Counted from the stretch's first letter, positions 1 through 64,000 are shown. The stretch: DNA of 64,000 nucleotides from an uncultured Nitrososphaerota archaeon (GCA_963701075.1 OY969559.1:384001-448000); one strand, 5' to 3'. Program-made: numbers and translations. Notes: generated by a model not told the origin, from the sequence alone.

Positions 1-515
1 TCTTCCACTGGAAGAATTGCTCCAGTGTTAAACAGGGCATGGCTTAGGACAACAAGTTGGGTCTTTTCATCAACCATCTTTTTTAACGAATCAAACTGGA
101 AATATCCAGTTTCATCAATAGGCATCTCTCTTAACCCTGTTTTTTGGCCTGCCCTTACCCAGGGGTAATGATTTGCAGGGTGCTCATGATTTGAGCCGCG
201 TGTTATGATGTTAGAGTCTTGCTTGAATTTCATGCCACTAGCTACAAAGTTTATTCCGTCAGTCACGCTTTGTGTTAGAACTACTTCTTCTTGTCTGCAC
301 TTGATTAGCTGAGAAATTAATTTACGTAGATTGTTAAGTCGCTCTTTTACAAAATTGTCTGATAGTTCAGAATCGGGACCATACTCGTTATATTTTATCA
401 GAAAATCATTCATTGTCTGTATGCTAGTCTTTGGCATTCTGGATGTAGATGCGTTGTTTAGGTAGATTCTATCCGTGTAAGGAAATTCTTGTGAAAAATC
501 AGAACTCAAGTTCAT
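1..515 (-). CDS. Class V aminotransferase / cysteine desulfurase-like protein, 5' part (runs off window start)
   Basis: Manual translation MNLSSDFSQEFPYTDRIYLNNASTSRMP...VVLTQSVTDGINFVA...HEHPANHYPW; the YLNNA and EH motifs are typical of the SufS/class V PLP fold. Confidence 0.8.
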   Translation of the reverse strand, partial: MNLSSDFSQEFPYTDRIYLNNASTSRMPKTSIQTMNDFLIKYNEYGPDSELSDNFVKERLNNLRKLISQLIKCRQEEVVLTQSVTDGINFVASGMKFKQDSNIITRGSNHEHPANHYPWVRAGQKTGLREMPIDETGYFQFDSLKKMVDEKTQLVVLSHALFNTGAILPVE

Positions 516-583
516 TGTTGCCAAGATATTTTCACTACACAAACTGGTTATAATTTTTGGCTATGGAAAACTAGTTACTCATC

Positions 584-1121
584 TTACTTCATCTTAGATG
601 GTAGTTTGATTGTCTTTCCGGCCACCATGAAAGCGCCTTTACCGCGGTGATGGACAGGCCGGGGATCTTTTTTAGAACGGTCAATCCACGCCTTCAGAAC
701 CTCCAAGATAAAAATATTATATTTATTGACCAGTCTTGTATCGATAACCTTGCATTCAAGGCTGGCATAGCATTCATCAATTAGTGGTGCCATGACGACC
801 GAGGCGGCAACAGGCGTCAGGCCGAAAGTTTTGAACTTGTCGGTGTTACGCCCGGAAGTATTGCCGCAGCCAACCACTTTTTTCACTCAGCTCCACTGTC
901 GGAATATTGATCACGCATTCTTTGGTTTTTCTTAGAATATCAAATGTATAGTCCCGGTTGCTGACGACACAGCCGACAATAGGTGGTTCAAAATCGATCA
1001 TCATGTGCCACGACATGGTCATGACATTTGCACCATGCCTGTCAGCAGTTGTAACCATCACCACCGGTCCGGGCTCGAGCAAGCGGTAGACCTGAGATAA
1101 GGGTAAAGGTGTTTTTTTCAT
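584..1121 (-). CDS. Flavin reductase-like family protein (apparent +1 frameshift at 888, likely sequencing artefact)
   Basis: ORFs 846-1145 and 584-886 join into MKKTPLPLSQVYRLLEPGPVV...PTVELVKKVVGCGNTSG...LECKV if C888 is removed. Confidence 0.85.
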
Positions 1122-1243
1122 ATCTTTTCTACAGCGATATCCCATTTATGATTAGCCCGGCGGCAGATAATATTGTAGCAGGTTTCAAATTATGATTCGT
1201 AATTTAACTTCATTATTATATTACGCTCTGGCTACTTGTTGTA

Positions 1244-1855
1244 TTGTTTAAAAATCATGATGAATCTGAGAACTTGGCTCCAAAATTAAAAGACATTCTT
1301 TCACAAGTACAGATTAATTCTGTTTTGTATTCTGATCCTTTTGTAAAAGCAGGCTTTATATCAAAACTTGTCAGCGAGGTAAAAACTAGCGTACTGTACT
1401 TGGATCTTGATTTGTTGTATAGTGGATATGTGGTATCAGGCACAATTCCTTCACAAGACAATCTCACTTTGTATCAACCTTCTAAAGAAACAATTAGTGA
1501 TATGCTGACAGAGATACTGGTCAAGGCAAGTACGTCTCAGGTGCTGGTCGTAATAGATTCAATCAATGGCCTTTTCAACATGTTACATCACAAAAAAGAT
1601 GTTGGAAGGGTGGTAGCCTCAATTGTTGTGTTGCTTGCAAGCATTACCCGTGTCACCAAGTCATATATCGTCATATCAAGCATGGCAAGATACAAGAAAG
1701 AAGAGGGCTGGGTTTTGTCACCAACTGGGAAACGATTCATTGAGACAAAAAACAGCAAGAAAATACTGCTTGAACAAGGAAAGGAAGGAATTATTGTGAG
1801 CCTCTTGGGAGATTCAAGCAAACTGCTGCTTCCAGCAAACTCTATTCCGATCTAG
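1244..1855 (+). CDS. Degenerate RecA/RadB-fold protein (conserved hypothetical)
   Basis: Walker-B-like VLVVIDSIN and VLYLDLD strands; no canonical Walker A. Confidence 0.55.
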   Translation: MFKNHDESENLAPKLKDILSQVQINSVLYSDPFVKAGFISKLVSEVKTSVLYLDLDLLYSGYVVSGTIPSQDNLTLYQPSKETISDMLTEILVKASTSQVLVVIDSINGLFNMLHHKKDVGRVVASIVVLLASITRVTKSYIVISSMARYKKEEGWVLSPTGKRFIETKNSKKILLEQGKEGIIVSLLGDSSKLLLPANSIPI

Positions 1856-2133
1856 TCTAGTCTCTTGATGATGTGATATCCAAACTGTGTTTTTACAATA
1901 TCGGAGATCTGTCCCTTTTCTAGTGCAAACGCAGCTTTTTCAAATTCCTTTACCATTGCACCTCTTCCAAAAAGACCCAGGTCTCCGCCTTTTTTCTTTG
2001 AAACATCTATGGAATACTGTTGGGCAAGTTTTGAAAAGCTCTCACCGCTTGATAATTTTGTTTTGATCTCTTGGGCCACACTCAACTTTTCTACCAATAT
2101 GTGCGAACAATGAATTTTGCTTACCACGATCAC
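1852..2133 (-). CDS. Parvulin-type peptidyl-prolyl isomerase
   Basis: CSHILV, GGDLG-F, MVKEFEKAAF, KTQFGYHII motifs. Confidence 0.95.
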   Translation of the reverse strand: MIVVSKIHCSHILVEKLSVAQEIKTKLSSGESFSKLAQQYSIDVSKKKGGDLGLFGRGAMVKEFEKAAFALEKGQISDIVKTQFGYHIIKRLD

Positions 2134-2300
2134 AGGTTGTTGACAAATTATAAAAAAACGTCGGTCCGAGAATCGGCTCTTATTCTAAGAATTTAGAATG
2201 AGCTGATCAAAGTCTAACACTGTTATAAAATTTCTAAACGCCGTTATAACATCGATCTTTTCAGCAAGTTATATTAAGATCATTTAAAGTAATACTGAAC

Positions 2301-2600
2301 ATGCCAGTTGGAATTATTCCAGATATCGGCGAACAAATGTGCATAGGATGTGCACTCTGCGTAGAGATTTGTACATCACTAGGCCCAGACGTACTAAGAG
2401 TAAAACCAGTAGAAGGCTGGAAGAGAGGTAAAGCATTTGTATTTTATCCAGAGAGATGCATCTCAGACGGTGCATGCATCGGCGTTTGCCCAACAAAGGC
2501 AATCTTCTGGATGAGACCAATGGACTTTACTCCAGGACAACCAGTACCACTGTATAGAAACTCTATATTCGTCAAAGGTTGGACTGAACTAGCCGAATAA
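2301..2600 (+). CDS. 2x[4Fe-4S] ferredoxin
   Basis: CIGCALCVEIC and CISDGACIGVCP motifs. Confidence 0.9.
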   Translation: MPVGIIPDIGEQMCIGCALCVEICTSLGPDVLRVKPVEGWKRGKAFVFYPERCISDGACIGVCPTKAIFWMRPMDFTPGQPVPLYRNSIFVKGWTELAE

Positions 2601-2662
2601 AAGTTCAACATTAACTCCTTTTTATTATTCTCACCCTAACCTTCGGTTTCTAAATATATGGA

Positions 2663-3175
2663 ATGCAACCATCTCTAGCAGTGAGCAAACCCGGTAATCT
2701 CTGGAGAAAAATGCATGGCAAAATTACAAAGAAACCTACTAACTTTAGTTGGCTGCTTGACAACAAACTTGCAGGCAGTGGAATGCCAACCACACATTCA
2801 GAAATTGACTGGGTGGTAAAGCAGGGAGTCAGGTCAATAGTTACAATGACAGAAGAGTCATTACCGGATTTGTGGGTAAAGGATGTCAAGTACTTGCATG
2901 TACCAACAGAAGATTTTTCTGCACCTGACATGGAACAGATTGATCAAGCAGTAGAGTTCATCGACGAAAGAATCCGAAATAACGAACCCGTCATGGTTCA
3001 CTGTGCAGCTGGAATAGGAAGAACTGGGACCATTCTTGCATGCTATCTTGTAAAGTATCAAAAATTATCTGCAAAAGGCGCCATAGAAAAAGTACGAAAA
3101 GAAAGACCGGGTTCGATCCAATCCGAATCTCAGGAATTAGCAATCAGCTTGTATTACAAGCATGTACACAACTAA
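2663..3175 (+). CDS. Dual-specificity / protein tyrosine phosphatase
   Basis: HCAAGIGRTG P-loop. Confidence 0.9.
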   Translation: MQPSLAVSKPGNLWRKMHGKITKKPTNFSWLLDNKLAGSGMPTTHSEIDWVVKQGVRSIVTMTEESLPDLWVKDVKYLHVPTEDFSAPDMEQIDQAVEFIDERIRNNEPVMVHCAAGIGRTGTILACYLVKYQKLSAKGAIEKVRKERPGSIQSESQELAISLYYKHVHN

Positions 3176-3331
3176 TTATTCTGGTATTGATGTAGTTACC
3201 ATCTTTCCATTTTCAAGTTTGATGAAGAGGAATCTGTTGTCTTTGAAGATCAAGGTTATCTCATTGTCTCTTTCAGACTTGTCTTCAACTTCAAGCAATT
3301 CCTGTCCTCTAATACCATCGAATTTTGCCAT
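3176..3331 (-). CDS. Small hypothetical protein (51 aa, below ORF-track cutoff)
   Basis: MAKFDGIRGQELLEVEDKSERDNEITLIFKDNRFLFIKLENGKMVTTSIPE; fills the gap, co-oriented with the upstream gene. Confidence 0.7.
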   Translation of the reverse strand: MAKFDGIRGQELLEVEDKSERDNEITLIFKDNRFLFIKLENGKMVTTSIPE

Positions 3332-3360
3332 GACGTTACTCTGATAATTCCATTTATATC

Positions 3361-3903
3361 CTATTTGGTGATTTCAATTTCTATTTCTTTAGAGCTAGTC
3401 TTGCCATCAAATTCTTCAGCATAGTCATGCTTGAACCAAGAGACATAAACTTCTGCACCAATCTTGTGCTTTCCTGGGCCAAGCTCAGACGCCTTGAAAT
3501 CTATTTTTTCGTCAAAATCAAGCAATAGCTGTTGTGCTTCTACTTGGTTCATCGGAATGTGTGGCTCAAAGTTCTTGGATATCTGGACCCAGATCTTCCT
3601 TTCTGCCATCTGGGTAAGCTTTGGGTTTCGTGTCCAGAAAAGAGCGGCCTTCTTGTACGTATCCAATGGTGTTCCCACCTCACGCTTTCTTAATCCGCCG
3701 GAATAGAGCTTAACGCCATATTTGAGCTTGAATACATTATCATGTTTGTTGTATGCGCGTTCCCAATTTTTTTCATTGAATGCTTCACGAAGTCCTCCGG
3801 TTACAGAGAATTTCACATTTATTGCAATGTTATCATTTACGCTGAATTTATCAACAGATTTTTCTAACAAGACCTTATCTATTGTGTTTTTTTCGTTTGC
3901 CAA
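3361..3903 (-). CDS. Conserved hypothetical protein
   Basis: 180 aa ORF divergent from rpoL; no recognisable motif. Confidence 0.7.
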   Translation of the reverse strand: MANEKNTIDKVLLEKSVDKFSVNDNIAINVKFSVTGGLREAFNEKNWERAYNKHDNVFKLKYGVKLYSGGLRKREVGTPLDTYKKAALFWTRNPKLTQMAERKIWVQISKNFEPHIPMNQVEAQQLLLDFDEKIDFKASELGPGKHKIGAEVYVSWFKHDYAEEFDGKTSSKEIEIEITK

Positions 3904-3948
3904 CTCTTCGTAATGATTTATATCATCAATAAGTATTTTTTGACTTAG

Positions 3949-4230
3949 ATGGATGTTCAGGTCAAAAAGTCTTCTACAAAGGAAGTTCTCCTAGATATAA
4001 GAAAATCTGACATTAGTACACTATACATTGTACAACATGAATTGCTCAAGGATCCTACAGTGGAATTTGCAGCCGTAGTGCTAAAACATCCACTAACCAA
4101 GGAATACGCAATGCGCGTAAACACATCCAAGGGCAACCCGATCAAGGAAATTGAAAAGGCCATCAAGGTTGCAATAAGCTACTCTGATGAACTAAAAAAG
4201 GCGATTAACTCAAAAATTAAAGGTGCATAG
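3949..4230 (+). CDS. rpoL: DNA-directed RNA polymerase subunit L (Rpo11)
   Basis: LLKDPTVEFAAVVLKHPL motif; synteny with tfs and pcn. Confidence 0.85.
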   Translation: MDVQVKKSSTKEVLLDIRKSDISTLYIVQHELLKDPTVEFAAVVLKHPLTKEYAMRVNTSKGNPIKEIEKAIKVAISYSDELKKAINSKIKGA

Positions 4231-4546
4231 ATGAAATTTTGCCCCAAATGTGAAGCTAGGCTTAAGCTCAGCTGACTCAGAGTCTGAATTTGTATGTCCT
4301 AAATGTGGTTATAGCGAGAAAGGCACCAAGGCAAAAAAGAAGGCAAAGGCAGAGGACCGTTCTACAATTAACATACTTGATGAAAAAGAGAAAAAAGAAA
4401 CACTGCCTGTCATAAAAATTGAATGTACAAAATGTGGTAACAATGAAGCAGTATGGTGGATGCTTCAGACTCGAAGTGCTGATGAGCCCACCACACAATT
4501 TTACAGATGTGTAAGTTGTAGTTTCACTTGGCGAAATTACGCATAA
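4231..4546 (+). CDS. tfs: Transcription factor S (TFS/RpoM family); apparent +1 frameshift at ~4269-4274
   Basis: ATG at 4231 gives MKFCPKCEARLK; the next frame gives CPKCG...CTKCG...QTRSADEP...YRCVSC. Confidence 0.9.
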
Positions 4547-4660
4547 AGACTTTCACGCAAGTTTATGGTTCATTATATCATGTCGTCGAAAGTTATTGTA
4601 AAATAACCTTGCAGATCTCGCATAAGGTTTAACTTGAACATGCTAGACATGTGAATAAGT

Positions 4661-5407
4661 TTGGTATTTTCTGCAAAGACCGGAGGCTCTGATGAATGGA
4701 AAGCAGTGATATCTGCTATCTCTACATTGGTAGAAGAAGCAACCTTTGAGGCCACGGGCGAAGGAATTGCTTTCCGGGGAATGGATCCTTCTCATGTTGC
4801 ATTAATTGATATTACATGGCCCAATTCTGCATTTGAAAAATATGTCTGCGATGCAGATGTAAAGTTTGGTGTAAGAATTGATGAGTTTGCCAAGCTAATC
4901 AAGAGAGCTGACAAAAAAGACAACATAGAGATCAGCATTTCAGAGGAAAAATTACTACTTGTTACTATTGGCAAAAATAAGAAATACAAAATGAGGCTGA
5001 TAGAAAGTTCTGCAACAGATACTCCTTTGCCAAAAATTACCTATAGTGCAAAGGTTGCTGTGACTTCAACTGAATTTGATAGAATCCTAGGCGACATTCA
5101 GGTGGTTTCAGAATATCTCTCAATCACTGCCAGCCCCAACAAGGCAGAATTTTCTGGCAGGGGTGACTCGGGTGAGGCAGTGATTACACTGGAGAAGGGA
5201 GCGCCTGAGATGCCAGAAATTGAAGTCAAAGAAGACAGTACGGCAACTTATAGTCTTGACTATCTTAACAGCATTGTAAAAGCAGTAGGAGCTGCAGCAG
5301 GTACGGTTGTATGTGAATACTCTACCAAAATGCCACTTCGACTAGAGTTTAAGGTTGCAAATATAGGTAGAATTCATTTCTATCTGGCTCCAAGAGTTGA
5401 AAGTTAA
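4661..5407 (+). CDS. pcn: DNA polymerase sliding clamp PCNA
   Basis: MDPSHVALID and FYLAPR motifs. Confidence 0.97.
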   Translation: MVFSAKTGGSDEWKAVISAISTLVEEATFEATGEGIAFRGMDPSHVALIDITWPNSAFEKYVCDADVKFGVRIDEFAKLIKRADKKDNIEISISEEKLLLVTIGKNKKYKMRLIESSATDTPLPKITYSAKVAVTSTEFDRILGDIQVVSEYLSITASPNKAEFSGRGDSGEAVITLEKGAPEMPEIEVKEDSTATYSLDYLNSIVKAVGAAAGTVVCEYSTKMPLRLEFKVANIGRIHFYLAPRVES

Positions 5408-5444
5408 AAGCATTTTAAGGATATTATAGTCAGGTAATACTGGT

Positions 5445-6845
5445 TTGAAGCTAGTCCTAAAGTTTGGTGGAACATCAATTGCTTCTGCAGCAAACATTCG
5501 AAATGTAGCCAACTTGATAAAATCACTCTCAAAAGAAAACAAGATAATTCCAGTCTTTTCAGCAATGAGCGGCGTTACGGACGACCTGATTAGGATAACA
5601 AATCACATCAAAGACAGGAACACAGAAGCTGCCAATTCTCTGGTAAAAAAAATTATCAAGATGCACATGGATATTTCTCATCAATGTGTGAAAAATCCAA
5701 AAATCCGAAAGGATCTAGTAAACAAAATGAGAGCTGACCTCGATGAGCTTGAGGAACTACTACATGGCATGTTGCTTCTTGGTGAAGTGACCCCGCGATC
5801 TTCTGACTATTTGATTTCATTTGGAGAAAGATTATCAGTTAATCTGATTGCATATACATTAAATGACATTGGCGTCAAGGCAGTGCCCCTTGCAGGAAAA
5901 GATGCTGGAATTGTCACCGATTCAAATTTTGGTGAAGCAAAGCCATTAATGGATACCACAAGACTGCACGTATCACATAAAATTGAAAGTCTTTCACAGA
6001 AGAAGATGATGCCAGTAATTGGAGGTTTTGCCGGCGCGGATCAGCATGGCAACATAACCACGTTTGGTAGGGGAGGATCTGACTATACTGCCACAATAAT
6101 TGCATCCAGCATAAAGGCTGATGAAGTGTGGCTGATGAGCGACGTGGATGGACTGATGACAACAGATCCAAAGATTGTAAAAAATGCCAAACTGATCAAA
6201 GAAGTATCATATGTTGAAGCCATGGAGATGGCTCTATTTGGCGCAAAACAGATTCATCCAAGAGCTCTTGAGCCACTGGTTGCAAAAAAAATCACACTAC
6301 GAATCCGAAATACGTTTAACATAAAAAATCCCGGCACGCTTGTAACAGCAGACCCGCAAGCTCACACACAAGAGACAGTAAAGTGTGTAAGCGCAATAAG
6401 GCACACGGGATTGATTGATGTGCGGGGAGGAAGCATGGTAGGTGCTCCCGGCACTGCGGCTACAATATTTTCTACTCTTGCAAAAGCTGGAGTCAATGTA
6501 ATGATGATCTCTCAGAGCCCGTCTGAATCAAGCATATCAATTATTGTAAAAAAGAATGACATGGATAAAGCTGTTAATGCACTTGAGATGAATCTGCTTG
6601 GCAAAATAATCAAAAAAGTAGACGTTACTGTAGATGTATCCATTATAGCACTAATTGGATCTGGAATGAGAGGAATAGCTGGCGTTGCCTCTAAGGTATT
6701 TACTGCAGTAGCAAAAAAGGGCATAAACGTAATAATGATTGCACAAGGCTCATCTGAACTTAACATTGCTTTTGTTGTCAAGGACTCGGACTGTAATGCG
6801 GCAGTACAAGCATTGCATGATGAATTTGATTTGGCAAAAACTTAG
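5445..6845 (+). CDS. lysC: Aspartate kinase
   Basis: KFGGTS, GRGGSDYTA, two C-terminal ACT domains. Confidence 0.95.
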   Translation: MKLVLKFGGTSIASAANIRNVANLIKSLSKENKIIPVFSAMSGVTDDLIRITNHIKDRNTEAANSLVKKIIKMHMDISHQCVKNPKIRKDLVNKMRADLDELEELLHGMLLLGEVTPRSSDYLISFGERLSVNLIAYTLNDIGVKAVPLAGKDAGIVTDSNFGEAKPLMDTTRLHVSHKIESLSQKKMMPVIGGFAGADQHGNITTFGRGGSDYTATIIASSIKADEVWLMSDVDGLMTTDPKIVKNAKLIKEVSYVEAMEMALFGAKQIHPRALEPLVAKKITLRIRNTFNIKNPGTLVTADPQAHTQETVKCVSAIRHTGLIDVRGGSMVGAPGTAATIFSTLAKAGVNVMMISQSPSESSISIIVKKNDMDKAVNALEMNLLGKIIKKVDVTVDVSIIALIGSGMRGIAGVASKVFTAVAKKGINVIMIAQGSSELNIAFVVKDSDCNAAVQALHDEFDLAKT

Positions 6846-6895
6846 GCACGTTTTACTGAAAGCATATTTATGCTGAGCAGGCATTTTGAAGCACT

Positions 6896-8356
6896 ATGAA
6901 TAGGCTACTTGTTGCAGTAATTATTGCAGTTGCAGTAGGTATCATATTTTCAATTCCCTTGTTATCTAATAATTTAGCTACTGCGGGAACTATAAAAAAA
7001 ATACAGTTTACTCAAACCCTTACATCATCGCAGGACCCCGGACTGGGAGACAGTAACGAACAGCTTGCAATGATACTGCTGCCAAATAATGGAACCCTTT
7101 ACGCTGGTACGCTAACATATACTGCAAGCGAGCCTGTTCAGGTTGTAATTTTACATCAAATAGATAAAAGCGACTCAAAAGGCCAGCCTGTGTGGACAGT
7201 TGACAATAACACAATTTACGCTGAAACCATAATTAATTCAGACTCTAATGGCGGAACTCTTGACTTTACAGGATCGGCAATTGGACTTCATTCCATAAAC
7301 TCGACTCAATTTACGGTAACAGCAAGCCTTGATGGATGGATAAGGGGCACAACGCCAGAGTTTTTGCAAAATAATACTCAAGTTATTTCTGAAAACAATC
7401 TGAAATCATCCAGGGCGGAAATTTCGGTAAAGATACCCATGCACAAGGGACTATACAATGGAAGCCCTGTTTACTATATCATAACTGATTCAAGCAACAG
7501 CATGGAAGCCAGTCAAATATCTACCGAACAAAACTGGAAGGTGCAGCAATCTCCTCTCTTGGCGCAAGCTCCACAAAAATTGCTCAGCAAGATGTATGTG
7601 TTTACAAATGGAGTAACCGGGGATGGGACACAGAAATACCAAGACGAAGTGTTTTCAGATACGCCATCTGATACACGCTATACGCCAGTCAGTCTGGTAA
7701 TCCAGGCCACATGGAGTCCAGGAAAAATCCCGCAAGTTCTAAACTCTACAAAAGATATTCTTGATGCAAATACAACAGGCGCGATAACACTAACCAACAC
7801 TGGAGATGTAGTCAATACTCCTCAAATAGTTTGGCCGGGAGGTCAGCTGGCTGTTAGAAACAATACGGAAATATCTGATCAAACAGCCTATGCCGGAAGC
7901 CAGGTACTCAATATAGATAACGCAAGCAAGTCTGTTACATTTGTAGCCCATCGGGGATGGGGTCCGGATGGAAAGACAGTTTATTATATAATTACAAGCG
8001 GTACACCTGATGGTCCTGCAAAAATGATGGGATTGGAAAACACGCCAGCATTGTCGATACTTTCATCTGCTGCAAGAGATCTTTACAACTTTGCCAACGG
8101 CATCAAGAGCGGCGGGTCATTTGGCTTTCAAGAAGGAATTTCTAGTGCGCAACTTGGCGATGCCAAATATTCTCCCATCTGCAATATATCGATGGTAACA
8201 TGGGCAAATCCCCAAAATGCAACATTGTTACAAAACATGAATGACATTAACTTTGAAGAATCTCAGGGAACAATCACTGTACAACCTGCCCAAGTATTCA
8301 ATAGCAACTACATGCTTGATTGCCCAATCATTGAGATTCCAAAAAGCAACCCATGA
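6896..8356 (+). CDS. Secreted/membrane-anchored hypothetical protein with internal duplication
   Basis: N-terminal hydrophobic helix; repeated VYYIIT...F(T/A)NG...Y(T/S)P units. Confidence 0.7.
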   Translation: MNRLLVAVIIAVAVGIIFSIPLLSNNLATAGTIKKIQFTQTLTSSQDPGLGDSNEQLAMILLPNNGTLYAGTLTYTASEPVQVVILHQIDKSDSKGQPVWTVDNNTIYAETIINSDSNGGTLDFTGSAIGLHSINSTQFTVTASLDGWIRGTTPEFLQNNTQVISENNLKSSRAEISVKIPMHKGLYNGSPVYYIITDSSNSMEASQISTEQNWKVQQSPLLAQAPQKLLSKMYVFTNGVTGDGTQKYQDEVFSDTPSDTRYTPVSLVIQATWSPGKIPQVLNSTKDILDANTTGAITLTNTGDVVNTPQIVWPGGQLAVRNNTEISDQTAYAGSQVLNIDNASKSVTFVAHRGWGPDGKTVYYIITSGTPDGPAKMMGLENTPALSILSSAARDLYNFANGIKSGGSFGFQEGISSAQLGDAKYSPICNISMVTWANPQNATLLQNMNDINFEESQGTITVQPAQVFNSNYMLDCPIIEIPKSNP

Positions 8357-8390
8357 AAAGGGATAAATTTACTCTAAAAATTTCTTACTG

Positions 8391-9176
8391 TTGATGACTG
8401 GTAAATTATACATTGTAGGCGTAGGACCGGGTCATCATGACCACATGACTTTTCGAGCTAAACAAGTAATTGAAGAAAGCAATACAATTGTGGGATACGA
8501 GACATACGTAAACTTGGTAGAAGATCTCATTGACGGAAAGGAAGTTCATAGGTATGCCATGACACAAGAAGTAGAGCGTGCTCATCAATGCATCGAGCTT
8601 GCAAAGGCAGGCAAGATAGTTTCTCTGGTATCAAGCGGAGATCCGGGCATTTATGGCATGGCAGGCTTGATCTACGAAGTTCTAGCAGAAGAAGGCTGGG
8701 ACAGAAAAACTGGCCTATACGTTGAGATCATTCCAGGAGTTTCCTCTCTTAACTCATGTGCGGCACTAGTTGGCTCGCCACTCATGACAGATTTTGCAGT
8801 AGTTAGCATGAGTGACTTGCTTGTACCCTGGGAAATTATAATAAAAAGAGTTGAAGCGGCAGCACAAGGAGATTTTGTAATTGTGATATACAATCCTGCA
8901 AGCAAGAAAAGAATTCACCAACTACAAGATACAAGAAAACTTTTGTTAAAATATCGCGCCCCAAACACTCCAGTAGCTATAGTCAAGGGGGCATACAGAG
9001 AATCACAAGAAGTTGTTTTGACTGATCTTGAAAACATGGAAAGTCATCAAGACAAGCTAGGAATGATTACTACTGTGATAATAGGCAACTCTTCTACGTA
9101 CAGATACAAGGACATGATGGTAAACCCTCGTGGATACACATCAAAATACAATATTGCAGAACCTCAGGCACGCTAA
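8391..9176 (+). CDS. cbiH: Precorrin-3B C17-methyltransferase
   Basis: GKLYIVGVGPG, SSGDPGIYGMAG, SDLLVPWE, YNPAS, NPRGY motifs. Confidence 0.93.
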   Translation: MMTGKLYIVGVGPGHHDHMTFRAKQVIEESNTIVGYETYVNLVEDLIDGKEVHRYAMTQEVERAHQCIELAKAGKIVSLVSSGDPGIYGMAGLIYEVLAEEGWDRKTGLYVEIIPGVSSLNSCAALVGSPLMTDFAVVSMSDLLVPWEIIIKRVEAAAQGDFVIVIYNPASKKRIHQLQDTRKLLLKYRAPNTPVAIVKGAYRESQEVVLTDLENMESHQDKLGMITTVIIGNSSTYRYKDMMVNPRGYTSKYNIAEPQAR

Positions 9177-9183
9177 AAATAAC

Positions 9184-10164
9184 ATGATGCCAATCCAGGT
9201 AGGCCTTACCTTACCGCAAGGGTGGCTAGATGAATTTCCTACAAAGAATTCTCATGAGCAATTCCTCTTTTCCAAAAACGTTGCATTAAAGGCTGAAAGT
9301 CTTGGCTATGCTGCAGGATATGTTTATGATCATTTCATTCCACACTATGGAAACAACAGCAGTGGGCCATTTTTTGAAGCCTATACTCTGCTTTCCGCTA
9401 TTGCATCTGTCACATCAAAATTAAGGATTGGCCAGGTGGTTACATGTAACTCTTACAGGCATCCGTCTCTTCTTGCCAAAATGACATCTACGATTGATGC
9501 AATTAGCAACGGCAGGCTTGAGTTTGGCATAGGCGCAGGGTGGTTTGAATACGAGTATGATTCCTATGGCTACAAATTTCACAATGCCGCAACAAGAATA
9601 GAGCAACTTGATGAATCTCTGACAATCATTAAAAAAATGTGGCAAAACAAGAGATCAAGTTTTACAGGCAAGCACTATTTCATCAAAAACGCAATCTGTA
9701 ATCCAAAACCCATGCAAGATCCCCATCCTCCCATAATGGTGGGAGGTGCTGGAAGCAAGCTAATGGAGGTTGTGGCAAGACATGCCACGAGATATAATCA
9801 CCCATTTGGCACTCCTGAGATATTGCAGGAGAAGATCAACCTGCTAAAGACAAAATGCAAGTTGGTAAAGCGAGACTGCAAAGAGATTGAAAACTCTGTT
9901 CTTTTACGGGTACTTGTCGGTAAAGACAGCGATGACGTAAAGAAAATCATTTTGGGACTAAAGAAGAAAAATGAATCAATAGCAGATTTTCTTCTTCGCT
10001 CAAAAGACAGTATTGCTCTTGGTACTCCTGAAGAGGTGGCTGCATATCTTGGGCGCTATCAGAAAATTGGCATTAATTATTTTATAGTTAATTTTGTGGG
10101 CCTGACAAAATCACTTGATATGCTTTCAGTATTTTCCAAAAAAGTTATTCCGCTTCTTAGGTAG
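9184..10164 (+). CDS. LLM-class (probably F420-dependent) oxidoreductase
   Basis: YDHF, YRHPSLLAKM, GRLEFGIGAGW, PHPPIMVGG; start placed at ATG 9184. Confidence 0.85.
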   Translation: MMPIQVGLTLPQGWLDEFPTKNSHEQFLFSKNVALKAESLGYAAGYVYDHFIPHYGNNSSGPFFEAYTLLSAIASVTSKLRIGQVVTCNSYRHPSLLAKMTSTIDAISNGRLEFGIGAGWFEYEYDSYGYKFHNAATRIEQLDESLTIIKKMWQNKRSSFTGKHYFIKNAICNPKPMQDPHPPIMVGGAGSKLMEVVARHATRYNHPFGTPEILQEKINLLKTKCKLVKRDCKEIENSVLLRVLVGKDSDDVKKIILGLKKKNESIADFLLRSKDSIALGTPEEVAAYLGRYQKIGINYFIVNFVGLTKSLDMLSVFSKKVIPLLR

Positions 10165-11212
10165 TTGCTTTGATTGATTCGTAGAGCTCTGGAGACAAGA
10201 CCAGCTTCTCCCCTATTGGCCTTACTATATCGGATACATATTTTCCTGCGCTAGTTTTCAGGTCGGAAGGATGTATCTTTTTTTCTGAAAAGTCCTTTTC
10301 TAGCTGTTGATAGCTAGTGTAGCTAACATTGCCGCCAAATTTCTCTGGCCTTTCTATGGTAATTTCGTTGAATTGATGAAATATGACATACCTGAAAATT
10401 TCAAGGATGGGGTTTTTCTCCACTATTCCTTCAGGACACCAAGCTTTTTTGAATTTGGATCTTATCTCTTCTTCTGAATCATGGATAAATATTCCTGATG
10501 TTGCCTTTGATTTACTCATTTTACTTGAGATAACCTGTGAATCAGAATCAGTTCCAGTCTCTGGCTCGCCCAGGCCTGCAAGTATGTGGTGGTGGACTGC
10601 CACCGGTACCTTCCACTTCATCTTGGGAAATATTTCTCGCACCAGCATGTGTATTTTTCTTTGATCCATTCCTGCATGTACTATATCCAGATCCATGGAA
10701 TGAATGTCAACAGCTTGCATGGGTGGATAGAAGAGCTGGCCCAGCTCGATCTTGTCCTTATCGGCACTTCTTCCCATTATTGTAAGCGAGCGCATTGTTC
10801 TGTCAAGCGACATATTTTTTGCAAACTTGACCAAATCCATCCAATAGTCCTTTCTTGACTCGTAAAGTTCAGAGCCTCCGACAATTTCTACACCTGGACA
10901 GAAGAGCTTGAAAGCATCAGCATAGTATTTTGAGACTGTCTTTATCTTGTCCCAGTCTCCTCCCAACTTGTTATTGATGTAGGTGTGCCAGTCTGCTAAA
11001 AATACGGTACACTTTACTCCAGCTTTGATGAAATCATTTATCTTAAATCCCGTCAGTATCAAACTTCCAAGATGCAAAAATCCGGAAATTTCCAACCCGA
11101 TGTAATGCTTGGGGCGTGCATTTGTGTTAAACAGATGAAGCAGTTCTTCTTGCGTAACTACTTCTTCAGTAGGGTCTCTTGTAACAAGGTTGATTTTTTC
11201 TGTAACGTCCAC
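10157..11212 (-). CDS. tyrS: Tyrosine--tRNA ligase
   Basis: HLGS (HIGH-like), YPPMQAVD, GMDQRK, KMSKS. Confidence 0.95.
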   Translation of the reverse strand: MDVTEKINLVTRDPTEEVVTQEELLHLFNTNARPKHYIGLEISGFLHLGSLILTGFKINDFIKAGVKCTVFLADWHTYINNKLGGDWDKIKTVSKYYADAFKLFCPGVEIVGGSELYESRKDYWMDLVKFAKNMSLDRTMRSLTIMGRSADKDKIELGQLFYPPMQAVDIHSMDLDIVHAGMDQRKIHMLVREIFPKMKWKVPVAVHHHILAGLGEPETGTDSDSQVISSKMSKSKATSGIFIHDSEEEIRSKFKKAWCPEGIVEKNPILEIFRYVIFHQFNEITIERPEKFGGNVSYTSYQQLEKDFSEKKIHPSDLKTSAGKYVSDIVRPIGEKLVLSPELYESIKATT

Positions 11213-11263
11213 TTCGAGTCAAATCTTCCCTTGTGATGCTATAAAGTTACGGGTTCTCTCAAG

Positions 11264-11827
11264 TTATGCATCAATATCATCTAGTTTCTTTCTTGGCCTT
11301 GTGCTAAGATATAGCGCGTGTGAGCTTATGACAACGGCAGCAAGGAACATTTTTGTTGCAAAGTTGAGGTTCCATGGTCTGCTAGGATCAGGATAAGCTA
11401 TTGTTAAAGAGTCTATATCAGGAACCTTTCCATTAACAATTCCAGCTGTAATCTGTGCATTAAGAACAACAAAGTTGTAAATTGCCTCATACAGGCATAT
11501 TGCTGCCAGTCCTGCCAACATTAGCTGTACCAGTGAGAGTTGCCAAGAGGGAACCCCCACTGTTCTCTTCCAGCCAATTCTTGTCACGCAATACCAGCCA
11601 ATTATTGTAGAAAAGAAGAGCCACGAGGTTAGCTTGGCAAAATGGGCCGTAGGAAACTCGGTCTTTTCTAATATCTCGCCCATCACATATGTTCCATTTT
11701 TTTGCCATTCTTGGGTCATCCCATAAATTCCATAGAAAGTTATGGATACCATTATGAATCCGCATGCGTAGAAAATGTAAAGATATACTTTGTATCCTGA
11801 CTGTTCCTTATCCAAACCAATCTTCAT
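11264..11827 (-). CDS. Integral membrane hypothetical protein
   Basis: About four hydrophobic segments. Confidence 0.7.
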   Translation of the reverse strand: MKIGLDKEQSGYKVYLYIFYACGFIMVSITFYGIYGMTQEWQKNGTYVMGEILEKTEFPTAHFAKLTSWLFFSTIIGWYCVTRIGWKRTVGVPSWQLSLVQLMLAGLAAICLYEAIYNFVVLNAQITAGIVNGKVPDIDSLTIAYPDPSRPWNLNFATKMFLAAVVISSHALYLSTRPRKKLDDIDA

Positions 11828-11917
11828 TAAACTACGATTGATCCCGCCTGAAATATAAGAATTGGTTTTATTTTCATTCGGAAGTTTAATTATAGTATAA
11901 AGTTTGGTAATACATAA

Positions 11918-13006
11918 TTGAAAATTCCAATAAACGTTCCAATAATAGAAAAGGAAGAGATCAGTGAAGTACGAGATGTATTACTGGAAAGATCGTTAAC
12001 ATCTGCTTCAAATTCTGGAGGCAAGAGAGTTCAGGAATTTGAAGGACTATTGTCATCATATACTGGATCAAGATATGCAGTAGCAGTAAATTCAGGAACT
12101 GCAGCGCTGCAAGCGGCTCTTTATGCCCTTGGCATAAAAAGTGGAGACGAAGTCCTTCTTCCATCATTTACCTTTGTAGCCACTGCAAACTCTGTCATGT
12201 CAGTTGGGGCAAAGCCAGTGTTTGTTGACGTGGCCCCGGATAATTATACAATGGATCCTTATGACCTAAAGAAAAAGATTACAAAAAAATCAAAGGCAAT
12301 AATGCCTGTCCACCTGTACGGAAATTTTTCATACATGGATGAGATCTCTGAGATAGCAGACAGGCATAACCTCGATGTAGTCGAAGATGCTGCACAGTCA
12401 CTGGGAACTACATACAAGAAGAAACAATCCGGAACATTCTCGCAACTAGGATGCTTTAGCATGTATGCTGCAAAGGTAATGACATCAGGAGAAGGTGGAG
12501 CAATTGTTACAAACGACAAGGAGGTCTTTGAAAAACTGCGTAAAATAAGAAACCATGGAATGCTGCATGGATACGATACTAGAATTTTAGGGCTAAATCT
12601 CAGGCTTCCAGAAATATCTGCTGCAATAGCCAAGATCCAAATGAAAAAGCTTCCCAAGTTTCTCAAAAAAAGAGAGAGCAACGCCAAAATTCTAACAGAA
12701 CTTTTGGGTGACTTGGACTTTATCTTGCCGATAGAAAGGGCCGGCGTCAAAGTAAATTGGTACCTTTATACAATTTCTACAAAGAACCGCAACAAGCTGG
12801 CAAAACAACTAAACGAAAAAGGAATTGGCGCGACTGCTTATTACTCAATTCCTGTACACAAAACTCCATTTTACAAAAGTAAAACAGAATTACCGATGAC
12901 TGACTGGGCGGCTTCAACCGTTCTGAGCTTGCCGGTGCATCCCCTTGTTACAGAAAATGATCTTCATTACATCTCCAAAACAATTCATCAATTGATTGAA
13001 AAATGA
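11918..13006 (+). CDS. DegT/DnrJ/EryC1/StrS PLP aminotransferase
   Basis: NSGTAAL, PSFTFVAT, EDAAQ, GEGG, LSLP motifs. Confidence 0.93.
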   Translation: MKIPINVPIIEKEEISEVRDVLLERSLTSASNSGGKRVQEFEGLLSSYTGSRYAVAVNSGTAALQAALYALGIKSGDEVLLPSFTFVATANSVMSVGAKPVFVDVAPDNYTMDPYDLKKKITKKSKAIMPVHLYGNFSYMDEISEIADRHNLDVVEDAAQSLGTTYKKKQSGTFSQLGCFSMYAAKVMTSGEGGAIVTNDKEVFEKLRKIRNHGMLHGYDTRILGLNLRLPEISAAIAKIQMKKLPKFLKKRESNAKILTELLGDLDFILPIERAGVKVNWYLYTISTKNRNKLAKQLNEKGIGATAYYSIPVHKTPFYKSKTELPMTDWAASTVLSLPVHPLVTENDLHYISKTIHQLIEK

Positions 13007-13482
13007 ATCCAATAGCAGAGATGGTAGGGGAATTATGCAAAATCCTGCTTCCAATTGAGGACAGGGTTTACTTTGGCAATTCTGAATCTGGTATAGCAGT
13101 ATGCACCTTGTCTAGCATGGAACTGCTTGGCAAAATTGTAAACTCTGCACTCATGGCCCAAGTTAACATTGCTGGAAGATTACTTTCAGAAAACAAGGGA
13201 ATTGATTTACTTGTTAGGCATGTAATATCCGATAGGAAAATTTGCACCATCGTTCTATGTGGCAAAGATACGATAGGACACAGGCCGGGGCATTCGTTAC
13301 TTTGTTTGCACCAAAATGGAATAGACTGTGATGGGAGAATAATTGGCTCCCAAAGTCCAGATCCTATTTTATCATTGACAAATGGAGAAGTATTAAAATT
13401 TCAAAACCAAGTAAGAATCATTGACAAGATGGGAGAAACTGAGATCTCAAATCTCAGGCCAGAAATTAGCAGCAAAAACTGA
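13003..13482 (+). CDS. Stand-alone MtrA-like (corrinoid-binding) domain protein
   Basis: VCTLSS...ENKGID...IVLCGKD..GH..GHSL..LHQNG...RIIG pattern matches the MtrA domain. Confidence 0.75.
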   Translation: MNPIAEMVGELCKILLPIEDRVYFGNSESGIAVCTLSSMELLGKIVNSALMAQVNIAGRLLSENKGIDLLVRHVISDRKICTIVLCGKDTIGHRPGHSLLCLHQNGIDCDGRIIGSQSPDPILSLTNGEVLKFQNQVRIIDKMGETEISNLRPEISSKN

Positions 13483-13484
13483 TT

Positions 13485-13817
13485 TCAATAACCGTCAAGC
13501 TGTCTTTGTTTGTTAACCTGGTGTTTCTTTTGATATTCCTTTAGTATGTCCTCTGGAGTCATCTTCAGTTCCAGCGATGCCTGGACCACAAAGTGCCATA
13601 TATCAATAAGCTCCTCTCGGGCTGCTGCCTCATCAAATTCTGTTGGTTTTTTCCACCACTTCCAATTAGTTGTCCGCTGTAACTCCACTGCCTCATGAAT
13701 TATGGCAGTACACAGTGAAGAGATTTTTCCTTGCGCGTCCTTTGGATAACGCTCTAGATTCATCATCTTTTCTAAATTCTTTTGTAGCGCAAAAATTGTG
13801 TCCAGCTTGTCTTCCAT
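13485..13817 (-). CDS. Dimeric (all-alpha) dUTPase family protein
   Basis: EAVEL...NWKWWK...EELIDIWHF motif. Confidence 0.85.
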   Translation of the reverse strand: MEDKLDTIFALQKNLEKMMNLERYPKDAQGKISSLCTAIIHEAVELQRTTNWKWWKKPTEFDEAAAREELIDIWHFVVQASLELKMTPEDILKEYQKKHQVNKQRQLDGY

Positions 13818-13851
13818 GGGCTCTTTTTCTATTTGATATCTATAACCTTTG

Positions 13852-14745
13852 TCAGAAGTGAACCATTTTTCTATAATGCCTGAACCTGTTCTGGATCTGT
13901 GGCTTTCTTAGTTTGACCAAGCCTGCAATTCCGTATTTTTCAACGGCAAATGAGCCCATCACATTTCCATACACTGCCGCCTCTCTGATTGTTGACATCT
14001 TTGTACTGTTTTTACTGGCCATATATCCAATCATGCCTCCAGCAAAAGAATCTCCTGCTCCTGTTGGGTCTACGATATTTTCAAGTGAAAAGGCAGGCGA
14101 GGGAAAGACAATATCGTCATAAAATAGCAGGGATCCGTGCTCTCCCTTCTTTATGATTACAAATCTTGTGCCCCATTCCATGATCTTTTTTGCCGCCTTG
14201 ATTAGGTTGTGAGTCTTTGTAAGCAACTTGGCCTCTTCGTCATTTATAACAACAGAATCTACTGCCCCCATCATCTTTATGACATCATTTCTTTTCGTAG
14301 AGATCCAGAAATCTATGGTATCACACATGGAAAACTTGACTCTGTCAAATTCCTTGATTATCTTTGTATTTTGGGCGGGATCATTGTTTGCAAGGTAAAC
14401 AAATTCTGATCTTCTGTATTCTTCGGGAACTATCGGTCTGAAATCCTTCAATACGTTTAGTTCAGTCTTGTTGGTTGTCCTGGAACTTAATGTCAGGTCA
14501 TAGCTTCCATCATATCGGAAGGTTCGTCCGTTTGCATGTACTACACCTTTGATGTCTACGAACCTGTTCAAGATCTCTTGATATTTTTTTGGAAAATCAT
14601 GGCCCACCACTGCAATAAGGCCGGGTTTTTGAAAAAAACTTGCAGATACTGCCGCATATGTGGCAGCACCCCCCAGTGCATTTTTAATTACTCTGGAAGG
14701 AGTCCTAATGGTATCTATCGCAACAGATCCAAAAACCGTCAGCAT
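13852..14745 (-). CDS. PfkB family carbohydrate/nucleoside kinase
   Basis: GGAATY and DPTGAGDSFAGG signatures. Confidence 0.92.
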   Translation of the reverse strand: MLTVFGSVAIDTIRTPSRVIKNALGGAATYAAVSASFFQKPGLIAVVGHDFPKKYQEILNRFVDIKGVVHANGRTFRYDGSYDLTLSSRTTNKTELNVLKDFRPIVPEEYRRSEFVYLANNDPAQNTKIIKEFDRVKFSMCDTIDFWISTKRNDVIKMMGAVDSVVINDEEAKLLTKTHNLIKAAKKIMEWGTRFVIIKKGEHGSLLFYDDIVFPSPAFSLENIVDPTGAGDSFAGGMIGYMASKNSTKMSTIREAAVYGNVMGSFAVEKYGIAGLVKLRKPQIQNRFRHYRKMVHF

Positions 14746-14757
14746 ACTTTGCTGTTT

Positions 14758-15228
14758 TTAGGTACCGTCTATAAACGCTTTAGATTCGTCCTGTGTCGGA
14801 TAGTATGTGAATGGAATGCTGACAGTTGTAAAGAGGACGTCATACTGACTTGTTCCTGTTAGCTTTAGACTGGGAACATTGTTGGTATTGTTATACTTGT
14901 CCAATACTGCCGTGTTAGCAAGAAACGGAGTCTGAGCAACCGTCTTTCCCATTGCTGGAATAACTGATGGCTGCAATACTCCATTGCCAAGATTCTCTCC
15001 GTTAGCAGCCACTGCAAAACTGGTTCTTCCAACGGTTAGAAACAACAGTGAGGGATTGTTGAATTGAAGCTGAAGGTTATAGAGTGTACCCAGGCTAGTC
15101 TTATCTACAACCTTGCTTTGAATAATGGAAACATGTAGCTGAGACACTAATAGATATTGGCTAACCCCAAAGATGCTTACAGCCGCAACAACGATGCTTA
15201 TGACTATGATTTTGGTTCTTTTCTCCAT
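14758..15228 (-). CDS. LEA14/WHy-like membrane-anchored protein
   Basis: N-terminal TM helix then NNPS beta-sandwich pattern. Confidence 0.6.
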   Translation of the reverse strand: MEKRTKIIVISIVVAAVSIFGVSQYLLVSQLHVSIIQSKVVDKTSLGTLYNLQLQFNNPSLLFLTVGRTSFAVAANGENLGNGVLQPSVIPAMGKTVAQTPFLANTAVLDKYNNTNNVPSLKLTGTSQYDVLFTTVSIPFTYYPTQDESKAFIDGT

Positions 15229-15366
15229 GCTGAAGAAGATATAAAATCCCTTTTTAGCACAGGTAGGAAAAAAATCCGAATAACTTGTTTAAACTTTTTG
15301 ATCTGTTTTTAAAGCTACTTAGAGCTAACAGAATAAATCAAAATAGAGAGGAGTGAATATTACAAA

Positions 15367-15840
15367 ATGGCCAGAATCAGAATCAGATATGGACAAAATG
15401 AGATTGAGATCGAGTCCAAGGATTTCTATATCGACAATCAAAGTGTGGATCAGGTAATAAACAACCTCTCAGTACACGTCAAAGATTACAGCGCAAGCAC
15501 ACTTCAGTATGATTATTCATACGGCCAACCTGCCCAAGGCGCCGAAGTCCTAAACATGCTCAATGACGCAGAGATTCACGAGCCAGAATTTGTCAAGCCA
15601 ACATTCCTTGATAAGGCGCAAATAAAGAGCAAGATTCGAACACTTGCTGAGGATGCGTTTTTTGACCAACCACGAACAACCTCAGAGGTTGTTGCTCAAT
15701 TACATGAATACGGATGGGCAGCGGTTCCACTTGATGTATCCAAAGCACTAACAGACATGGCCTTTGGCAATGAACTCCAAAAAGACCTACGAGAAAAACG
15801 CAATTACTACTCCCTTGCCAAGATGATAGAACTTAACTAG
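15367..15840 (+). CDS. Hypothetical protein with possible C-terminal winged helix
   Basis: FFDQPRTTSEVVAQL...VSKAL..M...L pattern. Confidence 0.6.
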   Translation: MARIRIRYGQNEIEIESKDFYIDNQSVDQVINNLSVHVKDYSASTLQYDYSYGQPAQGAEVLNMLNDAEIHEPEFVKPTFLDKAQIKSKIRTLAEDAFFDQPRTTSEVVAQLHEYGWAAVPLDVSKALTDMAFGNELQKDLREKRNYYSLAKMIELN

Positions 15841-16018
15841 TTTTATAGCCACACTTGCTGCAGGAATCAAACACATCTCCTTCCAAGTGATCAAAATGAG
15901 TATTGCACTTTAGGCACGTGTGATGCATGTCAAAATAGCCGTCATTTTCAACTTTTCCAACGCGATTGGACTGCAACTCAATGCTCCCGCATTTTATACA
16001 ATGGCATTCGCATTGCAT
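15833..16018 (-). CDS. Small Cys/His-rich zinc-binding protein
   Basis: CxCxCxxC, HxCxxC..HFDH, CxxC in 61 aa. Confidence 0.7.
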   Translation of the reverse strand: MQCECHCIKCGSIELQSNRVGKVENDGYFDMHHTCLKCNTHFDHLEGDVFDSCSKCGYKTS

Positions 16019-16040
16019 GGAACCAAGTGAATTTTTACTA

Positions 16041-16964
16041 TTAATAATCTAGGCGGAAATTCAATCTATTTGAAAATCTCAGAGCAACGACTGCCGAAAT
16101 TGCAATAGCTAATGGTACAAACATTGGAAACTCTGGGATTGAAGTTGTTCCTGTGATCTGCAGCGTTCCATTATGGACAGGGTTCATTCCTATCCAAGCA
16201 TATGTGCCATTGTCATTAAATAGATTAGTAAGAGTTGCATTGGAATTCATTGTTGCTTGGTATGGGCCCCACAAAAGCGCCTTGGGCATTATCACTGTGA
16301 CATAAGAATTTGGTTGGTCAACATTAAATGCATATGAGTTTGCTGATTGATTAAAAGTGGGCTGTCCTACGTTTGCCAGAGTTCTTATTCCAACATTGAA
16401 TGTCTGGTTCTGCCACTGTACTGTTTGAACACTTTCAGGTTCGTTGATGACATATGCAAGGGCCATGCCATTTCCAATTTGTCGGAGGCCTGGCTTGTCA
16501 CCTAGATAAACTGGTCTGTCTTGGGACCAAATCATATCTACTCCTTTAGGAAAATAAAAATCAGTAAAGACCGCATCGCTTGGAGCATAGTAAGCCCATG
16601 TCCATACTCCGTTATTGTCAGTTACTGCGTTAGGTATGTCATACTTGATCAGCGTTACATTTCTTTGAGTAGGCAACAATAGAATAGATACTGGATTTTG
16701 GCTAATTGTGGAATATTGTACAGAATTATTGAATTGATCAGTAACTGAAAAGTTGGTAAGATTGCCGGAAATCATGCCAACATGAACTGCACTGGTAGCA
16801 TTTCCTCGCACTTCATGAACTACATGAGCTGTTCCATTGTCATCAAGTGATACTCTGATATCTTCAATAGGGAACCCTCCCATCGATATCTGGCCAAATG
16901 CCGCTGTGGTTGAGAAAATTGTTACGGCTATCACGCAAGCGATGAGGAGTTTTAACATAGGCAT
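16041..16964 (-). CDS. PEF-CTERM surface protein
   Basis: Signal peptide; C-terminal IPEFP + TM + basic tail; many N-x-S/T sequons. Confidence 0.8.
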   Translation of the reverse strand: MPMLKLLIACVIAVTIFSTTAAFGQISMGGFPIEDIRVSLDDNGTAHVVHEVRGNATSAVHVGMISGNLTNFSVTDQFNNSVQYSTISQNPVSILLLPTQRNVTLIKYDIPNAVTDNNGVWTWAYYAPSDAVFTDFYFPKGVDMIWSQDRPVYLGDKPGLRQIGNGMALAYVINEPESVQTVQWQNQTFNVGIRTLANVGQPTFNQSANSYAFNVDQPNSYVTVIMPKALLWGPYQATMNSNATLTNLFNDNGTYAWIGMNPVHNGTLQITGTTSIPEFPMFVPLAIAISAVVALRFSNRLNFRLDY

Positions 16965-16965
16965 T

Positions 16966-17445
16966 CTATTCTGAGATCGTTACGCGTAGAATCTTGGCTT
17001 CTTGATTAGGACAGTCATTTTTGTCTCTTGGAAGATTTACTATCTTGTCAGCAACATCCATACCCTTCACTACCTCTGCAAATGCGGTATATTGTTTGTC
17101 AAGAAATGTACTATCGGTAGTAACTATGAAGAACTGTGAGCCCGCACTGTTTGGGTCGGTCACTCTTGCCATTGAGACAATTCCCCTCAAGTGTGACCTT
17201 GAATTGAATTCTGCCTTTATTGTGTAACCAGGTCCGCCCATGCCCCATTTGCTTTTGTTTGGTGTTTTGGTATTGGGATCGCCGCCCTGAATCATAAACC
17301 CGGGTATTACTCTGTGGAATAGAGTCCCGTCATAGAAATTACTTTTTGCAAGCTTGGTAAAATTTCGTACCGTTTCAGGAGCAATATTTGGAGATAATTC
17401 AAAGACAATGTTTCCAAAATTAGTCTCTAGAGTTGCTCGTGCCAC
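16966..17445 (-). CDS. Cyclophilin-type peptidyl-prolyl isomerase
   Basis: FHRVIPGFMIQGGDP and SAGSQFFI. Confidence 0.95.
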   Translation of the reverse strand: MARATLETNFGNIVFELSPNIAPETVRNFTKLAKSNFYDGTLFHRVIPGFMIQGGDPNTKTPNKSKWGMGGPGYTIKAEFNSRSHLRGIVSMARVTDPNSAGSQFFIVTTDSTFLDKQYTAFAEVVKGMDVADKIVNLPRDKNDCPNQEAKILRVTISE

Positions 17446-17726
17446 CTTTCACAACCCGACATTTTATCATAATAACCTTTCTACACAATTTTACTTTTTC
17501 AGTAAGAGGTTCCTTTGATTGTTCTATTGTAATCAATCAAGTACGATAAAAACATTTTATCTTGAATAAAATTAATTGGAAAAAATTCTGGAAAATTTTG
17601 AAAATTATGATACAAACATAAGATTAGAGGACTTTGTCAAAATACAAAACCGAATTTTTGTATGTGTCATGTTATTACAAAAACCATAGTAACAGTCTTA
17701 TATAGAAGATCTGAAAAATAAAAAAC

Positions 17727-17969
17727 GTGAATCGTACTACCCAAAGCACAAATATCAAGCAAGCAATCAACAGCCTGCTTGACAAAGGTCTTACAGATAA
17801 ACAAGATATCTACACAAAAGTTGTAGAAGAACTCGGGGTTCCAAGACCGACAGTAAGGCGGGTTGCAAGAGATCTTAGAAACGAACTTTTACAGAAAATT
17901 AAGATTTTGCAGTCTGAGGTTCCAGAATTAGAGGTAGATTCTAAGTCTGCTGCTAAAAGCAGTGACTAG
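17727..17969 (+). CDS. Small helix-turn-helix protein
   Basis: VVEELGVPRPTVRRV HTH-like; TATA-like TTATATA about 25 bp upstream. Confidence 0.65.
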   Translation: MNRTTQSTNIKQAINSLLDKGLTDKQDIYTKVVEELGVPRPTVRRVARDLRNELLQKIKILQSEVPELEVDSKSAAKSSD

Positions 17970-18052
17970 TAAAATCCCTCTATTTTTATAAACACATTTT
18001 CTAGTTTGGAAATTTCCATTACTGTTATATTCTGCCACTGAAGAGTAAATTT

Positions 18053-18511
18053 ATGGGAAATATACCCACTATTGTAACATCTTGTCTCGCAATTGCGCTG
18101 ACCATAGTGTATGTTATAGTTTCAGATCAGGGCAAATTCACGTTCATGATATTGTCAGCAGCCGCCTGGTTTCTAGTTATAATATGCTGGATGGCTGACA
18201 AGAGTGAAAAATACATGCACAAACTTGGGGCTCATGACCAATCTCATGACGAAAAAAAAAAGCTAGCCACTAATTTTAGTCAGCAACAAAATACTGTTCA
18301 GATAAGCTCTAGTGAATTAAGCTACGCCAAAGCAGAACTTAGTGCTGATTTGGATGAACTGCAAAGCTCACTGAAGAACAAAGATGCAGAGATTGAAAAC
18401 CTCAAGGCAGAGATTGCAAGTCTTCATACTCTAGTTGAGATAGAGAAACTGAGGACAGACTTGGCAAATCTCAAAGCGCTTGCAGCCAAAGAAAGTGCCA
18501 AGAAGAAATAA
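18053..18511 (+). CDS. Two-TM protein with C-terminal coiled coil
   Basis: Two hydrophobic helices followed by heptad repeats. Confidence 0.7.
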   Translation: MGNIPTIVTSCLAIALTIVYVIVSDQGKFTFMILSAAAWFLVIICWMADKSEKYMHKLGAHDQSHDEKKKLATNFSQQQNTVQISSSELSYAKAELSADLDELQSSLKNKDAEIENLKAEIASLHTLVEIEKLRTDLANLKALAAKESAKKK

Positions 18512-18512
18512 A

Positions 18513-18632
18513 CTACTTACAGTGAGAGCATCCGTGCTTTCCATGATTTTCTTTACACGAAGGACAACTAATGGCCCCTCCATAGTGGCAGTCACATCTG
18601 CAACCGTCATTTAGCTTTTCTTCTGTTATCAA
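18513..18632 (-). CDS. Metallothionein-like microprotein (39 aa)
   Basis: MITEEKLNDGCRCDCHYGGAISCPSCKENHGKHGCSHCK; 7 Cys, 4 His; TTG start; TATA-like TTAAATA about 31 bp upstream. Confidence 0.65.
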   Translation of the reverse strand: MITEEKLNDGCRCDCHYGGAISCPSCKENHGKHGCSHCK

Positions 18633-18688
18633 CTGATTAATGAGAATCAGACGTCATCTTAATATTTAACGATGTAAAATTACGAAAT

Positions 18689-19132
18689 GTGAGGTATATC
18701 ATAACCACAATGCTGGCAATGACCGTACTTTTAGTTTCAGGCTTTGCGCTTCCAGCTTCACAGGCAGCGGCACCTACACAAAACTTGGTTTCTCAAAGTA
18801 GTGTTGTCATGCAAAAATCTGTAATCAGCATGAACATTCCACCTGATCCAAAACTGCCGTATGGTTGTGTCTGGGGAACGGTACAAAATGCTGCACCAGG
18901 TTATCCAGTTGACATTGAAATTTACCAAAATGGCAAACCAGTTTACGTTGCACAAGCCAATGTAACTTCCGACGGTTCATATCAGAAATATTTCAGAGTC
19001 ATGAACGTTGATAGTACAGGACATGAAACCAACATTTTTGAGGGAGATTACACAGTTGACATTTTCAAATATGTTCTAAACTCTACATCTAGCGCTACAT
19101 CCGGCACTACATCTAGCACCACTTCTACCTAA
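18689..19132 (+). CDS. Secreted hypothetical protein
   Basis: Signal peptide; beta-rich domain; Ser/Thr-rich tail. Confidence 0.7.
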   Translation: MRYIITTMLAMTVLLVSGFALPASQAAAPTQNLVSQSSVVMQKSVISMNIPPDPKLPYGCVWGTVQNAAPGYPVDIEIYQNGKPVYVAQANVTSDGSYQKYFRVMNVDSTGHETNIFEGDYTVDIFKYVLNSTSSATSGTTSSTTST

Positions 19133-19167
19133 ACAAGATTAAGAACAAAGATTCAGCTTCAGAATAA

Positions 19168-19998
19168 TCAAGTTTTTGTCCATCCGCGCTCTTCCAATAT
19201 TTTTGCAGTTCCAGGCGTCACGCAAGCAGGTGTTCCGCCATCTGACTTTATTATGAGGACAAAAGATGCATTGCATTTTACCTTCTGTATTGGCGTACCT
19301 TCTTTAATCTGCTGCAATGGCAAAAGCGGTAACAGCTGCGATGGTTGTACTGGAGGGCAGATGTTTCTTACTTGGTTGCCATAAGGGACAAAGCCACTGA
19401 AAACACTACTACAATCATTGTCTATGGTACCATTGTTATTGTGAATCATGCCGCGCCTGTCGTCAATGATGCTGCCATTGTAGTTGTATATTGTACCATA
19501 GTTGTAGGTACTGCCATAATTATTGATGGTTCCATTTAGGTTGTAAATTGATGCATAATTATTGATGGTTCCATCGCTGTCTGTGAGCGTGCCGTGGTTG
19601 TAAATATTGCCGCCATTGATATTGTATATGACACTAAATTCATCATTTGTGATGGTGCCGTAATTGTATATGGTCCCGTCGTTATTGGTTATGATGCCAG
19701 TATTTTCAAGATGTATGTCAGGACCGACCACTAGCTTGTCTGTATTGCCAAGCTGTAGCGCCCCACTGATTACACATGTTATGAAGAGTGGATTCCAACT
19801 TCCATTCATTTCCTGGCATGATGCCTTGTCCATTATGCTGTAATTTGTTGCCTTGACCTCTTGGATGGGAAGATAAAGAACAGAAAATAACAAAATGAAA
19901 GATACCGGGAGAACAAGGCTGTTTGTCTTTCTGTACACACTTCTCTTAGTGAAGATCTTATAAAAGATGATCCAGTACAGAATTGATAAAAAAATCAA
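19168..19998 (-). CDS. Secreted protein with N-x-G-T-I repeats and C-terminal thaumarchaeal Cys domain
   Basis: Repeated (N/Y)xGTIxN hexads; C-terminal C...LIIK...PACV.P.TA.IL.ERGW; start uncertain. Confidence 0.7.
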   Translation of the reverse strand: MIFLSILYWIIFYKIFTKRSVYRKTNSLVLPVSFILLFSVLYLPIQEVKATNYSIMDKASCQEMNGSWNPLFITCVISGALQLGNTDKLVVGPDIHLENTGIITNNDGTIYNYGTITNDEFSVIYNINGGNIYNHGTLTDSDGTINNYASIYNLNGTINNYGSTYNYGTIYNYNGSIIDDRRGMIHNNNGTIDNDCSSVFSGFVPYGNQVRNICPPVQPSQLLPLLPLQQIKEGTPIQKVKCNASFVLIIKSDGGTPACVTPGTAKILEERGWTKT

Positions 19999-20027
19999 GC
20001 TCTTCTTTGGGTGGTAAAGTAAATAGG

Positions 20028-20121
20028 CGGGCTCGGAGGGCTTCGATCCCTCGGCCTGTAACTTAGGAGGCTACCGCGCTATCCAAGTTTCGCGTCATTA
20101 AAGACTCTGCGCCACGAGCCC
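20028..20121 (-). tRNA. tRNA-Arg(CCT) with a 19-nt intron in the D-loop (20088-20106)
   Basis: GGGCTCG/CGAGCCC acceptor stem; anticodon loop CT-CCT-AA; BHB-like structure at 15/16. Confidence 0.9.
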
Positions 20122-20146
20122 TATGAAAATCAAACTTGGTAACAAT

Positions 20147-20866
20147 TTAAGCGTAATCGAGATTTGAAATTATCATCTCATGAATTTGCTGCCAATTTGG
20201 ATCACTGGCGTTATTCCATCTCTCATAGTATACAACATCCTTCAAAGCAAGTCTGTCAAGCCAACCTGCCTTTTCCAAGTCTGGTTTTTCAGCAAAGCCT
20301 GTAACATGCCCAAGACACAGATATGCAACAGGGATAACATGCTCCGGAATGTCAAGAATTTTTTTGAGATCATCGTTTGAAAGTATGCTAACCCAGCCAA
20401 CCCCTATATCTTCGGCTCTTGCTGCAAGCCAGAGATTTTGTATGGCACAACAAACGCTATAAATTCCAGTCTCGGGTATGCTGGACCTTCCTATCACAAA
20501 AGGTCCAAACTTGGAAGGGTCATAGGTAACACAGACATTTAGTGCAGAATCCAAGATTCCTTCAAGCCGCAATGCAAGATATTTTGATCTCTTGGGATCT
20601 TCTATCAGATTAGAGGAACGCATTCTTTCTTTGTCAAAAGAATCTTTTACCTTTCTTCTTGATTCTTTATCTTTGATTAGAATAAAGTTCCATGGCTGTG
20701 AAAAACCCACTGAAGGTGCATGATGAGCTGCATTGAGTATTCTTGATAAGGCCTTTTCATCTATTGGCTCAGAAGTAAAATGAGACCTTACATCCCGTCT
20801 TGAAAATACTGCTTTGTAAAAGCCATCTTTTTCTTCTGGTGAAAAATCACCATTCATAGGTATCAA
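20147..20866 (-). CDS. bluB: 5,6-dimethylbenzimidazole synthase
   Basis: RRDVR, APSVGFSQPW, YSVCCAIQNLWLAARAE..GVGWVS. Confidence 0.93.
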   Translation of the reverse strand: MIPMNGDFSPEEKDGFYKAVFSRRDVRSHFTSEPIDEKALSRILNAAHHAPSVGFSQPWNFILIKDKESRRKVKDSFDKERMRSSNLIEDPKRSKYLALRLEGILDSALNVCVTYDPSKFGPFVIGRSSIPETGIYSVCCAIQNLWLAARAEDIGVGWVSILSNDDLKKILDIPEHVIPVAYLCLGHVTGFAEKPDLEKAGWLDRLALKDVVYYERWNNASDPNWQQIHEMIISNLDYA

Positions 20867-20938
20867 CCCAGAATGTTCGCATATTACTCTTGTTTTTTTA
20901 AAACATTAATAACATGTGCAACAAGGTCGTATTTCATT

Positions 20939-21012
20939 GGGCCGATGGTCTAGCCTGGTAGGATACCCCCCTGACACGGGGGTGGTCGAGAGTTCAAATC
21001 TCTCTCGGCCCA
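20939..21012 (+). tRNA. tRNA-Val(GAC)
   Basis: GGGCCGA/TCGGCCC acceptor stem; CCCCC-CTGACAC-GGGGG anticodon arm; GTTCAAATC T-loop; CCA not encoded. Confidence 0.95.
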
Positions 21013-21257
21013 TATTATTACACTTTACGGGCATCGTTACGATCTGAACTGCATTAGAAGTGAGATAATGACTGGTTGAATCCTCTGCGCGATCAGAGAA
21101 TTATCTTCCAATCTTGCTGTATACAGTTGGCAAGGATTACGTTGTAAGACAGTGTGTTCCTACTCGATTTATCTCTCATACGCGTAATTATGGCATGTCA
21201 CGACTTGTACGCAAAGGTAGCCGTGGATCTGAGTGGTATGTGAGTAGAAGAAACTAC

Positions 21258-21942
21258 ATGAAGATAAAACTCGCAGTTGGTGTGGTAGTAGCTTTGATGA
21301 TGATCCCAGTAATAGCTCAGCACAGCTATGCAGATGGTGACGTGGTAGCCAAGGATTGCACTGCTGTCAATCTGCAGTACAATGAATTTCTCTACAAAGA
21401 AGATATCAATGGAATTAATCAGGCAGCCAGCCTCTATGTTGAAGCATATCCTCACTATAGCATGGGTAAGTTAGCCGGCTATATGGATAATGTCTACCTC
21501 AATCAGCCAGTAGAACTTGCTCAATGTCTAAACGAGTTGGCAATAAACCCTGCATCAGTCAGCTCAACTATCTCCATTGGCATATGGTGCATTGGTGTAC
21601 GACAAAGCACAACTGCAGGGCTACTCGCCTAATTTTCTAAAAGAAATACCTACGCCACAAGTTGATACGATACAAAACGTAGTACAACATCAGGCACTAC
21701 CTGTACAGAAGGAAATTGTTCAAGATCAAAGACAGTCATCTCCTGCAGAGCCAAATCCTGTGCAGGCAGCAGTCAAACCAGTACAGGATACGTCTGTAGC
21801 TATACAGGAAAACCAACAGCAAATTCCTGCAGAATATGTCTCTGTGGCAGTTGTTGCAGCAGTAGCTCTGGGAATAGCCATAGTCTTCTTTGACAAAATA
21901 GCCAAGGATCTAGTTCTGCTTGGACACCACAGAGCATTCTGA
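21258..21942 (+). CDS. Exported protein with Gln/Pro-rich linker and C-terminal TM anchor (apparent +1 frameshift at 21560)
   Basis: Signal peptide MKIKLAVG...; removing C21560 joins both ORFs (..ASVAQLSPLAYG..). Confidence 0.7.
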
Positions 21943-21999
21943 AAAACCCGCCTCTTTCTAGCCCATTTCTTTTTATTTTAATGTCACATGTAGAGTGCT

Positions 22000-22398
22000 A
22001 TGGTAAAATTTACTCCAAAAGAGATCAAGTTTCTAAAGGAAAATGAAGGATGCAGGGTTGCAACAAGCCTGGATGACCATCCACACATAGCTCCTGTAAC
22101 ATGCTACTTTGAGGATGGATGGTTTTATTTTGCAACTGACTATGACACAAAAAAGTATTCAAATCTAAAAAAGAATAAAAATATTGCAATATCTGTTGAT
22201 ATTTACAATCCTGGAAAGCACAAGGGAGTAGTGGTACAGGGCTTGGCAACCTTCATCGAGAAGGGAAGCGAGTTCAAGCGGCTGTATGACATATTTTACA
22301 AAAACTATGCATGGGTAAGGGCCATGCCGTGGAAAGAAGGCGAAGCTCCTTTTGTGAAAATTGTTCCTAAAAAGAAAGTAAGCTGGGGTATCGGCTAG
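22000..22398 (+). CDS. Pyridoxamine 5'-phosphate oxidase-like (PPOX) flavin/F420-binding protein
   Basis: RVAT...PH..P...FYF.T....K..NL..N pattern. Confidence 0.8.
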   Translation: MVKFTPKEIKFLKENEGCRVATSLDDHPHIAPVTCYFEDGWFYFATDYDTKKYSNLKKNKNIAISVDIYNPGKHKGVVVQGLATFIEKGSEFKRLYDIFYKNYAWVRAMPWKEGEAPFVKIVPKKKVSWGIG

Positions 22399-22895
22399 CC
22401 AAGCGTTACATCAAAGTTTTTAGTGATCAAGGTAAGGGTTGATTCTATTGTAACTTGACCTTTTACCTCATACTTGATTGAAGATCCGTTTACTATTGAA
22501 TTGTAGATATCAGATATGTTGGGTGAATCCACAAGCTGGAAACTAGTGTCTGGAACTGTCATGTTGCTTTCTGGGAACAATGCAGGTCTTCCAGCCATTG
22601 GAATGTCCTCTACACTGTAGTGACCCTGACCAACATCTTGGCCGTTTGCATACAGGTCATAATCAATTGTTGAAATGGTAGAGGTGATTGATGTTGGATT
22701 ATAGAGAACGTAATCAAGTTCAAGATTTGCACGGTTGTTGATCTTATCTACGCTAAGCACTTTGATAGTTTGAACACTGACTGTTATCTGTTCTAGTTGT
22801 GGTTGGTATGAATCTGCATATAGAAAGAAGAAAAGCATGAGTGCGCCTAAACCTGCAAAAGCTGCAACCAGTACTGCCTTTTTTGTGTTAATCAA
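22395..22895 (-). CDS. LEA14/WHy-like membrane-anchored protein
   Basis: TM helix; LYNP...IDYDLYANG motif. Confidence 0.65.
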   Translation of the reverse strand: MINTKKAVLVAAFAGLGALMLFFFLYADSYQPQLEQITVSVQTIKVLSVDKINNRANLELDYVLYNPTSITSTISTIDYDLYANGQDVGQGHYSVEDIPMAGRPALFPESNMTVPDTSFQLVDSPNISDIYNSIVNGSSIKYEVKGQVTIESTLTLITKNFDVTLG

Positions 22896-22994
22896 TCTAA
22901 AAGCTACGGGACTTATTGAATTAAAAAACCTTCTCAGATGAATTATTGCTTAATCATGATAATAGATATTATGAGTTAGCTTTGGTATAGAGAC

Positions 22995-23489
22995 ATGCCA
23001 ATTTCTGATGCATTAATTATGTGGGCGCATCTTGTTGCTGCGTCAATTTGGGTCGGGGGCTCCATATTCATAGGAATAGTTCTTGCTCCACTTCTCAAGA
23101 CAATGTCAGACACTGTGGAGGGAAGATTGTCAATTATGATTCGCGTGGGCAGGAAATTCAACAAAATCGCCATTCCTTCTCTACTAATACTCATTGTAAC
23201 TGGAATCTATAATTCCAGCAACTTGCTGGTCAGGCCATCGCTAATACTTTCAACAACATATGGCCAGATCCTTGTAATCAAAGTCATTCTTGTCATAATT
23301 TTACTGGTAACATTTGCAATACATGTAAGGCTGATTCGAGTTGAAATAGAACAAAAGATCGAATCAAGACAATTTTCAGAAGAACTTGTACAGAAAATTC
23401 GCTCAAAAATCATTGCCTTGGGAAGGATTACTGTAATAGTGTCTATTGCCATACTTCTCATGGCTGCGTTATTGCATTCCGGAGTCTGA
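22995..23489 (+). CDS. CopD-family copper resistance membrane protein
   Basis: HLVAASIWVGG and TYGQILVIK motifs; four TMs. Confidence 0.8.
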   Translation: MPISDALIMWAHLVAASIWVGGSIFIGIVLAPLLKTMSDTVEGRLSIMIRVGRKFNKIAIPSLLILIVTGIYNSSNLLVRPSLILSTTYGQILVIKVILVIILLVTFAIHVRLIRVEIEQKIESRQFSEELVQKIRSKIIALGRITVIVSIAILLMAALLHSGV

Positions 23490-24499
23490 ATTTCCAGTAT
23501 TCGTACTTCAAACCCAGAATCAAGCTTTCCTATTCCATATTTGCAGTTTGTTATCTTTGATGCAACAAAGAGGTTTGTCTCTAAATGTTTTGTAATTTGG
23601 TTTACTCGAAAGACCGAGGTCTTGGGAATCAATGAGAGTGGAACAACTAGCATGTCTGACAGAGAAAGGTCTACTCCTAGGCTTGACTCTATGAATTTTT
23701 CTGCAACAGTTTTTCCTATTACTGGTATGTTTTTTTGATAAATTATATCCGATCCAATCACTGATGTATCATCGTGTGAAAATACCAAAATTGAACATCC
23801 CCTGTCTAGGGCATTTTCTTCATTGATAAAATGATCAACCTTGAAACCATTCTCTTCAAGAACTTTCCTGGCACCATCTACCTCTTGCTGTACGACATCC
23901 TTTGGTATGCCGTGGTATGAACAGAGCACCTTTGCAGATTTTGCTGTGCGCCCAAGAAGTGACACCGCCTTGGTGTTTTTACAAGGAAAAATTTCTGTCT
24001 CTATTAATCCTCCGCCCTTTGGATAGTATCCGCGTTTTTTGATCTCAAGTGAAAAATTAATCCCAATCCTAGAAAATGCCTCACCTAGCACAAGTTTTGT
24101 ATAGTCTGCAGTAGGGCTCCACGGCACATCGGTTCCACCGGTAATGGAGATCTTCAATCTCTTTTTAAGAAGTGAAACGACAGGAATCAGAACCTGTAAA
24201 ATTAAAGGAACACTTCCGGCAGTACCTACATCCTCCCTGAGCTCCGTGTCAATCACATCTGATGGAGAAAACCTTAGACTGGTAGAGCCAACATGCAAAC
24301 CCTCTACCTTTGCCTGACAAATTTTTGATAGAATTTTTACTCCTAGCACGTGTTGGGGTCTCAAGCCTGGGACTTTTCTATTGCTGCGAATATTTTCTAT
24401 CTCGACTGGCTTGCCAGTTATTGTGGACAGCGTTACTGCGCTTCGAATTACCTGTCCTCCTCCCTCTCCAAAAGAGCCGTCTATTCTTACTGGTTCCAT
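23469..24499 (-). CDS. rtcA: RNA 3'-terminal phosphate cyclase (C-terminal end inferred; as read the ORF continues to 23207)
   Basis: DGSFGEGGGQ, GLRPQH, GGTDV, GYYPKGGG, HLETN; one extra base near 23494 would give ..ILGNSDSGMQ* and remove most of the antisense overlap with copD. Confidence 0.9.
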
Positions 24500-24606
24500 G
24501 TAGAGTTTGGTGGAATTTACGAATTTAATTGATGGTTCTGTCTATTCTACGGTTGATGGCCGCCAGACAAGCTGCTTTGTGATAAAAATTTGTCATTAAC
24601 TACAGA

Positions 24607-24807
24607 TTAGGCAGAATCTGGTTTATGATCTGAAATGTCGTCTCTTATGGCTGACTTTACCTTCAGCAATAACTCCGGCGGTATTTCAAAATAACCGTGT
24701 GCTTTTGCATGGCTCTCTACCATTACCATAAGTTCTCCTTCTGTTGCTGCTGCGGCACGCCAATCGCAGTTGACTCCTACATCGGAACATCGAATGCTTT
24801 TTGTCAT
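24607..24807 (-). CDS. DUF1059 small metal-binding protein
   Basis: CSDVGVNCDW...EL....HAKAHG motif. Confidence 0.8.
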   Translation of the reverse strand: MTKSIRCSDVGVNCDWRAAAATEGELMVMVESHAKAHGYFEIPPELLLKVKSAIRDDISDHKPDSA

Positions 24808-25001
24808 TGAAGTAATTGCCTTGTAGTGTGATTTGTCCCTATGGCACATAGATTATGTAAAAATCGATTACATATGAAAAAAATTCCAAAGTATGTTTGT
24901 ACCAGCTATCTATAGAGGACTGTAATCTTGGCCAGACAAATTATGGAATAACCGTAAAAACCATTGACAATTTTTACATTCATAAAAAAGATAACAAAGC
25001 C

Positions 25002-25295
25002 ATGCAAAAATTATCACAAGTCAGTCATACTCACAAGATAGCAACTGCTCATCTCATCATAAAGTGCAGATCTGGGAAGGAAAATTGCGTCATTGAACAA
25101 TTAAAAAATATAGATGCCGTCAAAAGTGTCCAGAGAACGATTGGGGAGTTTGATATTTTAGTAAAGGTGGAATCAGATGATTCTGATTCGTTGAGAAGGC
25201 TGATCAAGTGGAAAATAATGAAAAATGATAAAATTCAGTCTATTACCACCTTGATGTGCACTAGAAGATCGTTGTGTGTGATTGTCGAGGAATAA
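25002..25295 (+). CDS. Lrp/AsnC ligand-binding (RAM) domain protein
   Basis: V....GEFDILVKV...I.S.TTL; no HTH. Confidence 0.8.
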   Translation: MQKLSQVSHTHKIATAHLIIKCRSGKENCVIEQLKNIDAVKSVQRTIGEFDILVKVESDDSDSLRRLIKWKIMKNDKIQSITTLMCTRRSLCVIVEE

Positions 25296-25296
25296 A

Positions 25297-25425
25297 ATGA
25301 AAAAGGAACAAAATGCAAGCAAGAGAAAAATCTATGAAAGGCCGCCTTTTCTTGGCCTGACAACAGTCACGTGGGTGTATGGTGATCTCTACATCAAATT
25401 TGTCAATTCTGCAATACCAGTATAA
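25297..25425 (+). CDS. Possible 42 aa small protein
   Basis: ATG 1 nt after the upstream stop: MKKEQNASKRKIYERPPFLGLTTVTWVYGDLYIKFVNSAIPV. Confidence 0.35.
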   Translation: MKKEQNASKRKIYERPPFLGLTTVTWVYGDLYIKFVNSAIPV

Positions 25426-25460
25426 CAAGCACAAAAAGAGAACTTGAGAAATATATTGAA

Positions 25461-25898
25461 TTATTTTCTATAGGACGGCAAGTTAAATTTTATTATGATG
25501 TGAGCAATTTTTGTGGCAAGCGATATGGGGCTGATGTTTTTTGTTGCTGTGACAACGACAAGATTTTCACTGAGAGGAAAACTGAACATGACAAAATTAC
25601 TTTTTGAAAAATGATATTGTATGGGACCGTAAAGGTCATCTAATTCTTCACCTAATGATATATCGAAAAGACATCGACCTAAATTCCTCTCGCTTCTTTC
25701 TTCCCTGCTTATCTTTATGATTCTATCAGAGCCTAGTTTTCCAAGCGTTGAACCCTGCTTGCTGATTATTTCTACTGACTGGATGTTGTTGTTGGAATTG
25801 ATTACTGATCTGCATAGTTTGTCTAGACTAAATGATTTTGTGGTAGAATACACGTTATTCCTATTATTTCCACTCTTTAAAAAGAATGATCGTCTCAA
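25461..25898 (-). CDS. DUF6659 (roadblock-like) family protein, divergent
   Basis: LC..V.....I..V.II.K.G...DD.YG.I.Y...FSFPL pattern. Confidence 0.6.
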   Translation of the reverse strand: MRRSFFLKSGNNRNNVYSTTKSFSLDKLCRSVINSNNNIQSVEIISKQGSTLGKLGSDRIIKISREERSERNLGRCLFDISLGEELDDLYGPIQYHFSKSNFVMFSFPLSENLVVVTATKNISPISLATKIAHIIIKFNLPSYRK

Positions 25899-25942
25899 GT
25901 CATGACATGTAGCGATCAGGTTTATCTTTTTTGAATTTTGCT

Positions 25943-26323
25943 TTATCTAGATTTAGACCATTTTTTCATCCATTGCAAAAGGCTTATCATGGATTCTACA
26001 AGTTCTTGTCCCTTGCTTGTCAGTCTATATTCTACTCTAGGCGGGATCTCATTGTACGATAATCTTTCCAACACTCCACTTTTCTCCAATTCCTTTAATC
26101 TTGTTGCCAGAGTCCTGCTACTCATTCCCTTCAAGGTGTCCTTGAATTGTTTATGTCTCACGGGTTTTGTGGTACAACATAAAGGAATTAGAATCTCAAG
26201 TGTGCCTCTTTTGGTAATTATTTTCCTTATCTTGGCAGTCTCTGCCATGAGAGACAAGGCATCATATCCTTCAAAACCGCACACGTCTTGAATGATAGGA
26301 ATTGTTTTTCTTTTAGTTTCCAT
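25943..26323 (-). CDS. HxlR-family winged-helix transcriptional regulator
   Basis: LATRLKELE..G.L.R..Y.EIPPRVEY.LT.KG signature; Cys-Cys pair; divergent from the ars genes. Confidence 0.88.
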   Translation of the reverse strand: METKRKTIPIIQDVCGFEGYDALSLMAETAKIRKIITKRGTLEILIPLCCTTKPVRHKQFKDTLKGMSSRTLATRLKELEKSGVLERLSYNEIPPRVEYRLTSKGQELVESMISLLQWMKKWSKSR

Positions 26324-26396
26324 CTTTACACCAACTGTAATTGTTTCTCCTTTACAACTTAAATGGTTTACTATCTAAACTATTATCAGAATTAAA

Positions 26397-26819
26397 ATGG
26401 GGTTGTTTGGAAAGCCAAAGCCAAAAAAGAAAGTATTGTTTGCCTGCATAGAAAATGCAGGACGAAGCCAGATGGCAGAAGGTTTCTTTAGAAAATATGC
26501 TCCAGAGGGATGGGACGCAGTAAGTGGCGGAACAATTCCCAAGTCATATGTCAATCCGCTTGCTATACAAGTAATGAAAGAAGTTGGAATAGATATTAGC
26601 AATCAAAAGGCAAAGATATTATCTGAAGATCAAATTCGAGCTGCAGATTTGAAGGTGAATATGGGATGCATAGATACAACAAATTGTCCTTCTCTTGTTC
26701 TAGGTAATTATGCAGATTGGGGAATTGATGACCCTAAAGACAAACCAATAGAGAAAGTCAGAGAGATAAGAGATCAAATAGAAATCAGAGTGAAAGAACT
26801 TGTCAAGGGATTAAAGTGA
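26397..26819 (+). CDS. arsC: LMW-PTP-type arsenate reductase
   Basis: CIENAGRSQMAE P-loop; MGC..CP; W.IDDP. Confidence 0.88.
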   Translation: MGLFGKPKPKKKVLFACIENAGRSQMAEGFFRKYAPEGWDAVSGGTIPKSYVNPLAIQVMKEVGIDISNQKAKILSEDQIRAADLKVNMGCIDTTNCPSLVLGNYADWGIDDPKDKPIEKVREIRDQIEIRVKELVKGLK

Positions 26820-27574
26820 GTGATACAATAAAAGAAAAGGTAAAGGAAAGATACGGCAAGATTGCATTAACTGGAAACTCCGACTGTTGCTGTATGCCTG
26901 GAGAATGCAGTACAAATGATTCTCCTATTGATGCTACAAAAATAATTGGCTACGATCCAAAAGAGTTGGAATCAATCCCACAAGAATCCATTTTAGGTGT
27001 AGGCTGCGGTGCACCAATAAAATTTGCAGATCTCAAAGAAGGTGAAACTGTTTTAGATCTTGGTTCAGGTGCAGGAATAGATGCATTCCTGTCTGCAAAC
27101 AAGGTATCAAAATCAGGCAAAGTGATTGGCATTGACATGACTGACGAAATGTTAGAAAAAGCAAAGACAAATGCACGCAATGGCAATTATACCAATGTAG
27201 AATTTAGAAAAGGGGACATTGAGAAAAATATCCCAGTAAATGATGATACCATTGATGCAGTAATCAGTAACTGCGTGATTAATCTTACTGCAGACAAGAC
27301 AAGTGCATTCAGAGAAGTTTACAGAATTTTAAGAAAGGGCGGAAGAATGGTAATTTCTGATCTAGTAACAGACAAAGAACTAGAACAAGACCAGATCAAT
27401 GCAGAACAATGGTGTAGCTGTATTGATGGAGCATTGACACAGGAACACTATATTGAAAGTATCAAGGAAGCTGGCTTTCATGATGTTAGTGTTCTAGACC
27501 AGAGAGTGTACATGGAAGGCGAGAAGGTAGATGGCAGAAAAATCACCAGTCTTGTAATTAAAGCAATAAAGTGA
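26816..27574 (+). CDS. arsM: Arsenite S-adenosylmethionine methyltransferase
   Basis: GVGCGAP, LDLGSGAGID, ISNCVINL, WCSCIDGA. Confidence 0.92.
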   Translation: MSDTIKEKVKERYGKIALTGNSDCCCMPGECSTNDSPIDATKIIGYDPKELESIPQESILGVGCGAPIKFADLKEGETVLDLGSGAGIDAFLSANKVSKSGKVIGIDMTDEMLEKAKTNARNGNYTNVEFRKGDIEKNIPVNDDTIDAVISNCVINLTADKTSAFREVYRILRKGGRMVISDLVTDKELEQDQINAEQWCSCIDGALTQEHYIESIKEAGFHDVSVLDQRVYMEGEKVDGRKITSLVIKAIK

Positions 27575-28002
27575 GTGTTATGAATTTTTTCGAGCAGTCA
27601 AAGGACCAAAAAAAGATCCTATTTGTTTGTGTTGAAAACGCAGGACGAAGCCAGATGGCAGAGGGTTTCTTTAGAAAGTATGCTCCAAATGGATATGAGG
27701 CAATAAGTGCTGGAACAAAACCCACACCAGAGATAAATCCTGTTGCAGTAGAGGCAATGAAAGAAATTGGAATCGACCTTAGCAAACAGAAACCAAAGAT
27801 GCTAACTAGTGAAATTATTTCAGATTCAATTCTGAGCGTAAATATGGGCTGCATGGATAAAATTGAGTGCCCTGCAGTTTTTATGAAAAACTCTGTTGAC
27901 TGGGATATCGAAGACCCCAAAGGAAAGCCCATTGAGAAAGTGCGCGAGATAAGAGACCACATTGAACTAAAGGTAAGACAACTTTGCAAAACTCTAGAAT
28001 AA
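27571..28002 (+). CDS. arsC: LMW-PTP-type arsenate reductase, second copy
   Basis: CVENAGRSQMAE; MGC..CP; W.IEDP. Confidence 0.88.
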   Translation: MSVMNFFEQSKDQKKILFVCVENAGRSQMAEGFFRKYAPNGYEAISAGTKPTPEINPVAVEAMKEIGIDLSKQKPKMLTSEIISDSILSVNMGCMDKIECPAVFMKNSVDWDIEDPKGKPIEKVREIRDHIELKVRQLCKTLE

Positions 28003-28667
28003 CAAATAGGCTGTCCTCTAACCAAAAGAGGTTTTTTGCTGAGATCATTGGCACATTTGTAATAGTTGTCGCTGCAACAGGCTCTGTAGTTCTTGACGCA
28101 AAATATGTTGGCACATTTGGCTTGTGGTTTGTAGCACTTGCTCCCGCTGTTGCAGTTGCTCTGATGGTCTATGCGTTTGGAAAAATATCCCTGGCTCACT
28201 TTAATCCTGCTGTCACGGTTGGATTTTTAATTACAAAACACATGCCAAAAAGGCTTTTAGCTTTGTATTTTGCAGCTGAAATAATCGGTGCCTTGCTTGG
28301 AAGTGTCTTTGTAAAATATGCAATAGGTACAGAGGCAAACCTCGGCGCAAATTCACCAGATTATCATTTTCCAATTCCACTCATAATTGGCACTGAAGCT
28401 CTGGCTACTGCACTATTGATGGCAGTGATTCTGGCAGTTGTTCACACAAGGGGGCTCAAGGGCTTTGGCGGAATTGCAATAGGGGCTATGATAGGACTTG
28501 ACATCTTCTTTTTGTCATTTATCTCAGGTGCCTCAATGAATCCTGCTAGATCTTTGGCACCAGCCATAGTGTCTGGATATATCAATGATCTATGGCTATA
28601 CTTGACTGCAACTTTCATAGGAGCTGGCATAGTAGCTTGCATCTACCGAAGAAGATTTGTAAAATAA
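27984..28667 (+). CDS. MIP/aquaporin channel, probable arsenite channel
   Basis: HFNPAVT and MNPARS NPA boxes; overlaps arsC2. Confidence 0.9.
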   Translation: MQNSRITNRLSSNQKRFFAEIIGTFVIVVAATGSVVLDAKYVGTFGLWFVALAPAVAVALMVYAFGKISLAHFNPAVTVGFLITKHMPKRLLALYFAAEIIGALLGSVFVKYAIGTEANLGANSPDYHFPIPLIIGTEALATALLMAVILAVVHTRGLKGFGGIAIGAMIGLDIFFLSFISGASMNPARSLAPAIVSGYINDLWLYLTATFIGAGIVACIYRRRFVK

Positions 28668-28700
28668 CAGTCAAAAAAATCAGAATTTTATCTTATGAAA

Positions 28701-28753
28701 TATGGGGGAGTAGGTCTACTGGATAATAAAATGGAAAGTGATCACAGTAGACC
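28701..28753 (+). repeat. Dispersed hairpin element, copy 1
   Basis: GGTCTACTG-23nt-CAGTAGACC; near-identical to the reverse complement of 31909-31962. Confidence 0.85.
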
Positions 28754-28889
28754 ATACAACCATCTCGTGTCATAATTATCTAAGGATATGCTATAGTTTT
28801 TCGTATACTTCATAGATCTATGTAACTATCATAGGTGGATACGTTCTATACGGTGAACCCTTTTCATAGCCAAAATCAACTCTATAGAT

Positions 28890-29297
28890 ATGACAACAGA
28901 AACTCTTGAACATCAACAGCCATTGGATATTCTCTGCAAGCAAGTTTCAAGTATTGATGATCGCATTGAGCTAGTAGCCATCATAAATCGCAAGGGCAGA
29001 GTTATAGAAATGACTGCCAGAGATGATGGAATAAACAAAGATCTAACACCACACAAGAGAGAGATGTTGTTCATGGAGTTTGTGCTCCAGGCATCCATGA
29101 ACGGGGAATATGATGATGAATTTGGCAAAGTCAAGGGCCTGATTTTACAAAGAGAAAAGGTATCGGCATTCTCATTTCAGATATATGACTGCCTTTTGAT
29201 AGCCATAACCAAGCCGGTGCCTGAGCCAACAGTGATACAACAAAGGATTGCAGAAATAATTTTCAACCATACCAAATTAGAGTTGCCAGTAAACTAG
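28890..29297 (+). CDS. DUF6659 (roadblock-like) family protein
   Basis: LC..V..ID..I....IIN.KGR...YDDEFG.V......REKV..FSF. Confidence 0.75.
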   Translation: MTTETLEHQQPLDILCKQVSSIDDRIELVAIINRKGRVIEMTARDDGINKDLTPHKREMLFMEFVLQASMNGEYDDEFGKVKGLILQREKVSAFSFQIYDCLLIAITKPVPEPTVIQQRIAEIIFNHTKLELPVN

Positions 29298-30065
29298 CTA
29301 GGCATTAGAATAATTCTTGAGAACACAAACAAGGCAACTGCAACTAGCACAATTCCGATGATGGTCTTTAGTTTTCCTGCACTGAATTTGTTTGTAAATT
29401 TTGCACCGATATCAGCTTCCCATCATGGCAGTAGGGCCCATTACAGCTAAAGTGAGGTAGTCGACCTCGTTATGTATGAGATGACCCAAAAGGCCAAATG
29501 CTCCCATTATGGTAGCTGCAGCAAGATTGGTGCCAACTGCAACTTTGGGCTCCATTTTTAACACTGAAATCATTGCTGGCATACGAATACTTCCCAATAC
29601 CAATCCAACAAGACCCCCAAGAAATCCAATTCCAAAACCGATGAGACACTCGATGAAAATGGAATGTCTTTTCTGATTTTCATTTTGCTTTTTTTCTTTT
29701 CGAGAACCTGAAATTAAGACATAGGCTTCATACGAAACAATTATTCCAATTATTGAGAGCAACAAGTTTACGGGTGCAAGCTTGGTGACAAGGGAGCCAA
29801 GAAAGGCACCAACAGCACCTGTTGATGCCATGATTGCAAAGATCTGAAGATGAATGTTGTTTTGTCTCCAATGCCTTACTGCTGCAGTAAGGGCTCCAAG
29901 CGTACTTATGCCTATGTTAGTTCCGGCAGTAACACTTGCTGAAATCTCGGTTCCCAAAATTAGAGGAAAACGAACAACTCCTAAGACCAGTCCTGCAAGA
30001 CCTCCAACAAAACCTATGACAAGGCCTAGGACTCCAAGAAGAATCAGTGGAAAAGCGTCAGTCAA
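29294..30065 (-). CDS. TauE/SafE (TSUP) family permease (apparent +1 frameshift at 29413)
   Basis: Duplicated G..GGL.GL.LG..R.P and AGTN motifs; removing C29413 restores ..MGSYIGAKFT...IILMPS*. Confidence 0.85.
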
Positions 30066-30113
30066 TTTTGTAACCTGTTGTAGAACCTAATTTAAAAATA
30101 AAGAAGGGGGAGT

Positions 30114-31721
30114 TTAGTTGTATGAGTTTGTTGTAGGGCAAAGACCAGAGACTGGAGTTACTACTGTTCCGACATCTCCAGCTGCAGGAGGCGCACCGCC
30201 GTGACTATACTGATCACTAACGCTCAAGCACACTTTTGGAGTGCTACCATGGTTGCCAAAGTCAAACATATCATCTACTGAACCAGCTATGGTGTCATAT
30301 GATCTCTGGCCAAATGTATCGGGAACGCCGCTTATTTGCCAGTTATCCTCGATGAATTTCAGAGGGGATGTTTGATCTATGACATTGTGGGAGATGTAGT
30401 CTGATTTTGCATATGATGATATCACCAAGAATGGTAGTCTTGCACCATAACCGCATCTGTCATTTGCATTACCCAAGCCCAAATCCTTTGTATTCTTGCT
30501 GCCGCATGTCGGAGCATAGTCATTGACTGGGTCATTGGAGTGATTCACGACTGGAGGATAGACGTGATCATACCAACCATCAGAGTCATCCCATAAGACG
30601 AACACTGCAGTGTCTGACCAATCCGGGCTATTCTCTATGCTGTTTGTGAGATTAGCGAGGAAGTGTCCTTCATCTATTGGATCAGAGTTCGCTGGATGAC
30701 CATTGCCTGCCTTGTATGCCTTGATGTAGGTTACTTGTGGTAACTGACTACCACCAACACCGCTTAATGCTGCCCAAAAGTAATGGAGATCATACTGATG
30801 ATTTGCCTGACCATTGTGTCCTATCTCGGCAAGAGTTGCAGGAGGCAAATGGTGAGGATTTGCAGTTGAGTTATAGTACTCAAATGGTTCGTGGTGTGGA
30901 ACATATGCTGTCTGAGATCCAGCAACAATGCTTGGAGTTTTTGTACCACATACTGCTTTTGTATGTGTCACTGGATTGTATGGCGTTGATGGAGCAAATC
31001 CGCCTTGGAACCAGCCCCATGTCATACCTTTCTCATTGAGTACGTCTCCAATGTTCTTTCCACTCATGGATAGCAATGTTTCTGATGTGGAAGCGCAGTC
31101 ATCATATAGCGGGTCATCATCTGAAATTACAGCACCGCCACCTACCGCATCTTCACTAGCACCAAATGTCTGACCTGAAATGACGTCAACTGCACCTGGT
31201 GTTGAAGGCCCAAACTCTGTATCAAATGAGCGGTCGCTCATGGCAAAGTTTTGAGCAAGATTCCATTGTGCCGTAGCGTTCTGTCCATCATAGTAACCCA
31301 TCACAGAGCTTCCGTTTGGATTGCATCCTGAACCACTATCACTTGTAAACTGAACAAACTTGTCGGCCAGTCCTCCATCATATGCTTCTTGTTCTGGAAG
31401 GTAATCGTGATCCTGATCACAAGTTAGTGCATTGCTTAGAAGGAAGGGAGGGAACAAGTTTGGATTGGCTGATATTAGGTTTGGGTGTGCGATGTAGTTA
31501 TCAGAAGCCGGAGTGTTTGCATTTGCAGTAAATCCTGGAGCATTAGGATACACACCAAAGTAGTGATCATAAGTTACGTTTTCTTGGAATACTATGACCA
31601 CGTGTTTGATTGGTGTTTTTGTATCTGGTACTGTTGGGTCACTAAATGCCCAACCTGTGCTGCTCAGGACAAGAGATGTTATTAGAAGTCCTACGAGAGT
31701 TGTTGTTAGAATTTTTGTCAT
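30114..31721 (-). CDS. Secreted AcpA/phospholipase C-family acid phosphatase
   Basis: Signal peptide; KHVVIVFQENVTYDHYFG, FGPSTPG (Ser nucleophile), DDSDGWYDHV, G.RLP.LVIS. Confidence 0.9.
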   Translation of the reverse strand: MTKILTTTLVGLLITSLVLSSTGWAFSDPTVPDTKTPIKHVVIVFQENVTYDHYFGVYPNAPGFTANANTPASDNYIAHPNLISANPNLFPPFLLSNALTCDQDHDYLPEQEAYDGGLADKFVQFTSDSGSGCNPNGSSVMGYYDGQNATAQWNLAQNFAMSDRSFDTEFGPSTPGAVDVISGQTFGASEDAVGGGAVISDDDPLYDDCASTSETLLSMSGKNIGDVLNEKGMTWGWFQGGFAPSTPYNPVTHTKAVCGTKTPSIVAGSQTAYVPHHEPFEYYNSTANPHHLPPATLAEIGHNGQANHQYDLHYFWAALSGVGGSQLPQVTYIKAYKAGNGHPANSDPIDEGHFLANLTNSIENSPDWSDTAVFVLWDDSDGWYDHVYPPVVNHSNDPVNDYAPTCGSKNTKDLGLGNANDRCGYGARLPFLVISSYAKSDYISHNVIDQTSPLKFIEDNWQISGVPDTFGQRSYDTIAGSVDDMFDFGNHGSTPKVCLSVSDQYSHGGAPPAAGDVGTVVTPVSGLCPTTNSYN

Positions 31722-31867
31722 TGAGGCACAAAACAACACACGTCAATTTGATCATGTTGTAATTAGATTTCGTTGTACTACTTGTAAAACATTGTCACAA
31801 GAAAAATTTCTTTCTTCTATGTAGATTATTCGATCAAATTCAGAGATATGGTTCAAACAAAATCAAT

Positions 31868-32180
31868 ATAGTAAACCTTTAGATGGAAAAAAAGTATGTG
31901 ATTGCACAGGTCTACTGTGATCACTTTCCATTCTTATGATCCAGTAGACCACTCCCCACATAATTTTATGGATCATTTTTAATTGACCATGTTAGAAAAA
32001 TTAGTTTCATTATTCTCTTGATAACTATTACACACAACGTATCCTAATCATGATTTCAAAAATAAAATTTTGTATTGGTGTATGTTGGCGGTCTACCAAA
32101 AATGACTTTGGCCTGGAGACCTGCGCTAAACGGCAGACCGCATTTTTGTAATGATTATTTTCTATCTAAAGGTTTACTAT
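31868..32180. repeat. 17-bp perfect inverted repeat pair (31868-31884 / 32164-32180)
   Basis: ATAGTAAACCTTTAGAT ... ATCTAAAGGTTTACTAT. Confidence 0.8.
31909..31962 (-). repeat. Dispersed hairpin element, copy 2
   Basis: Minus strand TATGTGGGGAGTGGTCTACTGGATCATAAGAATGGAAAGTGATCACAGTAGACC. Confidence 0.85.
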
Positions 32181-32437
32181 GATTTTTTGGTTGCTTACCA
32201 TTGGAATTAGTATTTTATGAAATCAATATAGATACAAGATAAACGTCTACACCACTACTAACTTTATGATAAAAAAAGTTCTAAAAGGCCTTCAGAAAAT
32301 AAAAAAGAAAAAAGATGAAAAGGAGAACAAAAACGATTCTTCAAAGCAATAACATGTAGGTGTATTTCCACTATAGACACAGGATACCTCGATCACGTTT
32401 TTATTTACGGATATGGCATCTTTATCAGGTTAAAAAT

Positions 32438-32794
32438 TTGGCCACAACCACGACAAAAATAGTTAGATACAAAGTGAAGAAGAAAAAACTATCAAAACTC
32501 AAAACTGCTCTTGCAGCGTTTGTAGAGGATATCAAGAAACACGAGTCTGGTATAGTCCATTACGAGGTATTCCAAGAAAAGGACGACCCTACCATATTAG
32601 TACACGTGATGACATTCAAAGATAAAAAGGCCGAGACTGCGCATGCAAAGAGCGCACATGTTCAAAAATGGGTAAAAACACTGAGTTCTGTTTGCAAAGA
32701 AAAGCCTGAATTCACGAATCTTAAACTCGTTGAATCGATAAAGGGCTCAGAGCCGTCCCCCGATGCTAGTACCGTTCAAGAACCTCAGCAGTAA
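32438..32794 (+). CDS. ABM (antibiotic biosynthesis monooxygenase-like) domain protein
   Basis: E.G...YEV......P....V..F.D..A...H....H pattern; start placed at TTG 32438. Confidence 0.75.
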   Translation: MATTTTKIVRYKVKKKKLSKLKTALAAFVEDIKKHESGIVHYEVFQEKDDPTILVHVMTFKDKKAETAHAKSAHVQKWVKTLSSVCKEKPEFTNLKLVESIKGSEPSPDASTVQEPQQ

Positions 32795-33159
32795 GTGTGG
32801 GCTATTTTGATAATTTTCTGTGCAGTCTTATCTATGTCCACATCTGGTTCCATGGTTACAAGCAATACTCTTCTGCCAAGCGGAAAACTCATCATAACAG
32901 CTTTTTCTCTTCTAGAGGCAGAATACATCACAGGTCCCAAGCTATAATCGAAATCTTTTCTCAAGGACGCACGTAGCACAACATCAGAGTACATCTTTTG
33001 TCGCTCAGCCTCGTCCTCAATTGGCACTATTCCATGCTTAAAACCCCCTGCCACCAGCTTTCCCATACGATCAATCAGTCCCGCAAATGTTATCTCTGGT
33101 TCTCTAAGCAATCTGACGCACTTTAGATCATACAAAAACAATTCTTGATTACGTTCCAT
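32785..33159 (-). CDS. DUF6659 (roadblock-like) family protein
   Basis: FAGLIDRMGKLVAGG...RKDFDYSLGPV.Y....REK..MMSFP. Confidence 0.8.
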   Translation of the reverse strand: MERNQELFLYDLKCVRLLREPEITFAGLIDRMGKLVAGGFKHGIVPIEDEAERQKMYSDVVLRASLRKDFDYSLGPVMYSASRREKAVMMSFPLGRRVLLVTMEPDVDIDKTAQKIIKIAHTYC

Positions 33160-33251
33160 ACTTTACAGATAATGTTATTTGTTCATAAATCTTGAATCCA
33201 TATTTTATGGGCCTTATGTAAACTATGTATCTTAGATGTTAGTGTGTACTG

Positions 33252-33980
33252 CTAACGATGCATTACTCTGGAAAGAAATTGGTCTATTCTATGCTGCAGA
33301 TCTGTATTAATTTCTGCTATGGTTCTGCTACCGTTGATAGGTATAAGGCCATATCTTTTCTGCATTAAATGAAATTCTTGTGAAATCTTACTTTGATAAA
33401 TAAGAAACGATTCATACATGTCATTTGATAACCCTATGTCTGCTCCTGACTCGTAATGATCTAGGGACAAATTCTTTTGAAATACTCGGTGTATCAGAAC
33501 AGAGGGTTCCACATCGAGATAAAACACAAGATCAGGCTTTATAGCAAAACCATAGAGATTGTGGCACCATCTCTTATCTAGACCCCGTACCACGTTTCTT
33601 GCTATCAAGGTGTAGATGTATCTATCAGCAAGGACAATGTAGCCAGCTTGCAACGCAGGTATTATCTTGTATTCAAATTGGTCTGCAAAATCTGCAGCGT
33701 AGAATAAAGCCAGGGTCTTTCTACCAAGATCATAGTTTTGCTTTGCCTCCAAAATCCCCCTGCTTACAAGCTCTGATCTTTTCAGTCCTGTATTCAAAAC
33801 TGCATGTCCGTCAGCTTCTAATCTTGCTGTAATTTTTTCAATCTGGGTGCTTCTGCCAGAAGCATCTGGCCCTTCAATAACAATCAATCTCCCTTTGATT
33901 TCTACATCTTGAAGATGGTTTATCCCGTGCCCGTAAAATTCCACAGGTCTACCGCCTAACTCCTTTTGTTTGTGTTTCAT
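33252..33980 (-). CDS. Thymidylate-kinase-like protein with variant P-loop; candidate non-catalytic polyphosphate kinase subunit
   Basis: IEGPDASGRST (Lys replaced by Arg), LADRY, IKPDL.FY, YESG.D. Confidence 0.75.
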   Translation of the reverse strand: MKHKQKELGGRPVEFYGHGINHLQDVEIKGRLIVIEGPDASGRSTQIEKITARLEADGHAVLNTGLKRSELVSRGILEAKQNYDLGRKTLALFYAADFADQFEYKIIPALQAGYIVLADRYIYTLIARNVVRGLDKRWCHNLYGFAIKPDLVFYLDVEPSVLIHRVFQKNLSLDHYESGADIGLSNDMYESFLIYQSKISQEFHLMQKRYGLIPINGSRTIAEINTDLQHRIDQFLSRVMHR

Positions 33981-34672
33981 GCCTGCACTCTCCTTACTTT
34001 TCTGCCTGGTGCTTGATGTGGAAGCAGCGGCATGATCATTTTTCTTACAATTTTTTGCTGCTCTTCAATGTTTAACGTGCCATCTATGATGGTAAAGCCC
34101 TCTGGCTCTGCCATGGAATCATACTGATCAATTATTCTCCCTTGGAAAATTCTATAGCTTTCATAGGGATCATTGCTCAAATTCAGATCCATTCCTGCTT
34201 CATAGTACTTTAACTTGGGACGGCCTACCAATATTCTATCAACTGCTATGTCAACTGGAACCTTAAAGTAGAAAGCCAAATCAGGCTTGATGGCAAAATC
34301 ATAAACCTTCCTGACCCAATCTGGATTGCAACCTCTTACAATATCTCTTACAAATGCAGTGTAGACATACCTGTCTGCAAGTACAAAGTATCCTGCACGA
34401 AGCAGAGGTAGAATATTTCGTTCATATCTGTCTGCAAAATCTGTTGCATGTAAAAGACTAAAAGTAGTAGGCGTGAGCAGTCCCTTTTTCTTTCCCTTTG
34501 AAGTTATTTCTTTTACCATCTCTGAAGAATTCCATTCTGACTTGAAAATATTGAGCCCTTTGTAGCTGAGCCATTTTTCTAAAAGGTGGATCTGAGTTGA
34601 CTTGCCAGAGCCATCTATTCCCTCTACAACGATAAGCTTACCTTCCATTTTCAATGGCTTTGCTATTTTCAA
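33977..34672 (-). CDS. Thymidylate-kinase-like protein with intact P-loop; candidate catalytic polyphosphate kinase subunit
   Basis: VEGIDGSGKST, LADRY, IKPDL.FY, YYEAGMD; 4-nt overlap with its paralog. Confidence 0.75.
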   Translation of the reverse strand: MKIAKPLKMEGKLIVVEGIDGSGKSTQIHLLEKWLSYKGLNIFKSEWNSSEMVKEITSKGKKKGLLTPTTFSLLHATDFADRYERNILPLLRAGYFVLADRYVYTAFVRDIVRGCNPDWVRKVYDFAIKPDLAFYFKVPVDIAVDRILVGRPKLKYYEAGMDLNLSNDPYESYRIFQGRIIDQYDSMAEPEGFTIIDGTLNIEEQQKIVRKMIMPLLPHQAPGRKVRRVQA

Positions 34673-34935
34673 GGCGATCTAGTTAACCCCCACATCCATT
34701 TTTAGGTCTTCCATTACTTACACCCATTTTGCGTGCCACGCTCAAATTTTTTAACACTGTAGATCATGTTTGTAACTGTGATTATGACTTTGATCTATAT
34801 AGTCTTCATAGGGATATGAAAGATAAGAAATCATGATCGCATATTAGATATCCCGCTAAATTTTATCTGTACATGTGAATAAGATGGCGGAGATTTTGCA
34901 AAAGTTCCAATTACAAATGAAGATGGTAGCATAGA

Positions 34936-35433
34936 ATGGACTTGTTTATCTTAAGGCATGGGGAGGCAGGCAGAAGCTCTGCCACTAGTAGGGATGACTC
35001 TAAAAGAGCCCTAACAGTTGAAGGAGAGAAGGAAATCAAGGATATCTCAAAAGGAATCAAGGGACTGGGAATTGAATTTGATTACATCTTCACCAGTCCG
35101 TTGCTAAGAGCAAAACAAACGGCCGAGCTAGTCTCAAAAATTGTTGTACCTAAAAATCAAATTAAAGAGATAGATGAACTAAAACCTGAAGGAAATAAAC
35201 TACAACTCTACAATAAACTTTCTAATTTAAAACAAGATTCTTCAGTGCTTATTGTGGGACATGAACCATATCTGAGTGAATTGATAGGAGAGGCAATCTC
35301 TCCAGGAGAATGCAGAATTGATTTGAAAAAGGCAGGATTTGCTCGCATCAGAGTAACAAACAGCCTTCCAAAACTTAAGGGAGAATTGAGATGGCTATTT
35401 ACTCCAAAACATTTGAAGAGAATGGCTCAGTGA
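34936..35433 (+). CDS. sixA: SixA-type phosphohistidine phosphatase
   Basis: LRHGEA, SPLLRAKQTA, VGHEP. Confidence 0.9.
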   Translation: MDLFILRHGEAGRSSATSRDDSKRALTVEGEKEIKDISKGIKGLGIEFDYIFTSPLLRAKQTAELVSKIVVPKNQIKEIDELKPEGNKLQLYNKLSNLKQDSSVLIVGHEPYLSELIGEAISPGECRIDLKKAGFARIRVTNSLPKLKGELRWLFTPKHLKRMAQ

Positions 35434-35525
35434 TCTATGTGCCGTATGTTTTTCATTTAGTAAAAAAATATCAATCTTATCTAGATTAATAGTGACATGA
35501 TCATATCGAAACGAGGTAATACTAA

Positions 35526-37034
35526 CTGAAAATATCTGTGATTGATTTAGGATACAATTCCGCCAAGTTAGTTACGTATAATGTAAAAGATGATGACTCG
35601 TTTGACGTTTCTCAACAAGAAGGAGTCAAAGTTAAGCTTGGTGAAGGACTAGACGAAAAAGGAAAACTGGGCAAAAAGCCAATGCTTCGCGCAATTGAAA
35701 CCCTGAGATTGTTTAGAGATATAATTCAGCTACAGCCAATAAAGTCTGTTTTACCATTAGCCACAAGTGCAGTAAGGGAAGCAAGCAATAAGGATGAATT
35801 TCTTGATGAAGTTTACAGAGAAGCCGGATTTAGATTCAAAGTGCTTTCTGAAAAAGAAGAAGCTCTATACTCCTATGTGGGGGCCATCAAATCTCTTCAA
35901 ATTCCAAACGTACTATTCTTCGATATAGGAGGGGGCAGCTTGGAGATAGTCCATGCTGAGGGATTCAAGATAAGAAAGGTGATATCCCTGCCTCTGGGAG
36001 CCCTGAGATTAACACAACAATTTGATGGTGAAAACGGGGGATTTGGTGAAAAAAATTACAAAAACATGAAGCGATTCATTTGGAGCCTTCTTCCCGAGAA
36101 GAAGGAAATGGGTCTTGGTAAAGATACAAGGCTTGTCGGCGTTGGAGGCGTCTTGAGGGCATTGGCAAGATATGATCAAAAAGTCTCAAGATACCCATTG
36201 GACAAGATGCACAATTACATCATGAATTCCAAGTTTGTCAACTCTATTACCAAACAACTCTACAAGATGAAATATGATGACATTGCAGAGATCTCAGTTA
36301 TTGGTTCTAGCAGAGCCGAGACAATAGTAGCCGGCTCCTGCGTGATAGATATACTGATGGAGAAATTTGGCTTTAACAATCTATGTGTAAGCAACCATGG
36401 CCTAAGGGAAGGAGCACTTTCTATATTTCTTGAAAACCCAAAGGCATATCACTCAAAAAATATCACGGCAGAGCAAATTCGTCAAACAATAGGATCAAAG
36501 ATCTCATTTCAGCCATACCAACATACCAAGAACTTTGTTGATAGCTTGATCTCGTCAAAGCTATTGAATAAACGTGAGCTTGAAATTCTCTCATATGCAG
36601 AAAAGAAAATATCAGAAAAATTATCATTTAACAATCCACAAAGTCTGTTCTATTCCATAATGGACGAAGACATGGCAATTAGCCATGTTAACCAATTGAT
36701 TTTAGGGTTATCTCTAGTTCATACAAGACATGTAAAAACATCAGACTGGCTATTTGCAAGATACAAGCCAATTTTGTCTCAACAGGATAAAGCGACAATA
36801 AGAAAAATCTCATCATTGATTGTACTGTTACAAGTACTGGAACAGACAAAATCAAAAATAGAATTGAAACGTTACACAGATGGAATAATGGAACTGCATG
36901 TCGCGCAATCAAAACTGCTGCCAAAGATGTTGCTTAGAAACGCCTTGAATAAATTTGAAAATGCATTTGATGCACATGTGATTTGCATGTCGCGTGACAA
37001 TCAGAATATGCAGAGCTCTGTTCTGGAATTATAG
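35526..37034 (+). CDS. ppx: Ppx/GppA exopolyphosphatase
   Basis: KISVIDLGYNS, ATSAVREA, EEA, DIGGGSLE, GLREG; the frame opens at CTG 35526. Confidence 0.92.
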   Translation: MKISVIDLGYNSAKLVTYNVKDDDSFDVSQQEGVKVKLGEGLDEKGKLGKKPMLRAIETLRLFRDIIQLQPIKSVLPLATSAVREASNKDEFLDEVYREAGFRFKVLSEKEEALYSYVGAIKSLQIPNVLFFDIGGGSLEIVHAEGFKIRKVISLPLGALRLTQQFDGENGGFGEKNYKNMKRFIWSLLPEKKEMGLGKDTRLVGVGGVLRALARYDQKVSRYPLDKMHNYIMNSKFVNSITKQLYKMKYDDIAEISVIGSSRAETIVAGSCVIDILMEKFGFNNLCVSNHGLREGALSIFLENPKAYHSKNITAEQIRQTIGSKISFQPYQHTKNFVDSLISSKLLNKRELEILSYAEKKISEKLSFNNPQSLFYSIMDEDMAISHVNQLILGLSLVHTRHVKTSDWLFARYKPILSQQDKATIRKISSLIVLLQVLEQTKSKIELKRYTDGIMELHVAQSKLLPKMLLRNALNKFENAFDAHVICMSRDNQNMQSSVLEL

Positions 37035-37842
37035 AATTAATTTTTTGGGATCGTCAAACCCCTCGTCCTTGAAAATCTGGACAAATCTTTGGTATTTTTC
37101 TCTCCTTTCCTGGATTTCCTCTCTTATTGTTTCTGCTAGTTCGTGGGGCCCCTTCACATCCCTTAGATAATCTAAGAACATGTCACTGTCATGAATCAAA
37201 CCCAGTTCATCCTGAATTTTTTTCAAGCTCTTAACTGACTTTAAAGAATTCATTTTGTCAGAAGTTAATTCAATTGAATAGCGCAATTTTTTGAAATCCT
37301 TTCTTAACTTGTGAATCTCTTCTACTTTTTTATCATCATTTAAAACAAGAGGAATATTGTATTCTATATCGGCAACCAGTTCTGATACAATTTTTTGAAA
37401 TCTTTTACGTAACTTTGGTTCTATGGCATCTTTTAATTTGGGCGGTGGAACACTTTTTAATTTTAAAGCTGAGCTTGTGTCCAATGCCTAGTTGTTGTTT
37501 GCGTTTGTCATTTATGGAATTTATGATCTGGCTAAATTGAGCAGAATGTTGTTTCTCTAATTTGGCACGAATTATGTCAAAGTCTCTTATTTGCGTATTA
37601 ACCTTGAATAGGGTTTTAGCTTGCTTTACATAGTTTTGTACATCCTCGCTTTTCCTGTTTTTCTTGGGCAGGATTCTGTAAACTGACTCCATTCGTCTGA
37701 TTGCTATCCTGATATCATGAATATTGTCCTCGCTTGGGTTTTCAATATAATCATCTAATTTTTTAGTAAATGTCTTGATAATTTTCTTGAATTTTTCAAG
37801 CAGTAGTTTCTTTTTGGGGTAGATTATTTGCCCTGTTTCCAT
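37029..37842 (-). CDS. CHAD-domain polyphosphate-binding protein (apparent +1 frameshift at 37471)
   Basis: IHDIRIAIRR...IRDFD in the first ORF; IHKLRKDFKKLRY..QDELGLIHD in the second. Confidence 0.88.
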
Positions 37843-37935
37843 AGTTTCATCTTAGATACGTCTGTAATTTGCTAATTTGAATTGTAATGATAGGAATCAA
37901 CATCCGGTCCAACTGATAACTTGTGGCATCTATCA

Positions 37936-38985
37936 CTATGAGACATTATCAGAGATTACGTCCTGCACTGTCTCGTTTATCACTGCTTCTCCAATGTCAC
38001 TAGAATATTCAGCCGTTCTGCGAATATCTTCCAAGACAAACTTTATCACACTGCTGTATTTTTTGGATTCTTCTAGGCTGTCTGTGAACTCTTTTTCTTT
38101 TTCTGCTATTCTGCGTGCATTTGACGTAACCGCATCTGCCAATGCATAATCTCTTTTGTTTAGGGCAGAAATTGAATCTTCAAAGACTTTGAGTGATTCT
38201 TCGCTAAGCTTTGTAATCTTTTGCAAAAGAGCCGGTTCTAGTGTGGATTTGAGGAACTTTACCCTGCTTGCTATTGAAACTGCATGGTCTGCAACCCTTT
38301 CTATTGATTTGACCACTATTCTATAACTGATGCAATCAGAAGGCTTCTTCAATCCAATATCGCGCAATATTCTTTCATGTTCTACGGCAAGGGTGAGATT
38401 TCGTAGTATGTACAAGCTAAAGCGGTCAACCTCATCATCCAAATGGGTGATCTCTTCTCCAAGTTCAGTGTCCATCTCCTTCAAGGCATCAATGGCTTGT
38501 CTATGCATTGTAGTTGTTAACAAAAACATGCGTTTTAGGGCATCACTTATCGAAAGTTCAGGCAAGCTTGTCAAGATTTGAATAGTTATAGACTCTGGTG
38601 TTGATTCTACAATTTCTGTACCAATCATATTTCTTCTTACAAGATCTCTTATTGCCTGTTTGTGTTCAAGTTGAATCCTTCCTCCTTTGGATTGGATCTC
38701 AATTATTTGATAACCTGCCAAGTACATTGCTATCACCTTTCGTTGAATGGATTCAACTGACTCTTTTTGACTGATGATAGTTTTTGATTTTGCTATCTTG
38801 GGTGACTGTGAGCCTCCCGTTGGTAAAATCGAAAGGGACTTGTTAACATTTTTTACAATGGAAACCGGATCGCCTGTTTTGAGATTTAACTCATCGATCC
38901 ATTTCTTAGGAAGAGAGAGCACGTAAGTAGATCCGCCTACAAGTTGTAGCTTTCGTACCTCTTTTTCATTTAGCAGCTCTGCCAC
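37936..38985 (-). CDS. AbrB-PhoU phosphate uptake regulator
   Basis: RKLQLVGGSTYVLSLPKKW AbrB domain; DDEVDR, ERVADHA PhoU repeats. Confidence 0.92.
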   Translation of the reverse strand: MAELLNEKEVRKLQLVGGSTYVLSLPKKWIDELNLKTGDPVSIVKNVNKSLSILPTGGSQSPKIAKSKTIISQKESVESIQRKVIAMYLAGYQIIEIQSKGGRIQLEHKQAIRDLVRRNMIGTEIVESTPESITIQILTSLPELSISDALKRMFLLTTTMHRQAIDALKEMDTELGEEITHLDDEVDRFSLYILRNLTLAVEHERILRDIGLKKPSDCISYRIVVKSIERVADHAVSIASRVKFLKSTLEPALLQKITKLSEESLKVFEDSISALNKRDYALADAVTSNARRIAEKEKEFTDSLEESKKYSSVIKFVLEDIRRTAEYSSDIGEAVINETVQDVISDNVS

Positions 38986-39030
38986 GCTTTTCTCTATAAT
39001 GGATATAATTAAAGCGGTTGTGACCGCGTT

Positions 39031-39058
39031 CTATGTAGTACTATATAGATCTATATTC
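39031..39058. promoter_or_regulatory. Tandem CTAT(A/G)TAG boxes with 10-bp period, candidate Pho-box-like operator
   Basis: CTATGTAGTA CTATATAGAT CTATATTC between the divergent regulator and pstC. Confidence 0.55.
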
Positions 39059-39119
39059 AAATATGAAACTTAAGAAATCATGGTCGAACTTCTGATATCT
39101 GTCTCAGAGATCAGACAAA

Positions 39120-40097
39120 TTGTACTTGCTAGAAACTATTAAGCTAAAAGGAGGTTCTCCTATATTTGACAAGGTTTTCAAGATTGGAGTTACCATTGCT
39201 GCCACTTACATATTGGTAATTATAGTTCTCATCGTAATTCAGTTAGTCACTAATTCATATGATATATGGGCTCAGGAAGGAATCGCGTTTCTTACCGGGT
39301 CTGATTGGAACGCTGTGGAAGGAAGTGAATCGTATGGCGCGGCACCTTATATCGTAGGCACATTTGTGACTGCCGGAATTGCCATGCTAATCGGAGTGCC
39401 GTTAAGCATAGGCATTGCAATGTTCCTGGCTGAACTTGCACCTAAGTTTATGCGTTCGATACTCTCGTTTATAGTTGAATTGTTGGCTGCTATTCCAAGT
39501 ATAATTTACGGTTTATGGGGACTGTTCGTGTTTAGGAATTACATTCTGAATTGGATTGAAACCCCACTTAACAATGCTCTTGGCGGCAGTGTATGGCTCT
39601 TCTCTGGAACTCCCTTTGGACTTGATATCTTTACTGCAAGTATAGTGCTTGCTATTATGATAATTCCGACGATAGCAGCTATTTCGCGAGAAATTATGAT
39701 TGCAGTACCACAGAGTCAGAGAGAGGCTGCATACATGTTGGGGGCTACAAAATGGGAAACATTCAAGATGGCCGTAATCCCATATTCAAAGTCCGGTCTT
39801 GTTGGTGCTGCAATACTTGGACTTGGAAGAGCTGTGGGAGAAACCATGGCTATTACACTATTAATTGGAAACGCCACCGGGGCAGGTGCATTTCCATCAT
39901 CTTTGTTCTCACCCGGTCAGACATTGTCAAGTATAATTGCAAATGAATTTCCAGAAGCCTCCAACGGAAGTCTTCACATGGCAGCACTGATTGGATGTGG
40001 ATTGATACTTTTCGCCATTGCAATAAGTATTAACATTGTTGCCCAAATTCTAGTTTCTAAAGTACTAAAAACACACCAAGGAGCAGTTTTAGCATGA
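39120..40097 (+). CDS. pstC: Phosphate ABC transporter permease PstC
   Basis: ELLAAIPSIIYGLWG, LGLGRAVGETMA. Confidence 0.95.
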   Translation: MYLLETIKLKGGSPIFDKVFKIGVTIAATYILVIIVLIVIQLVTNSYDIWAQEGIAFLTGSDWNAVEGSESYGAAPYIVGTFVTAGIAMLIGVPLSIGIAMFLAELAPKFMRSILSFIVELLAAIPSIIYGLWGLFVFRNYILNWIETPLNNALGGSVWLFSGTPFGLDIFTASIVLAIMIIPTIAAISREIMIAVPQSQREAAYMLGATKWETFKMAVIPYSKSGLVGAAILGLGRAVGETMAITLLIGNATGAGAFPSSLFSPGQTLSSIIANEFPEASNGSLHMAALIGCGLILFAIAISINIVAQILVSKVLKTHQGAVLA

Positions 40098-41008
40098 TCA
40101 CACCAGAACAACGAGCAGAATACAGGAAACACTTTAGAAATAACTTCACAAGTAGACTGATTACCGATAGGATAGTGGTAGGAATTGTATTTGGTTGTGT
40201 TATACTGGCAATAGTTCCTCTGGGAAGCATTCTTCTTGAAATTATAAGAAACGGAGCCCCTGCATTGAGCGTAGAATTACTTACTGCTCCCCCTGGAGCA
40301 GTAGGATCAGCTGACGTTGGTGGAATCGGCCCTGCTATTCAAGGAACTTTATTGTTAATTGGCATGTCAAGCCTCATTGGAGTGCCAGTTGGGGTCTTAG
40401 GAGGAATCTTCCTTTCAGAATATGGCAACAACAAATACGGCCAGATGATAAGATTTTTCAATGATGTCTTGGCAGAATTTCCCACCATTGTAATAGGACT
40501 TTTTGCATTTGCAGTCATCGTACTTACGCTTGGTTACTTTTCTATTATTGCAGGAATGTTTGCACTTTCAGTTATAATGTTGCCAGTTATAACAAGAACA
40601 ACTGAAGAATCGCTCAAGCTTGTTCCTGTGACATATAGGGAGGCAGGATACGCACTTGGAATTCAAAGATCCGTAATAATATTTAAAATTCTGGTGACAA
40701 GTGCCAAAAGTGGATTGATAACAGGAATCATGTTATCAATAGCAAGAATAGCAGGCGAGACGGCTCCTTTGATCTTTACAATACTTGGTAACGATGACTT
40801 TTTCTCAGGCTTTGATCAACCGCTGGATGCTTTACCCCTTAGAATCTATCGACTTGCAAATCTTCCATATGACAGTGCAACAGCTCAAGCATGGGGCGGG
40901 GCATTGATTTTAATATTGATAATACTTACACTTAATGTAGGAGTAAGATATTTGTTCTTAAGAAAACGTGGAGGAGGTGGCAGATTTAGAATCACAGCAG
41001 GTGGATAA
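40094..41008 (+). CDS. pstA: Phosphate ABC transporter permease PstA
   Basis: [25 protein letters not shown]. Confidence 0.95.
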
Positions 41009-41009
41009 A

Positions 41010-41816
41010 ATGGAAACGCTAACAAGAACTCCAATCACACAGAAATCTGCAGAAGAGCCGCGATACAAGCTGATTGCAGAAGATATTGTTGCAAGCTACA
41101 ATGGTATTGAAGCTGTAAAGAAAATTAACATGAAATTCAGAGAAAAAGCGGTAACTGCATTAATAGGACCATCTGGGTGTGGGAAAACTACATTTCTTCG
41201 AACTCTTAATAGAATGCATGAATTGACAAAGAATGCCAGAGTGACAGGCAAAGTCCTATTGGACGGCCAAGATCTGTATTCTAATAAAGAAGACGCCATT
41301 ATCCACAGAAGAAAGATAGGAATGGTATTCCAAAAACCAAATCCATTTCCTACAATGTCAATTTATGATAACGTAGCTGCAGGACTAAAGCTAAACGGTG
41401 TAAAAGACAAAAAGATCATGAACGAAATAGTACAAGGGTGCCTAGAGATGGTATACCTATGGGATGAGGTAAAACATGATCTGAAAAAACCTGGAATGAG
41501 CCTCTCAGGAGGACAACAGCAACGCCTCTGCATTGCACGCGCTCTTGCCATACAACCCGAAGTTCTCTTGATGGATGAGCCTGCATCTGCACTTGATCCA
41601 ATTGCTACTCAAAAGATTGAAGAAATGATAAATGAACTGAAAAAAGAATACACCATAATTATAGTAACCCACAACATGCAACAAGCTGTGAGAGTATCTG
41701 ATTACACTGGATTCATGTATCTGGGAGATTTGGTTGAGTTTGGGGAGACCAAGCAAATCTTTGAGAATCCAAGAAACGAGATCACAGCCAAGTATGTACA
41801 GGGGCAGTTTGGCTAG
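41010..41816 (+). CDS. pstB: Phosphate ABC transporter ATPase PstB
   Basis: [34 protein letters not shown]; start placed at ATG 41010. Confidence 0.96.
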
Positions 41817-42443
41817 TTGACGAGACTAATAGATCCCCATCTTGAAAAGCTCTCATTTCTGATGGAAAAGATGGGTGCATTATCTCTTAATTGCATAAAC
41901 ATGGCATTAGACTCTTACCTGCAAGGAAAAAATGTGCGCCATGAAGTACACAAGATTTCTCAAGAAATAATGAGTTTGTATGACGAGGTAGGTGACCTGA
42001 CTTTTGATATGATACTGAGATATCAACCAGTTGCAAGCGATTTTAGATTGATAAGGTCCTGCATAGAGGTCTCCTATGGTTTTACTCGATTTGGCCGTTA
42101 TGCGTATGACATTGCGGCAGTCAGAGACATGTTCGGTGATCTCTCCGAATGCAGAAACGAGGCAATCTACACGCTTTCAGGCGAGATAAAACAAATGATA
42201 AACATGGCCGTACAATGCTTTGCGACCTTGGACTTGGAAAAGACAAAACAGCTTAGAACTGATGAAGACTTGGTGGACAAGTACTACAACAAGCATCTCC
42301 CAATGCTGATTAATTCCACCAGTGTCAAGTGTGCTCTTGCTGATGCGCTAGTACTCAGATATCTGGAAAGAATAGCTGATCATGCTGCATTCATGGGCGA
42401 GTCAGTAAACTATATTGTCACAGGCCAGAGACGTTTTCAATAA
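41817..42443 (+). CDS. phoU: PhoU-family protein
   Basis: RYQPVASD.R and RYLERIADHA. Confidence 0.9.
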   Translation: MTRLIDPHLEKLSFLMEKMGALSLNCINMALDSYLQGKNVRHEVHKISQEIMSLYDEVGDLTFDMILRYQPVASDFRLIRSCIEVSYGFTRFGRYAYDIAAVRDMFGDLSECRNEAIYTLSGEIKQMINMAVQCFATLDLEKTKQLRTDEDLVDKYYNKHLPMLINSTSVKCALADALVLRYLERIADHAAFMGESVNYIVTGQRRFQ

Positions 42444-42571
42444 ACTGTTTTTTCATTGGTTTAGATCTTATTTCATATTCGTATTGTGTCTATATAGATA
42501 TGATAGCTTATAGGCAATTATGTGAACTACACCGGGCATACGTAAATAACAAATATTTTGTCATACCACAC

Positions 42572-43753
42572 ATGAAGAAAATTCTTCTGGCATTAGCTTT
42601 CATGCTAGTGCTAATAATGCCGGCAACTATGTCGCATGCAAGTGCGCAAACCAGCCAGTCATATACAATCACGGGAGGCGGATCAACCTTCATCTTCCCA
42701 CTGATGGATACATGGAGAGTGCAATACGACAATCTGCATTCAAACATACAGCTAAACTATCAATCCATTGGAAGTGGAGCAGGTATCAAGCTCTTGGACC
42801 AAAAGGCTGTAGACTTTGCAGCATCTGATGCTCCATTGCAGCCATCCGAACAAGCAGCAGCACCAGGGGTGTTGACCATTCCAGATTCGATTGGAGGAAT
42901 AACAATATCTTACAACCTTCCTGGAATAGACAAGGGACTCAAACTGACAGGTCCTGTAATTGCGCAGATCTTCATGGGTAATATCACCATGTGGAACGAT
43001 CCTGCTATTGCAAGTCTTAACCCCGGAGTAAATCTTCCAGCTCAGACTATCCATACAGCTCATCGTGCAGATGGATCAGGAACAACATATGCATTCACTG
43101 ATTACCTATCCAAAGTCTATCCCCAGTGGAAGACAGATGTAGGCCAAGGAAAGGTAGTGCCATGGCCAGTAGGCACTGGTGGCCCAGGAAATGCAGGTGT
43201 AGCCAATATCATAAGGACTACGCCATATGCCTGTGGATATATAGAGCTTGCATACGCGTACCAAAACAACATGACATATGCATTTGTACAAAATGCTGAT
43301 GGAAATGCGTTTGTAGAGCCTACCATAGCTTCAGTAGCTGCTGATGCAGCTGCTGCATCAACAAGTCTTCCTGCAGGTGATGGAGATTGGAGCAAGGTAT
43401 CGATAGTAAATCAACCTGGAAGTAATTCCTATCCGATATCTACTTTGACATATATCATGGTCTACAAGGACCTAAGTCAAGTAAGCGGAGAGTCACAGGG
43501 CAAATCACAAGAAGTAATAAACTTCCTAAACTGGATAGTAACAGATGGACAAAACTATTCTTCATCATTATTGTATGTGCCACTGCCTGCTCCAATGGTA
43601 ACTGCAGATCAGCAAAGTATTTCACAAATACAGTTCGGCGGCAGCACAGTTCCGGAGTTTGGCCCAATTGCATCTCTAGTACTTGCAATTGCAATCGTAT
43701 CCATAATTGCAGTTTCTGCTAAGACTGGATTAAGACTTGCACCAAAACTCTAG
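42572..43753 (+). CDS. pstS: Phosphate-binding protein PstS with PEFG-CTERM anchor
   Basis: GGGSTF, GSGAG, FAASD, RADGSGTT; C-terminal VPEFG + TM. Confidence 0.95.
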   Translation: MKKILLALAFMLVLIMPATMSHASAQTSQSYTITGGGSTFIFPLMDTWRVQYDNLHSNIQLNYQSIGSGAGIKLLDQKAVDFAASDAPLQPSEQAAAPGVLTIPDSIGGITISYNLPGIDKGLKLTGPVIAQIFMGNITMWNDPAIASLNPGVNLPAQTIHTAHRADGSGTTYAFTDYLSKVYPQWKTDVGQGKVVPWPVGTGGPGNAGVANIIRTTPYACGYIELAYAYQNNMTYAFVQNADGNAFVEPTIASVAADAAAASTSLPAGDGDWSKVSIVNQPGSNSYPISTLTYIMVYKDLSQVSGESQGKSQEVINFLNWIVTDGQNYSSSLLYVPLPAPMVTADQQSISQIQFGGSTVPEFGPIASLVLAIAIVSIIAVSAKTGLRLAPKL

Positions 43754-43763
43754 ACCATCCTAA

Positions 43764-43778
43764 TTTTTTATTTTTTTT
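43764..43778 (+). terminator. Oligo-T archaeal terminator candidate
   Basis: TTTTTTATTTTTTTT just after the pstS stop. Confidence 0.5.
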
Positions 43779-43957
43779 AAAATCGCACTTGCGATTTCAT
43801 TTCATATTATATGTTTCGAATTTTAAAAACTAAATTCTATATAGATTTATGGTGAGCATGATTTTGTAAATTATTTTATGTTGTAGATGTAAGATACAGC
43901 TCAGCTATGTGTTCTATACCGATCAATTAGAAATAACCAAAGAATTGTCATAAGCTC

Positions 43958-45148
43958 ATGGCACAAAAAATAATTTTAGGTTTAGCGCTTATGCTGATCC
44001 TATTAATGCCAACCACAACGATGGTAGCACACGCACAACTAGTATCAAATCCACCACCTCAACCTCCAAGCGGAGTGAGCATCAAGCTCAATGGTGCAGG
44101 CTCATCCTTCATCTTTCCATTGATGGACAAATGGAGGGTTATGTATGATGGACTAAATCCTGGAATAAGTATCAACTACCAATCCGTTGGTAGTGGTGCG
44201 GGTATAACGCAATTTACCAAAAAAACAATTGACTTTGGAGCTTCAGATGCCCCATTGTCACCGAGTCAGCAAAAGGCAGCCCCAAACACGCTAACCTTTG
44301 TAGACTCTATTGGTGCAATTACGGTGTCTTACAACATACCAAATGGCCAAATCAAGGATGGTGTTAATCAAATCATCCCTAGTGGACTAAACCTTACTGG
44401 TCCAACCCTTGCACAGATCTTCGAAGGCAAGATACTGTATTGGGATGATCCAGCCATAAAGGCAAATAATTCCGGAGTTTTTCTGCCCCATGCAAAGATC
44501 ACAGTGATTCATCGCTCTGATGGCTCTGGAACAACATATGGATTCACAAACTACTTGTCAAAAGTTAGTAGTGAATGGAAATCTGATGTTGGACAAGGAA
44601 CTGTGGTTCCGTGGAGAACTGGAATTGGAGGCCCTGGTAACGCAGGCGTCGCACATTATGTCCAATTAACTCCATATTCAATTGGATATGTAGAACTTGC
44701 ATACGCACAACAGAATCACATGTCATATGCAAATATTGAAAATGCCGACGGCGATAATTTTGTGGCACCAACACTAGATACAACAAGTGCAGCAGCTAGT
44801 TCTCTAACGAGCCTACCTGCCTCAAATGGAGATTGGAGCAAAGTTTCAATTACCAATGAACCAGGACCTAATACCTATCCAATCGCTTCATTGACCTACA
44901 TCATGGCATATCAGAATCGCGATGTAGTAAAGGGCACGGACTTGAACAAAGCAGATGAGCTGGTTGATTTCATATATTGGATAATATCAGGTGGTCCCGG
45001 ACAGCCAGTTGGTGGACAGCAATATGCTAGCCCACTGTGGTATGTACCGCTTCCTCAAAACTTCCAACTAGTTGACATCAACGGACTTCAGATGTTCAAG
45101 TACCAAGGACATCAGTTGTGGACTGACGCAGGCACTTCAGGCACTTAA
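43958..45148 (+). CDS. pstS: Phosphate-binding protein PstS, second copy, without C-terminal anchor
   Basis: GAGSSF, GSGAG, FGASD, RSDGSGTT; ends ..LWTDAGTSGT. Confidence 0.95.
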   Translation: MAQKIILGLALMLILLMPTTTMVAHAQLVSNPPPQPPSGVSIKLNGAGSSFIFPLMDKWRVMYDGLNPGISINYQSVGSGAGITQFTKKTIDFGASDAPLSPSQQKAAPNTLTFVDSIGAITVSYNIPNGQIKDGVNQIIPSGLNLTGPTLAQIFEGKILYWDDPAIKANNSGVFLPHAKITVIHRSDGSGTTYGFTNYLSKVSSEWKSDVGQGTVVPWRTGIGGPGNAGVAHYVQLTPYSIGYVELAYAQQNHMSYANIENADGDNFVAPTLDTTSAAASSLTSLPASNGDWSKVSITNEPGPNTYPIASLTYIMAYQNRDVVKGTDLNKADELVDFIYWIISGGPGQPVGGQQYASPLWYVPLPQNFQLVDINGLQMFKYQGHQLWTDAGTSGT

Positions 45149-45300
45149 ACGCCCTAACTTTTCTTTTTTTCTTTTTTGATACAATAACTAATGTAAATTA
45201 TGGATCAAAAAGAAGAGATCGTGTGGATATAGAGACTATGACAACTACTTGCGCCAGATTAAAGTTGAATACTGGACACATATGAAACAGTGATAAAATA

Positions 45301-45492
45301 ATGCCAGACAAGATCTGCAGAACATGTGGTGAAGAACTGATTGGATATTCGCAATGCTTTGAATGCAAAAAGCCGATTCAGCAAATTTGCATAAAATGTG
45401 GGAAAAAGACCATAGAGCGACTCCATTTGAGATGTTTTACTCATACAAAGTATGACTTTTCAGTGCCTGCAAGTATTTCGTTAGCAGGGTGA
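45301..45492 (+). CDS. Small multi-CxxC zinc-ribbon protein
   Basis: Three CxxC pairs plus HxxC. Confidence 0.7.
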   Translation: MPDKICRTCGEELIGYSQCFECKKPIQQICIKCGKKTIERLHLRCFTHTKYDFSVPASISLAG

Positions 45493-45613
45493 ATTTTCAG
45501 TTCTGTAATCTAACCATAAAATATATAATTTTAAATTTTTTTTCATAGAATAACTGTTCTTATGGAATCTATTTTCTACAAGGAAAAATATGATTGTCCA
45601 TTGTTAAAGTTTG

Positions 45614-46145
45614 ATGACAAACAAACTGCTTGTCCCATCTGGAGTTTTTGCAATTTTTATCTTGCTTGCAATTCAGCTCATGGGTATCAATATCGGCAGA
45701 TGGAGCAACAACACAACAGTCCATATCTGCAAACACGCACGGATTTGCATTTACAGATAATTGCTGTCCAGACGTATCACTCAATCTCAACGGTAACATC
45801 ACAACAAACACAGATGGTACAATGAAACTCTCACAGCAAAATGGCAATATTGCAATAAATTCTACCAATTACAAACTACAATTCACGCCAAGTGGTAATG
45901 TAACCACAGAAACAGTGGAAGGTGACTGCTCTTCGGGCATTACTTACCAACAGAATGGTACCGTTAGCTTGACTGCAAATGATGGAACAGTAATCAAAGG
46001 ACCGGGAGAATATTCTTGGGGGACAGTCCCTAGTTGTTCTGACTACAAGGATTCCTTTACTAACTTTAGCGGAAAGGTGCAAGACCTGGCAGGACAAACC
46101 ACAGAATTCTATACTGGTACAGATCTGTTGCCATATATCCAGTAA
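45614..46145 (+). CDS. Secreted hypothetical protein (apparent +1 frameshift at 45674)
   Basis: Signal peptide MTNKLLVPSGVFAIFILLAI joins SSWVSISADG.. if C45674 is removed. Confidence 0.7.
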
Positions 46146-46164
46146 ACTCTTATCCTCTTTTTCT

Positions 46165-46188
46165 TTTTTAAAGAATCAAGTGAGATCT
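46165..46188 (+). repeat. 24-bp direct repeat, left copy
   Basis: TTTTTAAAGAATCAAGTGAGATCT, identical to 46775-46798. Confidence 0.9.
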
Positions 46189-46197
46189 CTCAAGCAA

Positions 46198-46450
46198 TTA
46201 GATATTTTCATAGATGCTCTCACGTTCCTCAACTCTATGTATTGTAATTTTTTTATCAGACCAGCTTACCTCGTATACCAATCTTAAGCTCCCAATTCTA
46301 ATTCTGTATATGGAATCATATCCCTTGAGTTTTGCCACATCATAGATTCGAACAGGAACAGGATTTTCTTTCAATGTTACCAGTATGTCTTTTAGAATCA
46401 AGCTTACTTATCGCTTTTAAGACGCTTTTCTTGGCAGTAACTTCAAACAA
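46198..46450 (-). pseudogene. RelE/ParE-family toxin, frameshifted
   Basis: MFEVTAKKSVLKAISKLDSKR in one frame, KDILVTLKENP...KLKGYDSIYRIRIGSLRLVYEV in the next. Confidence 0.75.
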
Positions 46451-46451
46451 A

Positions 46452-46628
46452 TTAATCCAGTGTCTTCAACAATGAGGATTCACTAACAATTTTTTCTTTC
46501 TTTTTAATTGCGGATTTATAACTAGGGGTCGGTTCTTCTAATGGAATGATTTTATCAATTAGATTTTTGTATAACATTCTCAATTCTTTGATTTCATTTC
46601 TAATTATTTTGAACTCTTTTGAACTCAT
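46452..46628 (-). CDS. Putative antitoxin (58 aa) of the RelE module
   Basis: MSSKEFKIIRNEIKELRMLYKNLIDKIIPLEEPTPSYKSAIKKKEKIVSESSLLKTLD; stop 1 nt before the toxin TTG. Confidence 0.75.
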   Translation of the reverse strand: MSSKEFKIIRNEIKELRMLYKNLIDKIIPLEEPTPSYKSAIKKKEKIVSESSLLKTLD

Positions 46629-46774
46629 ATCCTATCCAATATATGACACAAAACTGTTTAAAGTCTTTGCGTGCGTTTCAGGCATATCTAAAGAGAATAG
46701 GCAATTCTGTTGATACAAACGTTGTATGGTGTAAGAAATGTAGTTAGTCAAACGATTATCTAATTAATAATGAA

Positions 46775-46798
46775 TTTTTAAAGAATCAAGTGAGATCT
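46775..46798 (+). repeat. 24-bp direct repeat, right copy; contains the probable nadM TATA box
   Basis: TTTTTAAAG about 25 bp upstream of ATG 46804. Confidence 0.9.
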
Positions 46799-46803
46799 TA
46801 ACA

Positions 46804-47304
46804 ATGAATGGACTCTTAATTGGCAGGTTTCAGCCATTTCACATCGGACATTTATCGGCAGTCAAGTTTGCCCTGTCTCAAGTGGAAAACCTCTGGATAG
46901 GAATTGGAAGCTCAAACAAAAGTAATGAAAAAAGAAATCCATTCACAGCAGACGAGCGAAAAGAGATGATCCTCTCATCAATTGACCCTGAAAACGCAGA
47001 GAAAATTGGGGTATACTATGTACCAGATACAGGAGACCATGACAAATGGACGTACCATGTTGATGCCATCGTGCCAAAGTACGACATTGTATTTTCAAAT
47101 GATGACTTTACGCTGTCTCTGTACAAAAAAAGGGGAATCAAAACAATCCAGGTTCCACTGTTGCAAAGAGAAACGGTCTCTGGGACACATATACGGGAGA
47201 TGATCGCTGGAGACAAAGATTGGTCAGGCCTTGTTCCACAAGGAACCAAAAATGTTCTGATAAAAATAGGTGCCAAGGAAAGGCTACGCAAAATACCGCA
47301 GTAG
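46804..47304 (+). CDS. nadM: Nicotinamide-nucleotide adenylyltransferase
   Basis: GRFQPFHIGH, NPFT..ER, SGT.IR. Confidence 0.93.
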   Translation: MNGLLIGRFQPFHIGHLSAVKFALSQVENLWIGIGSSNKSNEKRNPFTADERKEMILSSIDPENAEKIGVYYVPDTGDHDKWTYHVDAIVPKYDIVFSNDDFTLSLYKKRGIKTIQVPLLQRETVSGTHIREMIAGDKDWSGLVPQGTKNVLIKIGAKERLRKIPQ

Positions 47305-47314
47305 AACCTAAATA

Positions 47315-48487
47315 ATGGTCATTAATTTTAGGGAATGGAAGAATTTGGAATATCTAGTAATGTTACCCGGACCAACAAATGTTCCGGAAAGAGTAACGCG
47401 CGCAATGTTTACTCACATGATAAATCACAGGAGCAAGGATTTTGTAAAATTATATGTCGATGTAGTTGAAAAGACCCAGAAAGTTTTTGATACAACAGGA
47501 GACATCGTAGCACTTAGCGCTTCTGGAACAGGAGCAGTCGAGGCCTCTGTTGTAAACATGGTAAAAAAAGGCGACAAGGTAATCATCCCAGTCAACGGGG
47601 AATTTAACTCAAGACTTGCAACCATGCTAGAATGGGCAGGTGCAAATGTTATCAAGCTACAGACTCCATTTGGACAGAACGCAAGCTTTGATCAAGTAAA
47701 GGAAGCATTTGACAACAACAAAGATGTCAAGGCATTCTATGTGGTATGGAACGAGACCTCAACTGGAACGATGGTAAAATATCTGGATAAAGTTTCAAGT
47801 CTTACTGCAAGAAATGATTCGTTCTTTGTAGTAGACGGTGTATCAATAGTAGGCGGTGAGGAATTGCACATGGACAAGTGGGGAATAGATGTGTGTGTTA
47901 CAGGAGCACAAAAAGCGCTAGCTGCCCCGCCAGGAATCTCGCCAATTGCAGTAAGCCCCAAGGCAAAAAAACACATGATTGCAAACCAGCCCCCGACATT
48001 TTACTTTAACATGGCACGATACTTCAAGTATTACGACGAGAACAAGGAGACTCCATTTACTCCAGCAATACCGCTTCTTTATGCATACAGGGAGGCACTA
48101 GACATGATACTAGAAGAGGGAATGGAAAATAGAGTAAAAAGACACCGGGTCTGCTCTGATGCATTTTACAGTGGCCTCAGTGCACTAGGTCTTACACCAT
48201 TTGCAAAAGAGGATGCACGATCTACAGTTGTGATTGCACTAAACTATCTGCAAGGACTAGACGACAAAACTTTCCGTGGAACATTGTCAGAAAAATTCCG
48301 CGTCTTGGTTGCAGGTGGATTTGGCGAGCTGAAAGGCAAAGTGTTCAGGGTTGGATGCATGGGAGAGGTGCAGAAATATCATGTCATGAGAACTATATCT
48401 GCAATTCATTCAACACTTGACATGATGGGATACAAGACAAATCCCGAAGCACTCAAAGTAGCTGAAGAGAAACTAAAGGCGCTCTAA
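47315..48487 (+). CDS. Alanine-glyoxylate/serine-pyruvate class V aminotransferase
   Basis: MLPGPT, NETSTG, VDGVS, GAQKAL..PPG, FRVGCMG. Confidence 0.9.
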   Translation: MVINFREWKNLEYLVMLPGPTNVPERVTRAMFTHMINHRSKDFVKLYVDVVEKTQKVFDTTGDIVALSASGTGAVEASVVNMVKKGDKVIIPVNGEFNSRLATMLEWAGANVIKLQTPFGQNASFDQVKEAFDNNKDVKAFYVVWNETSTGTMVKYLDKVSSLTARNDSFFVVDGVSIVGGEELHMDKWGIDVCVTGAQKALAAPPGISPIAVSPKAKKHMIANQPPTFYFNMARYFKYYDENKETPFTPAIPLLYAYREALDMILEEGMENRVKRHRVCSDAFYSGLSALGLTPFAKEDARSTVVIALNYLQGLDDKTFRGTLSEKFRVLVAGGFGELKGKVFRVGCMGEVQKYHVMRTISAIHSTLDMMGYKTNPEALKVAEEKLKAL

Positions 48488-48518
48488 TTTTATATACAAA
48501 AACATAGAAAATAATACT

Positions 48519-48728
48519 GTGTCAGAAAAAAGGGATTACAATATCATAGTCAAAAAAGACGGAAAATTCTATGTCGGGTACTGCATCGAAATTCCTCAAG
48601 CAAGGGGACAGGGAAACACCAAGCAAGAGGCAATACAAGATACAAAGCAAGCCATCAAACTATGCAAATCCTACCTTGATGACAAGAAGAAGAGATCTGC
48701 ATCAAGACTAGTCACGGTTTCAGTTTGA
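48519..48728 (+). CDS. HicB-family (UPF0150) antitoxin-like protein, orphan
   Basis: Y...C.EIP....QG.T..EA.......I.L pattern. Confidence 0.8.
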   Translation: MSEKRDYNIIVKKDGKFYVGYCIEIPQARGQGNTKQEAIQDTKQAIKLCKSYLDDKKKRSASRLVTVSV

Positions 48729-48730
48729 GC

Positions 48731-48961
48731 TTACTGTTTTACAATTGAATAGTATGTTGCAGGAAATGTCTGGCCGTTGGAATCAAGCCACACTAAGACA
48801 TCGTATGCGCCAGGCTTTGTGATTATCTGGCTTGCATCAAAGCTTACTGCCACGCTGTTGCCCTGCTCAGTCCACTGCTTTGCAGTAACCATGTATATCC
48901 TGAAAGCTGCTGATAATACTGTCCAAAAGGCAAGGTCTTGCTTGCCATGCCTTTTTTCCAA
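48731..48961 (-). pseudogene. C-terminal remnant of a surface protein
   Basis: GQYYQQLSGYT in one frame, then VTAKQW...FDASQIITKPGAYDVLVWL...YSIVKQ; no signal peptide or N-terminus. Confidence 0.4.
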
Positions 48962-48987
48962 TGTTGTATCAAGAGGGAAAGCTCATG

Positions 48988-51063
48988 CTAGGCTATCCCC
49001 ACGTTACCTGAGGCTTCTGCTGTAAGCGGAGTACCTCCATTGCTTGGCCAGTCCGAGAACATGTCTGCATACAAGCTGCCGGTTCCAACGTTTGCATCAC
49101 TTGGCACATAAAACGACACAATCATCTCGCTGTCTCCTGCTCCAAGCGATGTCTTGATTGAACCAACGCCAAGGCTTGTGCCGTCAGGGCCTGCAAGATT
49201 TATGGTGACAAGTGCCGACTGGCTCGAGGCCGACGAGAGTACTATCTTTGCATATCCCGTAGTGCCCTTGGCAAACGAGGTCACGACATTGTTTCCTTCT
49301 TGGTCTGTTGGCTGTATAGATACAATCGATACATCCGAGGGTTGTGCGGCCTGCGACGATACAGTAAACTCGGCAGCGCCTTTGACGTAATTTCCGCCAA
49401 CAAGCGCAGTCGACGTAACCTGGTAACTGCCTGCCTGTGCATCAGGCGACAAGCCTATCTGGAGTACTGCATCTCCTCCAGTGCCCACCTGTACTGCTCT
49501 TGAAGCAACAATGTTAAGCGATGGGTCAGTTACAACTATTGCAACGTTTTGTCCCACTTGAGCTCCTGCAGTATACGAAGTGATCGTTACATTCTCTCCT
49601 GGATTGTACGACGACTGGTCGGTCTGCACGTTCATGGTGTTCGATGTTGCAACCGATGGCGCACCATCTGCCAAGACAACTGCTGTTGCCGAGCTGCCTA
49701 GGTCTAGCTCGTCTCCTGCATAGGTGGCAGTTATTGTTATGTTGTTCGAGCTTGTTGGTGGAGTGTACACAAGCGAGCAGCTGTTGTCCGAAACTACACA
49801 TGTACTTGGACTAAACGTGCCGCCTGCACCGTTGTCGCTCCACGATACGATTCCATTTAGAGCATAGCCTGGGTTCGTACCATCAAGTGTTGCAGTAAAT
49901 GTGATTGTACTTCCAGCTACTAGTGTTGCAGTACTTGGCGTAATAGTTACTGTGGTATCACGCATCGAACTTGCTACTTGCAACAAAGCTGTACCATAAC
50001 TATTCTGGTGCGTACCGTCTCCTCCATAGCTTGCCGTTATTGTAAGCGTACTTGGCGAGTTTGTAGCCGGCGTGTATGTTACCGTACAGATGCCATCGTA
50101 GATTGTACATGTTACCGGACTGAATGCACCGCCTTCGTCTCCATCACTCCACGCTATGGCACCCGTGGGAGTGGTATGTGTACTTGCAGTGTCAGTGACT
50201 GTTGCTGTAAATGTTACCGATCCGCCAACAGATGTAGTTGCCGAGTTTGGCGTAATGGCAGTAGCCGTAGCATCTGGCGTGGTATCTTGCTGGGGTTGGG
50301 GCGTTGTATATGTAATTCTTACAGGAACAGGTGCTAAACTATCATGTGCTGTCCAGTATTGAATATCCGACACAAATGTCCTGGAGTCGATCTTTCCACT
50401 CGACCACAACGAGGCATCGTTGTTTATCCATTGAGGTATTGGACCGTGAACTCCCGAAAGATCTATAGCTTCATGATCTTGATTCATGAACTGGATGTTT
50501 GTCTTGTCGTGATTGGTAAACTGCTGCATATTCTGCATAGTCTGGGTGTTGCCTGCCTTGTTGTCTGCCCATTGTTGGGTAACTGTCTTTGCAGGCAAGG
50601 GAACTGTCCTAGGTCCTTGATAATTTGTACCGTTGACATGCGATGTTGCATTTGGAGCAGGCTGAGTCGCATTAGGCGTGCTAGGTGGAACCTGTGGAAC
50701 AGGCTGGGCTACTGTAGGTGTACTGGTTGGAGCCTGCGTGCTGGGTTGCGGTAATGCGACAGGTGGAGCTGCAGTAACGGTAGACGAATTTAATGCACCT
50801 GGTAGAGTCTGCGATGGTTCTGGCGTACTAGGAACTTGGTTTTCTTGGACTGGTGTAGGTGGAACACTCGATGTAGCATTTACAGCTGTATCAGTCTGCG
50901 TAGGTATGTCTGCCACTGTCAAAGCTGTATCTACTACACTTGCAGTCCCTGTGTTATCCACTTGGGTGCTGTTAGAATCTGAAAATGAAATATCGGCAAA
51001 AGCATACTGTGGCAAAATCAATAGCGCTGCAAATGCAAGAAGGACTAGAGCTTTTGTTTTCAT
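48988..51063 (-). CDS. Large secreted Pro/Thr-rich protein with Ig-like repeats
   Basis: Signal peptide; P/T/Q-rich linker; IPQWI...W..GKI thaumarchaeal module; two TFTAT..WSD..GG.FSP.TC..C..YTP..ITA.Y.GD repeats. Confidence 0.8.
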   Translation of the reverse strand: MKTKALVLLAFAALLILPQYAFADISFSDSNSTQVDNTGTASVVDTALTVADIPTQTDTAVNATSSVPPTPVQENQVPSTPEPSQTLPGALNSSTVTAAPPVALPQPSTQAPTSTPTVAQPVPQVPPSTPNATQPAPNATSHVNGTNYQGPRTVPLPAKTVTQQWADNKAGNTQTMQNMQQFTNHDKTNIQFMNQDHEAIDLSGVHGPIPQWINNDASLWSSGKIDSRTFVSDIQYWTAHDSLAPVPVRITYTTPQPQQDTTPDATATAITPNSATTSVGGSVTFTATVTDTASTHTTPTGAIAWSDGDEGGAFSPVTCTIYDGICTVTYTPATNSPSTLTITASYGGDGTHQNSYGTALLQVASSMRDTTVTITPSTATLVAGSTITFTATLDGTNPGYALNGIVSWSDNGAGGTFSPSTCVVSDNSCSLVYTPPTSSNNITITATYAGDELDLGSSATAVVLADGAPSVATSNTMNVQTDQSSYNPGENVTITSYTAGAQVGQNVAIVVTDPSLNIVASRAVQVGTGGDAVLQIGLSPDAQAGSYQVTSTALVGGNYVKGAAEFTVSSQAAQPSDVSIVSIQPTDQEGNNVVTSFAKGTTGYAKIVLSSASSQSALVTINLAGPDGTSLGVGSIKTSLGAGDSEMIVSFYVPSDANVGTGSLYADMFSDWPSNGGTPLTAEASGNVGIA

Positions 51064-51129
51064 GTTGCAATATCTTCGTCATTTTGTTTATAAAAAATTG
51101 TGACACTTTGTTCAGGAACATTGTTAGTG

Positions 51130-51149
51130 ATGATTAGTGTACTAATCAT
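51130..51149. promoter_or_regulatory. Perfect inverted repeat ATGATTAGT-GT-ACTAATCAT
   Basis: Lies between the HTH gene end and the surface-protein promoter. Confidence 0.45.
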
Positions 51150-51195
51150 TGGTATACAAATTAATTATGCCTAACTCTTTAATAGATCCTAGAAA

Positions 51196-51504
51196 TTATC
51201 TAAGTACTGTTGATTCTCTGTGCATCTTCTTTAGCTTTGGATTATCTGCAAATATCCAGAGAATGGCGCCTTTCTTGTCGTACATTATCTTGTTTGATTT
51301 TTCCAGATAATTCAGTATAGTAAGCAAGGTAGGGTACTGAACCTGCCTTGGAAGTGTTCTCCAGAGTCTATTTTTAGAACTAAACTCTTTTTTGTCAGAA
51401 ATTGTCTCTTCTACCATCTCAACAGTATCAAGACGTGGCATATGTGTAGTCCTAGACCGATGTTTGCCAGATCCTTTCTTCTGTAAGACAGCTTTCGTAC
51501 TCAT
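51196..51504 (-). CDS. Small winged-helix-like protein
   Basis: PRLDTV.MVE..I......S.N.LWR.LPRQ.QYPTL..IL.YLE.SNKI pattern. Confidence 0.65.
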   Translation of the reverse strand: MSTKAVLQKKGSGKHRSRTTHMPRLDTVEMVEETISDKKEFSSKNRLWRTLPRQVQYPTLLTILNYLEKSNKIMYDKKGAILWIFADNPKLKKMHRESTVLR

Positions 51505-51716
51505 TTCCTATCTATAGCTGGGAAATCATTGTATATGTACATATTTGTATCATGTAAATTTGTATATGCAATACTTGAGCAGGATCAATTACAAAACAGT
51601 TAGATGGGTACTACATAACTTGAATCTAAAATCAATTTGATCGTGTTTTAAAGTGGGAAACAAAGTAGACAAAATACCTCAAGGACAAATTGTGATATGC
51701 ACGTTGCAAACAAACA

Positions 51717-51776
51717 TGTCCTAAATATAGGACATATGTCTTAAATATAGGACATATGCCCTAAAAATAGAGCATT
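51717..51776 (+). repeat. Three tandem 20-bp near-palindromic units, candidate operator array
   Basis: TGTCCTAAATATAGGACATA / TGTCTTAAATATAGGACATA / TGCCCTAAAAATAGAGCATT, ending at ATG 51777. Confidence 0.85.
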
Positions 51777-52376
51777 ATGTTGTTGCATAGGTATCTAGAA
51801 GAAGTGCTCGGAAACAAGGTAGCCATTACCTTACTGCGTACTATGGTAAATTATCAGGGTAAGATCTTCACCATCAGGGGATTGGCAGAAGAAGCCAAAG
51901 TTTCACCAAATGAAACCGCACTCATCATTCATGGACTTGAAAATTTTGGCGTCATCAAAATTCAGCCAGTGGGAAGAGCCTATCAATTAGAACTAAACAA
52001 GAAAAGCTATGTTCTAAATAAAATGATAGAACCAATAATTGCGTCTGAAAAAAATACTTTTACTGAATTACTTGTTCTTCTAAAGAAATATCTTGATACG
52101 CCAAAAATTGTCTCTGCAGCAATTTTTGGAAGTGTTGTAAAGGGCCAAGAAAAAATAGATAGCGACATAGATCTTTTAATAATCTCAAACGATCACGATC
52201 ATGCTATTGCACAAATATCTAAAGCAAGTGAACATACATTCTCAACATTTCATGGCAGCTTGTCGCCAATAATATTTTCTGAAAAAGAATTCAAAGCTAA
52301 ACAAAAGGGATCTCTGGCACTGTCAATCATTGATAATCATGTTCTAATATGTGGCAAAAGGATAACAATTTCATAA
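51777..52376 (+). CDS. HTH-fused minimal nucleotidyltransferase (MNT antitoxin)
   Basis: N-terminal wHTH (TIRGLAEEAKVS); FGSVVKG...DSDIDL. Confidence 0.88.
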   Translation: MLLHRYLEEVLGNKVAITLLRTMVNYQGKIFTIRGLAEEAKVSPNETALIIHGLENFGVIKIQPVGRAYQLELNKKSYVLNKMIEPIIASEKNTFTELLVLLKKYLDTPKIVSAAIFGSVVKGQEKIDSDIDLLIISNDHDHAIAQISKASEHTFSTFHGSLSPIIFSEKEFKAKQKGSLALSIIDNHVLICGKRITIS

Positions 52377-52766
52377 ATGGCAAAATCAGTAGATCCACGA
52401 AGTGCACCAAACTATATTATAAAAGCTGAAGAATTTTTAAAGACAGCTAATGACTCGCTACAAGATAATAGGTATAACAGCGCAGTGACAAATGCCATTC
52501 ATAGCGCTATAAACGCACTCGATGCACTGACTACTAAATTTAAAGGCAAACGCGGGTCAGATGACCACACTGAAGTGCTTTCACTTGTTCAAGGAATACT
52601 TTCTGCTGCACAGTATGAAGAAATTAAAAAACAGTTTACATCTCTAATAAGCAAAAAGAATGCTTCTGAATACCAGCCTGATTTAATGGATGTGAAAGAT
52701 GCTCGTGAGGCGATAAAATGGGCAGAACGAATCCTGACTAAAGCCAAGGCTAAATTGAATCCATAA
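52377..52766 (+). CDS. HEPN-domain protein
   Basis: KAEEFL..A......YN.A...A.H...A.DA...H...KNASEY. Confidence 0.85.
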   Translation: MAKSVDPRSAPNYIIKAEEFLKTANDSLQDNRYNSAVTNAIHSAINALDALTTKFKGKRGSDDHTEVLSLVQGILSAAQYEEIKKQFTSLISKKNASEYQPDLMDVKDAREAIKWAERILTKAKAKLNP

Positions 52767-52980
52767 GTGCAATTTGCATCTAAAAACTCAAAAGTAAAGA
52801 TATCAAATCATTTGACAGATTTTTCCCTAATGGGCCTAAAATTATTACAAAACAGTAGTTGGGTCTTCAATTTCATTATGATGTTTGTTTTGGTTGTACC
52901 AAACAGAAAAATGATGACACAAAAATCACTAACACACAAAAAAGCCATCTTTAGATTAATATAAGGAACAGAAAGGATCG

Positions 52981-53733
52981 TTGACGTTGGCTTTCCAAAA
53001 AGGCACTCTAGTTCTGGCAGACTATACTGCCAAGGTAAAAGACACAAACGAAGTCTTTGAAACTACAAGAGAAGCTGACGCAAAGTCTGGCAACATCTTT
53101 GATGCAAATGTAAAGTATCAACCAAGACTTGTCTCAGTGGGAGAGTCCTGGGTGCTCAAGGGACTAGATGATGCACTCTTGGCTGCAAATGCAGGCGACA
53201 AGCTTACAGTAGAAGTGCCACCAGAGAAGGGATTTGGAACACGGGATCCTGCCAAAGTAAGAATGATTCCACTGCGAAAGCTAGGCGATGATGCAGAGAA
53301 GGTATCTGTCGGCGATGCAATTGAACTTGATGAAAGAACTGGAATTATCAGATTCATTGGCTCAGGGCGAGTCCAAGTTGATTTCAACCACAGGTTTGCC
53401 GGTAGAACAATTTTGTATGATGTTAATGTATTAAAATCACTTGACACTGATCAGGACAAAATCTTGGGACTGCTCAAAAGGAGGTTCCCACTAGATGAAT
53501 CCAAACTAAAATTTGAGATAAAGGGAACGCAGCTTGACATCAACATACCAGACGAGGCACTTATGATGGAAGGCCTCCAGGTGGTAAAGCGAGCAATAGC
53601 AAATGAGGTATTCAAGTTTGTATCAACACTTGACAAAATTAACTTTGTAGAATCATACAGCAAGGCAAAGCCGCAGGAAAAGCCAGCAGAGCAAAAGGCT
53701 GAAGCCGCACCAGCACAACCAAAAGCAGCCTAG
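52981..53733 (+). CDS. Long-type FKBP peptidyl-prolyl isomerase
   Basis: VFETT, GLDDAL, PPEKGFG.RDP, VDFNHRFAG. Confidence 0.92.
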   Translation: MTLAFQKGTLVLADYTAKVKDTNEVFETTREADAKSGNIFDANVKYQPRLVSVGESWVLKGLDDALLAANAGDKLTVEVPPEKGFGTRDPAKVRMIPLRKLGDDAEKVSVGDAIELDERTGIIRFIGSGRVQVDFNHRFAGRTILYDVNVLKSLDTDQDKILGLLKRRFPLDESKLKFEIKGTQLDINIPDEALMMEGLQVVKRAIANEVFKFVSTLDKINFVESYSKAKPQEKPAEQKAEAAPAQPKAA

Positions 53734-54770
53734 AGAACGCCAGTACTTTTTGCAAGAGAGATTGCTTTTTCTCCAGTCATCTTCATCTCACTTAGTATGG
53801 TGTATCTTTCTGGCCTCAATGATTGTGCAATGGAGAGCGCCTCTGCCAAAATTTCAGACGAAAGCCCAATCTCTTTTGCAGTTGTAGGGGCTCCGACATT
53901 TTTTAGCATCTGGATTATTTTTTTCCAGTCCTGGCCCTGGAGCTTTGCAATCAGTATGGCACCAATTCCGCATTTTTCGCCGTGCAATCCTATGCCTGGC
54001 TCCAGATAATCTATAGCATGTGAGAACAAGTGTTCTGCACCAGAGCACGGCCTGCTAGAGCCTGCAATGCATGCGGCAACACCAGAACTTATCAGGGCCT
54101 CTACAATCATTCTAACATCAGGTTTTTTCTTGAAATTTTTCGAGTTGTCAATTACAATTTTTGCGCTCATTGATGCCAAATTTGCAGCATAGGTGCCAAA
54201 ATATTCTCCAACTTTGTCTCGTGCAAGCTCCCAGTCGCGCACGGCAGTTACCTTTGCCATGAGATCGCCGCAGCCGCTTGCAATAAGCCTGTGCGGTGCC
54301 CTTTTTAGAATCTCGATATCAACAAAGACCCCAAGCGGTGCTGTAGCAACAATAGAATACGGCCTGTCGCCGCGCAGTGAGACAAACGGGCTTGCAATGC
54401 CGTCATGTGACGCAGACGTTGGAACACTGACAAATGGTTTTTTGAGCTTGAATGCAATCATCTTTGCAATATCAACAGACCTGCCGCCGCCAATTCCTAC
54501 AATAAGATCGCTCTTGTCCTTTTTTACCTCAAGCAGAATCTTATTTGTAGACTCGACATCGTTGCTTGTACTGCGGTGCCAGACATTTTTTATCTTTAAT
54601 TTACCAAGTGACTTTGTTACTTTTTCGTACGTAATCTTTCTTACCTGATCGCCTGAGACAAAAGAAACTTTTCTTGGATTTGCAAGGCCTTGCAGAAAAC
54701 TTCCAATATCTCCGATGTTTTTCTCGCCTACAACTATCTGCCTTGGCAATTCCATGACGTGGGAAGGCAT
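53730..54770 (-). CDS. egsA: sn-glycerol-1-phosphate dehydrogenase
   Basis: GGGRSVD, PTSASHDG, SRPCSGAEHLFSHA, LHGE. Confidence 0.95.
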   Translation of the reverse strand: MPSHVMELPRQIVVGEKNIGDIGSFLQGLANPRKVSFVSGDQVRKITYEKVTKSLGKLKIKNVWHRSTSNDVESTNKILLEVKKDKSDLIVGIGGGRSVDIAKMIAFKLKKPFVSVPTSASHDGIASPFVSLRGDRPYSIVATAPLGVFVDIEILKRAPHRLIASGCGDLMAKVTAVRDWELARDKVGEYFGTYAANLASMSAKIVIDNSKNFKKKPDVRMIVEALISSGVAACIAGSSRPCSGAEHLFSHAIDYLEPGIGLHGEKCGIGAILIAKLQGQDWKKIIQMLKNVGAPTTAKEIGLSSEILAEALSIAQSLRPERYTILSEMKMTGEKAISLAKSTGVL

Positions 54771-54874
54771 GAGCTTTTCTTCAAGCCTCGTTATTTATCA
54801 ATTGTCAGTACGATCCAAAGTTTATTAAACGGTGGAATCCTATTCAAAACATCTCTAGTTAGGTAGAATGTTAT

Positions 54875-55507
54875 TTGTCAGACTATATTGAACAGCACAC
54901 ATATCATGGAACAACGACGGTAGGAATAACCTGCACCGATGGTGTAGTCCTATGCGCCGATATGAGAGCAAGCGCTGGCTATTTCATAGCAAACAACAAC
55001 ACGATGAAGATTCAAAAAATAGACAACCATGCAGGCATGACAATAGCAGGTGGAGTGGCAGATGCCCAAAATGTCACTGACATGCTAAGATATCATTGCA
55101 ACCTCCACAGAGTAGACAAGGGAGAATATCTTCCAATAAAATCAATTGCAAGGCTTGCCTCGCTAATATTCTTCCAAAATAGATACTATCCATTTATCGC
55201 CGACATTTTAGTAGGCGGATATGACAAACAAGGACCGGCATTGTACAACATAGACATGTTTGGTTCTCTTGAACAGAAAAAATATGTTACAACAGGAAGT
55301 GGCTCTCCAGTCGCATACGGTTTGCTTGAAAGCGAATATCGCGACGGACTTTCAGTAGAGGAAGGAAAAACAATTGCTCTTCGAGCAGTCAAGGGTGCGA
55401 TAACAAGAAACATTGGAACAGGTGACGGAATTAATGTCGCAATCATTGACAAGCAAGGATACCAACTCTTAACAAAAGAACAGAAGAAAGCCATAATTAC
55501 GCTTTAG
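54875..55507 (+). CDS. psmB: Proteasome beta subunit
   Basis: Propeptide then HG|TTTVG; GSGS. Confidence 0.96.
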   Translation: MSDYIEQHTYHGTTTVGITCTDGVVLCADMRASAGYFIANNNTMKIQKIDNHAGMTIAGGVADAQNVTDMLRYHCNLHRVDKGEYLPIKSIARLASLIFFQNRYYPFIADILVGGYDKQGPALYNIDMFGSLEQKKYVTTGSGSPVAYGLLESEYRDGLSVEEGKTIALRAVKGAITRNIGTGDGINVAIIDKQGYQLLTKEQKKAIITL

Positions 55508-55514
55508 TGATTTA

Positions 55515-57446
55515 ATGCAAAGAAATAAGCAACAACGCGAAATATCTCCATTACCCAATATCATGGGCACCATACTGCAAAGTATACCAAAAGAGGCAGA
55601 GGTAACCAAGATAGAGTATGAGGGTCCAAGAATTGCAATCTATACAAGAAATCCGCGCTACCTGATGGAGCACAACGAAGTAATCTCCAACATGGTAAAT
55701 GTGATAAAAAAGAGAATTGTTGTCAGAACAGAAGAGTCTATTCGAAAAACAGAGGAGGAAGCAAGACAGATTCTCGTCCAGATGCTTCCAAAGGAGATTG
55801 ACCTGCGAGGCACATTCTTTGATACTGCAATTGGGGAGCTGACAGTGGAGGTAAAGCACCCATGGCTTCTAAATAATATGCCGTCTTTTAATTTGGCAGA
55901 CCTTGTATCAAAGACAGGCTGGCGTGTGAAAATAAGAAAGGCAACTACCATCCAGTCACAAACAATCCAGACAATAAACTATAACCTCAAGATATCATCA
56001 ACTGAGAGAAGCAAGCACCTGCGACAGGTAGGCGAGCAGATATTTCGACCAAAATTATCAGAAGACGCCGAGGTCTCACTTACCACACTTGGCGGATTCA
56101 GCCAGGTAGGCAGATCCTGCATGCTACTTACCACGCACGAGTCCAAGGTACTGATAGACTGTGGTGTCAACCCTGGCGCCAAAAGCCCTCTAGAAGCCTA
56201 TCCGCGGCTTGACTGGGCAAATATTACACTAGACGAGCTTGATGCCGTTGTTATCAGTCATGCCCACCTTGACCATACAGGATTTTTGCCCGTCCTTTTC
56301 AAATATGGCTACAAGGGGCCAATCTATTGTACAGAGCCTACACTGCCAATGATGAACTTGATTCAGCTTGATGCAATAAAGGTGGCAGCAGCCCAAGGCA
56401 GAATTCCGTTATACGCTGAGCGAGATGTCAAGCAGGTAATGAAGCAGACAATACCTCTTGCATATGGAACTGTCACAGATATATCGCCTGACATTAAACT
56501 TGTATTTTCAAATGCAGGACACATACTTGGTTCTGCATCATGTCACTTCCATATAGGAAACGGGAACCACAACTTTGTCTACACTGGAGATCTAAAGTAT
56601 GGCAAATCGATGCTCTTTGACAGTGCATCATGGAATTTCCCAAGAGTTGAGACATTATTGATAGAGAGCACGTATGGCGCAAAAGAAGACATCCAGGCAA
56701 CAAGAGAAGAAGTGGAAGGCACGTTTATCAGGTCAGTAAACGAGACACTGCGAAACGGCGGCAAGGTGCTAATTCCAATTCCAGCTGTTGGCCGTGCACA
56801 GGAATTGATGATGGTAATTGATCAATACATGAAGGCAGGACAGATAATGGAAGCACCTGTATTTACAGAAGGAATGATATCAGAGGCAACTGCAATACAT
56901 GAAGCATATCCGGAATATCTGACACGAGACCTGCGAGAAAAGATTTTGAGTACAGAAGAGAATCCATTTGATTCTGAATATTTCACAAACATAGAACACT
57001 CTGATGCGCGAGAAGAGGCGCTCCGCGAGGGACCCTGCATTATCATGGCAACATCTGGAATGCTCGAAGGCGGCCCAGTGCTTGAATATTTCAAAAACAT
57101 TGCACCGTCACAGAAGAACAAGGTCTTGTTTGTGTCATACCAGGTAAATGGAACCCTGGGAAGAAGGGTACTTGACGGCTCAAGACAGGTCTCAGTAGTT
57201 GGAAGGGACGGAAAGATTGAGGTAATAAACATAAACTGTTCGACTGAAAAACTTGATGGGTTTTCAGGACACAGTGACTATAACCAATTGATGTCATATG
57301 TTCACAAGCTCAGGTCAAAGCTTAGACGGGTTATAGTAAACCACGGTGAGCGCAGAAAGTGCGAGAACCTTGCAAGCTCGATTCACAGAATGTTTAGAAT
57401 TTCAACAACATGTCCGCAAGTGCAAGAAGGCATTAGGCTGCTTTGA
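55515..57446 (+). CDS. Beta-CASP ribonuclease aCPSF1 (FttA)
   Basis: KH domains; SHAHLDH; FSGHSD; NHGE; downstream of psmB. Confidence 0.96.
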   Translation: MQRNKQQREISPLPNIMGTILQSIPKEAEVTKIEYEGPRIAIYTRNPRYLMEHNEVISNMVNVIKKRIVVRTEESIRKTEEEARQILVQMLPKEIDLRGTFFDTAIGELTVEVKHPWLLNNMPSFNLADLVSKTGWRVKIRKATTIQSQTIQTINYNLKISSTERSKHLRQVGEQIFRPKLSEDAEVSLTTLGGFSQVGRSCMLLTTHESKVLIDCGVNPGAKSPLEAYPRLDWANITLDELDAVVISHAHLDHTGFLPVLFKYGYKGPIYCTEPTLPMMNLIQLDAIKVAAAQGRIPLYAERDVKQVMKQTIPLAYGTVTDISPDIKLVFSNAGHILGSASCHFHIGNGNHNFVYTGDLKYGKSMLFDSASWNFPRVETLLIESTYGAKEDIQATREEVEGTFIRSVNETLRNGGKVLIPIPAVGRAQELMMVIDQYMKAGQIMEAPVFTEGMISEATAIHEAYPEYLTRDLREKILSTEENPFDSEYFTNIEHSDAREEALREGPCIIMATSGMLEGGPVLEYFKNIAPSQKNKVLFVSYQVNGTLGRRVLDGSRQVSVVGRDGKIEVININCSTEKLDGFSGHSDYNQLMSYVHKLRSKLRRVIVNHGERRKCENLASSIHRMFRISTTCPQVQEGIRLL

Positions 57447-57461
57447 TTATAGCCAGAGTTT
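57421..57461 (+). repeat. 41-bp degenerate direct repeat, left copy (aCPSF1 3' end)
   Basis: Aligns without gaps to 58055-58095, 32/41 identical by manual count. Confidence 0.75.
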
Positions 57462-57544
57462 GGTGAATTGAGACAAAGCAAGACGCCTCTGTAAATACTA
57501 CTTTGTTAAGTAAGATTTGTATACATAGAATGTATAGTTATAAC

Positions 57545-57667
57545 ATGCAACGATCAGTAAAGAAAGATGAGGTTTCATTGGGTTTACCAGAAAATGAGCC
57601 TATTGAACATGCAGAAAAGGACATGGATGTTCTAACGAAAAAGATTATGAAAGACCATTGGGATTAG
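57545..57667 (+). CDS. Putative 40 aa antitoxin of the PemK/MazF module
   Basis: MQRSVKKDEVSLGLPENEPIEHAEKDMDVLTKKIMKDHWD; ends 7 nt before the toxin. Confidence 0.65.
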   Translation: MQRSVKKDEVSLGLPENEPIEHAEKDMDVLTKKIMKDHWD

Positions 57668-57674
57668 CCCATTA

Positions 57675-58028
57675 TTGACTTTTCGATTTAGTATCAAGGC
57701 AGGAGATATTATTCTTGCAAAACCCAATTACCAGGATCAAGCAGATAATTATGTCAGACCACTTTTAGTCATTTCAAAATCAGGGTTCCACCAAGATAGC
57801 GGATTTTTTGTTTGCGCAGGTATTACAACAAACCAAACCCCAGATAAATATTTGATTCCAATTACTCTACAAGACACAAGTCCAAGACTCAAAGAAAAAT
57901 CACAAGTAATGTGCAAAAGAATAGTAACAATAAGAGAAGATGCCATAATAAATAAAATCAGTTCTGTTACTTCTAATTTTTATACCAGAATTAAAACCCA
58001 GATACAAAGAGATATTTTAGATTTTTAG
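57675..58028 (+). CDS. PemK/MazF-family toxin
   Basis: GDI.L........RPLLVIS......ITT...S.VMC..I.TI. Confidence 0.85.
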   Translation: MTFRFSIKAGDIILAKPNYQDQADNYVRPLLVISKSGFHQDSGFFVCAGITTNQTPDKYLIPITLQDTSPRLKEKSQVMCKRIVTIREDAIINKISSVTSNFYTRIKTQIQRDILDF

Positions 58029-58054
58029 TTCATCTTCGGCTCACCTCTTGAGAT

Positions 58055-58095
58055 TGCAAGAAGACATCAGACTAAAATTATTATGGCCAGAGTTT
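58055..58095 (+). repeat. 41-bp degenerate direct repeat, right copy
   Basis: TGCAAGAAGACATCAGACTAAAATTATTATGGCCAGAGTTT. Confidence 0.75.
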
Positions 58096-58187
58096 CCAAT
58101 ATTAAATAGGCGAATTTTTAGATGTGAAAAATACGCCATATTTTAAAAGAAAGATATTTGTATATTATAATGAACAGGTGATGTACA

Positions 58188-58397
58188 ATGTCTAGTATTG
58201 AAAGCCAATTTCTAACATCTATGAAAAATAGAAAAGCATACACTGGCAAGTGGATTGCCATTCTAGACAAAAAAATAATTGCAGAAGGAAAAGATCTAAA
58301 ACAAGTGTATAAAGAGGCAATGAAAAAGTCGAAATCTAGAACGCCTTTGTTTGAACAAATCCCAGAAAAAGACGGCGAAGAGACTCTGATTCTCTAA
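58188..58397 (+). CDS. DUF5678-family small protein
   Basis: Y.GKWIAI...KIIA.G.DL..VY..A......P. Confidence 0.75.
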   Translation: MSSIESQFLTSMKNRKAYTGKWIAILDKKIIAEGKDLKQVYKEAMKKSKSRTPLFEQIPEKDGEETLIL

Positions 58398-58508
58398 AAC
58401 GTATTAATTCCTTTTTTACTTAATAATCTATTTTTCTACTTACAATTATGTTGGTGGGGACAGATTCATGCAATCCTAAATATGTGATAAAAGATAGATA
58501 ATGTAAAC

Positions 58509-58649
58509 ATGCAACGAGCAAAATCCAAGAAAGCAGACGACATAACACCTCAGGAAAAAGCAGATGTAAAAGAATTCTACAAGGCAAAAGCAGAGGGAAA
58601 AACAAAGACAAGTACTTTAAAGGAATTACTCAAAGAATTAGATAGTTAA
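58509..58649 (+). CDS. Putative 46 aa antitoxin
   Basis: MQRAKSKKADDITPQEKADVKEFYKAKAEGKTKTSTLKELLKELDS; TAA-T-TTG junction as in the 46.4 kb module. Confidence 0.7.
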   Translation: MQRAKSKKADDITPQEKADVKEFYKAKAEGKTKTSTLKELLKELDS

Positions 58650-58650
58650 T

Positions 58651-58767
58651 TTGTGGCAATTTCAATATTACAAAGAATTTATCAAACAATACAAGAAATT
58701 AGGTTCTCAAAGTTCAACCAGAAAAAGTGTTTTACATGAAACCCTAAATTTTACTGGTGGGTCTTAG
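58651..58767 (+). pseudogene. Truncated RelE-like toxin remnant
   Basis: MWQFQYYKEFIKQYKKLGS resembles a RelE N-terminus; similarity is then lost and the frame stops at 38 aa. Confidence 0.55.
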
Positions 58768-58858
58768 ACTCAAGATATGATTGAAAATAAAAATTAAAGA
58801 TCGGGATGAACTAATTTATACACTTGATTAGTGAAATATTGTTTATGCGTGGTACCGT

Positions 58859-60478
58859 GTGAGTAGCGCAAATTCTGCGTCAGACAGCCCTCTGAAAAAT
58901 ACCCTGTACCGATTTCTATGGATTACAATGTTTGCATCAGACATAGGTGCCTCCATGCAAACTGTTGGTTCTGGATGGCTGATGACATCGCTTGCACTCT
59001 CCCCGTTTCTTGTCTCACTCTTACAAGCTATGACAAGCTTGTCGGTATTTCTGCTTGCACTTCCTGCGGGAGCTCTTGCTGATATTGTTGACAGGCGCAA
59101 GCTCTTTCTTGCCACGCAATACTTTTCGCTTGCAGTAGCTGTAATCTTGACCCTGCTTACCTTTGGAGGCTTGACAACATCATCAATTCTTCTTGTGTTT
59201 ACTCTATTGCTTGGCTTGGGAAATGCAATGAGCCTGCCTGTAAATATTGTAATCCAGACTGAGATTGTGCCAAAGAAAAAGGCCCTTGCTGCGCTGACCT
59301 TGTTTAGCGTGGCAATTTACATAGGACTTGCAGTAGGCCCACTCATTGGAGGGCTGGTGGTTGCAGCAGCTGGACCTGGGGCTGTCTTTATGCTAAATGC
59401 GCTTTCCTTTGTTGGAATCATTGTCTTTTTGCACAGGTGGCGCAAGCCTCAAGAGCGCAACCTTCTTCCCCCCGAGCAGGTGATCGGGGCTATTCGTACG
59501 GGGTTACAGTACATGCGTCATTCATTGCACGTGCGAGCACTCTTGGTCCGAGACTTTGCAATAACAATTTGTGGCAGCGCGCTTGTATCGCTATTGCCGC
59601 TATTGGCCCGCAACGAGGCAGGCTCTAACTCTATTCTTTTTGGAATCTTGGTTGGCGCGTTTGGCATAGGGGGGCTGGTCAGTGGCCTGGTCATAGTTCC
59701 GCGGATAAAAATATCAATTGAAAAGCGCGTGGCAAGTGCGACAATTTTGTATGCTGCTGCAATGGCTGTCATATCGCTCCAGCATGGAATCATTACATTG
59801 TTTGTTGGAGTGTTTGCAGTTGGAACTGCATTGATTGTCATGACATCGAGCCTGAACTTTGTTGCATACAATTCTGTATCGTCATGGGTGAAAACGCGTG
59901 TAGTATCGGTTCACCAGATGATGTATTGGGGCGGAGTGGCATTTGGAAGTATCGTGTGGGGAGCTGTTGCAGAGATCTGGGGAATCCAGACAGCATTGCT
60001 TGCCGCATCAATTGGAATGGTAATTGGACTTGTTACATCAACTCGCTACAAGCTAAAGTCACTTTCTGATGTGGACCTTACTCCATCAATGCACTGGGCC
60101 ATGCCCCGTACCATGATTGACATTGATGACCACGAGGAGGGATCTGTATTGGTAGAAGTAGAGTATCTGATCGATCCCACACGCTCGCAGGAATTTGAAT
60201 CTGCAATGAACGATGTGCGCTCGCTGGTGCTGCGAGATGGTGCAATCAACTGGGGTCTGTATCATGATGTTGAAAATCCAAGTCGTTATGTTATGATGTT
60301 CACATCTGAATCTTGGACTGAACACTTGCGCCAGCATGAACGAATCACAAAATCAGATATGGCAATTGAAGAGCATGCAAGATCGTTCCACATAGGAAAA
60401 GATCCTCCGCGAATATCACACCTCATCAGTGAGGATACTTCCAAAAATCATAACACCAAAAAAGAAGACAAGGCTTGA
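58859..60478 (+). CDS. MFS transporter with C-terminal soluble domain (MFS_3/DUF894 type)
   Basis: AGALADIVDRR motif A; 12 TMs; C-terminal RDGA..WGL..D...SW.EHLRQHERIT. Confidence 0.9.
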   Translation: MSSANSASDSPLKNTLYRFLWITMFASDIGASMQTVGSGWLMTSLALSPFLVSLLQAMTSLSVFLLALPAGALADIVDRRKLFLATQYFSLAVAVILTLLTFGGLTTSSILLVFTLLLGLGNAMSLPVNIVIQTEIVPKKKALAALTLFSVAIYIGLAVGPLIGGLVVAAAGPGAVFMLNALSFVGIIVFLHRWRKPQERNLLPPEQVIGAIRTGLQYMRHSLHVRALLVRDFAITICGSALVSLLPLLARNEAGSNSILFGILVGAFGIGGLVSGLVIVPRIKISIEKRVASATILYAAAMAVISLQHGIITLFVGVFAVGTALIVMTSSLNFVAYNSVSSWVKTRVVSVHQMMYWGGVAFGSIVWGAVAEIWGIQTALLAASIGMVIGLVTSTRYKLKSLSDVDLTPSMHWAMPRTMIDIDDHEEGSVLVEVEYLIDPTRSQEFESAMNDVRSLVLRDGAINWGLYHDVENPSRYVMMFTSESWTEHLRQHERITKSDMAIEEHARSFHIGKDPPRISHLISEDTSKNHNTKKEDKA

Positions 60479-60638
60479 TTTTTCTGCAAAAATGTCTCCA
60501 AAATGCCCCATTATGAGTATATTCCACCAAGACTTTCTAAATTCAATTACAATGTAATCAAGATCTTCAAATAACAAAAATCAAAAAATGTTTTAATAAA
60601 AATTTCAATTGTTAAACATCAAATCATGACGTCATTAA

Positions 60639-60917
60639 TTATTTTAGATCGTATTCTGCTTTCCAGATCTTGACACCAGCTGGAGTCACAATAATTCTCT
60701 CCTCTCCAAGCCTTGCAATATCTGCATCTTGCGCCTTTGCTACACTGTAAATCTCTTCTACCACTTTTCTTAGCTCGTCGACATTTTTTTGTGCAAGTGG
60801 GGTAACCCGCAGGACCAAGATCATGCCCTTTTTGATATCTTCTTTTACAGTATGGATATCGCTCTGGTCTCGAAGCGTAATCGCCTTGAGAAAGGTCGGG
60901 GCCGCCTGCTTTTGCAT
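60639..60917 (-). CDS. SepF-like (DUF552) protein
   Basis: I.I.RVTPLA......L...V.E........DIARLGEERIIVTP.GVKI. Confidence 0.8.
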   Translation of the reverse strand: MQKQAAPTFLKAITLRDQSDIHTVKEDIKKGMILVLRVTPLAQKNVDELRKVVEEIYSVAKAQDADIARLGEERIIVTPAGVKIWKAEYDLK

Positions 60918-60990
60918 ACGATTGGTAGGATCTCAGCTCCCTCAAAAAGTCTTTGTAGTCAATTGTAATTCACAGACTAGGTTGTTCGTG

Positions 60991-61998
60991 CTAGAGCATG
61001 AATTTCAGGTAGTCTTGTTCGGAAATGGCACCTGCTGGAATTTCAGAGTGGGTCTCATTTTTTTGCACCAGCATGACACCTGTCGAGTCCTTTGGTGCAT
61101 CAGAGTATCGGAATGTTATATCGGATGATATTTTTAGATTATTTTGGGAATCGTCTCCGCGCAAAAGCGATATTGGTCCCATGTGTTCCTTTGTCTCAAA
61201 CAATGTGTCCCCCGGGAGAGCAAGTGCCTTTAGTATCTCGTTTTCGTCCTTGTTTCTTCCAACAATTAATTTTGTGTTACCATCAAATCGGAAATGTCTT
61301 CCAATCTTTAGCAGATCAATATCATTTGTTGTCGGAGTTTCGGTATGTCGGAAAAGATCTTTTGCTCGTATTGCAAATCTTGGATCAGTAAGCAGGCAAC
61401 CACCTCCTGCATTTGGTGGATCAACAAAACCGAACTGCTCTGCCATCTTTAGCTGCTCTTTTCTTGTTCGTCCGCGAATCATGCCGAGATTTTCTCGCTT
61501 GATTATTCCCCTCTCTTCCGGCTCTGTCTTTGGTAATAACGCACCAGAGAGTGGCCTTACAATTTTTCCTTCTAGTCCTGATTCTTTTTCTATTGTTCTC
61601 AGTGCCGGACCATGCTGTGACATTGGTCGCTGTCCCAGTACTTCACCTGAGATGATAAACTCTGCACCGATATCTTCCATCACTTGTTTTCCAGCCTTGA
61701 ACATCATTGCACGGCAGTCAATACAAGGATTCATTCCGGAACCAAATCCGTGCTTTGGATGCTTTAGCATCTGGATGTAATCGTCTCCAAGATATACTGT
61801 TTTTAGATCGACTCCCAGCATGTCTGCTGTTCCTCGAATTTCAAAACCGCATCCTCTTCCACAATCAAAATCACAAAACGGAGTTTTTATTGCAACAGCG
61901 GTAACATCAAAGCCCTGGTTTTGCATCATTTTTACAGCTAGTCTGCTGTCCAGTCCGCCTGATAGTAAAGCTACAACTTTTTTCTTTTCTTCTGCCAC
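60991..61998 (-). CDS. PP-loop tRNA thiolation (ThiI/MnmA-like) protein with C-terminal DUF814 region
   Basis: ALLSGGLDS, NPCIDCR, GEVLGQRPMSQ, GGCLLT, GRHFR..IVGRN; start placed at GTG 61998. Confidence 0.85.
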   Translation of the reverse strand: MAEEKKKVVALLSGGLDSRLAVKMMQNQGFDVTAVAIKTPFCDFDCGRGCGFEIRGTADMLGVDLKTVYLGDDYIQMLKHPKHGFGSGMNPCIDCRAMMFKAGKQVMEDIGAEFIISGEVLGQRPMSQHGPALRTIEKESGLEGKIVRPLSGALLPKTEPEERGIIKRENLGMIRGRTRKEQLKMAEQFGFVDPPNAGGGCLLTDPRFAIRAKDLFRHTETPTTNDIDLLKIGRHFRFDGNTKLIVGRNKDENEILKALALPGDTLFETKEHMGPISLLRGDDSQNNLKISSDITFRYSDAPKDSTGVMLVQKNETHSEIPAGAISEQDYLKFML

Positions 61999-62075
61999 GA
62001 AAGCAAAGTTTTGATTCCAATATCTAAATGTTCCAAGCTGTATATCGTGTATGTTTCCAGCAAACATAAATGGAG

Positions 62076-62097
62076 ATTGTTCCAGATCTGGAACAAT
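62076..62097. promoter_or_regulatory. Perfect 22-bp palindrome ATTGTTCCAGATCTGGAACAAT
   Basis: In a divergent intergenic region, overlapping the peptidase ATG. Confidence 0.55.
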
Positions 62098-63158
62098 GCA
62101 GAGCCGCAGAAAAAATCTAATAAAATTTTGCAATAAACTAGAATGTGATACTCTTGTTGCCTTTGAGCCTGAGAACCTATATTACATGACCGGCTTTTGG
62201 GGAGAAGCCATAGGGATACTTGACAAGAGTGGAGCTGACTATCATTGCACCAGAGCTTGAGGTGGGCCGCGCAAAGGAAGAGTCTGTAAACTGTAGGGTG
62301 GTAAAGTCAGAGCGTGGAAAAGGGTCTATCTCTACTTTGATTGATGTTGTGAAAAACAAAAAGATCTGCACTGATACCAACAACTATGACATGGTACTAT
62401 CACTCAAGAAAAGCCTTCCAAGGGTAAGGTCTACTACAGAGCCCTTCTACCAGGCACGCCAGGTAAAGGATTCTGGCGAGATTGGTATACTCAAAAAGTG
62501 CTCGGAGATACTTGACGGGATGTATGAGCTCTGCGTGGACGAAATTAGGATAGGTATGTCAGAGATGGAGCTCCAGAGTATTTTGATGTCGTATGCGATG
62601 GAGCGTGGTGCATTTGCTACAGGATACAAGTCCACGCTCCAGCCCTTGATTATAGCTGGGGGGCCAAACAGTGCCCTTCCGCATGCACAGGTGACCGAGC
62701 GCAGGTTTCAGGATGGCGACATGATTGTGGCAGACCTTACATTGCGGCACAAGGGGTATGTCTCTGATGCAACTAGGACATTTGGTCTTGGTAGTATAAC
62801 GGCAGAGGCAAAGAAAGTCTATGATATAGTAAAAACATCGCAAGAAGCAGGCCTTAGGGCAGTGCGACCCGGTGTTTCCTGCAAGTCAGTTGATGATGCA
62901 TGTCGAAAAATTATTGTAAATAAAGGATACGGAAAGTATTTCATTCATTCTACAGGTCATGGTATCGGGCTAGAAGTGCATGAGCTGCCAAACCTCGGAC
63001 CGTCAAGCAAGGCGGTATTATCAAAGAACATGGCAATAACAGTAGAGCCTGGAATTTATCTGCCAGGAAAATTTGGTGTGCGAATTGAGGATTCCTTGAT
63101 TGTTGGTGCAAAACCTGATGTGATGCACCATTTTACAAAAGAATTGATTGTTGTTTGA
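62096..63158 (+). CDS. Xaa-Pro peptidase (M24B) (apparent +1 frameshift at 62237)
   Basis: ENLYYMTGF N-domain; ALPH, SDATRT, HSTGHGIGLEVHE, TVEPGIY, GVRIED. Confidence 0.92.
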
Positions 63159-63285
63159 GTAGCTAATTTATGATTTTATATTTAACGATTATTTCTTTAC
63201 AAGACTAACAATCATTAGTTAAAGATGTCAATTCCAAAATATGAGATTTGTAGATCCGAGCATTACTTTAACCATATTTCAGAAA

Positions 63286-63784
63286 TTACAGAATCACATC
63301 AACATGAAATACCGTATCTCGTGTGATTATTGCGTAATCGGAATCAGGCGTAATCTTTCTAACATGATAGTCCAGTGTTTTTTCAAAATATGGTAAAGAT
63401 ATCTTGTCATCTTTTGCTACTGCACGATCCTCAAGAAAATCCCTGAGATATTGTTCTGTTCCACTTGGAACATTATTTAATGGAATTACGTTTATTTTGG
63501 AAGCAATTAATGGTTTGACCTTTCTAATAGTAACTTTATCGCCTATCTTTGTACCTGAATTTGATCTAACGATACCATCAATTCGGATTAATTTCTTGTA
63601 TCGTGTCCATGCAAAGTGAGGTTTACATCTTGCCACTGTTTGATACCTGCCTGAGATCTCGATAACATCACCCGTTGTTACGTCAATTTCATCCATAACC
63701 TCGTAGACTTATTCTGGCTACTCCAGTGCGTATCTGAGAGGGATTTGCTTTTCCAAGTATGAGAGAAACAGATTTGTCTTTCAC
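63286..63784 (-). CDS. Stand-alone CDC48/VAT N-terminal domain protein (apparent +1 frameshift at 63707)
   Basis: GVARISYEVMDEIDVTTGDVIEISG...IRIDG..RSN.G..IGDKV; no AAA domain before the stop. Confidence 0.8.
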
Positions 63785-63924
63785 AAGTAAACCTTTATGA
63801 TTTCATATTAACGAGATCATTGTAGCAAAACTTTACTTTCAGCTAAGGAATTTTTTGTTTACCATTAAAATGGTTATTGTAAATGTCAGGTAGTTTTCTT
63901 TTCCGGCAGATAAATTCAATGAAT

Positions 63925-64000
63925 TCATAGCTCGATATTTCCATTCATGTTAACTCTCTTTACATTTTTGTGCCATTTTTCATGATACTCTTCGTGTTCT
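63925..64000 (-). CDS. Possible 3' end of a gene entering from beyond the window
   Basis: ..EHEEYHEKWHKNVKRVNMNGNIEL*. Confidence 0.35.
   Translation of the reverse strand, partial: EHEEYHEKWHKNVKRVNMNGNIEL

Follow-up and report, generated by a model that had tools for sequence, protein, structure and literature searches.

Overlapping thymidylate kinase-like genes in a phosphate island of an ammonia-oxidising archaeon probably encode a family-3 polyphosphate kinase

Two overlapping genes in an uncultured Nitrososphaerota archaeon, whose genome carries archaeal amoA, encode proteins with the thymidylate kinase fold, and their position among genes for polyphosphate (polyP) metabolism raises the question of whether they are dTMP kinases or the two subunits of a polyP kinase. 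We analysed the pair within a 64,000-nucleotide window (C1:384001-448000); positions are counted from the first letter of that window unless a C1 coordinate is given. The two genes were assigned as follows:

33977..34672, minus strand: cPPK3 (ORF A), catalytic subunit, 231 aa, start TTG at 34672
33252..33980, minus strand: rPPK3 (ORF B), regulatory or scaffold subunit, 242 aa

The genes share 4 bp (ATGA), with the stop of ORF A inside the start of ORF B, and ORF A could instead begin at an ATG at 34648. The first-pass annotation had described the products as paralogues that differ at the P-loop lysine (EGIDGSGKST in ORF A, EGPDASGRST with Arg for Lys in ORF B) and share a YE(A/S)G.D motif (YYEAGMD in ORF A, HYESGAD in ORF B). 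This was confirmed by the reading frames, the motif alignment and matches to PF02223 (Thymidylate_kin; 76 bits for ORF A and 78.3 bits for ORF B, cut-off 27). Neither ORF matched the PPK2 profile PF03976 at E ≤ 0.01.

If both genes encoded true dTMP (or other nucleoside-monophosphate) kinases, their adjacency to ppx would be incidental. The closest named homologues, which come from Nitrosotalea, carry the public names 'dTMP kinase' or 'thymidylate kinase', and both ORFs pass the dTMP kinase model TIGR00041, if barely (83.6 and 85.4 against a cut-off of 83.25). The best sequence match of both ORFs, S. tokodaii st1543 (STK_15430; structures 2plr, 4nzy, 4rzx and 5h70), was also deposited as a dTMP kinase, and the preprint of Hofmann et al. 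(J Biol Chem 2026, PMC12995831) mentions that it was formerly reported as an unusual thymidylate kinase. The published paper names st1543 as a homologue of cPPK3, the catalytic subunit of a polyP kinase. ORF A matched st1543 (2plr/5h70) with an E value of 2.1e-65, compared with only 7.4e-14 for the best canonical thymidylate kinase, and ORF B, which is 36-37% identical to st1543, matched it (2plr) at 1.2e-36, compared with 1.2e-13. An AlphaFold2 model of ORF B (pLDDT 91.2), in which an N-terminal extension of about 25 aa was modelled with confidence, had st1543 (2plr/5h70) as its top structural match (target-normalised TM-score 0.90-0.93, rmsd 1.8-2.4 Å), with canonical thymidylate kinases ranking next. 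The st1543 structures represent a catalytic-type subunit alone, no heteromer having been solved.

Phylogeny placed the pair apart from canonical Tmk. A tree of this kind had been suggested in the first-pass annotation; we built a quick one and a more careful IQ-TREE of 106 rows, 6 of them canonical tmk, in which the split between PPK3 and the canonical tmk was supported at 100/94 and both ORFs fell on the PPK3 side. ORF A grouped within a c clade of 41 rows, all with the P-loop Lys (85/82), and ORF B within an r clade with Arg or Cys at that position (89/84; core 91/97). These values for the c and r clades amount to moderate rather than decisive support. Constraining the c and r sequences of ammonia oxidisers to a single clade was rejected (p-AU 0.0003). 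Beyond the archaea, r-type homologues are frequent in Verrucomicrobiota, and natural fusions were found in which c and r form one protein or are joined to Ppx domain III/HD.

Both ORFs share with canonical Tmk (TIGR00041/PF02223) the fold, the Pfam family, the P-loop, a DRY-type motif and a lid, but differ in an insert in the lid (...YYEAGMD...) that is gapped in the genome's own Tmk. The same columns are empty or nearly so in three other Tmk of the window's order, and are occupied by unrelated residues in two Sulfolobaceae-like Tmk. The genome's own canonical tmk, a gene that the first-pass annotation had proposed looking for, lies 86 kb from the pair (C1:504633-505169, 134.5 bits), and in each of the five other genomes checked the PF02223 genes numbered exactly three, namely canonical, c and r. 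The presence of a better canonical tmk, the separate clade and the missing P-loop lysine in one of the two proteins all argue against a dTMP kinase function. The S. acidocaldarius relatives of the pair, Saci_2019 and Saci_2020, lacked dTMP kinase activity, which was confined to Saci_0893, according to Hofmann et al. (2026). We consider it highly unlikely that the two genes are nucleoside-monophosphate kinases, and the prediction that they are misannotated as dTMP kinases is borne out by the names of their nearest homologues. Orthology to characterised Tmk (EC 2.7.4.9) was not supported, as both ORFs lie outside the canonical clade and a better Tmk is present.

The first-pass annotation had mentioned a two-subunit 'PPK3' of Sulfolobus in a comparable gene context. 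Such an enzyme exists: according to Hofmann et al. (2026; PMC12995831), the catalytic subunit Saci_2019 and the regulatory subunit Saci_2020 make up an alpha2beta2 polyP kinase (SaPPK3) and are encoded with sixA, ppx and CHAD genes. The locus studied here resembles that of SaPPK3 in having adjacent thymidylate kinase-fold paralogues with c preceding r, a c subunit that has DRY and a basic lid as well as the P-loop Lys, an r subunit without the cleft charges, sixA, ppx and CHAD alongside, a separate canonical tmk elsewhere, and membership of the same c and r clades. It differs in that the r subunit combines DRY with the P-loop Lys-to-Arg change (Sulfolobaceae-like r subunits have DGY) and carries the N-terminal extension, that sixA-ppx is divergent from the pair and not part of one operon, and that the host is a mesophile with a PPK2; c and r are about 50% and about 30% identical, respectively, to their Sulfolobaceae-like orthologues. 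A second parallel is the two-domain class II PPK2 (for example P. aeruginosa PA3455), described in the same source, in which an active kinase module is paired with a degenerate paralogous one responsible for oligomerisation. Class II PPK2 belongs to a different P-loop kinase family, however, and its modules are fused, whereas here they are separate genes. The likeness to SaPPK3, taken with the st1543 similarity, the clade, the separate tmk and the gene linkage, supports the proposal that the pair is a catalytic plus regulatory polyP kinase. ORF A and ORF B are very probably the cPPK3 and rPPK3 of a family-3 polyP kinase that is an offshoot of the thymidylate kinase fold. Hofmann et al. (2026) already name Nitrososphaeraceae (in the preprint 'some Nitrososphaerales') as carriers, on in silico grounds only. 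The family and its occurrence in this group are thus already published, and the pair described here is a further case.

The active-site residues separate the two subunits. ORF A has the P-loop (GIDGSGKST), DRY, KKK and the lid RPKLKYYEAGMD, and cPPK3 proteins of the window's order and of the Sulfolobaceae share invariant nucleotide-site motifs. We defined c-specific basic columns as those in which K/R makes up at least 80% of the c clade but no more than 44% of the r clade (n = 8); ORF A has all eight basic residues and ORF B has none of them. This pattern agrees with the account of Hofmann et al. (2026), in which the cleft charges are kept in cPPK3 and not in rPPK3.

The same account offers loss of the DRX arginine as the reason for the inactivity of rPPK3, a trait that ORF B does not share: it has GPDASGRST together with ADRYIY, and its lesion is the P-loop Lys-to-Arg change only. 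All 15 sampled r subunits of the window's order have GPD[AS]SGRST and DRY; DR[YFW] is kept in 55 of the 57 representatives with an Arg P-loop, and Arg P-loops occur with DR[YF] in 79 of 80 named loci. The Sulfolobaceae-like r subunits, by comparison, have DGY in six of six cases, with a P-loop Lys in two and Arg in four. We therefore treat the Arg-to-Gly change in DRX as a trait of the Sulfolobaceae lineage that does not appear to define the family. Because ORF B retains the DRX arginine, its regulatory mechanism may differ from the one put forward for Sulfolobus.

P-loops with Arg in place of Lys often bind nucleotide but do not turn it over. A variant of the PPK3 assignment, possible but rather doubtful, is that r binds ATP or ADP and then either senses energy charge allosterically or provides a weak second active site. 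The four core arginines R120, R128, R132 and R165 show the same conservation as in the c clade, and the P-loop Arg is strictly conserved rather than drifting, which suggests that the site is still in use. On the other hand, Cys at the P-loop Lys position in seven representatives argues for lost function and not for a tuned site, and Hofmann et al. (2026) measured no activity for the Sulfolobus rPPK3; four of the six Sulfolobaceae-like r subunits also carry the Arg. The helper with an Arg-for-Lys P-loop, an intact DRY and its core arginines is the common one, being found here, in all sampled relatives of the order and in most bacterial homologues. We tentatively suggest, with the odds against it, that it may sense nucleotide and set the ATP/ADP threshold between storing polyP and regenerating ATP.

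Profile matches bore out the description of the pair as divergent from sixA-ppx and near CHAD and pst/phoU genes. The surrounding features are:

30114..31739, minus strand: phosphoesterase-family protein (phospholipase C / acid phosphatase type), PF04185 235.7 bits
34673..34935, no strand: divergent intergenic region between cPPK3 and sixA
34936..35433, plus strand: SixA-like histidine phosphatase, TIGR00249 95.3 bits (cut-off 74.5), PF00300
35538..37034, plus strand: exopolyphosphatase Ppx, PF02541 174 bits; TIGR03706 247 bits, under its cut-off of 307
37029..37842, minus strand: CHAD-domain (polyP-granule) protein in two frames, 37405..37842 and 37029..37484, PF05235 on both
37936..38985, minus strand: AbrB/SpoVT-type DNA-binding domain fused to PhoU domains, candidate phosphate regulator, PF04014, PF01895
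39120..42443, plus strand: pstC, pstA, pstB and phoU, phosphate ABC transporter with PhoU, PF00528 twice, PF00005, PF01895 (Pst names inferred from context and the PstS-type binding proteins)
42500..45148, plus strand: two PstS-type phosphate-binding proteins, PF12849 (PBP_like_2) 142.8 and 122.5 bits

The intergenic region has a conserved core, including TCTATATAG, in an alignment of five Nitrosotalea-like loci, and is a candidate promoter or operator.

Linkage to ppx, CHAD and sixA, whose absence from homologous pairs the first-pass annotation had named as a refutation, is conserved in related loci. The r gene immediately follows the c gene in 20 of 20 fetched loci. Adjacent sixA and ppx genes occur in 9 of the 14 loci from the window's order and in all six Sulfolobaceae-like loci. 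Among 48 named Nitrososphaeria-type loci, ppx was found in 32, sixA in 30 and CHAD in 29. The coupling extends to whole genomes: in a sample of 59 from the ammonia-oxidiser families f1 and f3, the pair and Ppx occur in the same 15 and neither occurs in the other 44, an exact co-occurrence that also speaks against dTMP kinases placed beside ppx by chance.

The genome also contains an intact PPK2 (G000:C1:1107833-1108540; NCBIfam 'ADP-polyphosphate phosphotransferase' equivalog passed at 515.8 bits, cut-off 450). This is the sole PPK2 match and lies outside the window, consistent with the earlier statement that the window holds no ppk1 or ppk2. Of the two enzymes that the first-pass annotation had thought worth seeking elsewhere in the genome, PPK2 was thus found; PPK1 was not, by a search of the 94.96% complete genome with PF02503 (PP_kinase), the sole PPK1 domain used. 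According to Hofmann et al. (2026), the majority of PPK3 carriers lack PPK1 or PPK2, so that this absence, usual for carriers and broken here by PPK2, is not strictly defining. With an intact PPK2, PPK3 is not the sole candidate polyP enzyme and an argument from a 'missing PPK' is void in this genome. Of the 15 genomes with the pair, 6 also have PPK2, compared with none of the 44 that lack the pair, which suggests complementary, non-redundant roles; a sensor-type PPK3 helper, if it is one, would work beside PPK2 in about 40% of ammonia-oxidiser carriers. Such roles would fit a polyP-linked pair that transfers phosphate between polyP and something other than ADP/ATP, for instance a different nucleotide or a protein, and leaves the polyP/ADP reaction to PPK2, and so would the constant linkage of a SixA-type phosphohistidine phosphatase. 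We regard this as improbable, given the 9 of 15 carriers without PPK2, the invariant nucleotide-site motifs of cPPK3 and the preference of SaPPK3 for ADP/ATP (Hofmann et al. 2026).

As a family-3 polyP kinase modelled on the Sulfolobus enzyme, cPPK3 and rPPK3, translationally coupled by the ATGA overlap, would assemble as a heteromer, possibly alpha2beta2 as in SaPPK3; the fused c and r proteins found elsewhere support such an assembly only indirectly. By the same analogy, cPPK3 would transfer the terminal phosphate reversibly between ATP/ADP and polyP, and rPPK3 would stimulate it. Net polyP synthesis would be expected only at a high ATP/ADP ratio, with ATP regenerated from polyP when the energy charge is low. 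The sequences themselves show the family, the identity of the subunits, the gene linkage and the co-occurrence with ppx, while activity, its direction, stoichiometry and physiological role follow the Sulfolobus enzyme by analogy. The pair sits within a phosphate island made up of sixA, ppx, CHAD, the AbrB-PhoU regulator, pstCAB-phoU, two pstS and the phosphoesterase gene, a setting in which polyP may be read as storing phosphate and buffering energy in an ammonia oxidiser that grows slowly in acid soil.

The CHAD gene of the island is split between two frames, with the PF05235 match to the N-terminal half below the cut-off. In nine of nine relatives that hold both halves, CHAD is one open frame of 256-308 aa. 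At position 37471 the contigs of runs X1 and X4 have one letter fewer, and removing one base there yields a single 270-aa CHAD frame; the split is probably an assembly error. On the other flank of the pair, the phosphoesterase gene (30114..31739) forms part of the phosphate-acquisition neighbourhood and recurs beside the pair in loci L036, L039, L046 and L072.

The genes read here as a polyphosphate (polyP) kinase pair, ORF A and ORF B, are adjacent, and the stop of ORF A and the start of ORF B have an ATGA in common, an overlap that is a usual sign of translational coupling. The pair and its phosphate-related neighbours are as follows.

Gene pair and phosphate neighbourhood
33252..33980, minus strand: ORF B, 242 aa, P-loop EGPDASGRST
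33977..34672, minus strand: ORF A, 231 aa, P-loop EGIDGSGKST
34936..35433, divergent, upstream of the pair: SixA-type phosphatase
35538..37034, divergent, upstream of the pair: Ppx
37029..37842, minus strand: CHAD gene, beyond Ppx
After the CHAD gene: AbrB-type/PhoU regulator, Pst-type ABC transporter with PhoU, two PstS-type binding proteins
Opposite flank of the pair: PF04185 phosphoesterase

The ORF listing and the Pfam and NCBIfam matches bore out every detail of the overlapping pair and its neighbourhood in the first-pass annotation. Both ORFs matched Pfam Thymidylate_kin (76 and 78.3 bits) and narrowly exceeded the NCBIfam TIGR00041 cut-off of 83.25 (83.6 and 85.4 bits). Where close homologues carry functional names, all are dTMP kinase or thymidylate kinase, and the practical value of recognizing PPK3 homologues under these labels is annotation correction. 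The nearest named homologues of ORF B are from Nitrosotalea (92% for a Nitrosotalea sp. MAG and 84% for N. devaniterrae). The source genome is a single contig (C1) of 1.92 Mb with a completeness of 94.96%, and archaeal amoA is present.

The two-subunit Sulfolobus 'PPK3' in a similar gene context, to which the first-pass annotation pointed, proved to be real, and was described by Hofmann et al. (J Biol Chem 2026; PMC12995831). In the accessible text of that paper, the catalytic subunit Saci_2019 (cPPK3) converts ATP to polyP and also forms ATP from polyP and ADP, while the regulatory subunit Saci_2020 (rPPK3) is inactive yet boosts cPPK3 about ten-fold; the SaPPK3 complex is alpha2beta2, the dTMP kinase is Saci_0893 rather than either subunit, and the two genes share an operon with sixA, ppx and CHAD (PMC12995831). 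The accessible part of the preprint (10.1101/2024.08.28.610084) gives the carriers as Sulfolobales and 'some Nitrososphaerales', and neither text, as far as accessible, gives an assay of PPK3 from any ammonia oxidizer. In the literature searched, we found no polyP-synthesizing enzyme assigned in ammonia-oxidizing archaea, and no work on polyphosphate in Nitrosotalea or on polyphosphate kinase in ammonia-oxidizing archaea; the accessible text of Qin et al. (2020) on their genomes mentions only ppA and ppX. The missing enzyme is supplied by the PPK3 paper (PMC12995831), and our evidence supports the pair in the window as a new, uncharacterized member of this family published in 2024-2026.

Both ORFs are far closer to PPK3 than to canonical thymidylate kinases. 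ORF A matched st1543, the S. tokodaii cPPK3 homologue with crystal structures deposited as dTMP kinase (2plr/5h70), at E 2.1e-65, with the best canonical kinase at only 7.4e-14; the corresponding values for ORF B were 1.2e-36 and 1.2e-13. An AlphaFold2 model of ORF B (pLDDT 91.2) likewise gave st1543 as its top superposition, with a target-normalized TM-score of 0.90-0.93. A separate canonical tmk, which the first-pass annotation had proposed looking for, is present at C1:504633-505169 (134.5 bits); it is one of four PF02223 matches in the genome, the others being ORF A, ORF B and one sub-threshold match. Five other carriers have exactly three PF02223 matches each, namely the canonical, catalytic and regulatory genes.

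We built a tree of 106 rows comprising 21 catalytic subunits, 21 regulatory subunits, 6 canonical tmk and 58 cluster representatives. The representatives were drawn from the 150 best ORF B matches, of which 107 of 195-300 aa were retained, and 58 remained once 16 lacking a complete P-loop and 33 in which the E[AS]G motif of the lid was absent had been removed and the rest clustered. In a careful IQ-TREE run, canonical tmk and PPK3 were split at 100/94. ORF A fell in a clade of 41 rows, all with a P-loop lysine (support 85/82), and ORF B in the sister clade (89/84, core 91/97), where P-loops have arginine or cysteine except in three lysine rows, two of them Sulfolobaceae-like regulatory subunits and one a representative. 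The window ORFs were thus placed in PPK3 clades, outside canonical tmk, in a comparison that included the Sulfolobaceae-like pair. Taken together, similarity, tree and linkage support the PPK3-type reading of the pair. We also considered whether the regulatory subunit of ammonia oxidizers arose by a lineage-specific duplication of the catalytic one. Forcing the two subunits of these organisms together cost 122 log-likelihood units (p-AU 0.0003, for a group named after the tree was seen), and this origin was rejected, so that the duplication is older than the spread of the pair to these archaea.

All 21 catalytic subunits have GxDGSGKS[ST], DRY, a KKK patch and a basic lid. Eight alignment columns are K or R in at least 80% of the catalytic clade and in at most 44% of the regulatory clade; these positions are occupied by K62, R82, R85, R121, K137, R151, K155 and R210 in ORF A and by Q, Q, Y, H, D, N, D and Q in ORF B. 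This pattern is consistent with a charged polyP cleft on the catalytic subunit alone, as the accessible text of Hofmann et al. describes it (PMC12995831). The same text attributes the inactivity of rPPK3 to replacement of the DRX arginine (PMC12995831). However, the regulatory subunit in the window differs from that description in that ORF B retains this arginine. ADRY is retained, and the P-loop lysine replaced by arginine, in ORF B and in 15/15 regulatory subunits of the window's own family (f1) and a second family of the same order (f3). In contrast, among the regulatory sets aligned, only the Sulfolobaceae-like subunits have DGY (6/6); they lie on a long branch and carry a P-loop lysine in two cases and arginine in four. 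They also lack an N-terminal extension of about 25 residues that is conserved in the f1 and f3 regulatory subunits and modelled at pLDDT 93-94.

The P-loop was readable in 91 representatives, with arginine in 57 (55 with DR[YFW]), cysteine in 7 and lysine in 27. A search of named genome loci with the regulatory-subunit alignment gave the 80 loci nearest the window, and hence biased to its type; 79 of these 80 regulatory genes have arginine and DR[YF], the remaining gene being incomplete, and a lysine-type catalytic gene lies directly upstream in 74. Across the family, as judged from these sequences, the hallmark of the regulatory subunit is loss of the P-loop lysine and not of the DRX arginine, a refinement useful to enzymologists. 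The supplement of the PPK3 paper (S15-S19, Data S1) may already contain the arginine P-loop, carriers of Nitrosopumilaceae type and PPK2 co-occurrence.

The linkage to ppx, CHAD and sixA on which the first-pass reading leaned is conserved in both the fetched and the named loci, and the refuting condition set there, homologous pairs lacking this linkage, does not hold. We sampled the phylum evenly, 401 genomes in all, and cPPK3 was matched (E <= 1e-30) in 29 of them.

cPPK3 matches by family
Source genome itself: 1
f1: 12/56
f3: 2/2
f21 (Sulfolobaceae-like, about 50% identity): 14/15
Others: 0/327

Of the matched loci we fetched 20, comprising every f1 and f3 locus (14) and 6 of the 14 f21 loci, and the regulatory gene directly follows the catalytic gene in 20/20. 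The pair is adjoined by sixA and ppx in 9/14 f1/f3 loci and 6/6 f21 loci, and by CHAD in 9/14 f1/f3 loci. With the CHAD sequence of the window as query, CHAD was not matched in any of the 6 Sulfolobaceae-like loci, which we ascribe to the distance of the query and not to absence, as a CHAD gene is reported in the Sulfolobus operon in the accessible text of PMC12995831. The 48 named Nitrososphaeria-type loci have ppx (32), sixA (30) and CHAD (29) within flanks that are in many cases short. The module in the window is complete and well conserved, in an acid-soil Nitrosotalea-type genome.

Ppx (PF02541) was found in 37/401 sampled genomes. In f1, f3 and the source genome (n=59, related genomes and not independent), it occurs in exactly the 15 carriers of the pair and in 0/44 non-carriers. 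The carriers are spread over ten genera, several of them mostly negative (e.g. 1/23 and 1/7), which points to joint gain or loss of the pair and ppx. Ammonia-oxidizing archaea are major nitrifiers, and the joint pattern in these two families marks those lineages that would be capable of storing polyP.

The argument that the pair is the only candidate polyP kinase fails for the organism. An intact single-domain PPK2 of 297 aa is encoded outside the window at C1:1107833-1108540 (locus L005, 1417..2310, minus strand) and exceeds the NCBIfam ADP-polyphosphate phosphotransferase equivalog cut-off (515.8 bits vs 450). PPK2 was present in 11/401 sampled genomes and, within f1/f3, in 6/15 PPK3 carriers versus 0/44 non-carriers. 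PPK3 and PPK2 may divide the work.

The CHAD gene in the window is split over two overlapping frames (37029..37842, minus strand) by a frameshift near 37471. CHAD is one open frame of 256-308 aa in 9/9 relatives holding both halves, and deleting one base at 37471 gives a single 270-aa frame. One letter is missing at this position in short-read contigs of the public runs X1, which may be the source sample, and X4; the position lies outside the coverage of runs X3 and X5. The most likely cause of the split is an assembly error or a minor variant, and an assembly error would fit the lower completeness figure of 94.96%. The PPK3 genes had zero differences in contigs of the four runs, with full coverage in X1, X3 and X4 and partial coverage in X5. 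None of the public runs listed as containing the stretch was of RNA, which has no bearing on whether the genes are expressed.

Family membership, subunit assignment and linkage were established here, and we infer all other parts of the following mechanism. The two subunits would be co-translated and, by analogy with SaPPK3, form a heteromer. Subunit A would bind ATP/ADP through its P-loop, hold polyP in the basic cleft and move the terminal phosphate reversibly, with subunit B as a putative oligomer organizer and activator of A. When energy charge is high and Pst supplies phosphate, polyP would build up on granules coated with CHAD protein; when the charge is low, ATP would be regenerated by PPK3 and here by PPK2 too; and under phosphate scarcity Ppx would liberate phosphate.

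Titles of the named loci include Nitrosotalea, Nitrosopumilus, Cenarchaeum, Nitrosotenuis, Nitrososphaera, Nitrosocosmicus and Nitrosopolaris. Outside the class Nitrososphaeria are 32 of the 80, 25 of them titled Verrucomicrobiota, Limisphaerales or Pedosphaera. The regulatory-subunit scan matched at least 600 stretches, at least 591 of which were confirmed. The family is broader than the 'a few bacteria' of the accessible text of PMC12995831, and Data S1 may show likewise. Relatives of the regulatory subunit outside Nitrososphaeria (loci L118-L150) have 50-57% identity as the closest among the matches listed. Each has an arginine P-loop and DRY, with a lysine-type partner upstream in all but one; they include one record titled Ca. 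Methanoliparum and one MAG labelled Klebsiella pneumoniae, by appearance a mislabelled bin. Natural fusions of PPK3-like domains took four forms among the ORF B matches.

Fusion forms and protein matches
Two kinase domains in one chain: P0122, P0155, P0212
Two kinase domains with Ppx-GppA domain III/HD: P0127, P0147, P0204
MFS transporter with kinase domain: P0242, P0245, P0251, P0261, P0266 (4/5 also with APH and/or DUF2252)
Inorganic pyrophosphatase with kinase domain: P0252

The intergenic region between cPPK3 and sixA (34673..34935) has a core kept in five Nitrosotalea-like loci (…ATGAcTgTGaTCTATATAG…TATGAAA…TTAGATAT), a candidate TATA-like promoter element pair or regulator site. DUF6659 paralogues lie on either side of the phosphoesterase region (28890..29297, plus strand, and 32785..33159, minus strand), and a DUF6659 gene again stands beside the module in loci L039, L071 and L072. 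Three close-set genes lie upstream of the phosphate island, at a distance of a few kb:

26816..28667, plus strand: SAM methyltransferase (PF13847); low-molecular-weight phosphatase/ArsC-type (PF01451); MIP channel (PF00230)

As a group they resemble an arsenic-detoxification cluster; arsenate is an analogue of phosphate.
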